Source: an uncultured Acidobacteriaceae bacterium
GTDB taxonomy: Bacteria; Acidobacteriota; Terriglobia; Terriglobales; Acidobacteriaceae
NCBI GenBank assembly: GCA_963821315.1
Contig: CAWGDP010000009.1
Location: 89,454 to 153,453, forward strand
Length of the DNA: 64,000 nt
Direction: 5' to 3'
Position 1 is the stretch's first letter. Each line of letters begins with the position of its first letter. The translations under genes and the position numbers were made by a program. A model generated the notes under the pieces. The model saw only the letters and a program-made list of their open reading frames with translations, was not told the DNA's origin and did no database searches. Shown in pieces: positions 1-64,000 of the stretch.

Positions 1-2225
1 TCGCCCCAGCCGCGCCAATTGGCGCACTGCACAAAGCGATTGGCGGCATCGACCGCGTGGTCGATCGCCTTGCTATAGCGGCCCTCGGTCAGGGCAATGC
101 GGGCCGAGGTCGCGGTCGAATAAGCCAGTTCCAGGCGCAGGCCATGAAACGCCTGGATGGCCTTGGCGCGACGCAACAGGTGCGATGCCCTCTCCAGGCG
201 ATCGGGAAGATCCGAGAGCAGATCCGCCCAGTCGCGCAGCACCGCCGGGAGCGCGAAGTACCAACGCGAATCCCGTTCCGTACTTGTTTCCAGATCCGCC
301 AGCGCCAGCCGGAAGAGCGTCTCCGCCGTATCTCCCTGACCCCGGTCCTGCATGAGGTAGGCGATTTGGTGTTTCGCCCGGCCGGTTTCCCGCAGAGACG
401 GACCCTCCGCCGGCTGAGCGTGCCGGGCAAGGCGGTAGAAGTCTTCTGCGTGCCGAGGCTGGTCAGCCGGCGCCAGCGGGCCGATGGTTGCCAGCAGGCT
501 GTCAGGGAGAGGAATCTCCGGATACCGGTTGACGAAGTTGCCCATCAGCAACAGTCGTTCCTGCAGGCTGTGGATGCGGGCAATGTATTGCAGGGCGTGC
601 TCCGGCTGTTCGCCGCGAACGCACGCATAGTAGGCGGTATGCAGGTACTCGTCGCCGCAATCATCCGTCAGCCCGGGGCACGCCGCCAGCGCCTCCTGTA
701 ACAGATTCTGTTGCACCAGCTCGATCAGGCTCGGCTTGTCCGGCTGGGGGCCGAGGAGGAGCAGAAATGTCAGGCTGGCGTCGGGTTGGATGGTTTGCAG
801 AAATTCCACGTGGCGCGGGGCGGCATTCGACCACACGATCAGCGGCGACCCGAAGCGCACGATTTGATTGAAGAACCACACCAGCCGGTCGGCGGCATCG
901 GTTTGCGGTGCATGCTCCTGCGGCAGGCCAAGCTCACGTAACGTGGCGTCGTCGGCCAACAAGCCGGCGCTCTCGTCAATGCGGATCACATTGCCGCGCC
1001 ACGCCTTGAACACCGCAGCCGGGAGTTGGGTGTAGGCCACGGCGGACGCATCCGCCTGATCCTGTGCACCCGTTTGCAATTGACTTACCTGGGTGGCGAC
1101 GCTACTCCAGAAGGTGGCGGCCGCATCATCAGCAACCACCGCGGGTACATTATCCGCCGGCTCCGCCAGCCAGCCCGCGGCAGGCACTCTTGGCCCGTTC
1201 AGCGGCAGCGCGGTCAGGTCCAGGGGATTGCGCAGATACACGGTCATCGAAGCCCAGTTGGCGAACGCGAACTCCGTTGCCACCTTGGCGCACCGTATAC
1301 GCAACAGGGCCGACTCCGGATCCCGGCTGGCCGCCGCGCCGAAGACATCGGCATAAAACGCTTCGGCGATGGACCCCGCGTCTTCGTTGTGCAACTCGGC
1401 CAGGAACGACAGAACCATCCCCACCCCGTTGCGGTGGAGGCACAGCGCGGGTGATATGCCCCACGAGTCCGCCGCGCCTGAGTAGCAACTCCATAGGAGC
1501 GCAAGCTTGGCCTGGCGGAAGGTCTCGCCCATCGTGGTCGCCGGCACATCGCCGGTCTCGCTCAGAACAGCGTTTCCGTGCTCCTCGATGTGCAGAATGT
1601 CGATGTCACTCACCAGCCTGCCGGCAGCAAACTCCGCAGCCGCATCCCGCTGGACGATCTCCGGCGTGCGGGCGAGAGCCTCCAGCGCGGCGGCGGTTCG
1701 GCGGTTGGTGTCGCTGCCCACCACCTTGAGCAGCTGCAGATGGCTGCCGGTGGAGAGCGGCAGCTGGTTAAAGTCTTTCCAGCAGTGGACGACTGACAGG
1801 TCCTGAGCCGCAAGCAGGTTTCCCGATTCGTCGTAGAGCGCTCCCCAGGGCAGCAGATGCAACTCCGGGCGTGTGGTCTGGATCACCAGCCGCCGCGGCG
1901 TTTTCGCGTTGTTAAGGAACTCCCGCAGAGCCGGGCTCAACTGTGCCAGCGACTGGTACAACATACGCGCCACGGCTCGTATCGCCGTGGCGGGGCGGTA
2001 TCCGGTCTTTTCGTCGCGGTTAACGTTACAGGCGCGCAACTGGCGCATAAACTCCCGCCACTGCTCGTCATTGATGGGTGACTGGAAGCTCTGCGCCGGA
2101 TAGGTCTTGCCGGCGATGGATAAAATCACTCCGAATTCCCGCTCGCAGGCCAGCGGCAGGCTGCTCTCCATGCCGCCGCTGGGCAGCTCCAGTTGTACAA
2201 TCGCAGTTTTCCGAAACACCGGCAT
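1..2225 (-). CDS. CHAT-domain (clan CD cysteine protease) protein with C-terminal TPR-like helical repeats; partial, 3' end beyond the left window edge
   Basis: Absent from the ORF track because it has no stop inside the window. I translated the minus strand by hand: ATG at 2225-2223 (MPVFRKTAIVQLELPSGG...) stays open in one frame to position 1 (...AIDHAVDAANRFVQCANWRGWG). No other listed minus-strand ORF in 1-2225 uses this frame. CHAT-like motifs: RRLVIQTTRPELHLLPWGALYD, DILHIEEHGN (His) and KLALLWSCYSGAAD (Cys). The distal part is helical-repeat/TPR-like (AKHQIAYLMQDRGQGDTAETLFRLALADLE; LELAYSTATAARIALTEGRYSKAIDHAV). Confidence 0.8.
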   Translation of the reverse strand, partial: MPVFRKTAIVQLELPSGGMESSLPLACEREFGVILSIAGKTYPAQSFQSPINDEQWREFMRQLRACNVNRDEKTGYRPATAIRAVARMLYQSLAQLSPALREFLNNAKTPRRLVIQTTRPELHLLPWGALYDESGNLLAAQDLSVVHCWKDFNQLPLSTGSHLQLLKVVGSDTNRRTAAALEALARTPEIVQRDAAAEFAAGRLVSDIDILHIEEHGNAVLSETGDVPATTMGETFRQAKLALLWSCYSGAADSWGISPALCLHRNGVGMVLSFLAELHNEDAGSIAEAFYADVFGAAASRDPESALLRIRCAKVATEFAFANWASMTVYLRNPLDLTALPLNGPRVPAAGWLAEPADNVPAVVADDAAATFWSSVATQVSQLQTGAQDQADASAVAYTQLPAAVFKAWRGNVIRIDESAGLLADDATLRELGLPQEHAPQTDAADRLVWFFNQIVRFGSPLIVWSNAAPRHVEFLQTIQPDASLTFLLLLGPQPDKPSLIELVQQNLLQEALAACPGLTDDCGDEYLHTAYYACVRGEQPEHALQYIARIHSLQERLLLMGNFVNRYPEIPLPDSLLATIGPLAPADQPRHAEDFYRLARHAQPAEGPSLRETGRAKHQIAYLMQDRGQGDTAETLFRLALADLETSTERDSRWYFALPAVLRDWADLLSDLPDRLERASHLLRRAKAIQAFHGLRLELAYSTATSARIALTEGRYSKAIDHAVDAANRFVQCANWRGWG

Positions 2226-2319
2226 GGAGACACGCTACCATACGGTTCCTTGCCGTTGCCGGATGGTGTACCCTTGCCGTGCTCCTACCTGCAAAGTGGG
2301 CAAAGGATGGATTTCGCAA

Positions 2320-3135
2320 ATGAATGTGCTGAAGAAAAAAGATCCCAGTGTGACCTACCTGAACAAGCTGGGCTACAACGTGGTTAAGTTGCCCCGCACC
2401 GGCATCGAGCCCATGGACGTCATCGGCCACGACCAGACCATGCAGTGGTTGGGCCCCATCGATTCCATCTGGAACAGCGCCATCCCCAAGCCGCAGACCG
2501 GTCCGCCCAAACCCGCCTCTGCCGTGAACGGCCAGAAGAGCGATGCTCTCGACCTCTCCGTCGGGCTCAGCATCCTGGGCAACACCCTGGCTGCGTTTGG
2601 TGTTTCCGTGCCCTCGCTCGACGTGGCCTACAAGAGCGCCCATGCGGTGCAATTCAGCTACAGCAACGTCACCAGCATCTCGGTGGCGCCCTTCGCTGCC
2701 GGCAGTTATCTGGCCAAGGGAGAGCTGCAGAGCGATAACCCCTCGGTGAAGAATTATTTCCTGAGCGGCCAGGCGACCGCCTACCTCATCACCGAGGTAC
2801 TCAAATCCAACTCGCTGACCGTCACCGCCACCGACTCTCACGGTACTGCCGTTGCCGTGGATCTCTCCGCCTTCCAGGGCGTCGATGCCAAAGTCGGCAT
2901 CAAGCCGTCGAGCGCGGGGAACTCCACCATCAGCTACACCGGTCCGGAGGCCATCACCTTCGGATTCGCTGTGCAACAGATCGCCCGCGAGGGGGATCAG
3001 TGGACGCTGCATGGTGTCGCCCCATCGGGGGACATTGCCTTCGGCTTCTTGGGCACTGGCGCAGGGCAGGGAAGCGGCGCGCCGGCCCCCACCATCTTCG
3101 ACACGGGCGCCCTTGACTGCCGTCTGGAGATCTGA
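2320..3135 (+). CDS. bacterial gasdermin (bGSDM) homologue, 271 aa
   Basis: In-frame ATG at 2320 within ORF 2107..3135, with AAGGA about 12 nt upstream. The N-terminus MNVLKKKDPSVTYLNKLGYNVVKLPRTGIEPMDVIG matches the bGSDM N-terminal signature as I recall it (basic stretch, then LGY..v.LPr..I.P...). It is followed by SAVNGQKSDALDLSVGLSILGNTLAAFG and YKSAHAVQFSYSNVTSISV. Size and placement directly upstream of a protease gene are typical of bGSDM operons. Confidence 0.75.
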   Translation: MNVLKKKDPSVTYLNKLGYNVVKLPRTGIEPMDVIGHDQTMQWLGPIDSIWNSAIPKPQTGPPKPASAVNGQKSDALDLSVGLSILGNTLAAFGVSVPSLDVAYKSAHAVQFSYSNVTSISVAPFAAGSYLAKGELQSDNPSVKNYFLSGQATAYLITEVLKSNSLTVTATDSHGTAVAVDLSAFQGVDAKVGIKPSSAGNSTISYTGPEAITFGFAVQQIAREGDQWTLHGVAPSGDIAFGFLGTGAGQGSGAPAPTIFDTGALDCRLEI

Positions 3136-3140
3136 GGCTC

Positions 3141-4580
3141 ATGAGCACCACCCCACTTCCTGTGCCGCTGCTGGTCCACGCCCCGACCGGGGCGCCGGCC
3201 CCGGCCCTTCCTCCAGAAAGCCTGCCGCATCTCAGCGGCGACCTGCCGGGCGCAGCGCAGCGCAGCATCGACTCCACTCATCTGGGCACGGACTCGAGCG
3301 TTGGCGATCCCGACGATCTCACCCAGACAGGCTGGTGCATCCTGTTCGCGTCGGACGCTGATCCCGCGATCAAGGCCCAGTTGCAGCCGCTGATCGATCT
3401 TCGCCGCAAGCAGGTCAACGACGATCACTTATTCCAGGTCTTCGAGGGAAATGACAGCGGAGTCCGCCCTAACCAGACTGCCGATGACTGGGTCCAATAC
3501 CGCGGCGTTTCGCTTACGGCTAAAGTCGATCCCACTGCGGGCGTTCCCTACTACGTGCTGATCGTCGGTCAACCCGACCGCATCCCCTTCGATTTCCAGA
3601 ATCTGCTGAAGATGCAGTGGGCCGTGGGCCGGCTGGCCTTTGATGACATCGAGGACTACGGACGCTACGCCCGGGCCGTGGTGCAGTACGAGGACCCTGG
3701 CTTTGTTCCGGCGCAGCGAAAGAACGCCGCAGTCTGGGTTACGCGTAACGATAACGACGTGGCCACCGCCATGCTCTCCAACGCCATCTGTCCCAATTTC
3801 CTCGACAACATTAAACCCCTCGGCTCCGGTCCGGCGAAGTTCACGCTGGATGCGTTCACTTACTCGACAGCCAAGCAGGCCACCAAGCAACAACTGATCG
3901 ATATCCTCCGCGGCAACCTGCCCGGCGGTCCGCCGGCCGTCCTCTTTACCGGCTCCCACGGGGTCGAGTATCCGATGGGTGACCCCGCGCAGCGCCGCAT
4001 GCAGGGCTCGCTGCTTACCCAGGAGTGGGTGCGAGACACGGCCGCCGGTCCCAACAACCTCTTTTCCGCCGAAGATATTCCTGCCGATGCCAAGCTTCAG
4101 GGGACCATGGCATTTCTCTTCGCCTGTTATAGCGGTGGTTGCCCTGCGGACAACAACTACTACTTCCATCCTGACGGCTCAAAGATCCCGGTCGCACCGG
4201 CTCCGCTCATCGCGGCGCTCCCCCAGGCATTGCTTAGCCATGGCGCCCTCGCGGTCATCGCACATGTCGACCTGGCCTTCCCTTATGCTTTCCAGGACGT
4301 CACTGGGACGCCCCAGCTTCAGTCTCTGCGCGATCCGCTCACCTATCTCATGTTCGGCCGCCGCGCCGGTTACGCCGTCGATTCGCTCAGCGACCGTTGG
4401 AGCCGTTTGTGCTCTCAGCTCATCGAGTCGGAGGCGCGCACCGTCTCCACCGACCCGAACGCGACTCCGCCGTTAAGTGCTGCCGCACGCACTGTCCTGA
4501 CAATAGCCCGCGACGACGCGCGCAACTACATCGTCCTTGGCGACCCAGCCACGCAGCTGCGCGTTAGAGATCTCAAGTGA
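3141..4580 (+). CDS. clan CD cysteine peptidase (gingipain/C25-like, caspase fold), 479 aa
   Basis: ORF 3141..4580 starts 5 nt after the gasdermin stop. Catalytic-dyad-like motifs: AVLFTGSHGVEY (His-Gly) and MAFLFACYSGGC (Cys). C25-like landmarks as I recall them: PYYVLIVGQPDRIPF and the C-terminal NYIVLGDPATQLRV. Confidence 0.7.
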   Translation: MSTTPLPVPLLVHAPTGAPAPALPPESLPHLSGDLPGAAQRSIDSTHLGTDSSVGDPDDLTQTGWCILFASDADPAIKAQLQPLIDLRRKQVNDDHLFQVFEGNDSGVRPNQTADDWVQYRGVSLTAKVDPTAGVPYYVLIVGQPDRIPFDFQNLLKMQWAVGRLAFDDIEDYGRYARAVVQYEDPGFVPAQRKNAAVWVTRNDNDVATAMLSNAICPNFLDNIKPLGSGPAKFTLDAFTYSTAKQATKQQLIDILRGNLPGGPPAVLFTGSHGVEYPMGDPAQRRMQGSLLTQEWVRDTAAGPNNLFSAEDIPADAKLQGTMAFLFACYSGGCPADNNYYFHPDGSKIPVAPAPLIAALPQALLSHGALAVIAHVDLAFPYAFQDVTGTPQLQSLRDPLTYLMFGRRAGYAVDSLSDRWSRLCSQLIESEARTVSTDPNATPPLSAAARTVLTIARDDARNYIVLGDPATQLRVRDLK

Positions 4581-4674
4581 TACTTGAAGGTTCGAATCAT
4601 AAGCTGTCCAAGTTAACGGGCAAACGGCCTTTTGGACGGCGCAACTTGCTGGAAACAGAGTCAGCACAAAAGCC

Positions 4675-4735
4675 GGGTGCCCCATTCAAGCCGCATTTTG
4701 GCTTGAGTGGGATACCACAGCACTCGACGACCCTA
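4675..4735. repeat. REP-like hairpin element (family gggtgccccattcaagcc...ggcttgagtgggataccaca); second copy at 61275..61335
   Basis: Near-identical ~46-60 nt sequence at both sites in the same orientation. It has an internal stem, ccattcaagcc / ggcttgagtgg. Confidence 0.8.
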
Positions 4736-4785
4736 AAGCAGGCTTCTCAGTAGGCTGTTTATGGCACCATATGCCAGAGGTATTT

Positions 4786-5706
4786 ATGGCAGTCAGCATC
4801 GAGGAACTGAACCAACGCTTCGCCATTGCCGGGGCAGCGACAATCACCGCCGGCAACGGCGGCTTGCCGCGGGTAAGCGTGAATACCCCCGCAGCCACTG
4901 CGGAGATCTACCTGCACGGTGCGCAGCTCACCTCCTGGCAGCCGGCGGGCGCCGAAGAGGTGATCTTCTTGAGCGGGCAATCCCAGTGGCAGCCGGGGCG
5001 CGCGATCCGCGGAGGTATCCCCGTCTGCTTTCCCTGGTTTCGCAACAAGGCGGATGACCCCAAAGCACCCTCGCACGGGTTCGTGCGGACCAAGGCATGG
5101 CAACTCGACTCCGTCACCCGCAACGGCGACACGGTAACGATAAGCCTGTCGACCGCGAGCGACGAGGCGACGCGAGCCTGGTGGCCGCACGACTTTCTGC
5201 TTGCGCACCGGGTGACCGTTGGCGCGGAGCTGGTTCAGGAGTTGACGGTAAGCAACACCGGCGCCGCGCCCCTGCGCTTTGAAGAGGCTCTGCACACCTA
5301 CTACCGCGTCGGTGGGGCCGAGTCCGTTCGCATCCAGGGTCTTGGGGGCGTGGACTATCTCGACAACACCGATGGCAACCGCGAGAAACGGCAGGAGGGC
5401 GACATTGTTTTCACCGCGGCCACCGATCGCGCCTACGTAAAGACCACGCATGCGGTGGAGATTCTGGACCCCATCCTGCGCCGGCGCATCCGGCTGGAGA
5501 AGGAGAACTCCCGCACCACCGTGGTTTGGAATCCCTGGGTAGAGGGCGCGCATGCGTTGCCGGATATGGCAGACGACGAGTGGCGAGCGATGGCCTGCGT
5601 TGAGGCCAGCAACATGCGCGCCTTCGCTGTCGACCTGGCGCCTGGGGAGCAGCACACCATGAAGACCAGCATCCGGGTCGCTGCCGCGCCGGGTGATAGC
5701 TTTTGA
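4786..5706 (+). CDS. D-hexose-6-phosphate mutarotase (aldose 1-epimerase family)
   Basis: ORF 4771..5706. I prefer the ATG at 4786, which has AGAGG 5 nt upstream. Family-typical N-terminus as I recall it: LHGAQLTSWQPAG..EVIFLS......G.AIRGGIPVCFPWF......P.HGFVR. Confidence 0.75.
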   Translation: MAVSIEELNQRFAIAGAATITAGNGGLPRVSVNTPAATAEIYLHGAQLTSWQPAGAEEVIFLSGQSQWQPGRAIRGGIPVCFPWFRNKADDPKAPSHGFVRTKAWQLDSVTRNGDTVTISLSTASDEATRAWWPHDFLLAHRVTVGAELVQELTVSNTGAAPLRFEEALHTYYRVGGAESVRIQGLGGVDYLDNTDGNREKRQEGDIVFTAATDRAYVKTTHAVEILDPILRRRIRLEKENSRTTVVWNPWVEGAHALPDMADDEWRAMACVEASNMRAFAVDLAPGEQHTMKTSIRVAAAPGDSF

Positions 5707-7723
5707 TGGAAAATTTCGATATTTGCCGCCCTTATCTCCTCTTGCCTGTTGCCTGCCGCAGCGCAGGCAACGCGCAGCGCCATCGACCCGTTGCTCAAGC
5801 AGCCACTGCAGAGCCAGGTACTGGTGGCCGAAGAGATGCGGCAATTTTTGCTGAAGCGCGTGCCCGCTCTGCCGGCGATAAGCAGTCCAGCAGAGTGGCA
5901 GAAGGAGGCGGAGCGGCTGCGCGAGCACGAGTTAGCAGTGATCTATCATGGCTGGCCGCGGGAGTGGGTGGAAGCGAAACCAAACTTCGAAAAGGTGGCG
6001 GAGATCACGCGGCCGGGGTATCGCATCGTCAAGCTTCGTTATGAGATTGTCCCCGGGTTTACCTCCACAGCGCTGCTGTATGAACCCGAGCATATGACAG
6101 GGAAGATGCCCGCGATCCTGGATGTCAACGGCCATGGCGCCGGCGGAAAGGCCGTGGAGCACAAGCAGAAGCGATGCATCAACCAGGCGCGCCGCGGCAT
6201 CCTGGCGCTTAGCCTGGAGTGGATCGGTATGGGCGAGTTAAGCAGCCCAGACAATGAGCACAACCAGGCCGGGCTGCTCGACCTGGCTGGGGCCAACGGA
6301 GTCGGCTTGTTTTACCTGGCCATGCGCCGCGGCCTCGACTATCTCTATGACGATCCGCAAGTGGACAGAACGCGCATCGGCATGACGGGCCTGTCGGGCG
6401 GCGGGTGGCAGACGATGTTGCTCAGCACCCTGGATACCCGGGTCGGTCCTTCCGTACCGGTGGCGGGCTTTAGTTCGCTGACCACGGCCATCGAACATCC
6501 GGACTATGCCGGCGATGCGGAGCAGAATGGCGCGGACATGCGTTCGGTCGCCGACTACGCGCACTTGATGGCGTTGCGCGCGCCACGGCCGACTCTGCTG
6601 ATCTACAACGCGATGGATGACTGCTGCTTTCGGGCGGGTGTGGTCAAACAGGGCGTCTACACCGATATAAAACCCTTCTTTGCCTTGATGGGCAGCCCGG
6701 GAAATCTGCAGTGGTACGACGAATGAGAACCCAGGCACACACAACTATCAGATAGACAGCCGGGAGCAGTCCTACCGCTTCTTTGACCAGGCCTTTCAGC
6801 TACAGGCCAGCGATAAGGAGGACGCGGATACGGATACCGAGGTGCAGACGGCCGCGGATCTTGCGGTCGGCATACCGGCAAATAACCTCACGGTCGTCGG
6901 CCTGGCGCGTCAGTTAGCGCAGGGGATCCATCACGATGCTCCGGCGCAGGCGGATGCTGCCTGGGTGGAGAAGCAGCGGCAGCAACTGCGCGAGGTGGTG
7001 CGATTTGATCCAGTCACGGTTACCCATGCGTGGCCGGTGACTGAGACCCACGAAAGAGGCCTGGAGAGCCGCGGGTACCGGTTTGAATTCAGCAACGGGT
7101 TATCCGCACCCGGGGTGCTTCTGGAGTCGACGGTGAGGCCGGAGAACGGAGGCACGACGCTGCTGATCTCCGACTCAGGGCGAGCCTCCATGTTGGTCGA
7201 GGCAGCGAACGATGTAGGCCGTGGACAGCGCGTCCTGGTGTTGGACCCGTTGCTATTCGGCGAGAACATCCCGGGCACGGGCGATGACCTTTCGGGTTTG
7301 GCGCAGATGGTGAACACCGTGGGAGCCCGGCCGCTGGGGGTGGACGCGGCGCAGGTGGCTGCCGTTGCCCGCTGGCTGCAAGAGGACGCGATCGATGGCA
7401 GTGCAACGCCGGGCGCCCGGATCATGCCTCCGAGCCACCCCGCGCCGGTGCGCGTGGTCACGAACGGCCCCCGCGGGGAGACGGTCGCTATCATCTCCGC
7501 GGCGATCGTGCCCCAGCTGTACTCCTCCATTGAGGCGCGCCACGCGATTGCCAGCCTGGGCGATTTGTTTACCCATCCGCTTGATTATCATGACGCGCAA
7601 GAGGTGATGTGTCTCGATCTCTATCGCGACTTTGACTTCAACACCTTGCGTCTCATCGCTGCGCCGGTCAACATCGACCTGGCAGGCAAAGATCCGCGAG
7701 CCGATCTTCTGGTAATCGCTTAG
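5706..7723 (+). pseudogene. secreted alpha/beta hydrolase (acetyl-xylan-esterase/dienelactone-hydrolase-like), frame-disrupted
   Basis: Track fragments are 5749..6726 and 6842..7723. The nucleophile elbow is GLSGGGW. The second frame is already open from 6689 and reads NENPGTHNYQIDSREQSYRFFDQAF straight across the first frame's stop (..LQWYDE*), so there is a 1-nt frame break within 6689-6726. A signal peptide (M)KISIFAALISSCLLPAAAQA is readable only if one G after the ATG at 5706 is skipped. Confidence 0.6.
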
Positions 7724-8066
7724 GGTTCAGGCAATTCAGATCGAGGGCCTCGATCAGAGGGGCTTCCCATCGGCGGCTGGAAAACATGTAAGGCTGGCGG
7801 CCGGTGGAGAGGCGAACGTCTGCGTTGTCCAGTTCCTTGGCGGTGGCAAATCCAAAGAGGCGCAGATGGTCGCGAAGAAATTTCCAGGATGGAAAGGAAA
7901 AGATCCGGTCTGCCTCTTCGGCCACGGGAGACTTCAGCACCAGGATGATTCCTGGTTGGGACCGTGTACTGGTGCGCGTCACTCTGGGTTTAATGATCGC
8001 AGTGTATTTGCCGGCGGGGATCCGGATGGCTGTGCGGGTGGTTGAGCTGGTCATGGGGCTGTTCAT
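7668..8066 (-). CDS. hypothetical protein (132 aa)
   Basis: ORF 7668..8066. Its ATG overlaps the stop of the upstream dehydratase as ATGA (8066-8063), which suggests translational coupling. No recognisable motif. The 3' end overlaps the convergent hydrolase gene by 56 nt, so the true stop is uncertain. Confidence 0.4.
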
Positions 8067-10121
8067 GGAGCTGGTCTCTTGACAGCTATCGGCGCAAGCG
8101 ACCAGTCGAATGAATTTAAGCCACAGTTGTCTTGACTTGAGACAGTCCTCTTAATTTTGCCCAGAGCCGGCTGCAGCCGGGAGACGATGGCGTCTACGTC
8201 GTAGACGCATCCGCCCCAAACCCCTCCACTGGCCTGCACCAGGGCGGCCCACAGCCGGGTGTCGTCGGGAAGCGCGGGATGCGGCCTGAGATCAGCGCGG
8301 GGAGCTCGCGCGGCCAGCCGGCGCGCGCCTTCTTCCGGGCTGAAGATCTGTTGTGCATCGCCCACCAGGTTGATGGAGCCGGTCAGCTTCTGCCGGTCGA
8401 TGACAATCTCAATCTGGTCGCCGTCCAGGAGCTTGCCGATGGCGCCTCCGGCAAGCGCTTCGGGCGAGATATGCCCGATGCAGGCGCCGGTGGAGACGCC
8501 GCTGAAGCGGGCGTCGGTGAGCAGGGCCACGTGCTTGCCGGAAGGGAGCCACTTGAGGGCGGAGGTGATCTGATAGATCTCCTCCATGCCCGCGCCCGCG
8601 GGGCCGCAGCATACCAGCACCATGACGTCGTGCTTCCCGATCTCGCCGTTCTTGATGGCGTGGATGGCCGCCTCTTCGGAGACGAAGACCCGGGCCGGAC
8701 CGTGGTGGCGAAAGACTCCGTCGGCATCGATGAGTGAGGGATCGATGGAGGTGCTCTTGACCACCGAGCCCTCGGGGGCGAGGTTGCCCACGGGGAAACA
8801 GACGGTGGGGGTGAGTCCGCTGGAGCGGGCGCGATCGGGATCCATGATGACGTCGTCGGGATCGATGCCGTCGCGGGCGCGGAGATTCTTGCGCAGTTCG
8901 TGGCGGCGTGGGGAGTTCTCCCACCAGTCGAGACAGCTATCGAGGGTTTCTCCGGATACCGTCTTCACCTGGGTGTTGAGCAGGCCTGCTCTTCGCAGGT
9001 GGAGCATCACTTCGGGTAATCCGCCGGCAAGAAAAACTTGAACGGTCGCGAAGTTGCGCGGGCCGTTGGGCAAAGCGTCGACCAGGCGGGGAATTTCCCG
9101 GTTGATGTGGGCCCAGTCGGCTGCGACCGGGCGCTTGAGTCCTGCGGAGTAGGCAATCGCCGGCAGGTGCAGCAGCAGGTTGGTGGATCCGCCGAAGGCA
9201 GCGTGGGCCACCATGGCATTGTCGATCGAGGCCTGGGTGAGAATGTCGCGGGTTCCTATCTGTAACTGATGCAGGCGCAGGATGGCGCTGGCGGAACGGC
9301 GGGCGGCATCGAGCCAGATGGGCGCGCCTGAGGGGGCGAGCGCGGTGTGGGGGAGGGATAGCCCCAGGGCTTCTCCTATTACCTGTGCGGTCGCAGCTGT
9401 GCCCAGAAACTGGCAGCCGCCGCCGGGAGTGGCGCAGGCGCGGCAGCCCATCTCGGCTGCGGTTTCGAGGGTGATCTGGTTTTGCGCGTAGCGGGCGCCG
9501 ATGGTCTGTACCTTGCCTGCATCTTCGCCTGATTCGGGCAGCAGCGTGACTCCGCCGGGGATGAGGATGGTCGGCAGGGGGCCCGGCGGAAGCCAGCGCC
9601 ATCATCATGGCGGGCAGTCCCTTGTCGCAGGTGGCGATGCCGATCACGCCCATCCTGGTGGGCAGGGAACGCATCAGGCGGCGCAGCACGATGGCCGCAT
9701 CATTGCGAAAGGGGAGGGAGTCGAGCATGCCGGTGGTGCCCTGGGTACGGCCGTCGCAGGGGTCGGTGCAGGCGCCGGCAAAGGGAATGGCATCGAGGGA
9801 TTTCAAGGTGATGGCTGCTTCGGCCACCAGGGCGCCCAGTTCCCAGTGCCCGGTATGAAAGCCGAGGGCGATGGGTGTTCCATCGGGGGCGCGCAGGCCG
9901 CCATGGGTGCTGAGGATGAGGACTTCGGAGCCCAGCAACTTTTGCGGCTCCCAACCCATGCCTGCGTTTTGGCTTAGGCCGAAGAGATTGCCTGAGGGTG
10001 CGTTGAGCAGCATCTCCGGGGTGATGGGCAGCAGGCCGCGGGGACCGGGCGCGTGGGTGGCTACGTCATCCAGCTTGAGGGTGCTGGTTTCGAGGACCGA
10101 GGAAAGGGAAATGGTAGGAAT
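8063..10121 (-). pseudogene. IlvD/Edd-family dehydratase, YjhG/YagF (xylonate dehydratase)-like, frame-disrupted
   Basis: Fragment 8937..10013 carries the N-terminal part (..[17 protein letters not shown]). Fragment 8063..9451 carries the rest ([19 protein letters not shown]...FGGSTN...[22 protein letters not shown]). The frames join at a G5 run on the + strand (9577..9581): reading ...ALASAGP then [23 protein letters not shown] restores the protein. Conserved N-terminal residues [17 protein letters not shown] lie upstream of the first ATG (10013). The only start-like codon there is ATT at 10121, behind AGGAGA. Confidence 0.8.
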
Positions 10122-10216
10122 GGCGGTCTCCTGTCACGGTCAATTGTAAGATGCCGGGATGGTTGAGGGACTGGAGCGCCGTCAGCAGGACGGCTCGACT
10201 ACTTTAAAGTCGGGCC

Positions 10217-10425
10217 GCGAAAACGCTTTGTACGAAGGGCACGGCTTTAGCCGTGCCGTAAAAAGGGACAGCAATGAGGGCTTTAGCCCCTGAGGTACGT
10301 TTTTCCAAGCTTGTGCCTGCACGGAATTACTGTGAAAAACCTTACCTCAGCGGCTAAAGCCACCCCCGCGCAGTACGTTTACGGCACGGCTGAAGCCGTG
10401 CCCTTCGTACAAAGTGTTTTTCCGC
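10217..10425. repeat. MITE-like ~210-bp palindromic element, copy 1 (copy 2 at 46112..46323)
   Basis: Terminal inverted repeats are gcgaaaacgctttgtacgaagggcacggc and gccgtgcccttcgtacaaagtgtttttccgc. Nested hairpins include cacggctttagccgtg and cctgaggta/tacctcag. By eye, about 90% identical to the 46.1-46.3 kb copy. Confidence 0.8.
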
Positions 10426-10477
10426 AACCTGTTTAGTCGTGCCATAAACGCGCAAAAGGCCTGGGCTTTAGCGGCGC

Positions 10478-11177
10478 TCACGTGCGCGCGAAGGTGAGCA
10501 GCGGCTGAATATCATTTTTGTCAGCGGCCCGAAGAGCGTCGATATAGGTGCGCCGGAAATCTCCGGCTTGCACAAGGTGGGTGCCTCCCCAGGTGAATAC
10601 TGGACGTCCCATCCTCTGAGCGACGACATCGGCGATCCCGGATTTCCTGTGAAGTTTGTTGGCGTTGATGCACTTCATGCGGCTTTCCTCAATGAAAGCC
10701 GCACACGCGGGCGTCGCTTGGTGCCGCGTACAGGAAATCCGGGTTAAGCCGTGCGTGACGGCCGTTGCCATTGGCAAACGGATGAATGGCGACAAGCCGG
10801 TGGTGAAAACGGATAGCGATCTCATCCCGCTGGAATGTCTGGTGTTCCATCCAATAGCGAGCATCACCCAGCAGGACTGATAACGATTCGCGTATCTGGT
10901 AGTGCGGGATCCCGATGTTCTTCTCGGTCGTCCTGTAAGTACCGGCCCATTTCCAGGTCTGATCGAACATTCGCTGGTGCAGGTCTCTTATATAAGTTTC
11001 AGAGAGAGGGTTGTTCCGCTGCAGATTCCTCGGATTTAGCGCCCACGCAAAGGCCTCCAGAATGTTCTGGCGCTCCCACTCGTTCAGTTCTTCCTTCGTA
11101 GTGAGCCCGGGAATGAGGTCAGCCTGCTCTTCTGGGGACAGCGGTGTATTGCCATCCCCAGTTTCAAAGAGTGTCAC
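10478..11177 (-). pseudogene. Fic/DOC family protein ('mobile mystery protein B'-like), frame-disrupted or truncated
   Basis: Fragment 10689..11177 carries the Fic motif HPFANGNGRHAR and then stops. Fragment 10478..10867 carries a family-like C-terminus, GRPVFTWGGTHLVQAGDFRRTYIDALRAADKNDIQPLLTFA. The frame change lies somewhere in 10689-10745. Confidence 0.65.
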
Positions 11178-11625
11178 CGCGATGATCCACGCTTTCTGAC
11201 GATCCGGCGTGTTTCTGCTTCCACCGCTTCGTCGATATTGCCGACTGCCTGATTCTCCAGCGCCATAGAGTGTTCGACCCCGATGACATGCTTTTGCGCA
11301 TCGGCGCGCGCGCGCCCTTCGATCAGTTCCTGCATGGTGTCTGCTCTCGGAACGAGGGCATACACCAGATCACAATCGAGAGCGTTGGCTGCGGCGCGCA
11401 GGCTCTTCAGGGTGATGCGGTCTTCCGCTTCGGCCTTCTCCATCTGCAGGGGAAGCTGACGGCTTGTTCCAAGGCGACGCGCCAGTTCGCCGGAAGAGAT
11501 TCCCAGAGCTTGCCGCAGGGCCCGTATCCATCCCTTGAGAGGCCGGGAAGTGGCACGTGCAGCTCGGAAGGCAGCCAGACTCGGTCCAGTTGCTTGAGTC
11601 GGAGATCTTGGAATTCGGTGCGCAT
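11174..11625 (-). pseudogene. XRE-type HTH protein ('mobile mystery protein A'-like), frame-disrupted
   Basis: The ATG at 11625 gives MRTEFQDLRLKQLDR. Shifting by one base near 11575 gives SLAAFRAARATSRPLKGWIRALRQALGISSGELARRLGTSRQLPLQMEKAEAEDRITLKSL..., which is an HTH continuous with track ORF 11174..11443. There is a 4-nt overlap with the Fic gene start. Confidence 0.65.
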
Positions 11626-11637
11626 TGCTTGCTCCAA

Positions 11638-11723
11638 TGACAATCTAAGAATAGTCAAGTGTCCGTAAAGTGACAATATATAAATTGTCATTTTACATCA
11701 CTATGACAATATATGAATTGTCG
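11638..11723. promoter_or_regulatory. three phased palindromic operator-like sites, TGACAAT-N6-ATTGTCA
   Basis: 11638-11657 tgacaatctaagaatagtca (6/7 arm match). 11671-11690 tgacaatatataaattgtca (perfect 7-bp arms). 11704-11723 tgacaatatatgaattgtcg (6/7). Start-to-start spacing is exactly 33 bp twice. They lie immediately upstream of the HTH gene start (11625), in the divergent intergenic region. Confidence 0.6.
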
Positions 11724-11882
11724 TTTAGGATGGTTGAAAGCCTAAGTACGACCCAGGCCCAACCCAGAATAAGCATGTACTTATGTGCTTTCAATGACTT
11801 AGCGCATGAAGAGGCCAGCGTACAGGAAATCCGGTCGCATCAACTGGGAAATGTTTTCGCGGGGAGGGGTAAGCCGAGCTTT

Positions 11883-12191
11883 ATGGAGCAATCTGATCCG
11901 ATGGCCCTGGTATGCACCCTCCCCGACGGCGATCAAGCGCAACGACGGAGTGAGATACAAGCGTTGTTACAGAACCGGACGGCGCTCACCCGCCATCCCG
12001 ATGGCGTCGAACTGGAGTGGGAGTTCTCAGAGGAAACCGCACGCAGCTTGCTCGACTTCATTCTGTTCGAACGCACCTGCTGCAAGACTTTCACTTACGA
12101 ACTCGGGTTTGCCCCACCGCAAAACCGAATCACTCTGCGGATGCGCGCATCCGCAGAGCAGGTTGAGGCACTCCAGGCGCTCTACTGCTGA
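11883..12191 (+). CDS. hypothetical small protein (102 aa) with an ERTCC motif
   Basis: In-frame ATG at 11883 within ORF 11670..12191 (MEQSDPMALVCTLPDGDQAQRRSEIQALL...FILFERTCCKTFTYELGF...). The upstream part of the track ORF runs through the AT-rich operator region and is unlikely to be coding. The 3' end overlaps the convergent OMF gene stop by about 10 nt. Confidence 0.4.
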   Translation: MEQSDPMALVCTLPDGDQAQRRSEIQALLQNRTALTRHPDGVELEWEFSEETARSLLDFILFERTCCKTFTYELGFAPPQNRITLRMRASAEQVEALQALYC

Positions 12192-13728
12192 ATCTTGGTG
12201 TCGGCCTTGCTGGGCTCCGCAGTCACTTGCTTCGGCGTGGGTAGTTGCGAAGCATCCCAACCGCCGCCTAAGGCCTCGCACCAGCTCTACCGCGCCGGTC
12301 ATCTGCTCGATCTGCAGACTGGCCAACTGCTGCTGGTTGCTCAACAACGTATTTTGCAGCGTCACCACATCGATATAAGGATCAATGCCGGTCTGGTACC
12401 TGCCCATCTCCAAATCAAGAGCCGTTTGCGACGACGCAACCGCACCGCGCTGCTGCTGGATCTGCTGCGAAAGTATGCGCGTCTGCGCCAGATAGTCCTC
12501 TACCTGCTGAAACGCGGTGAGCACCGTCTGCCGATAGGTGGCAACGTCCGCGTTGTAAATGGCGACGTACTGATGGAGTTCCGGCTTTAAGGCCGCATTG
12601 AAAATGGGTTGCGAGAAGGATGGGCCAACCGACCAGAAGCGGCTGGGCCAATCCACGAGATGTTTGAACAGATAGCTCTCAAAGCCTCCACTCGCGGAGA
12701 GCGTCAGGGTGGGGAAGAAAGCGGTATAGGCAACGCCCAGTTCCGCGTTGGCGGCAGCCATGGTTCGTTCCGCTGCGGCAACGTCGGGCCGCCGCTGCAG
12801 CAACAGAGAGGGCATGCCGACGGGAACCGGAGGAGGCGCGGTCAGGATCGGACGCGGGGGCAAGGAGAACCCGGAAGCCGGCTTGCCAATCAGGACCGCA
12901 ATCGCGTGCTCATACTGCGCCCGCAAAATGCCCAGGTTGGTCAATGAGGACTGGGCCGCTTGCAGCGTGGCGCGCGCTTCTACCAGCGAGAGCTGGTCGC
13001 CCACGCCGGTGTCGTATTGGGCCTGGTTGTAGTCCAATGCCTTCTGGTCGGCAGCCACCGTTTGGGTGTAAATCTGGATCAGGGCGTCCTGGCCGCGGAT
13101 TTCAAAGAAGAATTCGGCCAAATCCGCCTGCTCGACGAGACGCTCATTCTCCAGATCCGCGGCGCTGACCTGCGCGGTGTACTGCGCATTGCGCACTTGC
13201 TTGCGGATTCTGCCAAACAGGTCGGGCGTCCAGGAAACATCCAAAGGCAAGGAGTAGATCTGAGACGTCTTTTCCCGGGTTGGCCACGCTGGTGGTGGGG
13301 CCAAGGTTTGAAGAGGAACGCTGACGGTTGTAAGACGGGCCAACCGACACCGTGGGAAAATACTGCGCCCGCGCCTCGCGCACCAGCGCCCGGGATTCCA
13401 TAAAGTTCTCGAAGTACTGTTTGATGTTCTGGTTATCGATGTTGAGCTGGCTTTCCAGGTCGTTCAGCTCGGGATCGTTGAAAACACTCCACCAGTCGCC
13501 GCGAATCTTCGCGTCCGCGGGTTGAGCCACGGTCCAATTGCCGTTGTCCGGATTGTTCTGCGATTGGGTCGTGGCCGCTGGGGGCGTAGCCGGGGGTGCT
13601 TCTTTAAAGGCCGGGGGCGGCTGAATCGCGGGCGGGTGATAGGCCGGACCCATGTGACAGCCGGTCACGCCCGCGCTAAGCAGCACGCCGGCGAGCCAAC
13701 CGAATTGCGTTCGTCTTGTTTTCTTCAT
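12182..13728 (-). pseudogene. RND efflux outer-membrane factor lipoprotein (NodT family), frame-disrupted twice
   Basis: The ATG at 13728 gives MKKTRRTQFGWLAGVLLSAGVTGC (lipobox). Fragments are 13144..13746 and 12027..13343. They join at cccgggaaaag (+ strand T4/C3G3, 13270-13279): ...TTSVANPGK then TSQIYSLPLDVSWTPDLFGRIRK. A second shift near 12265 restores the canonical end ELVRALGGGWDASQLPTPKQVTAEPSKADTKIQQ*, with the stop at 12184-12182. Confidence 0.8.
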
Positions 13729-13762
13729 AGAAGCTTTCCACCACACTTACCGTTGAAACTTG

Positions 13763-16700
13763 CTAAACAGCTCCTTCCGGGTTGGCCGAGAAGGTGTCGT
13801 GATGTTTCCCCATGGCTCGCAACCGCAAGCGATCCATATACAGATAGATAACCGGCGTGGTGTAGAGCGTAAGCATCTGGCTCACGATCAACCCACCCAC
13901 AATGGTAATGCCCAGCGGTTGCCGCAGCTCCGAACCGGTCCCGGTGCCGAAAGCCAGCGGGATGGCGCCAAAGAGCGCAGCCATGGTGGTCATCATGATG
14001 GGCCGGAAGCGCAGCATGCAGGCCTCAAAAATGGCGTCGGTCGGTGCTCTTGCCGTGTTCCCGCTCGGCCACCAGCGCGAAGTCGATCATCATGATGGCG
14101 TTCTTCTTCACCAAACCGATGAGCAGCACAATGCCGATGATGGAGATGACGTTGAGGTCATTATTGAACACCAGCAGAGCCAGCATGGCTCCCACGCTGG
14201 CCGGAGGCAAGGTGGAGATGATGGTCAGCGGGTGCACCAGGCTCTCATACAAAATGCCCAGCACGATGTACACCGCCAGCAGAGCCGTAGTGACCAGGAT
14301 CGGCTCGGTGGCCAGCGACTGCTGATAAGCCTGCAGGGTGCCGGCGAAGAATCCGGTGATGGTCGAGGGCATACCGAGTTTGCTCTGCAACTCGCTGATG
14401 GCCAGGGTGGCGTCGCTGAGAGACAGGCCAGGCGCCAGGTTGAAGGATACCGTCACCGAAGGGAACACGCCGGTATGGTTCACTTGCAGCGGCGTGGTGC
14501 TGGGATGGAACGTACTGACCGCGCTAATGGGGGTCACCCCGTTGGTCGCCCTGGGATAGGTAAAGTTCAGCCCCTCAGGAGACTGGAAGTAACGGGGCGC
14601 CACTTCCAACACCACGTAATACTGGTTCAGCTGGGTATAGATCACCGACGCTTCGGACTGCCCAAAGGCGCTGTAAAGCGTGCTGTCGAGCGTCTGCGGA
14701 GTGAGGCCGAGGCGGGCGGCCGCGGTCCGGTCGTAAGTCAGATATTCATCCAGACCGCCATTTTGCTGATCGCTGTTCACATCCTGGAAGCCGGGAAGTT
14801 TCTTGATATCCGCCAGCAGGATCGGTCCCCAGTGGGCCAGATCGTTCACATTGTCCGCCTGCAGCGTGTACTGATAGAGGGCGTTGCTACCCCGGCCGCC
14901 GATGCGCAGATCCTGTGCGGCTTGTAGAAATACCGAGGCGACGGGCAAGCGGTTCAGCTTGGGCCGCAGGCGGTTGATGATTTCCGGCGCACCGATGTTG
15001 CGCTCGTCCAGCGGCTTGAGAGCGACATACACGAATCCGCCGTTGCTGGCGCCGTTGCCGCCGGTATAGCAAATCACATTCGCCACAGCGGGGTCGGACT
15101 TGACGGTTTTCACGATCGCCCGGGCCGAGGCTTCCATCACCGGAAAGGAGGCGTCCTGAGGTCCCTGGATGCCGCCGACCAGCGCGCCGGTGTCCTGCTG
15201 GGGGAAGAAGCCCTTGGGAATCTTGACGATCAGAACCACGTTCAGGGCGATGGTCAACAACAGCACCACCAGCATCAACCCTGAATTGTCCAGCACCCAT
15301 GACAGGGAGTGCTTGTAAATGTTCAGCATCCCGTCAAAAAAGCGTTCGGTGGCGCGATAAATGCGGCCGTGCTCCTCTGCTTTGTGCTGTTTGAGCAAGT
15401 GCGCGCACATCATCGGCGTGGTGGTTAAAGAAATCACCATGGAGACCAGGATGGCGGTGGAGAGGGTAACAGCGAACTCACGGAACAGCCGGCCGACAAT
15501 GCCGCCCATCATCAGCAGGGGGATGAATACGGCGATCAGCGATGTGCTCATGGTCAGCACGGTAAAGCCGATCTCCTTTGCGCCTCGCAGCGCGGCCACT
15601 GCTGGGGACATGCCCATTTCCAGGTAGCGGGAGATATTCTCCATCACCACGATGGCGTCATCCACCACGAACCCGGTAGAGATGGTGAGGGCCATCAGGG
15701 AAAGATTGTCCAGGCTGTAGTCCAGCAGATACATCACGGCGAAGGTGCCGATCAGCGAGACCGGCACCGCGACGCTGGGAATCAGGGTGGCGCGCGCATT
15801 GCGCAAGAACAGAAAGACCACCAGGATCACCAGGATGACCGAAATGATCAGCGACGATTCCACATCGTGCAGCGATGCCTTGATGGTGGTAGTGCGGTCC
15901 AGAATGACCGTGGCCTTGATGCCCTGCGGCATCACCGCCTGCAGAAAGGGAAGCTGGTCGCGGATGCGCTGGTTGGTCTGGATGATATTGGCGCCCGGCT
16001 GGCGGAAGATGATGACGCCAATCGACGGAATTCCATTAGGTAAAGCCGGCGGTGCGGATGTTCTGGGCTGCATCGGTAACATCCGCGACATCGGAGAGAT
16101 GGACCGCCAGCCCGTTGTGCTGGCCCACGATCAACGGCTTATATTCGTCGGCCTTGGATATCTGGCCGTTGGTGACAATATCCGCAGTCACCACGCCGTT
16201 GGAGACCTGGCCGCGCGCCAGGTCGGAATTCTGCAGGCTCAGCACCGACTGGATATTCGCCAGCGTCAATCCATAACGGTTTAGCTGAACAGGATTCACA
16301 TCAACGCGCACCGACGGGTAGGCGCCGCCGCCAACCCCTACCTGCCCCACACCCTGTATCTGCGACAGCTTCTGCTCCATGATGGTGGAGGCTGCGTTAA
16401 ACATGGTTTGCCGGTCATACTTGTCCGAGGTGAGCGACATAATCATGATGGGCGCGTCAGCCGGGTTGACCTTGCGGTAGCTGGGATTGGAGGGCAGGTT
16501 GGCGGGGAGATAGGTCCTGGCGGCATTGATGCCCGCTTCCACATCGCGCGCCGCGGCATCGATGTTGCGGCTCAGGTCGAACTGCAGAGTCACGTTGGTG
16601 CTGCCCAGCGAGCTCGACGAGGTCATCTCGGTGATGCCGGCGATGTGGCCGAACTGCCGTTCCAGTGGAGTGGCGACAGACGACGCCATGATCTGCGCGC

Positions 16701-16863
16701 TGGCGCCAGGCAGGCTGGCGGAGACCGAAATCGTAGGAAAATCTACCTGCGGCAGCGGTGAGACCGGCAGCACATTAAAAGCGATGCCCCCGGCAATGGC
16801 GATGGCCGCCGTCAGCAGGGTGGTGGCTACCGGCCGGCGAATAAAAGGAGCGGACAGGTTCAT
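13763..16863 (-). pseudogene. mdtC: RND multidrug efflux permease, MdtC-like, frame-disrupted twice
   Basis: Fragments are 16036..16863, 14025..16091 and 13763..14017. The N-terminus MNLSAPFIRRPVATTLL...LPVSPLPQVDFPTISVSASLPGASAQIMASSVATPLERQFGHIAGITEMTSSSSLGST closely parallels E. coli MdtC as I recall it. Junctions lie near 16036-16046 (..NIRTAGF / NGIPSIGVIIFRQPGANI) and 14036-14045 (..EREHGKSTD / [21 protein letters not shown]). Confidence 0.85.
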
Positions 16864-16866
16864 GCT

Positions 16867-19800
16867 TCACCTGCGGGCGCCGGCTCCGGGCCTCCACCAT
16901 GCCTGCTGCCGTGAGCCGGCGAAGCGTTGCGCCAGGTTGTCAAAGAAGATGTAGATCACCGGCGTGGTGTAGAGGGTGAGCACCTGGCTCAATAACAAAC
17001 CGCCGACCATGGCAATGCCCAGAGGGCGGCGGAGCTCGGAGCCGATGCCCGATGCCCACGGCCAGAGGAATTCCACCCAGCAGCGCAGCCATGGTGGTCA
17101 TCATGATGGGGCGAAAACGCAGCAGGCTGGCCTCGTAAATCGCATCGGTGGAGCTCAGGCCCCGCTGCCGTTCGCCTTCCAGCGCGAAGTCGACCATCAT
17201 GATGCCGTTCTTTTTCACAATGCCGATCAGCAGGATGATGCCGATGATCGCCACCACGCTCAAATTCTGCTTGAACAGGATCAGCGACAGCAACGCGCCC
17301 ACGCCGGCCGAAGGCAACGTGGAAAGGATGGTGATGGGGTGAATGAAACTCTCGTACAGCACGCCGAGCACGATGTAGACGGTGACCAGGGCGGCGAGAA
17401 TCAGCAGCGCTTCATTGTCCTGGGAATTCTCAAACGCGGCGGCGGTGCCCTGAAAGCCGGTCTGCACGCTGGCCGGGAAGTTCATGCCCTTCGCGGTTTT
17501 GTTGATTGCGTCGATGGCCTCGCCCAGCGAAGCATTGCCCGCCAGGTTGAAGGAGACGGTCACCGAAGGGAACTGGCCCTGGTGGTTGATCGACAGCGAT
17601 TCGGTGCCCGGTTCCATGTGGATGAAGGCGCCCAGGGGAACAGCATTGCTGGGGGTGGAACTGGTATTGGTGTTGGCGGAGCTCGACCCGGTGCTATTGG
17701 TGGTGGTGGCCAGGGCGCCGGTAGGCGGCGTCAGGATTCCGGACGAGGGGGTATAGAGGGTGGATTCCGTGGTGGCGTTGGTGCCGGCCGAGGCCGAGGC
17801 GGAGGCGGAGAAGGAGGTGCTGGCCGCCGCGCCGGTAGCTCCCGAGGAGGCGTTGCCCTGGATATAAATTTTGTTCAGCTTCTGCGGATCGTTGGCGAAG
17901 TTCGGCTGCGCCTCCATGATCACGTGGTACTGGTTGAGCTGGGTGTACATGGTGTTGATCTGGCGCTGGCCGAAGGCGTCATAAAGGGTGTTGTCGACGG
18001 TGGAGGGGGCGATGCCCAGGCGGGACGCGGATACCCGGTCAATGGCCAGAGACACCGTCAACCCCCCGGTCTGCTGATCGGTGGCTACGTCTTCCAACTG
18101 GGGCAGCTTTTGCAGCTTGGCCACGAAGCGGTTGGTCCAGCTATCCAGCTCATTTACGTCCGGATCTTCCAAAGTGTACTGATAGAGCGTCCGGCTCACG
18201 CGGTCGTCGACGGTGATGTTCTGTACCGGCTGCATGAACAGCTTGATGCCGTTCACCTGGGACAAACTGTCGTTCAAGCGGCGGATGACATCCGATGCGC
18301 TGAGATCCCGCTGGTCGAGCGGCTTCAGGTTGATGGACATGCGTCCGCTATTCAACGTGGTATTGGTGCCGTCGGCGCCAATAAACGAGGAGAGACTTTC
18401 CACCGCCGGATCTTTAAGAATGACGTTGGCCAGATCCTGCTGCGCCTTGGCCATGGCGGTGAAGGAGATGGATGCGGGGGCCTGCGAGATGCCCTGGATC
18501 ACGCCGGTGTCCTGCACCGGAAAGAACCCCTTGGGGATGTAGATGTACAGGAAAACAGTCAGCACCAGCGTGCCCAGTGCAACCAGCAGGGTGAGTGTCT
18601 GAAAGCGTAGGACCACTTTGAGGGTGCGGCCATAAAAGCCGATCATGCTCTCGAAGACATGTTCCGAAGCCCGATAAAAGCGTCCCTGCGTGGCTTGCGG
18701 GTTGTGACGCAGAATGCGCGAGCACATCATCGGGGTCAGGGTCAGCGAGACCACGGCGGAGATGATGATGGTGACGGCCAGGGTCACGGCAAACTCGCGG
18801 AACAGGCGGCCCACCACATCGCCCATGAAGAGCAGGGGAATGAGTACGGCGATCAAAGAGACGGTCAGCGAAACAATGGTGAAGCCGATCTGCTCCGCGC
18901 CGACCAGCGCCGCCTGCATGGGCGTATAGCCCTCTTCGAGATATCGGGAGATGTTCTCGATCATGACGATGGCGTCGTCCACCACGAAGCCGGTGGAGAT
19001 AGTCAGCGCCATCAGGGAAAGGTTGTCGAGGCTATAGCCCAGCGCATACATGGCCGCGAAGGTGCCGACGATCGACAGCGGCACGGCGACACTGGGAATG
19101 ATGGTGGCGTACAGGTTGCGCAGGAAAAGAAAGATCACCATCACCACCAGGGCGATGGTCAACATCAATTCGAACTCGACGTCTGCCACCGAGGCCTTGA
19201 TGTCGGTGGTCAAGTCGGTCAGGGTAGTGATGTCAATGCCCGACGGCAGGTTGGCCTGCAATTGCGGCATCAGCAATTGGATACTCTTGACCACGCTGAT
19301 GGTGTTGGCGCCCGGCTGCCGCTGCACGTTGAGAATCACGGCCGGCGTCCGGTTCATCCAGGCCGCTTGCTTGGTGTTCTCCACCCCGTCCACGATGTTG
19401 GCCACGTCGTGCAGAAAGACGGGAGCATTGTTGCGGTAGGCGACCACCACATTCTTGTAATCGGCGCTGGTGATCAGCTGATCGTTGGCGTCGATCTGGT
19501 AATCCTGGCGCGGACCGTCAAAGTTGCCCTTGGCCTGGTTGACGCTGGTAGCCGTCAGGGCGGTGCGCACCGCTTCCAGGTCGATTCCGTAGGACTGCAG
19601 CTGGGCCGGGTTGACCTGGATGCGCACGGCCGGCTTCTGGCCGCCGCTGATGCTGACCAGGCCGACCCCGTTCAGCTGGGAGATCTTGGGCGCCAAGCGG
19701 GTGTCGACATAATTTTCCACCTGCGCCAGGGGCATGGTATTGGAGGTAATCCCCAGGGTCAGCACCGGGGCGTCCGCAGGGTTGGTCTTGTTGTAGATCG

Positions 19801-20179
19801 GGGGAGCGGGCAGGTCGGCGGGCAGGAAGCTTTGCGCGGCGTTGATCGCCGATTGGACTTCTTCCTCAGCGATATCGATGTTGAGCGTGAGGTTGAACTG
19901 CAGCACCACCACCGAGGTGGCCCCGGAGCTGGTGGAGGTCATCTGGCTCAGACCCTGCATTTCGCCAAATTGCCGTTCCAGCGGGGCGGTGACGGTGGTG
20001 GCTACGACGTCGGGGCTGGCTCCGGGATAGAAGGTGAGTACCTGGATGGTCGGGTAGTCGACCTCAGGCAGGGCGGAAACCGGCAGTTGCGTGTAGGCAA
20101 CGATCCCTACGAGCATGATTGCGGCCATCAGCAACGAGGTGGCGACCGGCCGCAGAATAAATGGGCGAGACGGGCTCAC
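16867..20179 (-). pseudogene. mdtB: RND multidrug efflux permease, MdtB-like, frame-disrupted near the C-terminus
   Basis: ORF 16940..20179 (MSPSRPFILRPVATSLLMAAIMLVGIVAYTQLPVSALPEVDYPTIQVLTFYPGASPDV...) loses frame at about 17048-17057 (..[10 protein letters not shown]). The true end, ..[35 protein letters not shown], is in track ORF 16867..17076. Confidence 0.85.
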
Positions 20180-21453
20180 GGGGCATCGCTCTCATTATTC
20201 GCGGGGAGAAGCACCTGTTTGCTGATGGTGACCTTGGAGCCGTCCTGCAGCTTCTCGAAGCTGCTATCGGCGACCACATCTCCCGGGTTGAGCCCTTGCA
20301 CCTCGGTAACGCTGGCCTCGCTGACCCCGGGCTTGATGTTATGAATATGCGCGACGTTATTTTGAATCAGGAACACATAAGATTGATCGCCGTTGTGCTG
20401 GATGGCCGAGGAGGGGATCAGGATCACGTTCTGAAGGGTTTGCAGCAGCAAGCGGGCATTCACGAACTGGTTAGGGAAGAGCGCGTTGTCTTTGTTGTCA
20501 AAGATGGCGCGCAGCTTCAGGGTTCCGGTCGTGGTGTCAATCTGGTTGTCGGTTGCTTCCAGTTTTCCTGAGGCCAGGTTGGACTGGTTGGTGCGGTCCA
20601 GCGCGTCTACGGGAAGCGCCTTGCCGTGTTTCATCTGCTGTTGCAGTTGGCTCACATTGTCTTCCGGAATGGTGAAGACCACGGTGATGGGCTGCAACTG
20701 GGTGACGACGGCCAGGGCCGTGGCGGCCGAGGCCACGGCGAGGTTGCCCGGATCGACCAGTCGGAGACCGACCCGGCCATTAATGGGCGAGGTGATGTGG
20801 GTGTAAGCCAGTTGTGTCTGGTCGAACTGCAGGGTCCCCTGGTCCGCTTTGACGGTGCCTTGGTCCTGCAAGACCAGCTTTTCCTGGTCATCCAGGGTCT
20901 GTTTCGGTATCGCGTTGCGCGCCCAGGCGTCCTGGTAGCGCTTGAGGTCCATTTCGGCCTGGGCCAGCAGGTTGGTGTCCCGATCTAACGCCCCCTGGGC
21001 GGCGAGCACGTTGGCCGCGTACTGCCGGGGATCGATCTGGATCAGGAGCTGGCCGCGCTGGACCAATTGACCTTCACGGTAGCGAACGTCCGTAATAACA
21101 CCGGTTACCTGGCTGATCAGGGTGGTGGTATAGACCGGGGTGACGGTGCCGATGGCGTCCAGGTAGACGCCTATGTTGCCTTTTTGCGCCGTCTGGACGT
21201 TCAGGGTTACGGAGCCGCCGAGGGCGCCTCGCCGGCCGCCGGCACGGGCTGCCGGGGCCTGCTTGCGGTGCATGACCCACCAGAAGAGCAGGCCAAAAAG
21301 GGCCAGGATGACGAGCCAGACCAGGATGCGAACTCCCATGGAGCGACGCTGCGGGGGCGGAGGCAGTTGGTGATCGGGCCCGATGTGCGGTTCGGTAGCG
21401 CGCGGCTCCACTTTCTCTTGCCTGGTTCGGGTGTCGCGAATGTCGTCTTGCAT
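20176..21453 (-). CDS. mdtA: RND efflux periplasmic adaptor (membrane fusion protein), MdtA-like
   Basis: ORF 20176..21453. It has an N-terminal TM anchor (ILVWLVILALFGLLFWWV), then HlyD/MFP-like lipoyl/barrel segments (..VTGVITDVRYREGQLVQRGQLLIQIDPRQY..). There is a 4-nt overlap with the mdtB start. Confidence 0.85.
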   Translation of the reverse strand: MQDDIRDTRTRQEKVEPRATEPHIGPDHQLPPPPQRRSMGVRILVWLVILALFGLLFWWVMHRKQAPAARAGGRRGALGGSVTLNVQTAQKGNIGVYLDAIGTVTPVYTTTLISQVTGVITDVRYREGQLVQRGQLLIQIDPRQYAANVLAAQGALDRDTNLLAQAEMDLKRYQDAWARNAIPKQTLDDQEKLVLQDQGTVKADQGTLQFDQTQLAYTHITSPINGRVGLRLVDPGNLAVASAATALAVVTQLQPITVVFTIPEDNVSQLQQQMKHGKALPVDALDRTNQSNLASGKLEATDNQIDTTTGTLKLRAIFDNKDNALFPNQFVNARLLLQTLQNVILIPSSAIQHNGDQSYVFLIQNNVAHIHNIKPGVSEASVTEVQGLNPGDVVADSSFEKLQDGSKVTISKQVLLPANNESDAP

Positions 21454-21776
21454 CAGTTAACCTGGTGTCCTCTTTCCTGGTGTTGCTCCCATGTCTCCCG
21501 TTTGCGTTATCTACGGCGGGAGGAGTGGCCTCTACTTGCGCCGGTTTGCCGGCGAGCGAAGCCCGGGCAAGCAATTCCACGGGCGGGCGACGGCACGCAG
21601 GGGGCAGATGTCGTCAAAACAGTTTATGGCATATCCAACCAAGGAAGCTGATCCGTACTCAACCGTGGCAATCAACCTCTGAAGGCCTGGGGGCGGAAAG
21701 CCTGAAGATTCTCGGGCACGATTACCGATTAGACGGCCCACCCGCGTCGTGAGACGCACGCGGCCTTCCTCCGCGC

Positions 21777-21804
21777 TCCGTGCTCTGATATCCGTGCTCT
21801 GATA
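21777..21804. repeat. perfect 14-bp tandem direct repeat, tccgtgctctgata x2
   Basis: Seen directly at 21777-21790 and 21791-21804, inside the roughly 400-bp untranslated region upstream of mdtA. Confidence 0.7.
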
Positions 21805-21852
21805 GAGGATAACGCAGGCGGGTCTCCCGGGAAAATTCTCAGATCGATATCT

Positions 21853-22116
21853 TTACTTGGGGCTGGATGGTTTCCTGGCTGCGGGCGCCTTGGCCGCCTT
21901 CTTCTGGCTCTTCACCTTGGCCCAACGCTTGTGCTGAGCGTCGGCGATTGCCTTGCGCGCCTGGGCACTCAGTTGCCGGCGAGGCTTTTTATGGGTAACA
22001 GTGGCGGCAGCGGGCTTCTTGCGGGCAGGAGTCGTACCGATCTGCGCGAGGATGGCGCGCGCTTGGCGAAGCGCCGCGATCTCTTCATCGATGGCGTTCA
22101 AGATGTCGTCGTTCAC
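21853..22116 (-). CDS. small basic protein (87 aa), paralogue of 39210..39446
   Basis: Within ORF 21853..22239. I prefer the GTG at 22116, which has AAGGA 6 nt upstream. Sequence: (M)NDDILNAIDEEIAALRQARAIL...LSAQARKAIADAQHKRWAKVKSQKK. It shares the architecture and the LS.EAR..IA.AQ.KRWAK motif with the 39.2-kb gene. Confidence 0.55.
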   Translation of the reverse strand: MNDDILNAIDEEIAALRQARAILAQIGTTPARKKPAAATVTHKKPRRQLSAQARKAIADAQHKRWAKVKSQKKAAKAPAARKPSSPK

Positions 22117-22418
22117 ATTCGTTCCTTTCGCTCTACGGCCAGAATAACAGTTTAGTCGCGGGCCGGCCGTGATCCTCCCGGAAAGATCCGAAGGTGGTCG
22201 GTAAAAGCCGGGCCTTCTTCCTGAAATTAGCACCATCATTGTTACATTAGAGGTGTTACCTGACCGTCACCAGTTGGGGTGATTACCCTTGTGCGCTCGA
22301 GTAATGGCGCTTAAGTGACACCGCTCGTTCGCCGCGCTACACGTTTCGTAAGCTGGCGGTTTTTCAAATCTCGATTAATCTCACTCATGTAGTCAGTTGC
22401 TGTGACGCGAGGGAGATC

Positions 22419-22994
22419 ATGAAGGGCTATACGAAGGTAGTGAAGATGGCGATGTTGGCGGCGGCGAGTGCGGTGTTAGCGGCCGGTTGCGCGGATTCCA
22501 GGGTGGCAAGCAAATCCAATCTTGCCGACGCACTCAACCACGATTATTCGGCGAGTGAGGACTGCCTTTTCACCAAGCCGATGCCTTTTCCTTATCAAGT
22601 GTCGGTCAATGACAAGCTGCTGGCGGAGACGCGGCATCGCCTGGATGCCCTGGCCGAAGCTGGATTGTTGGAGCGGGAACAGACCACCGAGGGCGCGGAC
22701 ACGATCAATCGTTATGTACTGACGGCCGCAGGCAGCCGGACCGAAGGGGCGGGCAAATTCTGCTACGGGCGCCGCCAGATCACCAGCGTGGAGAAGTTCA
22801 CTCCGCCGGTCGATTACGATGGCAAGCCGCTGACCAAAGTGGAATACCACTTTGTGCTCAAGAATCCTCCCAGCTGGGCCAAGAAGGATGAAGTACGGAA
22901 CGCCTTTCCCATGGTAGCGAAGTCGATGTCGGACGAGCCGGTTGATGAGGCCACCTTGATGTTGACCCATGATGGCTGGGTCTTAACCTATTAA
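22419..22994 (+). CDS. hypothetical lipoprotein (191 aa)
   Basis: ORF 22419..22994. Signal peptide plus lipobox: MAMLAAASAVLAAGC. Confidence 0.6.
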   Translation: MKGYTKVVKMAMLAAASAVLAAGCADSRVASKSNLADALNHDYSASEDCLFTKPMPFPYQVSVNDKLLAETRHRLDALAEAGLLEREQTTEGADTINRYVLTAAGSRTEGAGKFCYGRRQITSVEKFTPPVDYDGKPLTKVEYHFVLKNPPSWAKKDEVRNAFPMVAKSMSDEPVDEATLMLTHDGWVLTY

Positions 22995-23079
22995 CCACCT
23001 CCCTGAGCATCTTCACTTCTGCGTACGGGGAAGGGCAACGAGCGAGGCTTTTCCTAGGGAAAGCCGCCTTGGGAGCGGT

Positions 23080-23560
23080 TGCTTAGCAAAACGCAAGAAG
23101 TGAAATGCCGTAAAAGCCCATATCTGCCGCGCTTGCAGGTGACAGATATGGGCATTTTGTTTTTGCGCGAGAGAACCGGAAGGGAAACGTCAGCTCCCAA
23201 GTATGGTGCCGCGCCTCCAGCGCTCCAGATACGTTTGGATCAATACCCAGCCCTTCCGGGCTGGGCTCACGTTTGGCAGTCGGCCCTCCGGGCCGCATTC
23301 AACGCGGATGGGTGGACCATAGCGCCGTCAAGGCGACGGATATCAAGATTATGGGCATTTTGTTTTTGGGGAGAGAACCGGAAGAGAGACGTCAGCTCCC
23401 AAGGCCCGGAGGGCCGGCCACCAAACTGTGCAGCCCAGCCCGGGAGGGCTGGGTAACGATGCAAACGAATCTGGAGCGCCGTAGGTGCGGCACATTTTTC
23501 ATCTCACGGCCTGAAGGCCGATGGTTCGTGATGCTGGATGTCCGGGCTAAAGCCCAGACC
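23080..23560. repeat. intergenic cluster of REP-like hairpins, including a ~55-nt direct repeat
   Basis: tatgggcattttgtttttg.g.gagagaaccggaag.ga.acgtcagctcccaag occurs at about 23146-23200 and about 23351-23405. Hairpins include cccagcccttccgggctggg, ggccctccgggcc and cagcccgggagggctg. All track ORFs here are short repeat read-throughs. Confidence 0.7.
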
Positions 23561-24839
23561 TACCGGACATAAGGATTCTCAAATCGCGTAGGTTGTTGTG
23601 CGTGGGGCCGGTGACCAGGGTGTCGCCCAGCGCGGTGAAGAGCGGGTAGGCGTCGAAACGAGCAAGGGCGGAGGCGGCATCGAATCCCAGAGCCTGTGCC
23701 CGGCCTACGGTCGTCGGATCGGCGATGGCGCCGGCGGCGTCACTGACCCCATCAATGCCATCACTTCCGGCGCTCAGCACGACTACCGGCGAAGCCGCCC
23801 CAGCCAGGGCCAAAGCACACGCTAACGCGAATTGTTGGTTGCGCCCGCCGGCGCCGTGCTCGCGGCCCAGGCGCACTGTCACTTCACCGCCCGATAGCAG
23901 ACACACTGTGGGATGCTCACGCCGCAACTGTGCAAAGCGCTCCAGCAGATAGCGGGCGGCATCGGCGTAATCCCAATCGTCACAGCTGTTGTCGACCACC
24001 GTTTCATACCCTAAGCTCTGGGCCTTGGTTCGGGCAGCGTCCATCAGATCGTCGCTGGAGAGCAGGACTTCCACCGGTGCCTCGGGCAGCGCAGGCGTCT
24101 CGGGGAGATGGGGATCATCAAAGAAAGCCCGCACTCCCGGTGTAAAGCGCTCGCGCAGATGGTAGCGGCCGATGATCTCCCGGCATTCCGCCACCGTGGA
24201 GGAGTCGGACAGCGTGGGGCCGGAAGCCAGGGCATCGAGATGACGAGGCGCCACGTCCGACAGCAGGAGGGACATTCTCCCAGCGCGGCCCGCGGCGGCC
24301 GCGAGGCGTCCACCTTTGACCGCGGAGAAATGTTTGCGCACGGTGTTGATCTCCGCGATGGCCGCTCCCGAACCCACCAGCGCCTGGTAGAGCGAGCGAG
24401 TCTCCTCCAGCGAGATGCGCTCATCCAACGGCAGCTCGACCATGGCGGAGCCGCCGCCGCTGATCAGGAAGAAGACGAAGTCCCGCTCGCCCATTTGCCG
24501 CAACCAGCGCAGCGCAGCCCGGGCGGAAGCGAAGGAATCCTCATTGGGCAAAGGATGGCCGCCGAGGAAATACTCCACCCCAGGTTCCCGGTCCGAGGGC
24601 AGTACCGGCGCGCAGCATACTCCGCCATCCAACGCTCGCGGCAGACGAGCGCACAGCGATTCCAGCATGGGGAGAGCCGCCTTGCCCAGAGCTATGGCGT
24701 AGATGCGACCGTATTCGGCAAAGGGAAATGCGGCGGGAAAGCGGCGATCGAAGGCGGCGGCAATGCTCGAGGAACGGAGCGCATGGTGAAAGATACTGCG
24801 CGCCTCCTCATGCATCGTGCGCAGCAGGCCTTCCTTCAT
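23547..24839 (-). CDS. glycerate 2-kinase (MOFRL/DUF4147 family)
   Basis: ORF 23547..24839, 430 aa. Family-like segments as I recall them: ..IYAIALGKAALPM.., FFLISGGGSAMVELP, LLSGGEVTVRLG..HGAGGRNQQFALA, VLSAGSDGIDG. Confidence 0.7.
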   Translation of the reverse strand: MKEGLLRTMHEEARSIFHHALRSSSIAAAFDRRFPAAFPFAEYGRIYAIALGKAALPMLESLCARLPRALDGGVCCAPVLPSDREPGVEYFLGGHPLPNEDSFASARAALRWLRQMGERDFVFFLISGGGSAMVELPLDERISLEETRSLYQALVGSGAAIAEINTVRKHFSAVKGGRLAAAAGRAGRMSLLLSDVAPRHLDALASGPTLSDSSTVAECREIIGRYHLRERFTPGVRAFFDDPHLPETPALPEAPVEVLLSSDDLMDAARTKAQSLGYETVVDNSCDDWDYADAARYLLERFAQLRREHPTVCLLSGGEVTVRLGREHGAGGRNQQFALACALALAGAASPVVVLSAGSDGIDGVSDAAGAIADPTTVGRAQALGFDAASALARFDAYPLFTALGDTLVTGPTHNNLRDLRILMSGRSGL

Positions 24840-25513
24840 AGCGCATTCTCCGGGAGCACGAAGTGCTGCTTCAACCAGGCCATCAGGGCCTGCTGCATCT
24901 GCTCCAATTTGCCGGCGAAGAAATGATCCGCGCCCGGGATCATGACCAGGGTTGCCGGAGGCGCCGCGCCCGCCACCGCGGCTTCCACCCCCGTGCGCGG
25001 CCCGAACTCGTCGGCATCTCCGCTGATAAAGAGCTTGGGCTGGGGGCAGCCGGAGAGATAGCTGTAGTGATACTCGCGTCCCCCGGCTTTTACGGGAAGT
25101 CCCAGGGCCACGATGCCCTTGACCCGCTCATCTCCGCAGCAGGCGCGGAAACCAACGCTGGAGCCGAAGGAAAATCCGGCGAACAGCACGGGCAGTTGGT
25201 ACTCCCGTTGCAGCCAGTCGAGCGCGATGCGCGTATCGGTGACCTCGCCGCGGCCGTGGTCGTGCGTGCCCTCGCTCAAGCCGGCGCCGCGGAAGTTGAA
25301 GCGCAGCACCGGCAGCCCATAGGCCTGGAAGGCCTTCATGGCGTGATAGACAACCTTGTTGTGCATGGTTCCGCCGTAGAGCGGGTGCGGATGGCACACC
25401 AGGGCGGCGTAGGGGGCATCGGGCCGTCCCTCATTCAGCAGCGCTTCGATCCGGCCGGCGGGGCCGCGCAGATCATCCACGCTGCGCAGCAAAGGGGTGG
25501 GGTTCTCAGGCAT
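24836..25513 (-). CDS. alpha/beta hydrolase (225 aa)
   Basis: This is the C-terminal part of track ORF 24836..26134. The real start is the ATG at 25513 (MPENPTPLLRSVDDLRGPAGRIEALL..). Motifs: CHPHPLYGGTMHNKVV and the nucleophile elbow GFSFGS. The upstream 206 codons of the track ORF are antisense to the M20 peptidase gene. Confidence 0.7.
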   Translation of the reverse strand: MPENPTPLLRSVDDLRGPAGRIEALLNEGRPDAPYAALVCHPHPLYGGTMHNKVVYHAMKAFQAYGLPVLRFNFRGAGLSEGTHDHGRGEVTDTRIALDWLQREYQLPVLFAGFSFGSSVGFRACCGDERVKGIVALGLPVKAGGREYHYSYLSGCPQPKLFISGDADEFGPRTGVEAAVAGAAPPATLVMIPGADHFFAGKLEQMQQALMAWLKQHFVLPENAL

Positions 25514-25558
25514 CGCTTGTAATCCTACTAATGGATGGCTCAGGTATGCTGAAAAACG

Positions 25559-26587
25559 ATGAGACCCTTTGATCCCATTGCTCTGACCCGCCAATTGGTG
25601 GATATCGAATCCGTCACCTATAACGAGGGCGCGGTGGGGGAGTACCTTGACACCTTCCTGCGCGAGCGGGGCTTTGCCGTGGAACGGACGGCGGTGTCCC
25701 AGCCGCCCCACAGCCGCTACACCGGACCACGCTTCAATCTCTATGCCGGCAACGGAGAGCGGCCGGATGTGGTGCTCTCCACCCACATGGACACCGTGCC
25801 GCCCTTTTATCCCAGCAGTGAGGACGACCTGTATCTCTACGGGCGGGGCACCTGCGACGCCAAGGGAATTATCGCCGCGCAATTGGCGGCCGCCGAGCGG
25901 CTGCGCGATGCTGGAGTGAAGGCCGGGCTGTTGTTTGTGGTGGGGGAGGAGCGCGATTCGGCGGGAGCCAAAGCGGCCAATCTGCATCCCAAGGGAAGCC
26001 GTTTTCTGATCAACGGCGAACCTACCGACAACCGCCTGGCGTTGGCCTCGAAAGGAGTGCTGCGGGTGGAGGTCAAGGCCCACGGCATCATGGCCCATTC
26101 CGCCTATCCGGAGCTGGGCGATAGCGCGGTGCACAAGCTGGTGCAGGTGCTCGACCGGCTGCGGACTTTGCCCTTGCCCAGCGTCGAAGGGGTGGGCCCC
26201 AGCACGCTGAACATCGGCGTCATCGAGGGAGGCCGGGCGCCGAATGTGATTGCCGATGCCGCCTCGGCGCAGGTGCTGATCCGCCTGGTGGGGCCGTCGG
26301 ACGAGACCCGCAAGGCGTTGGAGCAGGCGGCTGCCGGCCTGGCTGAGGTGGAGTATGTCCTGGAAATTCCCTTTGTCCGCATGCGCCAGCTAGAGGGATT
26401 GGAAACCATGGTGGCGGCTTTCACGACCGATATCCCCGCGCTTGACCAATGGGGTGAGCCGGTGCTGCTGGGGCCGGGCTCGATCCATGTGGCGCATACG
26501 CCCTTTGAGAAGATTGCCAAGCGCGAACTGCTGGAGGCGGTGGACCTGTACTTCGAAGTGGCGCAGCGGCTGGCGCTTTCCCTATAG
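25559..26587 (+). CDS. M20-family metallopeptidase (ArgE/DapE/acetylornithine deacetylase-like)
   Basis: ORF 25559..26587. Motifs: LVDIESVTYNEG, STHMDTVPP, GRGTCDAKG, VVGEERDSAG. Confidence 0.75.
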   Translation: MRPFDPIALTRQLVDIESVTYNEGAVGEYLDTFLRERGFAVERTAVSQPPHSRYTGPRFNLYAGNGERPDVVLSTHMDTVPPFYPSSEDDLYLYGRGTCDAKGIIAAQLAAAERLRDAGVKAGLLFVVGEERDSAGAKAANLHPKGSRFLINGEPTDNRLALASKGVLRVEVKAHGIMAHSAYPELGDSAVHKLVQVLDRLRTLPLPSVEGVGPSTLNIGVIEGGRAPNVIADAASAQVLIRLVGPSDETRKALEQAAAGLAEVEYVLEIPFVRMRQLEGLETMVAAFTTDIPALDQWGEPVLLGPGSIHVAHTPFEKIAKRELLEAVDLYFEVAQRLALSL

Positions 26588-26593
26588 ATCCCG

Positions 26594-27076
26594 ATGACCT
26601 TCACCTGGACCCTGCGGCTGAAGTACGGAGCGCTGGCCGGCCTGGCAGGTTGGTTGGCAGGATGGCTGATGACCATCCCCTTTGTGCTTCGTCTTGCCTG
26701 GCGCTATGTCGATGCCCACGCCAGCCAGATGCCCGTCGCCGTGGGCAAAGGAATGGTGGTGTGGGGGGCTTTCAGCCTGTTCATGGCGATGTCGGGTTTC
26801 CTTCCCCTGGGGTTGCCGCTGCTGCTATTCATCTCTCCCCGCTGGATCGTGCGCCGGCGCCGCTTTCTGATCCCCGCAGTTACGCTGGCCGCCCTCCTGG
26901 GTATTTACTACCGCATGGGATTGTTGAATGCCTATCACTTCCTCCACCCGGAGGGGATTGTTAAATTCTTCACCACCGCGCCCAATCTGTTCGTCATCAC
27001 CTTCGCCCTGGTGATGATGTGGGTGTACATCCATCTGGCGCAACGACGGCTCTCCGCGTCAGATGTTCCTAGGTAG
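26594..27076 (+). CDS. hypothetical membrane protein (160 aa)
   Basis: ORF 26594..27076. About four hydrophobic segments and no recognisable motif. Confidence 0.5.
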   Translation: MTFTWTLRLKYGALAGLAGWLAGWLMTIPFVLRLAWRYVDAHASQMPVAVGKGMVVWGAFSLFMAMSGFLPLGLPLLLFISPRWIVRRRRFLIPAVTLAALLGIYYRMGLLNAYHFLHPEGIVKFFTTAPNLFVITFALVMMWVYIHLAQRRLSASDVPR

Positions 27077-27078
27077 AC

Positions 27079-29193
27079 TTGGGAGAGATGACAGAGCCGA
27101 CCAACTCCCTCGCCGAAGCCTCTTCTTCGTATCTTCGTTCCGCCATGCACCAGCCGGTCCAGTGGCATGAATGGGGAGCCGAAGCCTTTGCCCGCGCGGC
27201 CGGAGAAGATAAGCCCATCCTGCTCGATATCGGGGCCGTGTGGTGCCACTGGTGTCATGTGATGGACCGCGAGAGCTACGAGGATCCGGGGCTGGCCGCG
27301 GTCATCAACGAGAACTTTGTCGCGGTCAAGGTCGATCGCGATGAGCGCCCGGATGTGGATACGCGCTACCAGGCCGCGGTCGCAGCCATTAGCGGGCAAA
27401 ACGGATGGCCGCTGACGGCGGTGTTGACTCCCCAGGGCCAGCCGTTTTTCGGGGGCACGTATTTTCCCCGCGACGACCGCTACGGGCGGCCGGGATTCGA
27501 GCGCGTGCTGCGCAGCATGGTGGACGCCTGGAAGACGCGCCGCGACGAGGTACTGGAATCGGCCGGCAGCGTGGTCGCGGCGATCGAACACAACGAGAAC
27601 TTCGCCGGGCGCGCAGACAGCCTGAGCATGAGCATCGTGGACAAGATGGTGGCCTCCGCGCTGGAGAAGTTCGATCGCCACCACGGTGGCTTCGGGGCGC
27701 AGCCCAAGTTTGCCCATCCCTCGGCCATCGATCTGCTGCTGGATGTTTCCGGGACGCACGGGCAACGAGGCGGCCAGGGAGGCCGCCGTAGTGACCCTGG
27801 AGAAGATGGCGCTGGGCGGGGTGTACGACCACCTGGGTGGGGGCTTTCATCGCTACTCCGTCGATGAGGCCTGGGTGGTGCCGCACTTTGAAAAGATGCT
27901 GTACGACAACGCCCAGCTGCTGAAGAACTACGTGCATGCCTTTCAAAGCTACGTGGGGGTGGAGTCGGCGCGGGTGGCCAAGGACATCATCCGCTGGATG
28001 GACACCTGGCTGACCGACCGCGAGCGGGGCGGCTTCTACGCCTCGCAGGATGCGGACATCGACCTGGACGACGATGGAGACTACTTCACCTGGACCCGCG
28101 CGGAAGCCGCCGCCGTGCTTACTCCGGAGGAGATGGAGATTGCCGCCGCCTACTACGACATCGGCGACCTGGGGGATATGCACCACAATCCCGCCAAGAA
28201 CGTGCTCCATGTGAAACAGACGCTGGACGCGGTGGCGGCCCGTGCGGGCAAGACGCGTGCGGAAGCGCAAGCGCTGTTGGCGAGCGCCCACTCCCGGCTG
28301 TATGTCGCGCGGGGGAAGCGGCCCACGCCGTTCATTGATACGACGGTTTACACCAACTGGAATGCCCTGGCGGTCTCGGCGTATCTCGAGGCGGCGCAAG
28401 TGCTGCGCGTGCCTGCCGTGAAAGCCTTTGCGCTGCTGACCCTGGACCGGCTGCTGGGTGAGGGTCTGCATCCTGACCGCGGTCTGGCCCACGTGATCTC
28501 CTACACCGGGGGCGGCGGGAACAAAATGGGTAGCGGGCATGCTGGACGATTATGCCTTTCTCACCCACGCCTGCCTGGATGGCTGGCTCGCGACCGGCGC
28601 AGTGAAGTATTACCGCGCCGCGATGGATTTGGCTGAGCGCATGATTGCGGAGTTCTACGACCCGGTCGGCGGAGGCTTTTTCGACGCCACGGCAAAGGGG
28701 CCAGAGCTGCTGGGCGTGCTGACGGCGCGGCGCAAGCCGCTGCAGGATTCGCCCACGCCGGCGGGAAACCCGTCTGCTGCGGGGGCGCTGCTGCGCCTGG
28801 AGGCGCTGAATGGGCGGGCCGATCTGCGGGAAAAAGCCGAGGATACTCTGGAGACCTTTGCCGGCGTGGTGACCCACTTCGGGCTCTACGCAGGAACCTA
28901 TGGCCTGGCCCTGGAGCGGCTGTTGCTGCCGCCGGTGCAGGTGGTGGTGATTGGAGAGGACGCCGCCGATGAGCTGGAGGCGGCGGCCACTGATGGGCTA
29001 CGCGGTGAACAAGAGCGTGATCCGTTTGACCCGGGCGCAGGTAGCGCAAGAGCTGCCGCCCTTGCTGGCCGAAACGCTGCCCCTGCTTCCCGACCTCAAG
29101 GCGGCGCACAGCTTCGCCGTGGTTTGCCGGGGAACCTCCTGCCTTCCGCCGACCAGAAGCCCGGAGCAGCTCATCACGTTGCTGCAGGGTTAG
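27079..29193 (+). pseudogene. thioredoxin-domain protein, YyaL/DUF255 (SSP411-like), frame-disrupted three times
   Basis: Fragments are 27079..27867, 27686..28636, 28539..29225 and 28951..29193. The N-terminus carries the DUF255 signature WHEWGAEAF..A..EDKPILLDIGAVWCHWCHVM..ESYED. Junctions: about 27760-27762 (..LLLDVSGTHG / NEAAREAAVVTLEKM), about 28535-28537 (..GGGNKMGSG / MLDDYAFLTHACLDGW) and about 28989 (..DELEAAA / LMGYAVNKSVIRL). Confidence 0.8.
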
Positions 29194-29270
29194 GGAGGTA
29201 TGCATCCGGAGATGGTCCAATTTAGGCCGGTAACAAGAGGAAGTATTCTGGCATACTGGCGAGCTCAGTC

Positions 29271-29403
29271 CCGTAGGAGTCTGTGTCGTAGCACATCGGA
29301 GCTGAGCTAGAGTTGACCATTTCCGTATCAATGACGATGAATTCTGCTGGTTAATTCGTATAGCTTTTCGTCGATTTCTTAGCTACGACACAGACTCCGT
29401 AGG
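29271..29403. repeat. inverted-repeat element (16-bp perfect arms) enclosing an AT-richer ~90-bp core
   Basis: Arms are ..gagtctgtgtcgtagc (to 29292) and gctacgacacagactc.. (from 29382). Confidence 0.6.
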
Positions 29404-29936
29404 ACGGCTAAGTAGGGACGTAGTCCTTGAGAGCCAGTCAGTCCCAGGACGGCTGAGAGTAGCCAGGCGTAGTCCTGGGCAGATATGAGAGCCAGATCAG
29501 TCCCGCCAGGGACGGCTGGAGTAGCCCAGGACGTAGTCCTGGGCATATGAGAGCCAGGATCAGTCTCGCCAGGGACGGCTGAGAGTAGCTCAGGACGTAG
29601 TCCTGGGCAGATGAGAGCCAGATCAGTCCCGCCAGGGACGGCTGAGAGTAGCCCAGGACGTAGTCCTGGGTAGATATGAGAGCCAGGATCAGTCCCGCCA
29701 GGGACGGCTGAGAATGTCCCAGGACGCCCGTCCTGGGCTTACTTATTCTTCGGCTCCGTGTGCGGTTAGAAATTTCTTGAATTCCTCTTCGGCGCGGCTC
29801 CTATTGCCACTCGAGTGTACCCAGGACTGCCGTCCTGGGACATTCTCAGCCGTCCCTGACGGGACTGGTCGTAGCCCCAATACCTACCCAGGACTGCCGT
29901 CCTGGGCTATTCTCAGCCGTCCCTTCGGGACTCAAT
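29396..29936. repeat. tandem array of REP units (about 6 direct copies, ~63-bp period) followed by 2 inverted copies
   Basis: The unit is tcagtcccgccagggacggctgagagtagcccaggacgtagtcctgggcagatatgagagccag(g)a. Units start at about 29437, 29496, 29559, 29622 and 29688, with a degenerate one at 29396. Inverted copies lie at about 29817-29868 and 29884-29936. The same family forms the palindrome at 40491..40642. Confidence 0.85.
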
Positions 29937-30027
29937 TCTGAGCCGATGGTTCTCGCGCAGGCGAGGGATCTGCGGTGGGCCCCGGCTCCCGCACAAAGGT
30001 CTCCGCTCCGTTAGTTCTCACGCAGAA

Positions 30028-30202
30028 TTGTCATCCCCTGTCCCGGACCTGCCGTGGAACCGGAGCGCAGCGTAGTGGAGGGACTGCTGTTTGCGTTGAT
30101 GGAGAAGCGGAACCCGAGGCGATTCGTCCACGTCACATTCGCTGTGTCCGAAGGTGAAACTGCAGGTCCCTCGCCTACGCTACACTCCACTCGGGATGAC
30201 AA
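30028..30202. repeat. REP-like elements of the tgtcatccc...gagggacctgc family (inverted pair); further copy at 55852..55885
   Basis: ttgtcatcccctgtcccggacctgcc... starts at 30028. The inverse, gaaactgcaggtccctcgcctacgctacactccactcgggatgacaa, is at 30157-30202. Confidence 0.6.
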
Positions 30203-30335
30203 AAATAGAGGGTAGCGGCCCACCTTGGCAGCAGTGGAGGTGGATGGACAGAGTCAACCAACGAGCGTCCCCACACCCTCCGAAGATTTTCCTTGTCACG
30301 CAAACCCGCTCTGTCGTCACGATCAACACAGACAG

Positions 30336-33300
30336 ATGCCGACAGCCAAGGACAGCAACGATTACATTGACCTCCTGCGCCAGCGGGTCAACGCGTATCT
30401 TGCCAGTAATCCGGCGCCATCCCATCTGCAGCGTCGGTTATCGAAAATAGACGTCGGCGCTCTCGAAGAGGATCCGGAGCTGCAGCAGTCTCTGGCCTAC
30501 CTGGTGCAGTACACGCCCAGCAAATGGCTGCTGGAGCAGGAGGCCGCGCTGCTGGCGGATAGGCGCGAGCTCCACGGGCAGACGATGTCCCGGTTCCGGC
30601 AGAGCGACCCCGACGAAGACATCTACGACTGGGCGCGAAAGCATCGGCTCACCGGCATGTGCTTCTCCGGCGGCGGTATTCGCAGCGCCACCTTCAACCT
30701 TGGGATTCTGCAGGGCCTGGCAGTCAAGGGCTGGCTCGATCAGGTCGACTACCTGTCGAGCGTCTCCGGAGGCGGCTACATTCACTCCTGGCTGGTAGCC
30801 TGGCTCAAGCGCAAGAGCACCTCACGCAAAGAACGCAATCTTCCCCAACCTGAGCTCACCGCCTGGCAGCACGTGATGAGCCGCCTGGTTCCCCTGCCAC
30901 ACCACGATCCGGGACAGCCATTTCAGGCGGTCTGGCCGAGCCAGATCCAATGGCTGCGCAGGTACAGCAACTACCTCACACCGCACAAAGGAGCATTCAC
31001 CGGCGATACCTGGTCCGCCGTCGCGTCCTGGATACGCAATGTGTCGGTGAACCAGGGACTGCTGATCTCGATCTTTCTTGCCGTGCTTTGTGTGCCCCAT
31101 CTGGTCGCGCCCAACGTTCATCTCCAGCCGTACCGGGCTACGGCCCCAACCACCAGCTCCGTGGTTTCATCGGCTACGGCGGGGGGAGCCACAACGACGC
31201 TCACCCTGGGTCTCGGTCCAGCCCAGCCGGTGCCAATCACCGTTGGCTTGGCCGCAACACCCACGGACTCCTTCGCGGACGTCTTTCGACGCTATGCGCG
31301 CCGGGACGTCCTCGCCATGCCCGTGGCCCCCTGGAGCAGAGCTGCGTTCCTGTTCTTTCTGCTGGCCGGCGTGAGCATCGGCAGGTTTCTGCGTGTCGAA
31401 TACTCCGGGTCTTTGCTCTGGAAAGAGGACGAACTGCCTGATCGGCGCGGAAACAGCTTGCGGGCAAGGTTTCGTCGTTGGCAGGTGATCTGGGCGAATG
31501 TGCTGATCGTGGCGCCCCTGCTGCTCTTCGGGCTCTGCCTGACCCATGTAAGCCTGAGTGATTCCGCCAGTTTCACGCTCAAGTTGTTTTTTCTGCTGGC
31601 CGCGCTGGTGTGGATTGAAACCTTTAGCGGAGGGGCGCTCTCCGAGACCGTGCGCCTGGAACAAGAGCGCCGGAAGGCGTTCTCCCCGCAGACCGAATGG
31701 CAGGCCCCCTTGTGGTGGAGAGCTGGTTGGGCGGCGGTGCTGGCTTTGCTGGCCGTGCCTGCGGCCATAGCCGGCGCCCTGATGGGGATGGCCATTGCTG
31801 CAGGGCTAAACTCCATCTGGATGCGGGATATAGCCCGTTGGCTCTTGCTCGACGACTCCACCTCGGTACAGCTGGTGTTGGGAACCTTGCTCTTCTCCTG
31901 GTTGCCGCCGCTGACCATGGTGCTGGCATCGGGAATGATCGGTAAAAATTTTCCCGGCTGGCTGGGAGAATGGCTGGCCAGAATCCGGGGCTACACCCTG
32001 CTCGCGGGCATCGGCTGGATCTTCCTTTTCGGATGTTCGCTGTGGACACCGGGAGCAGCCATCCACCTGTGGTACTCGCCCTGGATCAAGTGGCCGGCCA
32101 TTCTCACCTGGACAGGCACCACCCTGGGCGGCGTTCTGGGCGGCAAGAGCAGCAAGACCGACGGCAGCGCCGCGGGCGGTTCGAGCGGGCCACTGGAATG
32201 GATTGTGATGGTCGCGCCGTATGTGTACATCAGCGGGCTGGCGATTCTGCTTTCGCTGGCGTTGCAGTGGGGCAGCCAGCTGATTCCATCCCAGACCTTC
32301 CCCCTGGGCAAGCTTGGCGTGTGGATCGCGCTCATCCTTTTCTTTGCCGGCTTCGCCGCCTTGCTGGGCTGGCGGCTCGACATCAACCAGTTCTCCATGC
32401 ACACCTTTTATCGCAACCGGTTGACCCGCTGCTACCTGGGCGCTTCCAACAAGAAGAGAAATCCCAGCCCCATTACCGGATTCGATGAGCGCGACAGCAA
32501 CGATCTATCCATTGACACCTTGACGCCGGCCAAGGGATACCCGGGTCCCATGCCTATCTTTTGCTGCGCCATGAACATCACCACCGGCGAAAATCTGGCA
32601 TGGCAGGAGCGCAAGGCGGCCTCCTTCGCCTTTACCCCGCTCTACAGCGGTTACACCGTAGGCTGGACCGAGTGGCGGAAAAACCTGCGCTTCAACGGTT
32701 TCGTTCCCACCGCCATGCTTTATCCGGGCGGACCCAACGTGGCCACGGCGGTGGCGGCTTCCGGGGCGGCGCTCAGTCCTAACTGGGGTTACCACACCAA
32801 GCCGGCGACGGCCTTCCTGATGACCATGTTCGATGTCCGCCTCGGCCTCTGGGTGCCCAATCCGCGGCGTTCGGCGGTAGCCGGCCAGCGGGTCGATGCC
32901 GCTGCGTGTGATGTGCCCCCTTCTTCTCCCAGTTTTGCTCCGTTCCGGATGCTGAGCGAACTGCTGGGCAGCGTCGACGATACCTCAAGGTACGTGTACC
33001 TGACCGATGGCGGCCACTTCGACAATATGGGCCTGTACGAGTTGGTAAGACGGCGCTGCCACCGCATCCTCATCTGCGATGCGGAACAGGACGGCAACTA
33101 CACCTACGAGGGGATCGGCGATGCCATTCGCAAGTGCCGCATCGACTTCGGCGTGGCCATCAATCTTGACCTGGCCGGCCTATCGCCCAACCAGGAAAGC
33201 AAGCTAAGCGGGGCGCACATGGTGCGCGGAACCATACGCTACCCGGAAACTCTGCCCGGAGAGGACGGCGAAGTGATCTATATCAAAGCCTCGCTCACCT

Positions 33301-33512
33301 GCAGGGCGCCGCTGGGCAGCCCGCCCCAGACCGCGGGTACCGTGGAGCTGCCCGATGTTCCCGGCGACGTGCAGAACTACAAGCTCCAACATAAGGATTT
33401 TCCCCATGACTCAACCGCGGAGCAATGGTTTACGGAATCGCAGTTTGAAAGCTACCGGCGCCTGGGCCAACGCGTGGTGGCGAGAATCGACCGCTTGTTC
33501 ACTCAGCAGTAA
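30336..33512 (+). CDS. patatin-like phospholipase with a large polytopic membrane insertion (about 1058 aa)
   Basis: ORF 30225..33512. I prefer the ATG at 30336, because the upstream codons run into REP sequence. Oxyanion motif: GMCFSGGGIRSATFNLG. Nucleophile motif: YLSSVSGGGYI. About 750 residues separate that Ser from the catalytic-Asp motif YVYLTDGGHFDNMGLYEL, and this stretch contains many hydrophobic helices (e.g. LLISIFLAVLCVPHLVA, AAFLFFLLAGVSIG, VIWANVLIVAPLLLFGLCL, FFLLAALVWIETF, WAAVLALLAVPAAIAGALMGMAIAAGL). Confidence 0.75.
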   Translation: MPTAKDSNDYIDLLRQRVNAYLASNPAPSHLQRRLSKIDVGALEEDPELQQSLAYLVQYTPSKWLLEQEAALLADRRELHGQTMSRFRQSDPDEDIYDWARKHRLTGMCFSGGGIRSATFNLGILQGLAVKGWLDQVDYLSSVSGGGYIHSWLVAWLKRKSTSRKERNLPQPELTAWQHVMSRLVPLPHHDPGQPFQAVWPSQIQWLRRYSNYLTPHKGAFTGDTWSAVASWIRNVSVNQGLLISIFLAVLCVPHLVAPNVHLQPYRATAPTTSSVVSSATAGGATTTLTLGLGPAQPVPITVGLAATPTDSFADVFRRYARRDVLAMPVAPWSRAAFLFFLLAGVSIGRFLRVEYSGSLLWKEDELPDRRGNSLRARFRRWQVIWANVLIVAPLLLFGLCLTHVSLSDSASFTLKLFFLLAALVWIETFSGGALSETVRLEQERRKAFSPQTEWQAPLWWRAGWAAVLALLAVPAAIAGALMGMAIAAGLNSIWMRDIARWLLLDDSTSVQLVLGTLLFSWLPPLTMVLASGMIGKNFPGWLGEWLARIRGYTLLAGIGWIFLFGCSLWTPGAAIHLWYSPWIKWPAILTWTGTTLGGVLGGKSSKTDGSAAGGSSGPLEWIVMVAPYVYISGLAILLSLALQWGSQLIPSQTFPLGKLGVWIALILFFAGFAALLGWRLDINQFSMHTFYRNRLTRCYLGASNKKRNPSPITGFDERDSNDLSIDTLTPAKGYPGPMPIFCCAMNITTGENLAWQERKAASFAFTPLYSGYTVGWTEWRKNLRFNGFVPTAMLYPGGPNVATAVAASGAALSPNWGYHTKPATAFLMTMFDVRLGLWVPNPRRSAVAGQRVDAAACDVPPSSPSFAPFRMLSELLGSVDDTSRYVYLTDGGHFDNMGLYELVRRRCHRILICDAEQDGNYTYEGIGDAIRKCRIDFGVAINLDLAGLSPNQESKLSGAHMVRGTIRYPETLPGEDGEVIYIKASLTCRAPLGSPPQTAGTVELPDVPGDVQNYKLQHKDFPHDSTAEQWFTESQFESYRRLGQRVVARIDRLFTQQ

Positions 33513-34510
33513 AGGGATTGGTCTCGTTGGGCTTCGCCATGGTGGGGTCGGGGGGGGCCTGCGCCACTTCAGCCTCAGGCTTCGCGGTTTGGCCGGTGCC
33601 GCTGAGCACGCGATAGGGGCTGCCCGGCAGCAGATGGTACTCCTCCAGCGCCAGGCGGATACGGCGCTGCATCTCGCGCATGGCGTCGAATTGCTTGCGC
33701 GGCAGCGTCCTGATCTGGATGGGATAGATGACCTCGGTGCCCTTGATGGAATCCACCCCGAAGACCTGCGGATCGGCGACAAAAACGTCCTTGAAGGCCG
33801 GTTCGTTGCGGACTTCCAGCGCGATCTTCTTCAACAGCGGGATCACCTGGTCAGGATTGGCGGAGAAGTCGACCGAGACGTTCAGGGTGCTGATGGAGTA
33901 GTCCCGGCTTTGGTTGGCCACATTGGTGATCTGGCTGTTGGGAATGATGTAGAGCGTGCCGTCAAAGCCACGGACGTGGGTGCGTGCGCAGGGTCATGGA
34001 ATCCACGGTGCCGGTCATTCCGGCCAGGGTGACGACGTCGCCCACGTTGTACTGGTCCTCAATCAGGATCAGGATGCCGTTGAGCACATCTTTTACAATG
34101 GTCTGCGCCGCCAGGCCGATCGCCACGCCCGCGACCCCCGCGCTGGCCAGAAGCGGGCTCAGGTTGAAATGCAGAACATTCTCCATGATCTGGAGCAATG
34201 CCAGGATAGCCACGATGACGATGCCGGTGGCGCGGATGACCGTAGCCAGGGTGCGCAATTGGGCGCCGCGGACGACCCCCAGGGTGTCTCGCCGCTCGGC
34301 GACCTTCATGACACGGCCGGTGAGGAAGTTGACCAGCAGGATGAGTGCCCAGGCGTAGAGGGCGATGAACAACAGTTTGGGCAGGCCGGCGCGGACGAAA
34401 TCCTGCACGTCGGAGAGCCATTCCTGATCCAGGGCGCGAACAAACGAAGGTGCTGACGGAAGCCTTTCGAAGAGAGAGACGAGGGGGAAAATGGTGGCGT
34501 ACACTGGCAC
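33499..34510 (-). pseudogene. MscS-family mechanosensitive channel, frame-disrupted
   Basis: Fragment 33962..34510 reads ..LLASAGVAGVAIGLAAQTIVKDVLNGILILIEDQYNVGDVVTLAGMTGTVDSMTLRT. Fragment 33499..33921 continues the protein. The junction is at about 33978-33985: ..LRT(T)HVRGFDGTLYIIPNSQITNVANQSRDYS... The 3' end overlaps the convergent patatin gene by 14 nt. Confidence 0.8.
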
Positions 34511-34513
34511 CCT

Positions 34514-35283
34514 ATGATCCTACTTGAGCGGTGGATAATTGCGGTCATCCTGAGTGTTGGGCTGGTCTCGACGGGCAGCGCCCGCGCTCAGTCGTCCGCC
34601 GAGTACCAGGTGGAGCCGGCTAAGCCGGATCTGGCTACGGCGGATCGGGCGCAGCCGGATCAAGCGCCCGCTCAGGATCAAACTCAGCCGGATCAGCCCG
34701 CTGCGGATCAGGCCACTTCGGATCAGGCCACGCCGGAGGAGCCTGCTGCGGATCAGGCCACTTCGGATCAAGCTCGCCGGATCAGCCCGCTGCGGATCAG
34801 GCCACTTCGGATCAGGCTAAGCCGGAGGAACCTGCTGCGGATCAGGCCACTTCGGATCAGGCTAAGCCGGAGGAACCTGCTGCGGATCAGGCCACTTCGG
34901 ATCAGGCTAAGCCCGAGGAACCTGCTGCGGATCAGGCTGTATCAGATCAGGCCAAGCCCGAGGAGCCCGCTGCGGATCAGGCTGCATCAGGTCAGGCCAA
35001 GCCCGAGGAGCCCGCCAAGCCGGACCAACCTGAGGTGAATCAACCGGCGGCAAAGCAGGTGGTGGCCACCCCGCCTGCTACCCCGGAGGAACAACAACTT
35101 CAGAAAGAGACAACCCGCCTGCTGCAGTTGGTGAAGGAGTTGAAGGTTGAGGTAGCGAAGGCGGGAAGCAACACCTTGTCGTTGGCCGCTGTGCGCAAGG
35201 CCGACGAGGTGCTGAAACTCAGCAAAGACCTCAAAGAAAGAATGAAAGAACGGGGGCTAGTCCCTCAAAGCAGAGCTCAGTGA
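34514..35283 (+). pseudogene. secreted acidic Pro/Ala/Asp/Gln-rich repeat protein with a C-terminal helical domain, frame-disrupted
   Basis: Signal peptide: MILLERWIIAVILSVGLVSTGSARA. The frame is lost at about 34774, where gctc-gccgg appears to lack a base relative to the earlier cagccggatcagccc. The correct frame reads (AADQATSDQAKPEEP)n ...AKPDQPEVNQPAAKQ and runs into track ORF 35035..35283. The Arg-rich track translation (RIRPLRIR...) is the out-of-frame reading. Confidence 0.6.
34744..35013. repeat. 45-bp tandem repeat, about 5.7 copies, coding for a 15-aa unit
   Basis: The unit is gctgcggatcaggccacttcggatcaggctaagccggaggaacct. Unit starts are at 34789, 34834, 34879, 34924 and 34969, with a partial copy from 34744. 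The last two copies are diverged (AVSDQ, AASGQ). Confidence 0.9.
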
Positions 35284-35290
35284 GGGTGAA

Positions 35291-35683
35291 GTGGGCTTTT
35301 TATCGCGAATCCGGGTGTGGGCAGTGATCGTGATGCTGGGGGGAGTCTTGCTGGCGGCGCCCTCCTTGTCCAGGGCGCAAACGCAATTTCCTTCCGCCGT
35401 ACCAGCTCCCAATGACCCACAGGGCGTGTTCAGCCGCGACCGCGCAAGTGGGGAAGAACCCTATGCCACCCACGAAATACAGCAGCGGCAACTCAAGCGG
35501 CTCCGGCAAGAACATCAGCAAGAGCTCATCGACGACACCGATCGCCTGGTGAAGCTGGCGACCGTCTTGAAGGAAGAAGTGGACAAGGGAAATGAAGCCA
35601 CGGCGCCGACCGACGTCCTGAAGCAGACCGACGAGATCTCCAAGCTGGCCAAGAAGGTCAGCGACCGCATCAAGAACCAATAG
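35291..35683 (+). CDS. secreted hypothetical protein (130 aa), paralogous in its C-terminal domain to 34514..35283
   Basis: ORF 35291..35683 with a GTG start. Signal peptide: VWAVIVMLGGVLLAAPSLSRA. The C-terminus TDRLVKLATVLKEEVDKGNEATAPTDVLKQTDEISKLAKKVSDRIK parallels TTRLLQLVKELKVEVAKAGSNTLSLAAVRKADEVLKLSKDLKERMK of the preceding gene. Confidence 0.6.
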   Translation: MGFLSRIRVWAVIVMLGGVLLAAPSLSRAQTQFPSAVPAPNDPQGVFSRDRASGEEPYATHEIQQRQLKRLRQEHQQELIDDTDRLVKLATVLKEEVDKGNEATAPTDVLKQTDEISKLAKKVSDRIKNQ

Positions 35684-35694
35684 GGTGACTGGCA

Positions 35695-37380
35695 ATGGTT
35701 AGGAATCTTACCGCCTGGACACCCAAGTCCCTGGTCGCCCTGCGCGACTACAGCGGGAAAAAATTCGGGGCAGACCTGGCGGCAGGCGTTACCGTGGGGC
35801 TGGTCGCCTTGCCGCTCTCCATGGCGTTTGCCATCGCCTCCGGGGCGCCTCCGGAGGCCGGGCTCTACACCGCGGTGGTCGCCGGGTTCGCCATTTCCGC
35901 CCTGGGCGGGTCGCGTAACCAGATCGGCGGGCCGACCGGCGCGTTTGTCGTCATCATCTCCGGCATCCTGGCTCGCTATGGCTTCAATGGTCTGCTGATC
36001 TGCACCATCATGGCCGGCATCCTGCTTATCCTGCTGGGAGCCACCGGCCTGGGGGCGGCGGTCAAGTTCATACCCCGGCCGGTGATCGTGGGCTTTACCA
36101 ACGGCATCGCCATCCTCATCGCCAGCACCCAGATCAAAGACTTCTTCGGATTGCGCACCGGGCCGGTGCCCGGGGATTTTGTGGGCCGCATGCGGGTGGT
36201 GCTGGAGAATGCACACACCGTTTCGCTGACCACTACCCTGTTGGCCGGCGCCTCACTGCTGCTGATCATCTTGACCAGACGCTGGCTGCCGCGGGTGCCC
36301 GGCTACATCGTGGCATTAGTCGCAGCCACGGTTACCGTCTACTTCCTGCACCTGCCGCTGGAGACCGTGGGCACGCGCTTCGGGGGTATCCCTTCGGGCT
36401 TTCCCCGTTTCCATGTTCCGGTCTTCGATTACAGCACCGTGAGGATGCTGATCTCCCCCGCCATTACGGTTGCTCTGCTGGGAGCGATCGAGTCGCTGAT
36501 GTCGGCTGTGGTCGCCGACCGCATGAGCGGTGATCAGCACAATCCCAATGTCGAACTCACGGCGCAGGGCATCGCCAATATCCTCTCCCCACTCTTCGGA
36601 GGGTTACCGGCCACCGGCGCCATTGCCCGTACCGCGACCAGCATCCGTAGCGGAGCGGTGAGCCCGGTGGCGGGCATGGTCCACGCGCTTACGGTGCTCG
36701 CGGTGCTGCTCTTCGCCTCTGGATTGGCCAAGTTCATCCCCCTGGCAGTACTCTCCGCCATCCTGATGGTGGTCTGCTACAACATGGGCGAGTGGCATGA
36801 GATACCGCAGATTCTGAAGCTCTCGAAACTGGAGATCGGAGTGTGGTTGACGACGCTGCTGCTGACTGTGTTCGCCGACCTTACGGTAGCGGTCGAGGGG
36901 GGAATGATTCTTGCCGCGCTGGTCTTTATCCGCAAGGTGACTCTCACCACCACGGTCTCCCGCGTGACCGAGGATGATCTCGAAGACGGACGAATGCATG
37001 TGCTGCAGGGTAGGGATATTCCGCCCTTCGTGGCGATTTATCGCATTCACGGACCGTTTCTTTTTGGCGCCACGGAGAAGATCGACGAGATTCGCCGCGA
37101 GCTGCCTGCGCTGCCGCCGATCGTGGTGCTGCGCTTGCGCAATATGACGGCGCTTGATTCGACCGGGCTGCAGGCGCTGGAACGGCTGGCGCTTGAGGTC
37201 CGCGGTTCGGGGCGAACCTTGCTGCTGTGCGGTGCGCGGGAGCAGCCCGCGCGTTTGATGACGCAGGTTGAATTTGCCCAGCATGTGGGCCAGGAAAATA
37301 TCTGCGCCCATGTAACCGCGGCCCTGGTGCGCGCCCATGCGATTCACGACCAGGCGACGAGCGGAGCGCTGGTTCCCTAG
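35695..37380 (+). CDS. SulP-family anion (sulfate/bicarbonate) transporter with C-terminal STAS domain
   Basis: ORF 35695..37380, 561 aa. SulP-like segments as I recall them: GVTVGLVALPLSMAFAIASG, GPTGAFVVI, and a STAS-like tail (VVLRLRNMTALDSTGLQALERL). Confidence 0.85.
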   Translation: MVRNLTAWTPKSLVALRDYSGKKFGADLAAGVTVGLVALPLSMAFAIASGAPPEAGLYTAVVAGFAISALGGSRNQIGGPTGAFVVIISGILARYGFNGLLICTIMAGILLILLGATGLGAAVKFIPRPVIVGFTNGIAILIASTQIKDFFGLRTGPVPGDFVGRMRVVLENAHTVSLTTTLLAGASLLLIILTRRWLPRVPGYIVALVAATVTVYFLHLPLETVGTRFGGIPSGFPRFHVPVFDYSTVRMLISPAITVALLGAIESLMSAVVADRMSGDQHNPNVELTAQGIANILSPLFGGLPATGAIARTATSIRSGAVSPVAGMVHALTVLAVLLFASGLAKFIPLAVLSAILMVVCYNMGEWHEIPQILKLSKLEIGVWLTTLLLTVFADLTVAVEGGMILAALVFIRKVTLTTTVSRVTEDDLEDGRMHVLQGRDIPPFVAIYRIHGPFLFGATEKIDEIRRELPALPPIVVLRLRNMTALDSTGLQALERLALEVRGSGRTLLLCGAREQPARLMTQVEFAQHVGQENICAHVTAALVRAHAIHDQATSGALVP

Positions 37381-37382
37381 AC

Positions 37383-38360
37383 ATGCAGAAAATCTATCTC
37401 GGCGTTGACGTGGGTGGTACCAAGACCGCGGTCGTGCTTTCTGCGCGGCCTCCGGAAACTTTAGGACGCGTGGAGTTCGCGACCATGCCGGAGCGGGGAC
37501 CGCAGCATGCTCTCGATCGCATCGTGGAATCGGCGCACAGCTTGTTGGCCCAGCAGGGCCTGGGCCAGGAATCGATTGCCGCCATCGGCGTTAGTTGTGG
37601 CAGCCCGCTCGATCGGGTGAAAGGAATCGTCCAGGCGCCCCCCAATCTGCCTACCTGGGTGGATGTGCCTATTTGCCGTTTGCTGGGTGAGGCTTTCCAC
37701 GCTACCTGCCGCCTGGAGAACGATGCCAACGCAGGCGCGGTGGCGGAACATCGATTCGGCGCCGGCATGGGCACCGAGCATATGGTCTTTCTTACCCTGG
37801 GTACGGGCCTGGGTGCGGGCATCATCGCCGCCGGCAGCCTGTACCTGGGAGCCAATGGGGATGCGGGCGAGATAGGTCATGTGCGGCTCAGCCCGACGGG
37901 ACCGGTCGGCTACCACAAGGCGGGGTCGATCGAAGGCTGGTCCAGCGGCGGTGGTATTGCGCAACTTGCCGCGCGCATGTTGGCGCAAGCGGAAAAGCGC
38001 GGCCGCTCCAGCATCTTGCACGCGCAGATGGCCAATGGCGGGTTGACGGCGCGCGACGTAGGCCAGGCGGCACAGGCTGGGGATGCGGTTGCGCTCAGCA
38101 TTCTGCGCACCTCTGGAACGCGCCTGGGTCAGGCGCTTGCCATGCTGATCGACGTGCTGAACCCGCAGCGCATTGTGCTCGGCGGATTGGCCTGGCGCAT
38201 GGGCGAGAACTTGCTCGCGCCCATGCGCAGAACGATCGCACGCGAGGCCTTGCCACAAACGTTGAGAGCTTGTGAAATTGTTCCCGCCGCATTAGGAGAG
38301 AAGATCGGCGATGTGTCCGCATTGTGTGTAGCCATGGGACTGGAAGGACGCACGGGTTAG
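37383..38360 (+). CDS. ROK-family sugar kinase / regulator-like protein
   Basis: ORF 37383..38360. Motifs: YLGVDVGGTKTAVVL, NDANAGAVAEHRFGAG and GDAGEIGHV. The Cys-rich ROK zinc motif is not obvious. Confidence 0.7.
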   Translation: MQKIYLGVDVGGTKTAVVLSARPPETLGRVEFATMPERGPQHALDRIVESAHSLLAQQGLGQESIAAIGVSCGSPLDRVKGIVQAPPNLPTWVDVPICRLLGEAFHATCRLENDANAGAVAEHRFGAGMGTEHMVFLTLGTGLGAGIIAAGSLYLGANGDAGEIGHVRLSPTGPVGYHKAGSIEGWSSGGGIAQLAARMLAQAEKRGRSSILHAQMANGGLTARDVGQAAQAGDAVALSILRTSGTRLGQALAMLIDVLNPQRIVLGGLAWRMGENLLAPMRRTIAREALPQTLRACEIVPAALGEKIGDVSALCVAMGLEGRTG

Positions 38361-38388
38361 AATCAAGCTTTAGAAAAAGGGGAATTGG

Positions 38389-39132
38389 ATGAGTGGACGA
38401 CTGGCTGGAAAGACCGCTGTGGTCACGGCCGCAGGACAGGGAATTGGCAGGGCGACGGCGATTGCCTTTGCCCGCGAAGGCGCCGCTGTGTGGGCCACGG
38501 ATATCAATCGCGCGGCACTCGATACGCTCGCCGCGGAGCAACCGCAAATGGTTTGCCGCGAACTCAATGTGCGCAACCCCGCGGAGATAGAACAACTCGC
38601 AGCCGAGCTGCCGGAGCCTCACATTTTGTTTAACTGCGCCGGCTTCGTGCATCACGGCACCATCCTCGACTGCAAAGAAGAGGATTGGGAGTTTTCCTTC
38701 GATTTGAATGTGCGCTCGATGTATCGCACCTGTCGCGCGTTTTTGCCCGGCATGTTACGTGCGGGGCGGGGAAGCATCGTCAATATGGCTTCCATCGCGT
38801 CCAGTATCCGGGGTGTGCCCAACAGGTTTGTCTACACCAGTTCGAAGGCCGCGGTGGTGGGCTTGACCAAGGCGATTGCCATCGACTTTGTGCGCCAGGG
38901 TATCCGCTGCAATGCCATTTGTCCGGGAACGGTTCAGTCGCCTTCGCTCGATGGGCGTATTGCCGCGCAGGGCGATGCGGAGCAGGTACGCCGTGAATTT
39001 ATCGCGCGCCAACCCATGGGCCGGTTAGGCCGGCCAGAAGAGGTCGCCGAACTGGCGGTGTATCTGGCATCGGATGAGTCCAGCTTCACCACTGGCCAAA
39101 CGCACGTGATCGACGGCGGCTGGAATATCTGA
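38389..39132 (+). CDS. SDR-family oxidoreductase
   Basis: ORF 38389..39132. Motifs: VVTAAGQGIGRA (TGxxxGIG-type), NMASIAS and YTSSKAAV (YxxxK). Confidence 0.85.
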   Translation: MSGRLAGKTAVVTAAGQGIGRATAIAFAREGAAVWATDINRAALDTLAAEQPQMVCRELNVRNPAEIEQLAAELPEPHILFNCAGFVHHGTILDCKEEDWEFSFDLNVRSMYRTCRAFLPGMLRAGRGSIVNMASIASSIRGVPNRFVYTSSKAAVVGLTKAIAIDFVRQGIRCNAICPGTVQSPSLDGRIAAQGDAEQVRREFIARQPMGRLGRPEEVAELAVYLASDESSFTTGQTHVIDGGWNI

Positions 39133-39209
39133 TTGGGTTGGTTGGGGGTAATGTTACCGGGCTTCGCAAAACCACCGCGCAGGATAATGGCCCGGTAACA
39201 TTCTCTCCT

Positions 39210-39446
39210 TTAGACTTGAGCTTTTCTTGCCTTCGCCCAGCGCTTGCGTTGTGCAGCGGCGATCTTCTTACGAGCTTCCACGCTCAGTACGCGCTTGCCC
39301 TTGACCTTAGGCGCTGCCGAACCATTCATGGAGCCCGCAACAGCACTCCGGCTATGACCATTGGTCGTACCTTGCAACAAAGCCTTCACTTGCTGCAGTC
39401 GCGAAATTTCACTGTTGATGTGCTCTAAGATCTCTTTTGTATTCAA
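39210..39446 (-). CDS. small basic protein (78 aa), paralogue of 21853..22116
   Basis: Within ORF 39210..39491. I prefer the TTG at 39446, which has GGAGA 7 nt upstream. Sequence: (M)NTKEILEHINSEISRLQQVKALL...LSVEARKKIAAAQRKRWAKARKAQV. Confidence 0.5.
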   Translation of the reverse strand: MNTKEILEHINSEISRLQQVKALLQGTTNGHSRSAVAGSMNGSAAPKVKGKRVLSVEARKKIAAAQRKRWAKARKAQV

Positions 39447-39640
39447 AGGGAATTCTCCAGACGCAAAAAGTCGTCCCGGATAGAATATCAAATTCGACCC
39501 GGCGCAGATACGGGGCCTGATACCTGCCAGGGGAAGGAACAGATAACCGCGTCCCTAAGTGGAACCCGGGATGGTCGTAAAGCTACACTTGTTTATGAAA
39601 CCAGAAGCGAAAATGCTTTAAAGAAGGTACCTGCTTGTTC

Positions 39641-40436
39641 ATGAAAGCTTCACTTAACCGGCTTCGCGGCAGGTCGATTCTTGATCCTAAGGCCGGCACT
39701 GCGGAGCAGCTATTTCTGGCGCCGCCGTTCACAGAAGAAGTGGCCGCTGCCATTCGTCTTATCTCCACCCGCCTGCCGCTCAAGGCCGACGAAACTTCCC
39801 GCTTGCTCTGGCAAAGGGAAAGCAATGCCGCCTCGGAAGCGGAGTACGAAGCCCTGCTGCCTCTCTTTGCAGCAGTCGATAAACCCAAGCGAGTTTTGGA
39901 GATCGGTCCAGGTTTTGGCCGGTCGGTGGTGTTCTTCAACAAGAAGGGGCTTTTACCGGGCAGCGAGATAAGTCTTTACGACGCCAACGGCACCAGTACC
40001 AAATACAAACAAAAATATTACGAGCATCCTCCGCAGTGGCCGGATACTTCTTCTTTCTGCGGCAACCTCTCACTGTTACAGACCATGCTGGACTACAACG
40101 GAGTCGCCGCCTACAAGATATTTGATGCCGCCGCACTGCCGCTCGTTGCATTGCCCGGACCCTATGACTTGATCTACGGGTTTTACAGTATCGGCTTCCA
40201 CTGGTCGCTGGAGTACTACCTTGACGACCTGGCGCCGCTGTTGCATGAACGCACCCTGTTGGTTTGTACGTTGAACAAGAACTTTCGTCCCTTTCCCCGG
40301 CTTGGAACAATTCTCCACCCGCATTCTCGAATGCCGCGAAGTGAAGAAGAATGCAACGCCCCTGCGCCTGCTGGTTTTGAGCAAAGGACCCCTGCCCAGT
40401 GTGGGCCGCTCCATGGCGGAAGCTTTTCCGCAATAA
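39641..40436 (+). pseudogene. class I SAM-dependent methyltransferase, frame-disrupted
   Basis: ORF 39635..40474, with the ATG at 39641. SAM motif I: RVLEIGPGFGRS. At the C4 run 40295-40298 the frame slips. Dropping one C gives ..NFRPFPGLEQFSTRILECREVKKNATPLRLLVLSKGPLPSVGRSMAEAFPQ*, with the stop at 40434-40436. That reads far more protein-like than the track tail. Confidence 0.65.
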
Positions 40437-40490
40437 GAATCGGCGAACAAAATCGCTACCTTAATTTCGTGTGAGAGCTCCACTTATGAA

Positions 40491-40642
40491 ATCAGTCCCG
40501 CAGGGACGGCTGAGAGTAGCCCAGCACGTAGTGCTGGGTACGATTTGAAAGGACGGATTAGCCCGGAGGGACTGGACGTGTTTTACGTACCCCACCCAGC
40601 ACTGCGTGCTGGGCTACTCTCAGCCGTCCCTGCGGGACTGAT
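40491..40642. repeat. palindromic REP element (same family as the 29.4-29.9 kb array)
   Basis: Left arm: atcagtcccgcagggacggctgagagtagcccagcacgtagtgctgggta. Right arm: cccacccagcactgcgtgctgggctactctcagccgtccctgcgggactgat. Confidence 0.85.
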
Positions 40643-40717
40643 TGCTGAACTAGTGGGGTCCAGTTCCTTCTTGTTCTTATCAAGTTCTGCCAGACCCGAG
40701 TTGCTATCATCAAACCT

Positions 40718-41440
40718 ATGTGCGGCCGTTATGTACGTAAGTCAACCCGGAGAGAGATCGCTGCCTGGTTCGGTGCGGACGACGACGATGGGCTGGAATG
40801 GAGCGTCAGCTATAACGTAGCCCCACAGACCTTCCAACCCGTGGTGCGCCTGAATCGCGACACAGGTATGCGCGAGATCGTCCTCATGCGTTGGGGATTG
40901 ATTCCTTACTGGTCCAAGGATGCGCGCATTGCCTACTCCACCATCAATGCCAAGGCCGAGACCGTGGCTACCGCCCCAGCTTTTCGCGAGGCGTTTAAGC
41001 GCCGCCGCTGCCTGGTGCCCGCGGACGCATTTTATGAGTGGCAGAAGCTGGACGCAAAACACAAGCAGCCATTCGCCATCGCGCTCTCCAGCCGCGAACC
41101 CTATGGCTTCGCTGGTCTGTGGGAACGCTGGAAAGATCCTGCCGGCGGCGAGTGGGTGGAGAGCTTCTCTATCATCACCACCGATCCCAACCAGGTCGTC
41201 GCCCCGCTGCACAATCGCATGCCGGTCATTATCGAGCGCAAGGATTATGCCCGCTGGCTGGGCAGCAGTGACCCGGCGCATCCGCCATTAGACCTGCTGC
41301 GGCCTTTTCCGGCAGAGCAAATGACCGCCTGGAAGGTAGATAAGGGAGTGGGAAATGTCCGCAACGATACGGCGCAGTTGCTGGAACAGGCCGGCCCCGT
41401 TGAGGTAAACTATCAGCTGCGCTGGGATGGCAAACCCTGA
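40718..41440 (+). CDS. SOS response-associated peptidase (SRAP/YedK family)
   Basis: ORF 40718..41440. It has the invariant N-terminal MCGRY, plus YNVAP, LMRWGLIPYW..D, INAKAET, RRCLVPADAFYEW and HNRMPVI. Confidence 0.9.
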   Translation: MCGRYVRKSTRREIAAWFGADDDDGLEWSVSYNVAPQTFQPVVRLNRDTGMREIVLMRWGLIPYWSKDARIAYSTINAKAETVATAPAFREAFKRRRCLVPADAFYEWQKLDAKHKQPFAIALSSREPYGFAGLWERWKDPAGGEWVESFSIITTDPNQVVAPLHNRMPVIIERKDYARWLGSSDPAHPPLDLLRPFPAEQMTAWKVDKGVGNVRNDTAQLLEQAGPVEVNYQLRWDGKP

Positions 41441-41853
41441 TTCGCCCGCTCGTCGCCGATGCACAACGGTGCGAATTTTTCCTGGGCGCTGCGTTCTCGT
41501 CCAGCACTTCCGACAACTCGCTCACTTAACACCGTCTTTGTCCGTTTGCCCTCGATCTGTGTTTCCGATGCGCAACAGGAGTGGATCGTCTAAGCTGCTA
41601 AAACGGGCTCAGTGCACAATAGATAACACACAAGGTTACGTAAACGAAAGTCGCAAGAAACACTGCCCTTTCTTGCTATGCGTAACCTGTAGAAATCGTT
41701 CATAAGATCTTGCGCGTTGCCCAATGTTGGTGCATACTTGGACTTAGTTAAGTCGTAACTATGACAGAAATAGTTATGTGTTGGAAGGGTTCCCTCCTCC
41801 CCGGTTGACCCTTCTTTTTGCCTCGGTTCCTCCCCCGGAATATGGAGATAGCT

Positions 41854-42117
41854 ATGAGTCCTCTTAGGAGACATGGCGGCGGACGTCCTCGCTCCGCCCA
41901 TTCCATCCTGGATATCGCAGAGCGTTGGGGTATATCGGAGAAAGCGGCTCGCCGTTTGGCAGCGCACAGGTTGAATGACGACACCATGGCCATCCTGGTG
42001 CGCGACAGCCAGCGTTATGCAGCCGTTCAGCGGCGCGAAATTCCCGTTCAGGGAAGATACACCGGCGGCCTGAGGGCTCTGGGCATGCGCAGCCGCATTC
42101 CCGCAGGCCGTGCATGA
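41854..42117 (+). CDS. small HTH DNA-binding protein (87 aa), phage regulatory or excisionase-like
   Basis: Within ORF 41818..42117. The ATG at 41854 has GGAGA 5 nt upstream. HTH-like segment: SILDIAERWGISEKAARRL. Confidence 0.5.
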   Translation: MSPLRRHGGGRPRSAHSILDIAERWGISEKAARRLAAHRLNDDTMAILVRDSQRYAAVQRREIPVQGRYTGGLRALGMRSRIPAGRA

Positions 42118-42512
42118 GCCGGTGCAAGAGGCCGGAGCCTCCCATCGTTTTGCCCGAACGAGAACGCAGGAAGGCCGTTCATGGCAGCAGAGCAGACCGG
42201 AAAGCCGAGCGGCAGCAGGTGAAGGATTGCGCCATGTCACGCTTCGGCCTGGAGGTGGGGAAGATGGTGCGGCAAAGCCTGATCCGCCGGGTGCAAAAGG
42301 GGGACGTGAAGTATGCCCGTAAACTTACTAACTCCCGCACTGTCATTGTGCTCGATTACGCGCGCGGCGAGTTAGCATTTCTTTACAGCAGCACGACCAA
42401 GGAAATTGTCAGTTTTCTGCCTGCCGATGCGCCGGAGATTGCAGACTGGCGTAACTCGCAAGCGGCGCCGCTGGCATTATTTCCGCGCGGGCCGGAGGGG
42501 GTGCACGAGTGA
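42114..42512 (+). CDS. hypothetical phage protein (132 aa)
   Basis: ORF 42114..42512. ATGA overlap with the preceding gene and GTGA overlap with dnaB. Confidence 0.5.
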   Translation: MSRCKRPEPPIVLPERERRKAVHGSRADRKAERQQVKDCAMSRFGLEVGKMVRQSLIRRVQKGDVKYARKLTNSRTVIVLDYARGELAFLYSSTTKEIVSFLPADAPEIADWRNSQAAPLALFPRGPEGVHE

Positions 42513-43837
42513 GCGCGCACACCATCCACGGCCTGCCCGCGAGCGTGGTGGCGGAGAAGGCCATTCTTGGCGCCATTTTGCTGAACAACGGCCATTACCA
42601 GGAAGCGGCCGGCCGTATCGCGGCCGCCGACTTCTCGCTCGATTCGCATCGTCGCCTCTTCTTGCGCATGGGCGAGCTGATGTGCGAAAGCAAGAGCGTC
42701 GACATTGTCACCCTGGCCGAGCAGTTACAGCGTAACAAGGAGCTGTCGGTGATCGGCGGAGTGGCCTATCTCGCCAGCCTTACCGAGGGCTTACCGCGGC
42801 GGCTATCGATCGAAGACTATGTTCGCATCGTGAAGGATAAGTCTCTTCTGCGGCAAACCATCGCCGAGAGTGACCGGGTAGGAACATTGGCCGGCGATCA
42901 GTCCGGCTCCGCCGAGGAGGTTTTGGCCGAAGCCGAATCTGCCTTCCGCAGGATTGCCGGCCAGGCCATTACCTCTGGCCTGACCTCGGTGGGTGAGTAC
43001 GTCAAAAGCCACTATCCGCGCATCGACGAGATCTTTGAACAGAGCGCCCGGCTTACCGGCATTGCCTCCGGTTTCTGGTGCCTGGATCATCTGACCGCCG
43101 GGTTTCAACCGAAGGAGTTGACCATCCTGGGCGCCCGGCCTTCTATCGGCAAGACCGCAGTGGCCGGCAACATTGCCGTGCATGTAGCGATGTCGGGCAA
43201 GACGGTGGCCTTCTTTAGTTTGGAGATGCCCAGCAAGGCGTTGATCGACCGCATGTGCTGTGCGCGGGGGCAGGTGGACTTACAAGCGCATCGCAACGGC
43301 CGGTTAAGCGCGGTGCAGAAGCAGTACTATCTGCGCGCGCTGGCCGAGATCATCGACGCACCGTTATATATCGACGACCAGCCGGCGCAGACCGCGGTGT
43401 CGATTGAAGCGAAGGCGGCCCGGCTGCAAGCCAGCGCCGGTCTTGACCTGGTGGTCGTTGACTATCTGGGATTGATGGCGGCGGAGCGCAAGGGCATGGA
43501 AAACCGCGAGCAGGTGGTTGCCGCCATCAGCCGTGCGATGAAGGGACTGGCCAAGCGGCTCAACGTGCCCGTGCTTCTGTTGTCGCAGTTGAACCGCGAA
43601 CTCTATAAGCGGGTGGACAAACGGCCGCTCCTCTCCGACCTGCGCGAGTCAGGAGCCATTGAGCAGGATGCGGATATGGTCCTATTTTTACATCGCGAGG
43701 AATACTACAACCGCGAAGATCCATCCCTGGCGGGAAAGGGCGAGCTGATCATCGCCAAGGCACGCAATGGTCCGCTGGGTACCGTGCGCCTGCTCTACGA
43801 CGCGCGCACCTGCAGATTTTCGAGTGAGCGGGAGTAG
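42509..43837 (+). CDS. dnaB: replicative DNA helicase DnaB
   Basis: ORF 42509..43837. N-terminus: EKAILGAILLNNGHYQEAAGRI. Walker A: GARPSIGKTAVAGNIA. Also LVVVDYLGLM and LLSQLNRELYKRVDKRPLLSDLRESGAIEQDADMVLFLHREEYY. Confidence 0.9.
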   Translation: MSAHTIHGLPASVVAEKAILGAILLNNGHYQEAAGRIAAADFSLDSHRRLFLRMGELMCESKSVDIVTLAEQLQRNKELSVIGGVAYLASLTEGLPRRLSIEDYVRIVKDKSLLRQTIAESDRVGTLAGDQSGSAEEVLAEAESAFRRIAGQAITSGLTSVGEYVKSHYPRIDEIFEQSARLTGIASGFWCLDHLTAGFQPKELTILGARPSIGKTAVAGNIAVHVAMSGKTVAFFSLEMPSKALIDRMCCARGQVDLQAHRNGRLSAVQKQYYLRALAEIIDAPLYIDDQPAQTAVSIEAKAARLQASAGLDLVVVDYLGLMAAERKGMENREQVVAAISRAMKGLAKRLNVPVLLLSQLNRELYKRVDKRPLLSDLRESGAIEQDADMVLFLHREEYYNREDPSLAGKGELIIAKARNGPLGTVRLLYDARTCRFSSERE

Positions 43838-43849
43838 CGCCTTCCGCGG

Positions 43850-44040
43850 CTAAAGCCGGAGGAGAATAGTCCGACGCGAACCGCTCGGCTTGAAAGCCGA
43901 GCTCCCCCGCATGAATGCGGGGGCTCCCACCATCGCGCTTTTTCTGGCAGTTGGTGGGAGCCCCCTGCTTCAGCAGGGGGAGCGACGCTTCAGCGTCGCG
44001 GAAAGAATCGCACTTCGATCCATCGGGCTTTAGCCCCGGC
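43850..44040. repeat. cluster of GC-rich hairpins between the convergent dnaB and terminase genes
   Basis: Hairpins: ggctaaagcc, cggcttgaaagccg, cccccgcatgaatgcggggg, ggtgggagccccctgcttcagcaggggga, gcgacgcttcagcgtcgc, gggctttagcccc. Confidence 0.7.
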
Positions 44041-44044
44041 TTCC

Positions 44045-45670
44045 TTAGAAGCGTCTCCCTCCGCGGCGCGGTCCTAATCCCATGCGCCCCGTCGTTCTTA
44101 TCGGCGCTTCCTCGCGATCGAGTTCCTCTTCCTTCTGCTGCCAGCGGATCGCGGCCGTGCCTACATCGAGCCCACGTACCGCGTCCTGCAGCATCAGCTG
44201 CCGCGGCTGCGTCGCCTGCTGGATGAAGGTGTACAACGCATAGCGCGTTTCGTCGGCAACGTCATCCAGCGGATCGCCGGCTATCTTGCGAATGTCCCCC
44301 GGCCTGCCGTCGTCATGCATGCGCGTGCGCAGGGCCTCGAAGCTGCGCGGACATACATCGGTAATCTCGAACTCGCCCGTGCGCAGCATGCGGTAGAGCA
44401 ACTGCCAGCCGCCCAGCCGGTCATTCGAGGCGCGCTCGCAGACGATATCCCACGGCTCAAAGACCTCGTTGATCTGGTCGGCAATGGTATGGCCGTCGCC
44501 AATCTCCTTGAAGTTAGCCGGGTCAAGATAGGCAGCCACGATGCGCCGCCGCACTCCGTTTTCTGCGGGTCGTATAAACGCATCCACCACCATCTGCGCC
44601 AGCTCATACGCCGGCACATGCGGCACCACCAGCTCCCCGATCTTGCGGATGCGCCCGTCGGGAAACTCCGGGCCGTCTTGCTGCTGCAATCGCTGCGAAT
44701 CGATGCCGGGGATGGTTATGTTCTGCCGCAACTCCGCCGGCCCGCGGACATACAGCCCTACCGAAGAAGAGGATTTGCCATAACCATAATCGATCGAGAG
44801 GAAGTGGTTGTGCCACCACTCCACACCCGCCTCGGCCAGCGGGCGCACCAGGCCTGCATGCATAAAAGGGAAGTAGGCGCCTTCCAGCGTGCACCAGCAG
44901 CCCTGCTCCATGGCCGCTGCCGCACCCCCTGACATCATGTGCAGGCGCTTGGAGTAGTTGGCGTCTAACAGAGTGTGATCGGAGAGCTTGCCGGGAATAA
45001 AGGCAACGGAGAAGGGAATGACCTCGCCATCCGAGGGCCAGCAGCGGTCGCGGTAGAGTTGGCCGGGTTGCGCCGCGTCGCGCCCGTTGTGTACCGGGCA
45101 GTGGCCGCGCAGAAAGAGCGTCTGGTGCCAGGCGGCGCCGACGTTGCCGGGGTTTGAGGTGAGCCGCATGCGCAGCCGCAGGGAGGGGTCGGTCGAGCTC
45201 AACCGGCCCAGAATATTGCGCACCTGTTTTTCTGTGTGCAGCGTCGACTCATCAAAGCCGATGAAGGAATACCGCGGCCCCAGGTACTTCCACACGTCGT
45301 CGTCCGTCTTCATGTAAGCGAAGCGGATCGTGGCTCCGGAAGGAAAACTCCAGGTCCACTTAGGAGAACCCACAAAGACGCCGCCCAGGGGCGCATAGAG
45401 CCGGCGGGTCTTGTCGATAATATCCGTCATCTCCACGAACGAGGAGCGGAAGACGATGGCCCGGAGGTTGGGGTTCTCGTGCTCTTGCACCGCGTCCATC
45501 AACATGGTCTCGGTCTTGAGCGAGCCCGCGGATCCCCCGAAGAGCAGGATGTCCGCTTCTGAATCGAGCGCGGCGTGTTGCGCGGCGGTGGCCGGCATCC
45601 AGCGATAAGGGGTCTCCTCATCGGTAGCCGGTGGAGGCTTCAATTGGCTCGTGGCGGGCGGGCCATCCAT
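44045..45670 (-). CDS. phage terminase large subunit
   Basis: ORF 44045..45670, 541 aa. Walker A-like: LLFGGSAGSLKTE. Walker B: YSFIGFDEST. It has a C-terminal nuclease-like half and sits at the 3' end of the late block. Confidence 0.8.
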   Translation of the reverse strand: MDGPPATSQLKPPPATDEETPYRWMPATAAQHAALDSEADILLFGGSAGSLKTETMLMDAVQEHENPNLRAIVFRSSFVEMTDIIDKTRRLYAPLGGVFVGSPKWTWSFPSGATIRFAYMKTDDDVWKYLGPRYSFIGFDESTLHTEKQVRNILGRLSSTDPSLRLRMRLTSNPGNVGAAWHQTLFLRGHCPVHNGRDAAQPGQLYRDRCWPSDGEVIPFSVAFIPGKLSDHTLLDANYSKRLHMMSGGAAAAMEQGCWCTLEGAYFPFMHAGLVRPLAEAGVEWWHNHFLSIDYGYGKSSSSVGLYVRGPAELRQNITIPGIDSQRLQQQDGPEFPDGRIRKIGELVVPHVPAYELAQMVVDAFIRPAENGVRRRIVAAYLDPANFKEIGDGHTIADQINEVFEPWDIVCERASNDRLGGWQLLYRMLRTGEFEITDVCPRSFEALRTRMHDDGRPGDIRKIAGDPLDDVADETRYALYTFIQQATQPRQLMLQDAVRGLDVGTAAIRWQQKEEELDREEAPIRTTGRMGLGPRRGGRRF

Positions 45671-45852
45671 GCCGACCGATAGATCTCGGGTGCGGGGAGC
45701 GGTTTGGTTGCATCTTTATTCGGCGTGAGGCGCAACTCTTCGCACAGGGTATCGAGCGCGTGCAGTTGCCCGGTGATGCTTCCTTTGGTGGTCTCCGGGG
45801 AGAGGTTAGCCAGCTCCCAATATTTGGCCAGGATCTGGTCGCGGTCGATCAT
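45640..45852 (-). CDS. hypothetical phage protein (70 aa), possible small terminase subunit
   Basis: ORF 45640..45852 lies immediately upstream of the large terminase and overlaps it by 31 nt. The call is based on position only. Confidence 0.35.
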   Translation of the reverse strand: MIDRDQILAKYWELANLSPETTKGSITGQLHALDTLCEELRLTPNKDATKPLPAPEIYRSAWMARPPRAN

Positions 45853-45915
45853 GGTTTTCTCCTTCGGCCTGGCGGCATGTCGCTTTGCCCGGCCATTCGT
45901 GTAATATTTGGTTCC

Positions 45916-46035
45916 ATGGGAAGCAAAGACAAAGGCAAGAAGGAAACCAAGAAGGCACCCAAGCCCAAACCCAAAGTAGAACCCGGACGCAAGCGCGGGG
46001 AAGACACCCGCCTCGGTGGTCCGCCGAAGAGCTGA
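45916..46035 (+). CDS. possible tiny lysine-rich peptide (39 aa)
   Basis: ATG at 45916 inside track ORF 45631..46035: MGSKDKGKKETKKAPKPKPKVEPGRKRGEDTRLGGPPKS. A taatat is present upstream. Weak evidence. Confidence 0.25.
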   Translation: MGSKDKGKKETKKAPKPKPKVEPGRKRGEDTRLGGPPKS

Positions 46036-46111
46036 TCACGAGCTAACGGGACGAAGGGCACGGCTTCAGCCATGCCGCACTGGGCGCTAGCTTACGAGCG
46101 GCTTTGCTGTC

Positions 46112-46323
46112 TCCGAAAAACTCACTTAACGAAGGGCACGGCTTTAGCCGTGCCGTAAAAAGCTGCAGCAATGAGGGCTTTAGCCCCTGAGGTCCGCTTT
46201 TCCACGCTTGTACCTGCGCGGAAATTACCGTGAAAAACGTACCTCAGCGGCTAAAGCCGCCCCCGCGCGGTACATTTACGGCACGGCTGAAGCCGTACCC
46301 TTCGTACAAAGCGTTTCTCCGCA
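46112..46323. repeat. MITE-like ~210-bp palindromic element, copy 2, plus a solo end-hairpin at 46050..46078
   Basis: It aligns along its whole length with 10217..10425 (acgaagggcacggctttagccgtgccgtaaaaag...tttacggcacggctgaagccgt.cccttcgtacaaag). Confidence 0.8.
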
Positions 46324-46369
46324 GCCTGTAGGCCCTGGAGGTACGTCTTTCACCTTTTCTGCAGCATGG

Positions 46370-47329
46370 TTAAGACCCGCGCAGGTCTTTGTGACGCACG
46401 GTAACGTTCCTTCCGTCCTCCGTGCGCACGCGCGCGATCCGCATATTCGGATCCACATAGACGACCTTGGCCAGAACGCCGCTGGCTAACCGGACCCTCG
46501 CCCCTTTCACCACCGGACCCTTCACCACTCGACCCCCAGCCTCATTTCTGGAGTTAAATCGCTTCATAGCAGAATCGTTGATGGCCCTCGCGGCCGCCCG
46601 TGCCTGATCGGCGGTCCTGCCCGAGAGCTCCGCGTTGCGCACCGTCTTGTAATCGTGGTGCTCCTGCCGGTTCGCCTCCAGCACTTCCTGGGGAACGATC
46701 TGCAGCTCCTCAGACGATCCATTGGGCATCTGCAGCTGCAGGGAGTAGCTGCGGTAACGGTACTCCGGATCACCGAAGGTGAAGTTGTCCTGCTGCCGCA
46801 ACACTGGGAAATTCCGTTTCACCGCCGCCACGACAGCATCTTTTGCTTCCGGCGAGGCGACCGCGATCTGGGCCGCGCCGTAGTCGCTCACCGTCTCCGC
46901 GGGTTGGCCTTGGCCGGCAATTTTTTCCGCCAGGCGTGCCGGATTTTTGGCATCGCGGCTGGCCGAAAGACGGGCGCCGGGAATGTGCCGGATCGCCTGC
47001 AACAGACGGACCTTGTACGCCGGCATGGCTTCGGTGGCTAACGCCTGGTTGATGGCAGGGTTATCCGTTGGCTGCACGATCTTGCGTCCCGAATCGGGTT
47101 CCACGGCGCCCACCGCCTGCGGACGCACAATCATTTGCTGCATGCCGGCCAGCAATTGTGGCTCACGTGCCGTTTTGCGGGCTGCCGCCGTAGCACGCGC
47201 GCCAACGGTATCCGTAACTGTTTCAAACCCCAGGTCGGCAAGCGAGCGAGGGTTTTTCTGCGCCGCAGAAGTTACGGGTTCAAAGCCAAGCGTATCGAGC
47301 GGATGTGCGGCCATAGGTACATGCACCAA
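46370..47329 (-). CDS. phage protein with a possible RelA/SpoT-like nucleotidyltransferase-fold region (319 aa)
   Basis: ORF 46370..47329. The segment ARLSASRDAKNPARLAEKI..VSDYGAAQIAV..EYRYRSYSLQLQMPNGSSEELQIVPQEVLEANRQEHHDYK follows the order of RelA_SpoT landmarks as I recall them (R.K......K / D.aG.RI / GYrS.Hl / vEiQirT / eH..YK). Several canonical residues are substituted. Confidence 0.35.
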   Translation of the reverse strand: MVHVPMAAHPLDTLGFEPVTSAAQKNPRSLADLGFETVTDTVGARATAAARKTAREPQLLAGMQQMIVRPQAVGAVEPDSGRKIVQPTDNPAINQALATEAMPAYKVRLLQAIRHIPGARLSASRDAKNPARLAEKIAGQGQPAETVSDYGAAQIAVASPEAKDAVVAAVKRNFPVLRQQDNFTFGDPEYRYRSYSLQLQMPNGSSEELQIVPQEVLEANRQEHHDYKTVRNAELSGRTADQARAAARAINDSAMKRFNSRNEAGGRVVKGPVVKGARVRLASGVLAKVVYVDPNMRIARVRTEDGRNVTVRHKDLRGS

Positions 47330-47425
47330 AGGGTTGCCTGGAACGAAAAGACTGAAAACGGCCGAAACCTCTCCGCCGAGGCCGGGTTAGCACTGTATGT
47401 AAGGTCGCTGTAAGGAGAGAGAACG

Positions 47426-47761
47426 ATGAAAACCAAATGGATAGCTAGCTTGATCTTGGCTTCGGCACTTACGGCTCCAGCCTTTGCCGGAGTCGGCGTA
47501 TACATCGGTGCTGCTCCGCCGCCGCTGCGCTACGAGGTGCGGCCTCCTATGCCCGGTCCAGGCTATGCCTGGGTCGATGGCTCCTGGTTTTGGGGTGGAG
47601 GAAGGTATCAATGGAGGCCCGGAGTGTGGCAAAGGCCACCCTATGCCGGTGCTTATTGGGCTCATCCTCACTACGATCACTACCAGCAGGGCTGGGCCTA
47701 CCACCAAGGTTATTGGGGCCATGATGACCATGGTGACCACCACGACTGGGGACACCGCTAA
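47426..47761 (+). CDS. secreted YXWGXW-repeat, His-rich protein (111 aa)
   Basis: ORF 47426..47761. Signal peptide: MKTKWIASLILASALTAPAFA. Repeats: YAWVDGSWFW and YQWRPGVWQ. His-rich tail: GHDDHGDHHDWGHR. Confidence 0.7.
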   Translation: MKTKWIASLILASALTAPAFAGVGVYIGAAPPPLRYEVRPPMPGPGYAWVDGSWFWGGGRYQWRPGVWQRPPYAGAYWAHPHYDHYQQGWAYHQGYWGHDDHGDHHDWGHR

Positions 47762-47777
47762 GCCACAAGGTGCACAA

Positions 47778-47812
47778 CAGAGGCCCGGCCGAAACGTCGG
47801 GCCTCTGTTGCC
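47778..47812. terminator. stem-loop between convergent genes (bidirectional terminator candidate)
   Basis: acagaggcccg (47778-47788) pairs with cgggcctctgt (47799-47809) around a 10-nt loop, followed by tgcctt. Confidence 0.55.
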
Positions 47813-47831
47813 TTAAACGGTACATTTTCCC

Positions 47832-48251
47832 TCACGCCTCATCCAACACTTTAAGGTTGCCGTCGATCTGCCGCGCTGCATGAAGATTCGCCTTGGGCAA
47901 ATAACCGACCTGACCCTTCGAGGAAACCTTTATGTACAGGGGATCGCCGCTTCGGTCGGCTGCTTCTGCTTTCGCAGCGGGTGCGGTGGCGAAGTATCCT
48001 GCCAGCCCGCCTCTTACCAAAGTAACCTTCTCGGGCTTCACGTCCTCGGGAGCTCGCGAAGGGGTGGCCTGCGAGGGCGCCTTAGCCAGGCTACCCGTCA
48101 GTGGAGTGGATTCTCCCGGTCCGCTCTGGGGAGGGTGATGGGGCGGCGGTAGCACCAGGCTCTGTGCCTCGGCCGGGGACAGGATCTGCCTGAGCAGCCT
48201 GCTGGCTTCGTCATTATCCAAAGCATCCCTGTAATCCTGAGCATCTGTCAT
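47832..48251 (-). CDS. hypothetical phage protein (139 aa)
   Basis: ORF 47832..48251, 2 nt downstream of the preceding gene's stop. Confidence 0.5.
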   Translation of the reverse strand: MTDAQDYRDALDNDEASRLLRQILSPAEAQSLVLPPPHHPPQSGPGESTPLTGSLAKAPSQATPSRAPEDVKPEKVTLVRGGLAGYFATAPAAKAEAADRSGDPLYIKVSSKGQVGYLPKANLHAARQIDGNLKVLDEA

Positions 48252-48253
48252 GG

Positions 48254-48817
48254 TTACAGTTTTCCAACCTTGCCGAGATTGCCGGCCACGCTACTGCCCA
48301 CTTCATCCCAGAAGCTGGGCGTTTTGGCCGCTTGTGTTTCATTGCCCAGGGTGCTATCCGCCGCATTCGAAGACCCACCGTAGAGGGACTCATTGGCGCT
48401 GATAGGTTCGGCCGACGCGCCCAGAGCCGCCTGGTTGTAACCAGCTTCACTCGAGATGCGCTGCTGCTGTGCATTGGCCAGGCTGCTCGACAGATTGCGG
48501 GTGTTCTGCTGCGCCGCGGCAGCCGCGGTCGCGGCATCGGCGGCGCTGTTTTGGCCCGTCCGCAGAGCCTGCGATTGCAGCGCTCCCTGGAGCGAATTCG
48601 AGCCCGCGTCGGATACATTGGCCAGTCCAGTGTTGATGGTCTGATCGTATTCGCCGCCCGGCGTATAAGGATTGCCCGAGACGAATTTTGCCAATTGGTT
48701 GTTGTAGTTGCCGATGGCATTTTCCGTCGAGCCGAAGGCCGACTGAGCATTGCCAAAGTCGGTAGCGTTCTCGTTCGATGCGGTGTTGAATGCTTGCGTG
48801 GATTGCCCTCTACTCAT
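48254..48817 (-). CDS. hypothetical phage protein, Ala/Gln/Asn/Ser-rich (187 aa)
   Basis: ORF 48254..48817. Low-complexity and helical. Probably a virion-internal or tail-associated protein, judged by position only. Confidence 0.5.
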   Translation of the reverse strand: MSRGQSTQAFNTASNENATDFGNAQSAFGSTENAIGNYNNQLAKFVSGNPYTPGGEYDQTINTGLANVSDAGSNSLQGALQSQALRTGQNSAADAATAAAAAQQNTRNLSSSLANAQQQRISSEAGYNQAALGASAEPISANESLYGGSSNAADSTLGNETQAAKTPSFWDEVGSSVAGNLGKVGKL

Positions 48818-49230
48818 GTTTTCCCCTCAGATCTTTGGCGAAGTGTGCGAGCTCGCGATCGACACAAGCAAACCCCGCTCGCTGCAATGGTTTCTGGATC
48901 ATCTTCTTGAGTTGCCGAGGTACAAAGCACTCCAGCCAGCGAAAGCCCTGGAGCTTCAATACGTAACTAAGCCCTTCTATCTCCCGGCGTCCGAACGCCG
49001 TGGCCTTGGGATCGCAACCCACAAAGCGCAGCTCCGCGATCCTCTCCACGTAGATACAGTTCCTGATGGCCCCATCCTCATCCACGCCCACCAGGGCAAT
49101 GGCAATCGCGGGACCGAACAAGTTGGGCAGCTCGTAATTGGTGCCCTGCGCGGCCTGGTGCTCCCGGTGCAGTTGCTGAATGAGCAGGCCAATCTTGCTC
49201 GGTCGCCTGGCGCAGCGTAATGCGCTTCAT
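48810..49230 (-). pseudogene. hypothetical phage protein (possible acetyltransferase-like fold), frame-disrupted
   Basis: The ATG at 49230 (an ATGA overlap with the upstream gene's stop) gives MKRITLRQATEQD. A 1-nt shift near 49186-49193 continues as ..GLLIQQLHREHQAAQGTNYELPNLFGPAIAIALVGVDEDG.., which is track ORF 48810..49121. Confidence 0.4.
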
Positions 49231-49487
49231 TTCACGGTGAGCGAGTGCTTGCCGGCATAGTTAAGCATCTGACGCTGCGACGTATTCAGCGCCTCGTTGA
49301 TTTGAGCGACGGCGGCCGCCGGGTCCAGGTTGCCCAAATTGTCTTTGGGGTGAACGGCTCCGCATGCGGGGCAGGAGTCGTGGCCGACGGCCAGTTGGAT
49401 CAGATGCCGATTGCCTCGTTCGTCGCGCAGCTCGATCACATGAAAGCCGCTCGCCAAATCCAGATACTGCTGGTGCAGGCTATACAT
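49227..49487 (-). CDS. hypothetical phage protein (86 aa) with a CPACG motif
   Basis: Within ORF 49227..49544. The ATG at 49487 (MYSLHQQYLDLASGF..) overlaps the stop of the upstream tail-fibre-like gene. Confidence 0.45.
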   Translation of the reverse strand: MYSLHQQYLDLASGFHVIELRDERGNRHLIQLAVGHDSCPACGAVHPKDNLGNLDPAAAVAQINEALNTSQRQMLNYAGKHSLTVK

Positions 49488-50571
49488 CGGCGTAGAGCCT
49501 CCCCCCGTTATTGCCGGTGGCTCCGCCGCCGCCGGCGACTCCACCGCTTACGCCGCCGGAGGCGGTGACCATGGGCGTGCTGGAGTAGCCGCTGCCTGCG
49601 CTGCCCGGCGTCACCTGCGTAACTGCGCCGGCCGCCACCACGGCCGTAGCCGTAGCGCCGGTGCCCGTGCTATCCGTGATCGTCAGCGTAGGCGCCGCGG
49701 TGAGCCCGTTGCCGGGGTTGATGATCTGGTAAGCGACGATCGCGCCCCCGGTCACCACGGCATGAATCACCGGCAGGACCAGGCCACTTGCATTCGCGAT
49801 GACCGATACCTTGCCCACCGGCACCCAGGTATCAGGGAAAGTCTGGGCCAGTTGCGGCTTGAGCTGATACTTCTGTCCATCCCAGACCACGAAGCCATTG
49901 GTCGCGTAAGCGACATTCATGATGGTCCCGGGGGCAATTACTTTAGAACTGTTACCGAGGATTGAGGTCCACGAAGTACCGAGCCCGCCCGAACCATAGA
50001 CCCGTACCGTGGCCGTGCTGCCATTGGCGACTGAGTCCACCGTCGCATAGTTTGACTGGTTGAGGGAGAGGTTGCTCCCGCTCGCCGCCGAGCTCACCAG
50101 GCCGGAGCTGACCGCGCCCGGCTGAGCGATATAGCTGCTCCAGTTCTGTTGGTTATAACTCGACCGCAGCCGCCAGTACAGAGTCACGCCAGGATTGGGC
50201 AAGACATAACTCGTGTTGGTGCTGACAGGGTAAGTCGTTACCCCCGAAACAAAATTGGCCACCGGTGAACTCGATAGCTCCTGGTAAATAGGCGCGTTGG
50301 TCGCATTGCTCGGCGCCTTGGCTCCCGAGGCGTTCTGCGGTGTGGTGATGGAAACCGTGAAGCTCCCATTTGCTCCACTCACCGCAAGCTGAGAAGGCGC
50401 CGGCGGCGAGGTGAAGGGGGCTGCGCTCGCGTCGATCTTGGTCAGCGGCGTAGTGCCCGTCTGCGCGTAAAGAGACTGCAGTGCGAGATGAATGCCGGTC
50501 AGCGTCTCCCGCAAATCGCTGTTTCCCTTGGCCGCGGAGTTGATCTGCGCCAGGTTGACACTAAGCGCCAT
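49480..50571 (-). CDS. phage tail fibre/spike-like protein (363 aa)
   Basis: Within ORF 49480..50682. The ATG at 50571 gives MALSVNLAQINSAAKGNSDL... Ser/Thr/Asn/Gly-rich beta-type composition with a Gly-rich C-terminus. It lies downstream of the large tail protein. Confidence 0.5.
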   Translation of the reverse strand: MALSVNLAQINSAAKGNSDLRETLTGIHLALQSLYAQTGTTPLTKIDASAAPFTSPPAPSQLAVSGANGSFTVSITTPQNASGAKAPSNATNAPIYQELSSSPVANFVSGVTTYPVSTNTSYVLPNPGVTLYWRLRSSYNQQNWSSYIAQPGAVSSGLVSSAASGSNLSLNQSNYATVDSVANGSTATVRVYGSGGLGTSWTSILGNSSKVIAPGTIMNVAYATNGFVVWDGQKYQLKPQLAQTFPDTWVPVGKVSVIANASGLVLPVIHAVVTGGAIVAYQIINPGNGLTAAPTLTITDSTGTGATATAVVAAGAVTQVTPGSAGSGYSSTPMVTASGGVSGGVAGGGGATGNNGGRLYADV

Positions 50572-53540
50572 TGCTGCTGCTCCTGCCGGTAAAGAGCGGG
50601 CGGGTGAACAGGCTGCAATACTTGAGCGCAAACCAGGCGTTGGCGATTGCCCCATTGGTAAAGCGCATGCGGAAGCGCTCATTCTGCCCCCGCGCGCCGC
50701 CGTCGTAGCCTCTCCAGTTTTCCGGGGTCAGCGGAAAGGGCGCCAGCTTGATCTCGTTGGTACCGTTACTTGCGGGGGTCTGCTGCGAGTCTACATACGT
50801 TCGTGCCACCATCACCGATACGGTCATCGAACCCTGGCCCAGGGCATTGATGCTGACCCCGCCCAGCATGGAAACCTCCATCAGGTCCTGGGTGCTGGTG
50901 GTTTCGTACTGGCAGGCGATCCCACTGCCGTTGTCGTTGTAAACGCCGGTCGCGATCATCTGCACTGTCCCATCGGGGGAAGAGGAACCGATCAGCACCT
51001 GCGATTGACGCTGCGCCCCGAACGGCGAGGCGTTCTCCGGCAACTGCCGCTCACAACGAACCGCCACCGATCCGGCAATATCGTCCAGGCTCCATTTGCG
51101 GGCCGCGCCCATGGCCACCTCCCGGCCCGCATACTGGCTGAAGTGGATCGGCCCTGAGAGGCCCTCCATGTAATTCATGGTCAGTGTCTGGTTGGGCACG
51201 GTCGCGTTGCCCACCGGGATGCCGATCCGGATCTCCTTGTTCTCTTCATCCACGCAGCACCAGATCAGATGCTGGTAATCCCAGTTGATGCTCTGCCACA
51301 AGCAAGGAATCTCCTTGGTCATGAGCTTCGGTTGCGCTTCACTGGGCGTATACGCATACGCTCCGCTGCGATGCACGAAGAAAAGAAACTCATTGGTGAC
51401 GCAAACTGCCCGCGGCCCACAAGGTCCTACGCCCTCCCACCGCTGCTGCACCGACCAGGTGGATGGATCAGTTGCCGTGGGGGAGATGGTAAAGCCGGAG
51501 CGCTCCTTCAGCGAGAAGAGCGTCCCTTGAAATTCGCGGGCGCAGATGCAGCGCTGCCCATTGCCATTCGCTACCTGGATCGGGCTGGTGTCGCCGTAAT
51601 AAGACTCCGAGTCCGCGGCCAGCGAGATGTAATGCCCTGATCCGTACCCATCCACTCCGCTCAGTACGACGCGGTCATTGGACGGAGAGTAATACACATC
51701 GACGGCCGCGGGAGGGCAGTATGCAGCGCAGCCGGTCGGTCATGTCGGTCGAGGTCTCCGCTTCAAGAAACTCGTCGGTGAAATTGAAGAATGCCGTGGT
51801 GGTGGTGTTGTCGCCGATCACCGTCGCCGTCATGGGGATGGAGGCGCTTACAGTGGCCGTCGGGATGTAGAAGAACGGCCCCGCATTGGTGCCATCGGCG
51901 ACCGTGAAACCAATGGTGCGATTGAGGGTGTTGCTCGGGTCCAATGGGAATATTGGCCATGTACAGTTCATAGCCGGGCACATCCACGCTGACCGAGGTA
52001 AAGGCTGTGACCGTGCCGCTCAAATTTCCGTTGCGGTTGGTGAAGGCGATGCTGGCATAGCGGAGACCAGGGCTCGCGTCGGGGGCAATATTGCCCGCAG
52101 CCCCGGAGGTGTTGGCCACGGGAGCAGACGGCCCGCCGGCGGTCGAGACAATCGTGGCCGTGGTAAGCGGCTGAAATGATCCCACGAGCGCGTAGCTGCT
52201 GGTAGCAGGCGCGGCGGCTCCGGTGGCAACGTCGGCTTCATAGAGATTCACTCCCGTAATTTGATACAGCGTGGAGGGAATGGGGATTTGCACGGCGTCA
52301 TTGAGGACAGTGTCGATCAGCGTGCCGGCAACGGAAGGCAGCGTTTCTCCCGCTGCGTTGGTGAAGGTTGCAATCACGTAGACATCGCGCCCGGCAGGAA
52401 AGCTGCCCGAGCCCGAGGCGCGTTCGACGGTAGGGGTCGATGGGGGCTGCTAATCCGCCGGGAGTGACCCGAGCCGTGTTGGACGAGGGCGGCGCAACCC
52501 CGGCCGCCGTGTTCGTCACCGTGACTGTGGCTCCCAGGGCAAAATTTCCCACCTGGGCAAAGCTTGCGGGAGCGGGCGCCGCAGCCCCGGTGGCAACGTC
52601 GGCCTCATAAACGTTGACGGAGACCGGCTGGTACGCGGTCGCCAGCCCACGAATCCACCCTGCCAGGCTGGATAAGGCAGGCACCGTGAACTGGGCTGCG
52701 TCATTTAGATTCGTATCGACCAGGATGCCCGGAGCTGAGGCGATCGACTCTCCCTGCGCGTTGACATAGGTCATCTCCAGGTAGACATCGCGGCCGGCCG
52801 CGAAAGCTCCGCCGCCGGCCACCCGGGCAGGCTGGGGCGAGTTAGGCGCCGGCAGCCGGTTCACCAGCACCGGGGTCAGCTCTTTCCAGGTGACGCCGCC
52901 ATCTGTAACCGTAGCGTTTTCTGTCAGCGGCCACGCCGGCTCGGTGGCGCTCGTGGTGCCGGCGACGGTGCAGCGGTAGAGGTGCCCGTTGCCGCCCGCC
53001 GCGGTTGGTTGCACATACTCGCCCACCAGATAAGCCGTGGAGGCAAGCCACGCCGCGCCCAGCGGCTTCTGCCCATACGGGTCCAGCTGCTGCGTGCTCA
53101 ACCCGTAGACGTTGATCGGGGCTGACAGGCGTCTGCAGGTCGGAGTAAGCGACCAGGGCGCGGTTATAAGCCTCGGTCACGATGGCATGTGAATTGGCCG
53201 GTTGGGTTACCAGCGGTCCCTGCACCCGTACCAGCTTGCCGCTCCCGACCGGACGCTCGACCAGCAGGTAGCCGTCCGTATCGAAAACCAGCGGGACCTG
53301 AAAGAGCGTCTCGCCAGGATTCTCCGGGGTATAAATCAAAGAAGCCAGGCCGGAGATAGCCGCCTGGTTTGGTCCCTGCATGGTGGTCTGCAGGCCATAC
53401 CGCGTGGCCACGGTGGTGAGCTGAAACCTGCAATTCTTGCAGACAGCCGCAACCCCCATAGGCAGCACGGTCGGATCGTCATTGTCGACGAGTCCACCAA
53501 AGCGCGTGAACTCGTGCGGGGTGAAGCCGTCAAAATTCAT
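50561..53540 (-). pseudogene. large phage tail/baseplate-like structural protein (about 990 aa), frame-disrupted four times
   Basis: Fragments are 52842..53540, 52298..53101, 51763..52377, 51675..51983 and 50561..51697, and they read as one protein. Junctions: G4 at 53118-53121 (..LQTPVSP / INVYGLSTQQLDPYG); G5 at 52442-52446 (..TPGGLAAP / STPTVERASGSGSFPAGRDVYV); about 51936-51945 (..YMANIPI / DPSNTLNRTIGFTV); G3 at 51714-51716 (..RLRCILP / PAAVDVYYSPSNDRV). Confidence 0.6.
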
Positions 53541-53547
53541 TCAGGGC

Positions 53548-53916
53548 TTAGACGCGACGCTTCTGCATGGTGAGAATGACGTTCCCGCCAGTGACCGCGG
53601 TCGGGTAGGTTCCAGCGGCAACGATCGCTCCGCCGGGTGCATAGACATTGATGAGGAACGCAGTCAAAGTCGAGCCACTGACCTTCGGCTGCACGTAATA
53701 GCCGCCGATATCTTCCAGGTAGACGGCCGGGCCCAACGAGAGCGGCAGCTCGAAGACGCCTTCTACATCAAGGCCGTTAGGGTTGGTCAGCGTTGTCAGG
53801 TTGAGAGGATCTCCACCGGAGGGAAAGCTTCCGCTGAAGGTAAGCTGGATGAAGACGGTAAAGTTGCGCTCCCCGGCCCCAGCGGTGTAATCGATGATTG
53901 CTCCTGAAACTGCCAT
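53548..53916 (-). CDS. hypothetical phage structural protein (122 aa)
   Basis: ORF 53548..53916, tightly packed in the late block. Confidence 0.5.
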   Translation of the reverse strand: MAVSGAIIDYTAGAGERNFTVFIQLTFSGSFPSGGDPLNLTTLTNPNGLDVEGVFELPLSLGPAVYLEDIGGYYVQPKVSGSTLTAFLINVYAPGGAIVAAGTYPTAVTGGNVILTMQKRRV

Positions 53917-53941
53917 GGTTTCTCCTTATTAGAAAATTGAA

Positions 53942-54611
53942 TTAAGATCGCCGCCGGGTCTGTCTCGCCGCCCGGCGCACCTGGCCCTGTTCGGCGCGGA
54001 CAAGTTGTTCCATGATTTCGTCCATGCCTTCGAGTGCCTTTTGTTCGTACTGCTGGGTCCACGCCTGATTGCCGCGAACCGTTGCAATCAGCGCCGCCGC
54101 GCCATAGGCGACGACATAGCCAATCCGCGGATGCGAGAGCAGCACGCTGTCATCGCTGGTCAGCGGTGGCGGTCCAAACTCACCCCGGACGCGCAGGTCG
54201 ACAGCGATAGAGCAATTGGTAAGCCAGATCACCTCGCTGCGAAACTCCCATCCCGCCATGCCCTCGCGTGGCACCAGGTCGGGAAGGACCTCGTAATTGG
54301 GCACCAGCCGGTAATAAGAAGGGTCATCGCCCGCCGGCTTCCAGTCGATGCGCAGCGGCTGGTCGGTCAGGGCAGCGAGCGGGCCGCTCCCTGTTTGATA
54401 GGGAGCCAGGTTCGGAGTGCCCGGCGGAATGCCCGGCACCTCAACCACTGCGATATCCCACGAGGACTGGGTAGATGCGAGTTGCGAGTTAGCATCGTCG
54501 TACACCTCGCAGATAAGGGGCACAACGAAGCTATCCGTCAGATAGGATCCCTGGGGATCATCCAGCAGATTGCGCACCCGCGCCTTTACCTGGCCGAGGG
54601 TCCAGCTCACG
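53942..54611 (-). CDS. hypothetical phage structural protein (about 222 aa)
   Basis: Within ORF 53942..54667. The GTG at 54611 overlaps the upstream gene's stop ((M)SWTLGQVKARVRNLLDDPQGSYL..). Confidence 0.5.
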
Positions 54612-55557
54612 CGGGTTTGCCCTTCGCCTGGTCGCGTTCGGCCTTGATCTGGTTCACGATCTTCCACTCTTGTGCTGTCAGGCGGTCCATTTCCACCGCG
54701 CCGTAGGCGATCCTGGTATTTTTGTAAGCCTGAACCACGTTAAAAATGTGGCCGCAATTGATGCACAGAATAGATCCGGTCTTAGGCGTTGTCGCGCAAC
54801 TGGGGCAGGGGTCCGGCTGCTTTTCGGTCAGGGTGTTGGCTTGCATCACCCAGCGGGGCAATTCAGGAATCAGCCCTTCTTCCACTGCCAGGCGTGCCAG
54901 GTCGCGATGTGTATCGTTGACGTTCATGCGTTGCGAGTCGTTCTCGTACCAGGCATTGGCTGATTGCAGCCGTTGCAGGATGGAGCTGTTGCGCTTTTTG
55001 CGGATGGCGGTCAATGTTTCGTGGAAGTCGCGCTCTCGGACCTCCACATAAAACTCTCCCGTGTCGCTATAAGCCACTTCGGGAACGCGGATCACTCCGC
55101 CTTTCTTGATGGAGGCCGGGTCGTGATCGCCGACGTAGCAGAGCACGCCGCCGAAACCACCATCCTGTTGCACGTATTCGCGAATGTATTCCGCGGCCAG
55201 CACCAGCGGGATAGCCGGCACCGGTTCCATCTGCATCATGTTCTGCGCGTCGCAGCCCAGGTCCTTGTGGCCCCACCGCGTATCCCGGATTACATGCACG
55301 GTATAGGGCTTGCCCGGGGGGCAGGGTGCGATCTCTTCCGGAAAAAAGACACCGCCATTGATTTTTAAGGGAAATGGGTTCAGGTTGAGGATGGTGACCG
55401 GCTTATCGGCCTCTGCCTGTTTGAGCAGCCGCTGAATCTCGGCATACCGCTTGACCGTCCAGCGCTGGCCAGGGTCACGGAACTTGCCAGGATCCTTGCC
55501 CAGCAGAGCCTCCGCGTTGGCGCGTTGCATCTCCGGAGTAATAACGATTGTTGCCAT
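54607..55557 (-). CDS. hypothetical phage protein with a C-terminal zinc-ribbon (316 aa)
   Basis: ORF 54607..55557. Zinc-ribbon segment: CPSCATTPKTGSILCINCGH. Confidence 0.5.
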   Translation of the reverse strand: MATIVITPEMQRANAEALLGKDPGKFRDPGQRWTVKRYAEIQRLLKQAEADKPVTILNLNPFPLKINGGVFFPEEIAPCPPGKPYTVHVIRDTRWGHKDLGCDAQNMMQMEPVPAIPLVLAAEYIREYVQQDGGFGGVLCYVGDHDPASIKKGGVIRVPEVAYSDTGEFYVEVRERDFHETLTAIRKKRNSSILQRLQSANAWYENDSQRMNVNDTHRDLARLAVEEGLIPELPRWVMQANTLTEKQPDPCPSCATTPKTGSILCINCGHIFNVVQAYKNTRIAYGAVEMDRLTAQEWKIVNQIKAERDQAKGKPA

Positions 55558-55638
55558 AAATAAAGCTCCTTATTGTTTGCAAGAGAAGTAGGTGAGCGAC
55601 GGGTGAACTGTTAATACTCAAACGATTTAAAGGAAATG

Positions 55639-55885
55639 GACGGGTGCCCCAGGTTCGCACCAGCGTACCTGGGAAGAAAACGACGGGGCGAAGCCCCTTC
55701 CAGAGCTTTTTGAAAATCGAGTAAAGCATTCGAACGTTTCATTTTCGTCCCAGGCACGCTTTGGCGAACCTGGGGCACCCGTCGTCCCTTTGCGGGGCGG
55801 ACCTCTGTCATCCACAAGCAGCACATCATAGAAAGGCGCTACTCCCAGATTTGTCATCCCGAGCGAAGCCGAGGGACCTGCTGTG
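55639..55885. repeat. REP elements inside the phage late block: ~145-bp palindrome (gacgggtgccccaggttcgc family) plus a tgtcatcccgagcgaagccgagggacctgc unit
   Basis: Left arm: ggacgggtgccccaggttcgcaccagcgtacctggga (55639-). Right arm: tcccaggcacgctttggcgaacctggggcacccgtc (-55784). The second family lies at 55852-55885. The palindrome recurs at 61369..61513. Confidence 0.8.
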
Positions 55886-55921
55886 CGCCCCTCCCCCTAG
55901 AAAACCTCTCGGTGACGAAAC

Positions 55922-56629
55922 CTACAAAATCCCGATATGTTCGTTAGCATTCCCCGTGCGCCGCGCCAGGTCCTGCCTCCAGCGGCTGGCGGCGAGACTA
56001 CTGCTGTGCAAAGGGGAGATATGATCCCGCATCATCGCGTCATACTCGACCTTGCGTTTCCTCTCCGCCTGTTCCTCTTCGTACTGAAACCGCAGTAGAT
56101 ACTCCTGCGCGCGAGATTCAGCACTGCCGCGACGGCTATGGATGCCGAAGCTGTACTGCGCAATCAAGCCCTGCAGCGTATCGGTGGTAGGCGCTTTTGC
56201 CCACGGGCCAAACACCATCTCATAATCACCACATTCGGGATAAGGCCCCAACATAGGAGTGAACCCATCGATTGCCTTGTACGAATACCACTCCGCCTGG
56301 GTGCCATAGCTCGAGGCAGGGAACCACTTCTCCAGGATCCAGCCCTCGGCATGGGGATACTTTCTAACCTCGCGCATCTCCGTAACCACGCGAATAGGCC
56401 GGTTGTCATGGCGAGAGAAGTTACACCCCGGTGCATCCGGGTTCGGCTGAAAATTCAGCCCACCTTTCTCAGCCGTCGAAAGCCCGGGAGCCCAATCACG
56501 GTACACGCCCGATTCCTTTACCAGCCGGTCGCTGCCCACCAGCAACCTCCATTGCGGCTTACCGAAAGGATTCCTGCCCCCGTAGGTGGTAAGAAACCGC
56601 TGCGTGGCGCCGGGCACGATGTGACTCAC
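55922..56629 (-). CDS. hypothetical phage protein (about 235 aa)
   Basis: Within ORF 55922..56677. The GTG at 56629 forms a GTGA overlap with the glycosyltransferase stop. Confidence 0.5.
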   Translation of the reverse strand: MSHIVPGATQRFLTTYGGRNPFGKPQWRLLVGSDRLVKESGVYRDWAPGLSTAEKGGLNFQPNPDAPGCNFSRHDNRPIRVVTEMREVRKYPHAEGWILEKWFPASSYGTQAEWYSYKAIDGFTPMLGPYPECGDYEMVFGPWAKAPTTDTLQGLIAQYSFGIHSRRGSAESRAQEYLLRFQYEEEQAERKRKVEYDAMMRDHISPLHSSSLAASRWRQDLARRTGNANEHIGIL

Positions 56630-57402
56630 AGCCCATCGCCCTTGTGCGTGAAGGGCGCTGTCTTCCTCCCGTACCAATTGGCGGACATGGTGGCGTCCGT
56701 GCTCTCCAGGTGATAGCCCACAATCTCAGGGATGAGCGCACGCCGGGCGCGTGGCCACTTCTTGGCAAACACCATGTCGCCGCGTCCTGCGTCGGTATGC
56801 GCAACCGGGTACTCGCAAACGCCAGAGGCCCTGGGAGACCACATCTGAAAGAACCCGATGGGAATATATCCTCCGCCGTCCTTGCTGGTAACGCGCGTGC
56901 CCAGGGGAAAGGCGTTCAAGTGAACATAGGCGTCGCATTCATGTTGCAGAGCCGGCAACTCGAGAAAACGGTCCCATTGTGTGTAACCCTTCACGCAGAA
57001 ACGATCGATGCCATAGATCATGCAGGGATCAAGGTTCGCATTCTGCAGCAGTAAACGTGTCTGCGGCGGTAGCGCGATATCGGCGTCCAGGTGCACCACC
57101 CATCCATTGCGATCGAGCCGGTGCAGGCCCTCATTGATCCCCGCGCCCTTGCAGAACTTATTCCAGCGCGAATTCAGCGCATCGGTCTGCAAGCACTCTA
57201 CGTGATGAAACTCACAGATACGTTGGGTATCGCGATCTTCCGCCGAGGTTACCACCACGATGCGGTCGAACAAATGTTTGTTACCTGGGAGCGTACAGCG
57301 CAAAAAGTCGGAGTAACGATCACATACCACCACTGCTTCCATCTTGAAGTCAGGGTCCGGCGTGTGCACCGCCCCTCCGGGGCAAGGGCATTCATAAGAC
57401 AT
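56626..57402 (-). CDS. GT-A fold glycosyltransferase-like protein (258 aa)
   Basis: Within ORF 56626..57519. The ATG at 57402 has GGAGAG upstream. Sequence: MEAVVVCDRYSDFLRCTLPGN...IVVVTSAEDRDT...NKFCKGAGINEGL...WVVHLDADIALP (a DxD-type motif). Confidence 0.5.
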   Translation of the reverse strand: MSYECPCPGGAVHTPDPDFKMEAVVVCDRYSDFLRCTLPGNKHLFDRIVVVTSAEDRDTQRICEFHHVECLQTDALNSRWNKFCKGAGINEGLHRLDRNGWVVHLDADIALPPQTRLLLQNANLDPCMIYGIDRFCVKGYTQWDRFLELPALQHECDAYVHLNAFPLGTRVTSKDGGGYIPIGFFQMWSPRASGVCEYPVAHTDAGRGDMVFAKKWPRARRALIPEIVGYHLESTDATMSANWYGRKTAPFTHKGDGL

Positions 57403-57565
57403 CGCTGAGCTCTCCAAATGTTGACGGGTACGAGCCTGTGGGTTGCGGAAAAGTCCGCCTTTGGGTAGACCAGGGCTACCTCGCCGCAGCGAGCATTGGC
57501 CCTGGCGATGCAACAGCAAATTTGATTGGGCGTTGCAATGGCATCACCTGTGATACCATCTCACG

Positions 57566-57994
57566 GTGAGGGTGGTCCTTGATACTTCGGTGCTGATCGC
57601 GGCACTTCGTTCCGGTACCGGGGCCGCCGCGGAAATTGTGCGCTTGACGTTGCTCCAAGAATTAACCATTCTAATGGACTACAAATTGGCTTGTGAGTAC
57701 CGGGCCGTGGCTCTGCGCGCCGAACACCTGGTCACCTCAGGCAAGACGCGAGAAGATACGGAACTGCTTTTGGATATGCTGGAAGCGGTTGCCGAACCTG
57801 TCATGGTGATTGTTCGGCACCGGCCATTTTCGCCTGATGCAAATGATGACATGGTATTAGACGTAGCCATCAACGGGAACGCGGACGCAATTGTTAGCAA
57901 CAATACGAAACATTTTCGAGAACCTGCCAAGCGTTTTCAACTGGACCTGCTCAGACCCGTTGAACTGCTGAGCGAATTCCGAAAGAGGAGCTAG
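57566..57994 (+). CDS. PIN-domain toxin (VapC-like toxin-antitoxin component)
   Basis: ORF 57566..57994 with a GTG start. Sequence: (M)RVVLDTSVLIAALRSGTGAAAEIVRL...DANDDMVLDVAINGNADAIVSNNTKHF. The acidic residues are in PIN-typical positions. Confidence 0.75.
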   Translation: MRVVLDTSVLIAALRSGTGAAAEIVRLTLLQELTILMDYKLACEYRAVALRAEHLVTSGKTREDTELLLDMLEAVAEPVMVIVRHRPFSPDANDDMVLDVAINGNADAIVSNNTKHFREPAKRFQLDLLRPVELLSEFRKRS

Positions 57995-58000
57995 AAATTT

Positions 58001-58375
58001 ATGCCCACCAACCAGAAGAAGGTTACCGTGAACAAGTTCCCACTTCGGCTGATGCCCTCGGTGCGCAGGGTAGCGGAAGACTTCTCTCAAAAGGAAGGCG
58101 TCTCGCTCAACCAGTTCATCAATGTCGCTGTAGCAGAAAAGCTCGCTCATCTTCAGCACGAAGAGTGGCTAGCTCGTCGCCCGAAAGCATCGAGCGATTC
58201 CATCGCGAAGGCCCTCCAAATTCTGGACCGTCCCACAAGGCGCGTTCCTGAGGAGGTAGACAAACTCCCGAAAGGCTATGTGTCAGCCCGCCGCAAGTAC
58301 TCCGGCAAGAAAGCGCCGAAAACGCTTCATCCAGCAGGCACCGTGGTTTTGCCAACGACAAAAACAAAGGGCTGA
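58001..58375 (+). CDS. ribbon-helix-helix (Arc/CopG/HicB-C-like) antitoxin candidate
   Basis: ORF 58001..58375 starts 6 nt after the PIN gene. The segment FPLRLMPSVRRVAEDFSQKEGVSLNQFINVAVAEKLAHL is the typical RHH antitoxin pattern, followed by a basic tail. Confidence 0.65.
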   Translation: MPTNQKKVTVNKFPLRLMPSVRRVAEDFSQKEGVSLNQFINVAVAEKLAHLQHEEWLARRPKASSDSIAKALQILDRPTRRVPEEVDKLPKGYVSARRKYSGKKAPKTLHPAGTVVLPTTKTKG

Positions 58376-58405
58376 GACGGTTGCCCCAGCCCTCTGATCG
58401 AGCGG

Positions 58406-59689
58406 TTAATTGTAGACAGGAACCTTCAGGCCGGTAACAGAAGAGATAGCCTGAGGATTATCGACTGCGTACTGCCGTGCGTCCACGTAGTAGCATCCTT
58501 CATTCGCCGTCGGGTTACCCGAAGCCGGATCGTAGATTTGGAACACCCACTGTCCGCTACGGTTCTTGAACCAGAACGGCGCCTTGCCCCACACCACCTT
58601 GAGCCAGGAACCGAACTCCATGAAGTCGATGCGTGAGTTATCCGCATGGATATTCCGCACCACCTCGCGGCCTGCGATGGTGAACTGGCCTACGTTCGCG
58701 GTGAGCCCGTCAAACCCCGGCATCTTGCCATTGGTCATCAGGATCTCCTGCTTGGCGAAGCCCATCTCCTCATACGCCTGGATCTGAGAAGGATGCGCAT
58801 GCCACACCTGCGACTTAAGCGCGTCCGTGCCCAGACTCTGCTCCACACGGCTGAGCGCCGCGCGCAACATGGGCAATGACAACGGAGCGCCGCCCGCGGC
58901 CACACCGTTCGCGACAACATAATTCTGCGTCCGGTTGATGCCGAGATACGTACCCGTGGTTGCGGTGTTATGGAAGTAAGGTATGCCGTACAGGAACACC
59001 GGGGTGGTCGCTGCGACGCCCGCGACCATGATAAAGTCCCCGGCGACTGTGCCCGACGGCACTGCATCCACGGTTATGGATTGCACCGACCCGAGCTTGT
59101 TGTTGACGTTGTTGACGTAACAGGTGCCGCGCAGGGTGTAGGTGTTACTCATCACCTGCAACTGCTGCCCCTGGGAAATAAGCCTGGCGCCCCAGGGGGA
59201 GGAGGCGAGCACAATCGGGTTAGCTCCGCCGCCGGCGTAGCTCGGATCCACCTGCGCGATCTTCCCGTCACCCGCCTGTTGCAGGAACTGGTCCCGATTC
59301 TTCGCCATCTGTACCGCGACATCGGCCAGCGTTTTGGTGACCGGGTTTTCCGAAACAACCTTAGGTCCACCCTCGCCGATAATGTCGACCAGCCGCGAAT
59401 ACTCAACTGGGATGACAGTTGCCAGAGGAGTCAGGGTACCCTGATCCCAGGCGCTGAAGTTGCCGGCCGGCAGAATGCCGCCGTCCAGGTTGAACAGCGC
59501 GACGTTGCCGGGAAACGCGGTCTGGAAGCGCAGACGAAAGCTGCGCAGGGAAACTGGAGTAATCGACCCGCGCTCGGAGATGCGGGCATCCAGTTTCGCC
59601 TCCTTTTCAATGAGCAGCTTGATGACCTCATTCAAGGCCTCGAGCTGCAGCTGCTGTGTAGTTGATGCGGTACCGATTACGTTCGACAT
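58406..59689 (-). CDS. phage major capsid protein candidate (427 aa)
   Basis: ORF 58406..59689 lies immediately downstream of the scaffold-like gene. The call rests on size, composition and position only. Confidence 0.55.
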   Translation of the reverse strand: MSNVIGTASTTQQLQLEALNEVIKLLIEKEAKLDARISERGSITPVSLRSFRLRFQTAFPGNVALFNLDGGILPAGNFSAWDQGTLTPLATVIPVEYSRLVDIIGEGGPKVVSENPVTKTLADVAVQMAKNRDQFLQQAGDGKIAQVDPSYAGGGANPIVLASSPWGARLISQGQQLQVMSNTYTLRGTCYVNNVNNKLGSVQSITVDAVPSGTVAGDFIMVAGVAATTPVFLYGIPYFHNTATTGTYLGINRTQNYVVANGVAAGGAPLSLPMLRAALSRVEQSLGTDALKSQVWHAHPSQIQAYEEMGFAKQEILMTNGKMPGFDGLTANVGQFTIAGREVVRNIHADNSRIDFMEFGSWLKVVWGKAPFWFKNRSGQWVFQIYDPASGNPTANEGCYYVDARQYAVDNPQAISSVTGLKVPVYN

Positions 59690-59739
59690 GTACCAAAGTC
59701 CTTATCTGCGGCGGGAACGCCGCGTTGCCTACGAATTTG

Positions 59740-61236
59740 TCACCGAGACGTCATCAGCTGCAGAACGCGAGGAAGAATCATTTCCCTCGCCACCTTGTCG
59801 AAGGGCTTACCCGGATTGGCTCGTTGCCACTCGGCCTGCGCGTGTTCGAAGGCTGCGCTTGAGGTCATCGTGGCGCCGCCACTGCTGGCTGGTCCGGTGG
59901 ATCCCTTGGGCTCGGTCTTTCTGGTGCTGTCGATCTGGGCGTCTACCTTGGCGCGTTTGGCTGCGGATGCATTGGCAATCTGCACCCCTGCCTCGCGTAA
60001 TTCTTCGCGCGCCACGTCGGGAAGATACTGCTGCACGGCCCGGTCAATGGCCGCGAGTCTGCGTTGGCGCGATGCATCGCCAATGGGCAGCCGCTGGAGA
60101 GAATGCATCTGATCCTGCAGCGCAGGGTTGGCCTGAATCTTGCGGATCAGCTTGGCGCCGATGGCTTTGGGGAGAATGTTCTTCAAGTAAGGACTGACGA
60201 CGCCGCCCTGTTTTTCCACGTTGGCAATGATCCTGCTGATGCCATCGTGGATACGTGTCTGGGCCTCTGTCTGCAATCCGTTTTCGAACGATCGTCTCTC
60301 CTCCACCTTCTCGCCATGCTGGCGCAAATTGAGCGCCCGTTCTCGCCGGTCCAGCTCATCGGCTCTGCGCTGGAGTGTATCTGGCTGTGCCTCTATCGCG
60401 GGGGAAGTAGCCGCGGATTCTTCCCTGAGGGTGTCCAGTGCATCTTTTACGCGTTGGTCGCGATTGCGTTCCTCCTCAGAGCGATAGCTATTCGCCTTGA
60501 GGCGTGCGTTTACATCCTGTGCGCGGTGTTCGAGATCGAGTCCCACCACGTTATCGACAAATCCAAAAAAATCCTCGCCGATGACCGGCTTGCCATTCTG
60601 CATCACCACGTTGCCGTCAGCGTCGCGTTCGTAGGAGAGTTCGGCAATCTTGCTGAGCGAAGCCATGGTGCCTTCGCGCGTGGTTGAGCCAAGGAAAGTC
60701 TCGCGCACGTCGATCCAAGTGGACGAATGGTCCTGTGCGGCTTTCGCCGAATCCAGGTCGGGAAATATCTCCCGGTAAGGCTTCAGCTCCGCCGCCTCGC
60801 GTGCCGTCTTATATAACTGTCCTTTCAGCCGCGAGTCAGCCTCGAGCAACTTCCCGAACTCAGGATTGTCGGTGACCATCTGGCTGAGAACTTCAGGCGT
60901 AACGACGGCCTCCAGTTCCAGCTGAAAATCCTCTTCGACCGGCGCGTCGCTCACCTCAACCGGCGTCTCAACTGAATCCGCGGTAGGCGAAGGAGGCTCC
61001 GGCCACGACGACGGGCTCCTCAGGCGGAGGACCTGTCCCGGCTCGCCGTGGATCGCACCCAGCTTCTCTTTCAGCAGAGCCGCAGCATAATCCTCGCGAA
61101 TAGGGAACTTGCCTGGGTCGACCGTAGAGGCCGGAACCGACCCGCCACCGCCAAACGAAGGAGCGGGAGCAGCCGGAGCCGGAGAAGCGATAGGAGCAGA
61201 TGCCGGAGCGGGAGCCGCAATAGTAGCTTCAGTCAT
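59740..61236 (-). CDS. phage scaffolding-like protein (498 aa)
   Basis: ORF 59740..61236. It has an Ala/Pro-rich N-terminus, then a long acidic, charged helical region (..RSEEERNRDQRVKDALDTLREE..). It sits between the portal-like and capsid-like genes. Confidence 0.5.
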   Translation of the reverse strand: MTEATIAAPAPASAPIASPAPAAPAPSFGGGGSVPASTVDPGKFPIREDYAAALLKEKLGAIHGEPGQVLRLRSPSSWPEPPSPTADSVETPVEVSDAPVEEDFQLELEAVVTPEVLSQMVTDNPEFGKLLEADSRLKGQLYKTAREAAELKPYREIFPDLDSAKAAQDHSSTWIDVRETFLGSTTREGTMASLSKIAELSYERDADGNVVMQNGKPVIGEDFFGFVDNVVGLDLEHRAQDVNARLKANSYRSEEERNRDQRVKDALDTLREESAATSPAIEAQPDTLQRRADELDRRERALNLRQHGEKVEERRSFENGLQTEAQTRIHDGISRIIANVEKQGGVVSPYLKNILPKAIGAKLIRKIQANPALQDQMHSLQRLPIGDASRQRRLAAIDRAVQQYLPDVAREELREAGVQIANASAAKRAKVDAQIDSTRKTEPKGSTGPASSGGATMTSSAAFEHAQAEWQRANPGKPFDKVAREMILPRVLQLMTSR

Positions 61237-61274
61237 AAGTCTTCTTTCTAAGCCCTAAATCTGCAACAAACGCT

Positions 61275-61513
61275 GGGTGCCCCATTCAAGCCGCTATTTT
61301 GGCTTGAGTGGGATACCACAAAACTCGACCCGCAGTTGTCAGTATCTAAGACGGCCTAAGTTAAAACAGGACGGGTGCCCCAGGTTCGCACCAGCGTACC
61401 TGGGATGAAAAAGAAGGGCGCAGCCCTACGATTGCTTTTGTGATAGTTGCGCAGATAAAAGCCATTGGTGGGGGACTACGCTGGTGCGAACCTGGGGCAC
61501 CCGTCCACTTCCT
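61275..61513. repeat. two REP elements between the portal and scaffold genes (copies of the 4675 hairpin family and the 55639 palindrome family)
   Basis: gggtgccccattcaagccgctattttggcttgagtgggataccaca at 61275-61320. The ggacgggtgccccaggttcgc...gcgaacctggggcacccgtcc palindrome at 61369-61513. Confidence 0.85.
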
Positions 61514-61516
61514 GTT

Positions 61517-61714
61517 TCAGCCGCCCAACTTATCCGCCAACTTGATCAGCGTATTAGCCGCCTGCACCTGGCCCTGAATACTTCCCCCAGTGACAGCCGG
61601 AGGAGTATGCATAAGCCCACCCACCGTATGCACCACATCCTCAATCTCATGCGGAGGAATCTGCGGCGCCTTCGGAGAACCCGCCTGTGCCACGACAGCC
61701 TTCTGCTGTGCCAT
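61517..61714 (-). CDS. small ORF (65 aa): either a separate gene or the shifted C-terminus of the portal protein
   Basis: The ATG at 61714 within track ORF 61517..61795 gives MAQQKAVVAQAGSPKAPQIPPHEIEDVVHTVGGLMHTPPAVTGGSIQGQVQAANTLIKLADKLGG. It overlaps the last 68 nt of the portal ORF in another frame. Confidence 0.35.
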   Translation of the reverse strand: MAQQKAVVAQAGSPKAPQIPPHEIEDVVHTVGGLMHTPPAVTGGSIQGQVQAANTLIKLADKLGG

Positions 61715-63962
61715 GCTCCGCCATCTGCTGCGTCTCCAGCGCAACCGCCGCCGTAAAGTACGCCAGCAAATTCTGCCAACCCGCCGGATTATCATCCGGA
61801 AGATCCGAGTTCTCCTGGCAATACTGCCGCACCACCTGCTTCAGCACCGTGAAGTCGTCGATCGACTTATCCGGCATGATCGTCGGCCTCACTTGTCCCG
61901 TAGGCCGTCCCGTTCGAGGATCAATGACCGGAACCGCCTCAGCCTCCAGCAGCCGCTCAATAATCTGCAACACCTTCGCCCGCATCGCCGCGCCGGGAAC
62001 CACCATATTCGGAACCCCAAGAGCCGTCGCCGCCTGCTCCTGGTTCGTAGGATCATCGAAGATCGCCTGCGCCACAGGATTGCTCGCCGCCGCTTGCATC
62101 AAATTCATCCACCGTTGCCGCAGCTCCGCGGCGGTAACGGGCAATCCCTGGTCAGTATCCGCGTACGCATGGACGCTCCCCTGCAGGTCATCCAACCGGA
62201 TGTAATCATTGCGAAACTCAGAACCCCGCTCCAGAATGACCTGCCGCATATCGCCCGTCAGATTATCCTTGGCGCAATTCACCGCCAGCTCATCGGCCTT
62301 CGCGTGTTCCTCTTTCAAGTTCTCCCAATAGATGTTCAGCTTGCCCAGCGCGGAGTTCAGCTGCTGTTGCTGCCCGCCAAACGTCTCTACCGAAGGGTCA
62401 CCCGTGCCCCCGTACACCTGCGGAGGAATCCCAGCGAACATCTGTGCGTTGTAGGCCAGCTTATCCAGGTAGCTGAAGGCCTCTTCATGCATCTGGAACT
62501 GGAACTGGTACAGAGCATCGGCCATGCGGATCGCGCCCGGAGCGCCCGTCCGTTTCAACTTCACCAGGTTCAGAACCCCGGGCAGCATCGGCTTGCCCTG
62601 CATCGACTTGGTATCGATCAGGTCCGCATTGGCCAGCGTCACTCCCGAGGAGCAGCGGTCCATAAACTCATGCAGGATGTTGGCCATGTCGTTGTAGCGC
62701 TTTTGAAAGGGAACAACAATGTCGCCAATCGACGGCGGATACAGCCCGAATCCCTCATGCGTACCCGCCCACGTCCACTCCTTGGTCAGCGAGGCGTCGC
62801 GCGCCGAAAGGAAAGTAGCGCCGGTGCTCACCAGCAGCAACCCATTCGGATACGTCGCCCGCATCCGCTCGCCGAATTCCTGGTCATCCTCCAGATCGAA
62901 AGCCCAGGGCTGAATCCACGTCCGCGACAGCGTCGGCCGCTGGTCTTGCAGGATGCTCGAAGACGCGCCCGTCTGCGAGTACACCTGCTGCCTGGCGATA
63001 CGGTCGATGCTCCCGTTGGCGGAAAGCTCACTGGTCGCGCTGGCCGCGATCTGGTCATACATATCCGGATACGCTGCCCGCAGCGCGCCCACGTGTACCT
63101 CGACCTCCAGGTTGAGAATCGGCGTCTGCCGCAGGTTGTTGGCCGACGGGTCGCAATCCACCTCCAGCGGAGAATAGAGGTTCTGCGCCACCATCCCATT
63201 GGGCACTTCCTCTTCGCCCACTTGTCTGACCACGGGCCCATACTCGGCAGGGAAGAACGAGTCCTCCGCCAGCGGCCGGTCGCAATGCGGGCAATGCCGC
63301 GCCAGCATACCCATCGCATCCGCCGGTGAAGTCGCTCCGCAATGGAAGCAATGGTAACGATCGGGCGCCAGCTGAGTCTCGGTCTCGTTGAAGACCGGCT
63401 CCCGCGAAGTGCCTGCGCGTTCTGCATCCACCACATAGCGGGTGTGCCGGAAGACCGCTCCGGTGGTGTAGAGATACAGCAGCTGTTGCTTGAGCAGCGA
63501 CTGCTCCCGGTTCTGCCGCTCAATGATGTCGATCAGCGTCTGCGCCGCTTTTGCCGTCGTTACATCGGAGAGCTGTTCCGCATCCTCCGGCATCCATTTC
63601 GATTTGGGAACCTGCGGGGCCAGCGCCGCCACAAAACCCGTCGCCAGCATCTGGTAAAAATTATTGCAATACTGATACAGGTCCTTATCGTCGGCGTCCT
63701 GCGCATGCTCCTCCTGGTGCATCCAGTCGACGGCATTGAAAAAATCCGACTCACCCGGACCGAAGGAAATAAATTGGTTGCCCTTAAAAAACTCCAGGTT
63801 CTCCAGGCACCGTTGCATCAGCACCATGCGGTCCTGCGACCACTGGTCTTTATAACTCCGCACCAGCGCAATCAACCGCTGCTGGTCTTCTTCGCTAAGT
63901 TGCGCGCTATTCTGCGGCTCATCGGCCGTGCCCTGCATCGGGTCCGACGGCGTATGCTCCAT
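61647..63962 (-). CDS. phage portal protein candidate (771 aa) with an inserted zinc-ribbon
   Basis: ORF 61647..63962. It is the first and largest gene of the portal, scaffold, capsid series. CFHCG...CPHCD pair at about residue 230. The call rests on size and position. Confidence 0.55.
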   Translation of the reverse strand: MEHTPSDPMQGTADEPQNSAQLSEEDQQRLIALVRSYKDQWSQDRMVLMQRCLENLEFFKGNQFISFGPGESDFFNAVDWMHQEEHAQDADDKDLYQYCNNFYQMLATGFVAALAPQVPKSKWMPEDAEQLSDVTTAKAAQTLIDIIERQNREQSLLKQQLLYLYTTGAVFRHTRYVVDAERAGTSREPVFNETETQLAPDRYHCFHCGATSPADAMGMLARHCPHCDRPLAEDSFFPAEYGPVVRQVGEEEVPNGMVAQNLYSPLEVDCDPSANNLRQTPILNLEVEVHVGALRAAYPDMYDQIAASATSELSANGSIDRIARQQVYSQTGASSSILQDQRPTLSRTWIQPWAFDLEDDQEFGERMRATYPNGLLLVSTGATFLSARDASLTKEWTWAGTHEGFGLYPPSIGDIVVPFQKRYNDMANILHEFMDRCSSGVTLANADLIDTKSMQGKPMLPGVLNLVKLKRTGAPGAIRMADALYQFQFQMHEEAFSYLDKLAYNAQMFAGIPPQVYGGTGDPSVETFGGQQQQLNSALGKLNIYWENLKEEHAKADELAVNCAKDNLTGDMRQVILERGSEFRNDYIRLDDLQGSVHAYADTDQGLPVTAAELRQRWMNLMQAAASNPVAQAIFDDPTNQEQAATALGVPNMVVPGAAMRAKVLQIIERLLEAEAVPVIDPRTGRPTGQVRPTIMPDKSIDDFTVLKQVVRQYCQENSDLPDDNPAGWQNLLAYFTAAVALETQQMAEHGTAEGCRGTGGFSEGAADSSA

Positions 63963-64000
63963 CCCTCGCTGGGGGTGGGGAACTTGCGTCTGCGAAGTCT

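Follow-up and report, generated by a model that had tools for sequence, protein, structure and literature searches.

Do the three adjacent genes at the left end of a 64,000-nucleotide stretch of DNA from an uncultured soil Acidobacteriaceae bacterium (contig CAWGDP010000009.1; the whole stretch is referred to here as the window) act together as one cell-death system and, if so, which of the two proteases that they encode would release the pore-forming protein? The genes encode a bacterial gasdermin (bGSDM), a C25-like protease (C25L) and a divergently transcribed CHAT-TPR protease (CHATL). We tentatively favour a reading in which they would form a single abortive-infection-type cell-suicide system with a two-step protease relay.

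Organization and conservation of the locus

The bGSDM gene (2320–3135, + strand) runs from an ATG at position 2320 to a TGA at 3135 and has a Shine–Dalgarno sequence, AAGGA, about 12 nt upstream of its start. Five nucleotides separate its stop codon from the start of the C25L gene (3141–4580, + strand). The CHATL gene (3–2225, − strand) has its ATG at 2223–2225, 94 nt from the gasdermin start, and runs off the left window edge after 741 codons. The complete gene was recovered from L002, a contig that is 98.5% identical to the window (L002:6557–9085), and encodes 842 residues, in keeping with the open-ended size originally given for it. The 94 bp region between CHATL and the gasdermin (2226–2319) is the presumed site of both promoters and contains long stretches that are invariant across eight relatives. 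A simple scan found no σ70 consensus within 2226–2319 and no terminator within 2000–5000.

Purifying selection acts on each of the three genes, with C25L being the most constrained (dN/dS of 0.055–0.06), followed by bGSDM (0.09–0.13) and CHATL (0.14–0.16). The original prediction had drawn attention to three intact genes among frame-broken neighbours. None of the 12 indels of 1–2 bp that separate the window from L002 falls within positions 1–4580. The contrast with the neighbours carries no weight, since the frame-broken genes are intact in L002; their frameshifts appear to stem from errors in the assembly or from decay in the very recent past and thus say nothing about the gasdermin locus. 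The genes that flank the locus on the window's right are those of ordinary metabolism, with no large defence island.

The gasdermin

The 271-residue product was originally recognized as a bGSDM from three sequence motifs, all of which are present, and profile searches leave the same identification. It matches curated gasdermin profiles with E values of 1e-54 to 1e-62 (PADLOC bGSDM, 3.3e-62), scores 183.7 bits against NCBIfam prok_gasdermin (cut-off of 100) and shares about 50% identity with the Vitiosangium bGSDM of known structure (PDB entries 7n51 and 8sl0; E = 4e-46). The protein is thus a putative pore-forming effector by homology.

Residues 238–271 (3031–3132, + strand; DIAFGFLGTGAGQGSGAPAPTIFDTGALDCRLEI) fall outside the alignment to the active-state Vitiosangium core (8sl0, 237 residues), and the Vitiosangium protein truncated at residue 237 is toxic (PMC10153256). 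The end of this tail carries a motif, xVFDTGxx[DE]CRL[DE]I, that is kept in relatives, while the preceding Gly/Ala/Pro linker is variable. The tail is presumed to be the autoinhibitory peptide, and cleavage is expected within it.

The window gasdermin lacks an N-terminal cysteine. The Vitiosangium, Nostoc and Runella bGSDMs need palmitoylation of this residue in order to be toxic (PMC10153256; 10.1101/2021.06.07.447441), and a C4A mutation inactivates the Vitiosangium protein (PMC10153256). The N-terminus reads Lys-Lys-Lys-Asp-Pro instead, which is conserved in about 25 species-level relatives.

Two clan-CD proteases

C25L consists of 479 residues and was described from the outset as gingipain-like. 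It scores 26 bits against Pfam Peptidase_C25, just above the cut-off of 23. Its AlphaFold model (pLDDT 81, pTM 0.87) gives the gingipain K catalytic domain as the best Foldseek match (PDB entries 4rbm and 6i9a; E = 2.7e-7, TM-scores of 0.46–0.49), followed by TPR-CHAT and separase. The catalytic residues His273 (in FTGSHG, codon 3957–3959) and Cys329 (in FACYSGG, codon 4125–4127) are invariant across 23 homologues. The gingipains Kgp and RgpB share the His-then-Cys order and the clan-CD scaffold with C25L, but identity is only about 10%, and C25L lacks their signal peptide, pro-domain, Ig-like domain and type IX secretion C-terminal domain. No N-terminal hydrophobic signal is present, and C25L is predicted to be cytoplasmic, where it is operon-linked to a putative intracellular substrate. 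Neither the profile search nor the AlphaFold model of C25L contains a recognizable sensor domain.

The assignment of CHATL as a CHAT protease rests on its fold, as the part encoded in the window scores 20.5 bits against Pfam CHAT (below the cut-off of 24) and the full-length protein has no Pfam match at E ≤ 0.01. The best Foldseek matches of its AlphaFold model (pLDDT 84.5) are Craspase TPR-CHAT, also called Csx29 (7zoq and 8d9f; E = 5e-6), and then separase. His216 (in HIEEHG, 1578–1580) and Cys247 (in WSCYSG, 1485–1487) are in register with the dyad of bona fide CHAT proteins in hhalign and do not vary among 23 homologues of 53–96% identity. The protease domain comprises about residues 1–350 (1176–2225, − strand). 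According to the modelled secondary structure, the non-catalytic part (3–1127, − strand) is made up of an α/β middle domain (residues 367–500, nt 726–1127) and TPR-like helical repeats (residues 501–741, nt 3–725) that continue outside the window; the C-terminal half matches the TPR proteins BtubC, kinesin light chain and Rap in Foldseek. This part is a candidate sensor or partner-binding region. Mean identity is highest in the protease domain (0.71, compared with 0.58 in the non-catalytic part). Judged by their modelled folds and invariant His/Cys dyads, both C25L and CHATL are clan-CD proteases, as had been proposed from their motifs. PADLOC has no model for either.

Linkage across relatives

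As a comparison set we used 80 species-level loci of C25L relatives and counted CHAT genes within 8 kb. In this set, which is dominated by soil MAGs and for which gene calls are heuristic, a CHAT-domain gene accompanies C25L in 74 of the 80 loci. CHATL itself is divergently adjacent to C25L in 44, with a bGSDM between the two in 26 and absent in 18. At 28 loci the CHAT-domain gene is of another kind, either a CHAT-(P-loop-like)-HEAT protein of about 1180 residues or a separate CHAT protein with an nSTAND1-WD40 NTPase. At three further loci the protein matches Pfam CHAT; it is a clostripain (C11)-CHAT fusion in two of them and joins CHAT to Peptidase_C25 in a single polypeptide in the third. 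The pairing also occurs on Sinorhizobium and Nostoc plasmids. Identity of C25L to the window protein correlates with that of CHATL (r = 0.94) and of bGSDM (r = 0.95). Domains of the sensor type (TPR, HEAT or, as a protein of its own, a STAND NTPase) always accompany the CHAT partners and are never on C25L. The original proposal that the divergent gene belongs with the gasdermin/C25L operon in a two-protease system is supported by this genomic pattern.

A bGSDM is carried by 37 of the 80 C25L loci; bGSDMs were found in only 50 of 38,167 genomes by Johnson et al. (10.1101/2021.06.07.447441). In the 18 loci that have CHATL beside C25L but no bGSDM both proteases are intact, and gasdermin cleavage is consequently neither the only nor a necessary function of the pair. 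A gasdermin is not an obligatory component of the protease module.

Other arrangements are found. More distant operons have the order bGSDM-CHAT-F4-C25L, with the gasdermin directly beside the CHAT-HEAT gene. In two gasdermin operons (L046 and L082) the order is gasdermin-F4-C25L and the search out to 8 kb detected no CHAT gene, and in a third (L078) a CHAT-like ORF lies about 6 kb off in a separate convergent unit. Defence-type genes are frequent neighbours, among them a TIR protein gene beside CHATL and, on the Sinorhizobium plasmid, genes for a PD-(D/E)XK nuclease and a WYL protein. In Acidobacteriaceae the pair lies in partly conserved chromosomal neighbourhoods, and a Ser/Thr kinase-TPR gene adjoins it in 40 loci. 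C25L relatives are distributed patchily over six or more phyla and plasmids, which points to horizontal spread. None was found on viral contigs.

A possible protease relay

In the model that we infer, the gasdermin of the resting cell would be held inactive by its C-terminal peptide of some 30 residues, with both proteases latent. CHATL would sense the threat and initiate the response: its middle domain and its TPRs would recognize a signal, most probably a protein of phage origin or the disturbance of a host protein, and switch on the CHAT domain. This domain would then process or otherwise activate the small, domain-poor C25L, which is co-transcribed and probably translationally coupled with the gasdermin. 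C25L in turn would cut the gasdermin in the linker ahead of the conserved C-terminal motif. The freed N-terminal domain would insert into the inner membrane and oligomerize into large pores, and the cell would die before the phage finishes its cycle. In the gasdermin-less relatives the same pair presumably acts on other substrates, with an executioner protease as the output.

The proposed order, CHATL before C25L, derives from architecture and analogy. In its favour are the sensor-type domains on the side of the CHAT partners, the constraint on the genes, which is strongest for C25L and weakest for CHATL, the gasdermin operons L046, L082 and L078, and the gap of only 5 nt between gasdermin and C25L. 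Several observations count against the relay: the sub-threshold Pfam CHAT score of CHATL and its lack of detectable resemblance to the Vitiosangium CHAT protease, the missing palmitoylated cysteine, the 18 gasdermin-less pairs, the lack of relatives on viral contigs and the metabolic genes on the right flank. Against the order in particular, the sole biochemically proven bGSDM activator is a CHAT protease, that of Runella, which cleaves its gasdermin in vitro (10.1101/2021.06.07.447441), and behind the closest characterized gasdermins, those of Vitiosangium and Archangium, there is one CHAT protease but no C25L. CHATL could for these two reasons be the direct gasdermin protease, leaving C25L as a second output, either a promiscuous executioner that breaks down cell proteins while pores form or a regulator by which CHATL is processed or held in check. 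CHAT proteases are also the commonest bGSDM neighbours (23 of 59; 10.1101/2021.06.07.447441), the distant operons place the gasdermin next to CHAT-HEAT, and the gasdermin-less pairs would suit a C25L with its own substrates, like PCaspase or the caspase-like protease of type IV Thoeris. We nevertheless consider direct cleavage by CHATL rather unlikely: in the window-type locus the gasdermin is co-directional with C25L at a distance of 5 nt and CHATL is on the other strand, in L046 and L082 the gasdermin accompanies C25L and no CHAT gene could be detected up to 8 kb away, and CHATL is not detectably related to the Vitiosangium-type CHAT proteases. That both proteases are alternative activators, each cutting the gasdermin alone in response to a different trigger, seems improbable. 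Both dyads are conserved, purifying selection acts on both genes, more than one protease lies beside some bGSDMs (10.1101/2021.06.07.447441) and one of the two Lysobacter proteases was dispensable for the phages tested (PMC10312443), but it is hard to see how C25L, with no recognizable sensor domain, would be triggered alone, and the near-obligate co-occurrence (74/80), the fusion and the gasdermin-less pairs argue for joint work rather than redundancy.

The pair might instead be a chromosomal module that Acidobacteriota and further soil bacteria use for regulatory or developmental proteolysis; it would then play no part in phage defence, and the gasdermin would be a passenger or a means of programmed lysis for other ends, such as content release or kin-related death. 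The intact pairs without gasdermin (18/44), the conserved neighbourhoods with the kinase-TPR gene, the lack of viral contigs and the lack of PADLOC models for either protease would fit. The frequent defence-type neighbours, the STAND NTPase, WD40, HEAT and TPR partner architectures that are typical of immune sensors, and the horizontal spread indicated by the patchy distribution make this decidedly improbable. A decaying or inactive remnant, whose gasdermin could not form pores without its lipidated cysteine, is given very little probability. The C4A result and the frameshifts elsewhere in the window could be read that way, but the alternative N-terminus is maintained across relatives, dN/dS is low for the gasdermin and lower for C25L, and the locus is free of indels relative to L002.

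Comparison with known systems

The proposed relay shares its expected logic, from cleavage to pores to cell death, with the single-protease systems, in which the bGSDM is paired with Roc-COR-CHAT in Runella zeae or with CHAT in Vitiosangium (10.1101/2021.06.07.447441); the gasdermins are of the same family. The window differs in having two different clan-CD proteases, one of the C25/gingipain family, and a gasdermin without the palmitoylated cysteine. No similarity between CHATL and the CHAT protease of Vitiosangium was detectable, and the architecture of CHATL is different, with an N-terminal CHAT domain, C-terminal TPR and a divergent gene. The C25/gingipain family is not mentioned in the study by Johnson et al. 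(10.1101/2021.06.07.447441), and we found no description in the literature of a C25/gingipain-type protease paired with a bacterial gasdermin, in agreement with the original view that this combination had not been characterized.

Several genes likewise make up the gasdermin system of Lysobacter (Wein et al., PMC10312443), which has two proteases and, apart from them, a sensor. In operons homologous to it, different effectors take the place of the gasdermin, a parallel to the gasdermin-less pairs described here. The Lysobacter proteases are, however, serine proteases of the trypsin type, and the sensor, an NLR-like STAND ATPase, acts via CARD-like domains; profile searches found neither a trypsin-like protease nor an ATPase gene in the window. 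The closest mechanistic bacterial precedent for the putative CHAT-then-second-protease relay is SAVED-CHAT, from a type III-B CRISPR/CBASS hybrid (Steens et al., 10.1101/2023.06.23.546230), in which a sensor-fused CHAT protease cleaves and activates a stand-alone clan-CD protease, the caspase-like PCaspase. There SAVED binds CRISPR-made cA3, whereas the sensor in the window would be TPR, outside any CRISPR or CBASS context, and PCaspase is of the C14 caspase type rather than C25-like, with broad proteolysis instead of a gasdermin as the output. Csx29 of the type III-E CRISPR Craspase also combines TPR and a CHAT protease, which a partner activates and which cleaves a single specific substrate. 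Its domain order is the reverse of that in CHATL (TPR-CHAT versus CHAT-TPR), identity is about 14%, and gRAMP/Cas7-11 and Csx30 are absent near the window locus.

Multi-protease gasdermin systems and CHAT-to-caspase cascades are thus already known in principle. What is new is the linkage of CHAT, C25L and gasdermin as counted in 80 species-level relatives. A gasdermin and two caspase-like proteases that travel together may represent a bacterial two-step cascade like that of animal cell death.

Organization of the locus

The gasdermin gene runs from an ATG at 2320 to a TGA at 3135 on the forward strand, encodes 271 amino acids and is preceded, ∼12 nt upstream of the ATG, by an AAGGA ribosome-binding site. 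Two protease genes adjoin it. The gene for C25L, a C25-like (gingipain-family) clan-CD protease of 479 amino acids, occupies 3141–4580 on the forward strand and starts 5 nt downstream of the gasdermin stop codon. The gene for CHATL, a CHAT–TPR protease, starts at 2225, 94 nt from the gasdermin start, and is read on the reverse strand for 741 codons until it meets the left edge of the window. The positions originally predicted for these three ORFs are exact, and every peptide motif quoted for them is found in the translations. The leftward extension that had been proposed was obtained through the related metagenome contig L002 (98.5% identity over 10.7 kb), which gives a complete CHATL of 842 amino acids. 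The DNA comes from an uncultured bacterium of the family Acidobacteriaceae, and the nearest cultured relative with homologues is Paracidobacterium acidisoli. With three genes in ∼5.4 kb the system is compact, so that heterologous expression is directly feasible as a test.

Long stretches of the 94 bp divergent intergenic region (2226–2319) do not vary among eight relatives with proteins 76–98% identical, which suggests conserved promoter or operator elements. A σ70 consensus scan, which is uninformative for an acidobacterium, detected no promoter in this region and no terminator in 2000–5000. An operator-like inverted repeat in the intergenic region, glimpsed by eye, was discarded as the repeat finder reported none.

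Further downstream, twelve indels of 1–2 bp relative to L002 (window 4591–4660, 6718, 7297, 7698–7728, 8163 and 9585) split a Peptidase_S9-like gene (5749–6726 and 6842–7723) and an IlvD/Edd dehydratase gene (8063–10013), which are intact in L002 with 520 and 620 amino acids, respectively. Errors of assembly or very recent pseudogenization probably account for these indels. The integrity of the three genes among frame-broken neighbours had been taken as a sign of selection; since the same neighbours are intact in a contig as close as L002, the frame breaks say nothing about the gasdermin locus.

The gasdermin and its N- and C-termini

Judged from its sequence, the product of 2320–3135 is unambiguously a bacterial gasdermin (bGSDM) and a clear member of the known family. 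It scores 183.7 bits against the NCBIfam equivalog NF051890 (prok_gasdermin; cut-off 100) and has an E-value of 3.3e-62 against the PADLOC bGSDM profile, and the identical protein carries a precomputed match to Pfam PF26164 (Bact_GSDM). The check by profile search that had been suggested for this protein thus returned gasdermin profiles well above the curated cut-off. Its identity to the solved Vitiosangium bGSDM is about 50%, and it matches both the inactive form (PDB entry 7n51, E = 4.3e-46 across residues 7–248) and the active pore form (PDB entry 8sl0, E = 7e-45 across residues 7–230).

Truncation at residue 237, which aligns roughly with residue 238–239 of the window gasdermin, makes the Vitiosangium bGSDM toxic (PMC10153256). 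Beyond the region matching this truncation lies a 34-residue tail (238–271), a candidate autoinhibitory peptide in two parts: a variable Gly/Ala/Pro linker followed by the 14-residue terminal sequence xVFDTGxx[DE]CRL[DE]I, which is conserved among window-type relatives. Since the 1–237 truncation is toxic, cleavage of the window gasdermin is expected, by analogy, somewhere from about residue 232 to 257, ahead of the conserved TIFDTG. A 'GAPAP' motif shared by this tail and the N-terminal extension of C25L was considered as a common cleavage motif, but it is not conserved in homologues and we ascribe it to chance in linkers rich in Ala and Pro.

The N-terminus (2320–2349, residues 1–10) reads MNVLKKKDPS, with a lysine where the Vitiosangium protein has Cys4, and the N-terminal cysteine (C3/C4) that would be palmitoylated is absent. 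The entire Terriglobia clade has Met-x-x-x-Lys-Lys-Lys-Asp-Pro in place of the cysteine-bearing start, while more distant C25L-linked gasdermins retain MxxC[KT]DP. This cysteine is palmitoylated and needed for toxicity in the bGSDMs of Vitiosangium, Nostoc and Runella (10.1101/2021.06.07.447441; PMC10153256). Johnson et al. found it conserved in most, not all, bGSDMs (10.1101/2021.06.07.447441), so a gasdermin that lacks it is still eligible as a family member. Conservation of the lysine-bearing start across the clade and the dN/dS values argue for a functional variant and not for decay. Speculatively, the basic lysines might take the place of the lipid anchor.

C25L is a predicted cytoplasmic C25-like protease

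C25L matches Pfam PF01364 (Peptidase_C25) marginally, over profile positions 108–374 of 374 (26 bits; cut-off 23). Sequence searches of the PDB, with the single sequence or with a family profile, gave no gingipain or other meaningful match, and the link to gingipains therefore comes from comparison of folds. The AlphaFold model, a confident one (pLDDT 81, pTM 0.87), has as its best Foldseek match the catalytic domain of gingipain K (PDB entries 4rbm and 6i9a; E = 2.7e-7, TM 0.46–0.49), followed by TPR-CHAT and then separase, all of clan CD. His273 (GSHG) and Cys329 (FACYSG), with His before Cys, are invariant in 23 C25L homologues down to 58% identity. Homologues on plasmids are labelled 'C25 family cysteine peptidase' by NCBI.

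No N-terminal hydrophobic segment or signal peptide is found in C25L, and the protein stops at the catalytic domain, lacking a gingipain-type pro-domain, an Ig-like domain and a T9SS C-terminal domain. It is therefore a predicted cytoplasmic C25-like protease rather than a gingipain, and should reside in the same compartment as the gasdermin. Residues 7–20 are conserved and modelled with a pLDDT of ∼89, and may form a zymogen-like N-terminal segment.

CHATL combines a CHAT-type protease with a helical repeat half

CHATL remains below the gathering score of Pfam PF12770 (20.5 bits for the 741-residue fragment; cut-off 24), and the full-length L002 protein gives no Pfam CHAT match at E ≤ 0.01; a few CHATL homologues carry a precomputed PF12770 match. 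The best Foldseek matches of the model (pLDDT 84.5) are the TPR-CHAT protease Csx29 of Craspase (E = 5e-6) and separase. All 23 CHATL sequences compared share His216 and Cys247, and hhalign places this dyad in register with that of bona fide CHAT proteins, at a weak score (E = 0.012). The all-helical C-terminal half matches the TPR proteins BtubC, KLC1 and Rap by Foldseek (E = 6.5e-5 to 1e-3), and no Pfam TPR was found in CHATL. Within the protein, conservation is higher in the protease domain than in the middle and TPR parts. CHATL was also considered as an orthologue of the CHAT protease adjacent to the Vitiosangium gasdermin and rejected: the architectures differ and neither BLASTP nor hhalign detects similarity.

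Taken together, profiles, fold matches and invariant dyads bear out the annotations originally given to the three genes (bGSDM, C25-like and CHAT plus TPR). At the window locus PADLOC-DB v2 recognizes the gasdermin as the sole component, and neither PADLOC nor NCBIfam has a match for C25L, CHATL or the neighbouring families F4 and F9 of related loci.

The protease pair in related loci

A scan with one genome per species yielded 216 relatives of C25L, the best 80 of which were analysed with 8 kb flanks; these are the closest loci, are dominated by long-read soil MAGs and may miss partners lying beyond the flanks. Genes were called heuristically from six-frame ORFs, phmmer/HMM searches and a GC3-based caller that reproduces the L002 annotation, and some MAG loci are frameshifted in the system genes themselves (e.g. 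L018, L020 and L038). Within 8 kb of C25L, a CHAT-domain gene of any kind occurs in 74 of the 80 loci (contig ends truncate two of the six loci without one), a window-type CHATL gene in 44, a gasdermin in 37 and the hydrolase-like gene F4 in 36. The prediction that the divergent CHAT gene belongs with the gasdermin and the C25-like protease is thereby supported.

All 44 window-type loci are from Acidobacteriota, with C25L 52–98% identical to that of the window and CHATL divergently adjacent. The gasdermin lies between the two protease genes, as in the window, in 26 of them. In the other 18 (L010–L015, L017, L023, L024, L027, L032, L035, L036, L039, L041, L045, L047 and L049), which include P. 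acidisoli and a whole clade at 79–82% identity, CHATL and C25L are direct neighbours with no gasdermin between or near them; in P. acidisoli (L014), CHATL occupies 5404–7944 on the reverse strand and C25L 8001–9446 on the forward strand. Most of these pairs are intact, one gene being frameshifted in three MAG loci (L036, L039 and L047). Eighteen genomes with the pair and without a gasdermin imply that the pair must have a gasdermin-independent function or other substrates.

Identity to the window proteins is correlated between C25L and CHATL (r = 0.94) and between C25L and the gasdermin (r = 0.95). All three are under purifying selection, with dN/dS lowest for C25L (∼0.055), followed by the gasdermin (0.09–0.13) and CHATL (0.14–0.16). 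No C25L relatives were found among IMG/VR viral contigs. Comparison of the loci indicates that CHATL is no chance neighbour: the CHAT and C25-like proteases are a conserved functional pair, to which a gasdermin is often, but not necessarily, added as a third component.

The more distant loci belong to Bryobacterales, Vicinamibacterales, Variovorax, Cupriavidus, Bradyrhizobium, Chloroflexia, Acidimicrobiia and Gemmatimonas. Their operon order is [gasdermin]–CHAT-(P-loop-like)-HEAT (∼1180 amino acids)–F4–C25L, with C25L last; in Cupriavidus it is CHAT–nSTAND1-WD40 NTPase–F4–C25L. F4 (∼445 amino acids; e.g. L054:6589–7947, L078:6619–8001 and L086:7467–8795, all on the forward strand) has a GHSFG serine-hydrolase-like motif and weak similarity to α/β-hydrolases. 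It lies immediately upstream of C25L in loci outside the Acidobacteriaceae, is absent from window-type loci and may be a further effector or adaptor. Fusions also occur next to a C25L gene: CHAT plus Peptidase_C25 in one polypeptide of 1243 amino acids in a Bradyrhizobium MAG (L077:11259–14990, reverse strand), Peptidase_C11 (clostripain) plus CHAT (L044:11008–14070, reverse strand) and CHAT plus an nSTAND1 NTPase (L073:9438–11717, forward strand). Plasmids of Sinorhizobium terangae and Nostoc show the same F4-like/C25/CHAT neighbourhood, the CHAT partner being named 'CHAT domain-containing protein' by NCBI.

Accessory neighbours of the pair

Left of CHATL, L002 carries a convergent gene for a TIR_2 protein of 362 amino acids that has a transmembrane segment and a C-terminal domain of unknown type (L002:4914–6002, forward strand; ∼860 bp past the left edge of the window), and then sugar-metabolism genes. 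The TIR_2 gene is present throughout the clade of the window, differently placed in several other loci and missing from most CHATL loci.

In 12 loci, among them L003 (3884–4519, reverse strand), CHATL is followed immediately, on its own strand, by the gene F9 (200–250 amino acids; no match in Pfam), the gap ranging from −34 to +200 nt, which suggests a CHATL–F9 operon in many relatives. F9 is absent from L002 and the window. A palindromic MITE/REP-like repeat (∼230–290 bp), self-matching in both orientations, is seen in the window at 10211–10443 and 46115–46329, and a further copy in L002 (6125–6411) sits between the TIR gene and CHATL, the position of F9 in other genomes.

On the other side, most Acidobacteriaceae loci have a Ser/Thr kinase–TPR gene (∼750 amino acids; L003:9836–12067, reverse strand; ∼40 loci) convergent to C25L, frequently together with a small cupredoxin-like gene. 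The window and L002 lack the kinase–TPR gene and have an aldose epimerase gene after C25L. This neighbourhood may be conserved synteny only.

Order of the proteases

In the best-supported model, which we favour tentatively, CHATL would act as sensor and initiator protease, C25L as executioner protease and the gasdermin as pore former. This order is suggested by the CHAT partner always having sensor-type domains and C25L never, by C25L evolving slowest of the components and by C25L being the gasdermin-coupled gene in the window. It is further favoured by two gasdermin–F4–C25L operons (L046 and L082) in which no CHAT gene was found within 8 kb. A reverse or a parallel arrangement of the two proteases is, taken together, also quite possible, and several observations count against CHATL acting before C25L. 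The only biochemically proven bGSDM protease is the CHAT protease of Runella (10.1101/2021.06.07.447441). The closest characterized gasdermins (Vitiosangium, Archangium and Ramlibacter) are accompanied by a single CHAT protease and no C25L, although that CHAT protease is architecturally unrelated to CHATL, and in the more distant operons it is the CHAT gene that borders the gasdermin gene. Readings in which the locus has no role in defence or is decayed are, as a group, unlikely.

The model with CHATL upstream of C25L can be widened to a so far undescribed, widespread 'initiator–executioner' pair of caspase-like proteases, found on plasmids and in six phyla or more; this reading is possible but less likely than not. 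Here a sensor-bearing CHAT protease would activate a stand-alone C25-like protease, with gasdermin cleavage as the output in the window or, where no gasdermin is present, killing by proteolysis; Terriglobia gasdermins would in addition form pores by means of the Lys-Lys-Lys patch with no palmitoyl anchor.

Relation to known systems

Gasdermins with one or more proteases are a system type known in outline (Johnson et al., 10.1101/2021.06.07.447441), and operons homologous to the Lysobacter-type system carry nucleases or phospholipases in place of the gasdermin (PMC10312443). The Lysobacter-type (CARD) system has two trypsin-like proteases and an NLR-like STAND ATPase, whereas the three genes of the locus have no trypsin-like or NTPase domain. 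To our knowledge, the Lysobacter system is the only multi-protease gasdermin system that has been dissected.

A sensor-fused CHAT protease relays to a second caspase-like protease in the SAVED-CHAT/PCaspase cascade (10.1101/2023.06.23.546230). CHATL, however, has no PADLOC SAVED_CHAT match, and CRISPR and CBASS genes are absent from the locus, so the likeness is one of mechanism only. Stand-alone caspase-like proteases can kill by broad proteolysis in type IV Thoeris (10.1101/2024.10.24.620036). That system is a two-gene operon of TIR and caspase-like genes. The TIR_2 protein encoded beside CHATL in the clade of the window might likewise signal to the proteases; its gene is convergent to CHATL, and its matches to ThsB-type Thoeris profiles are weak. 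In the open-access papers and preprints searched, we found no description of a C25/gingipain-family protease in a gasdermin system, of CHAT and C25-like proteases paired across phyla or of such a pair both with and without a gasdermin.

The locus is one of a large uncharacterized group in which a gingipain-family protease almost invariably accompanies a CHAT protease, as a fusion in some cases, and about half of the members have a gasdermin. Pyroptosis has its evolutionary root in bacterial gasdermins. If the two proteases act in series, initiator–executioner caspase-like cascades upstream of gasdermin would have arisen in bacteria, and a third clan-CD family would be added to gasdermin activation. 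The group would then offer a natural comparison of one protease pair with and without a gasdermin and a test case for the need for lipidation in bacterial gasdermin pores. The 'initiator–executioner' pair, if true, would be the bacterial counterpart of the animal caspase-8/9, caspase-3 and GSDME axis.
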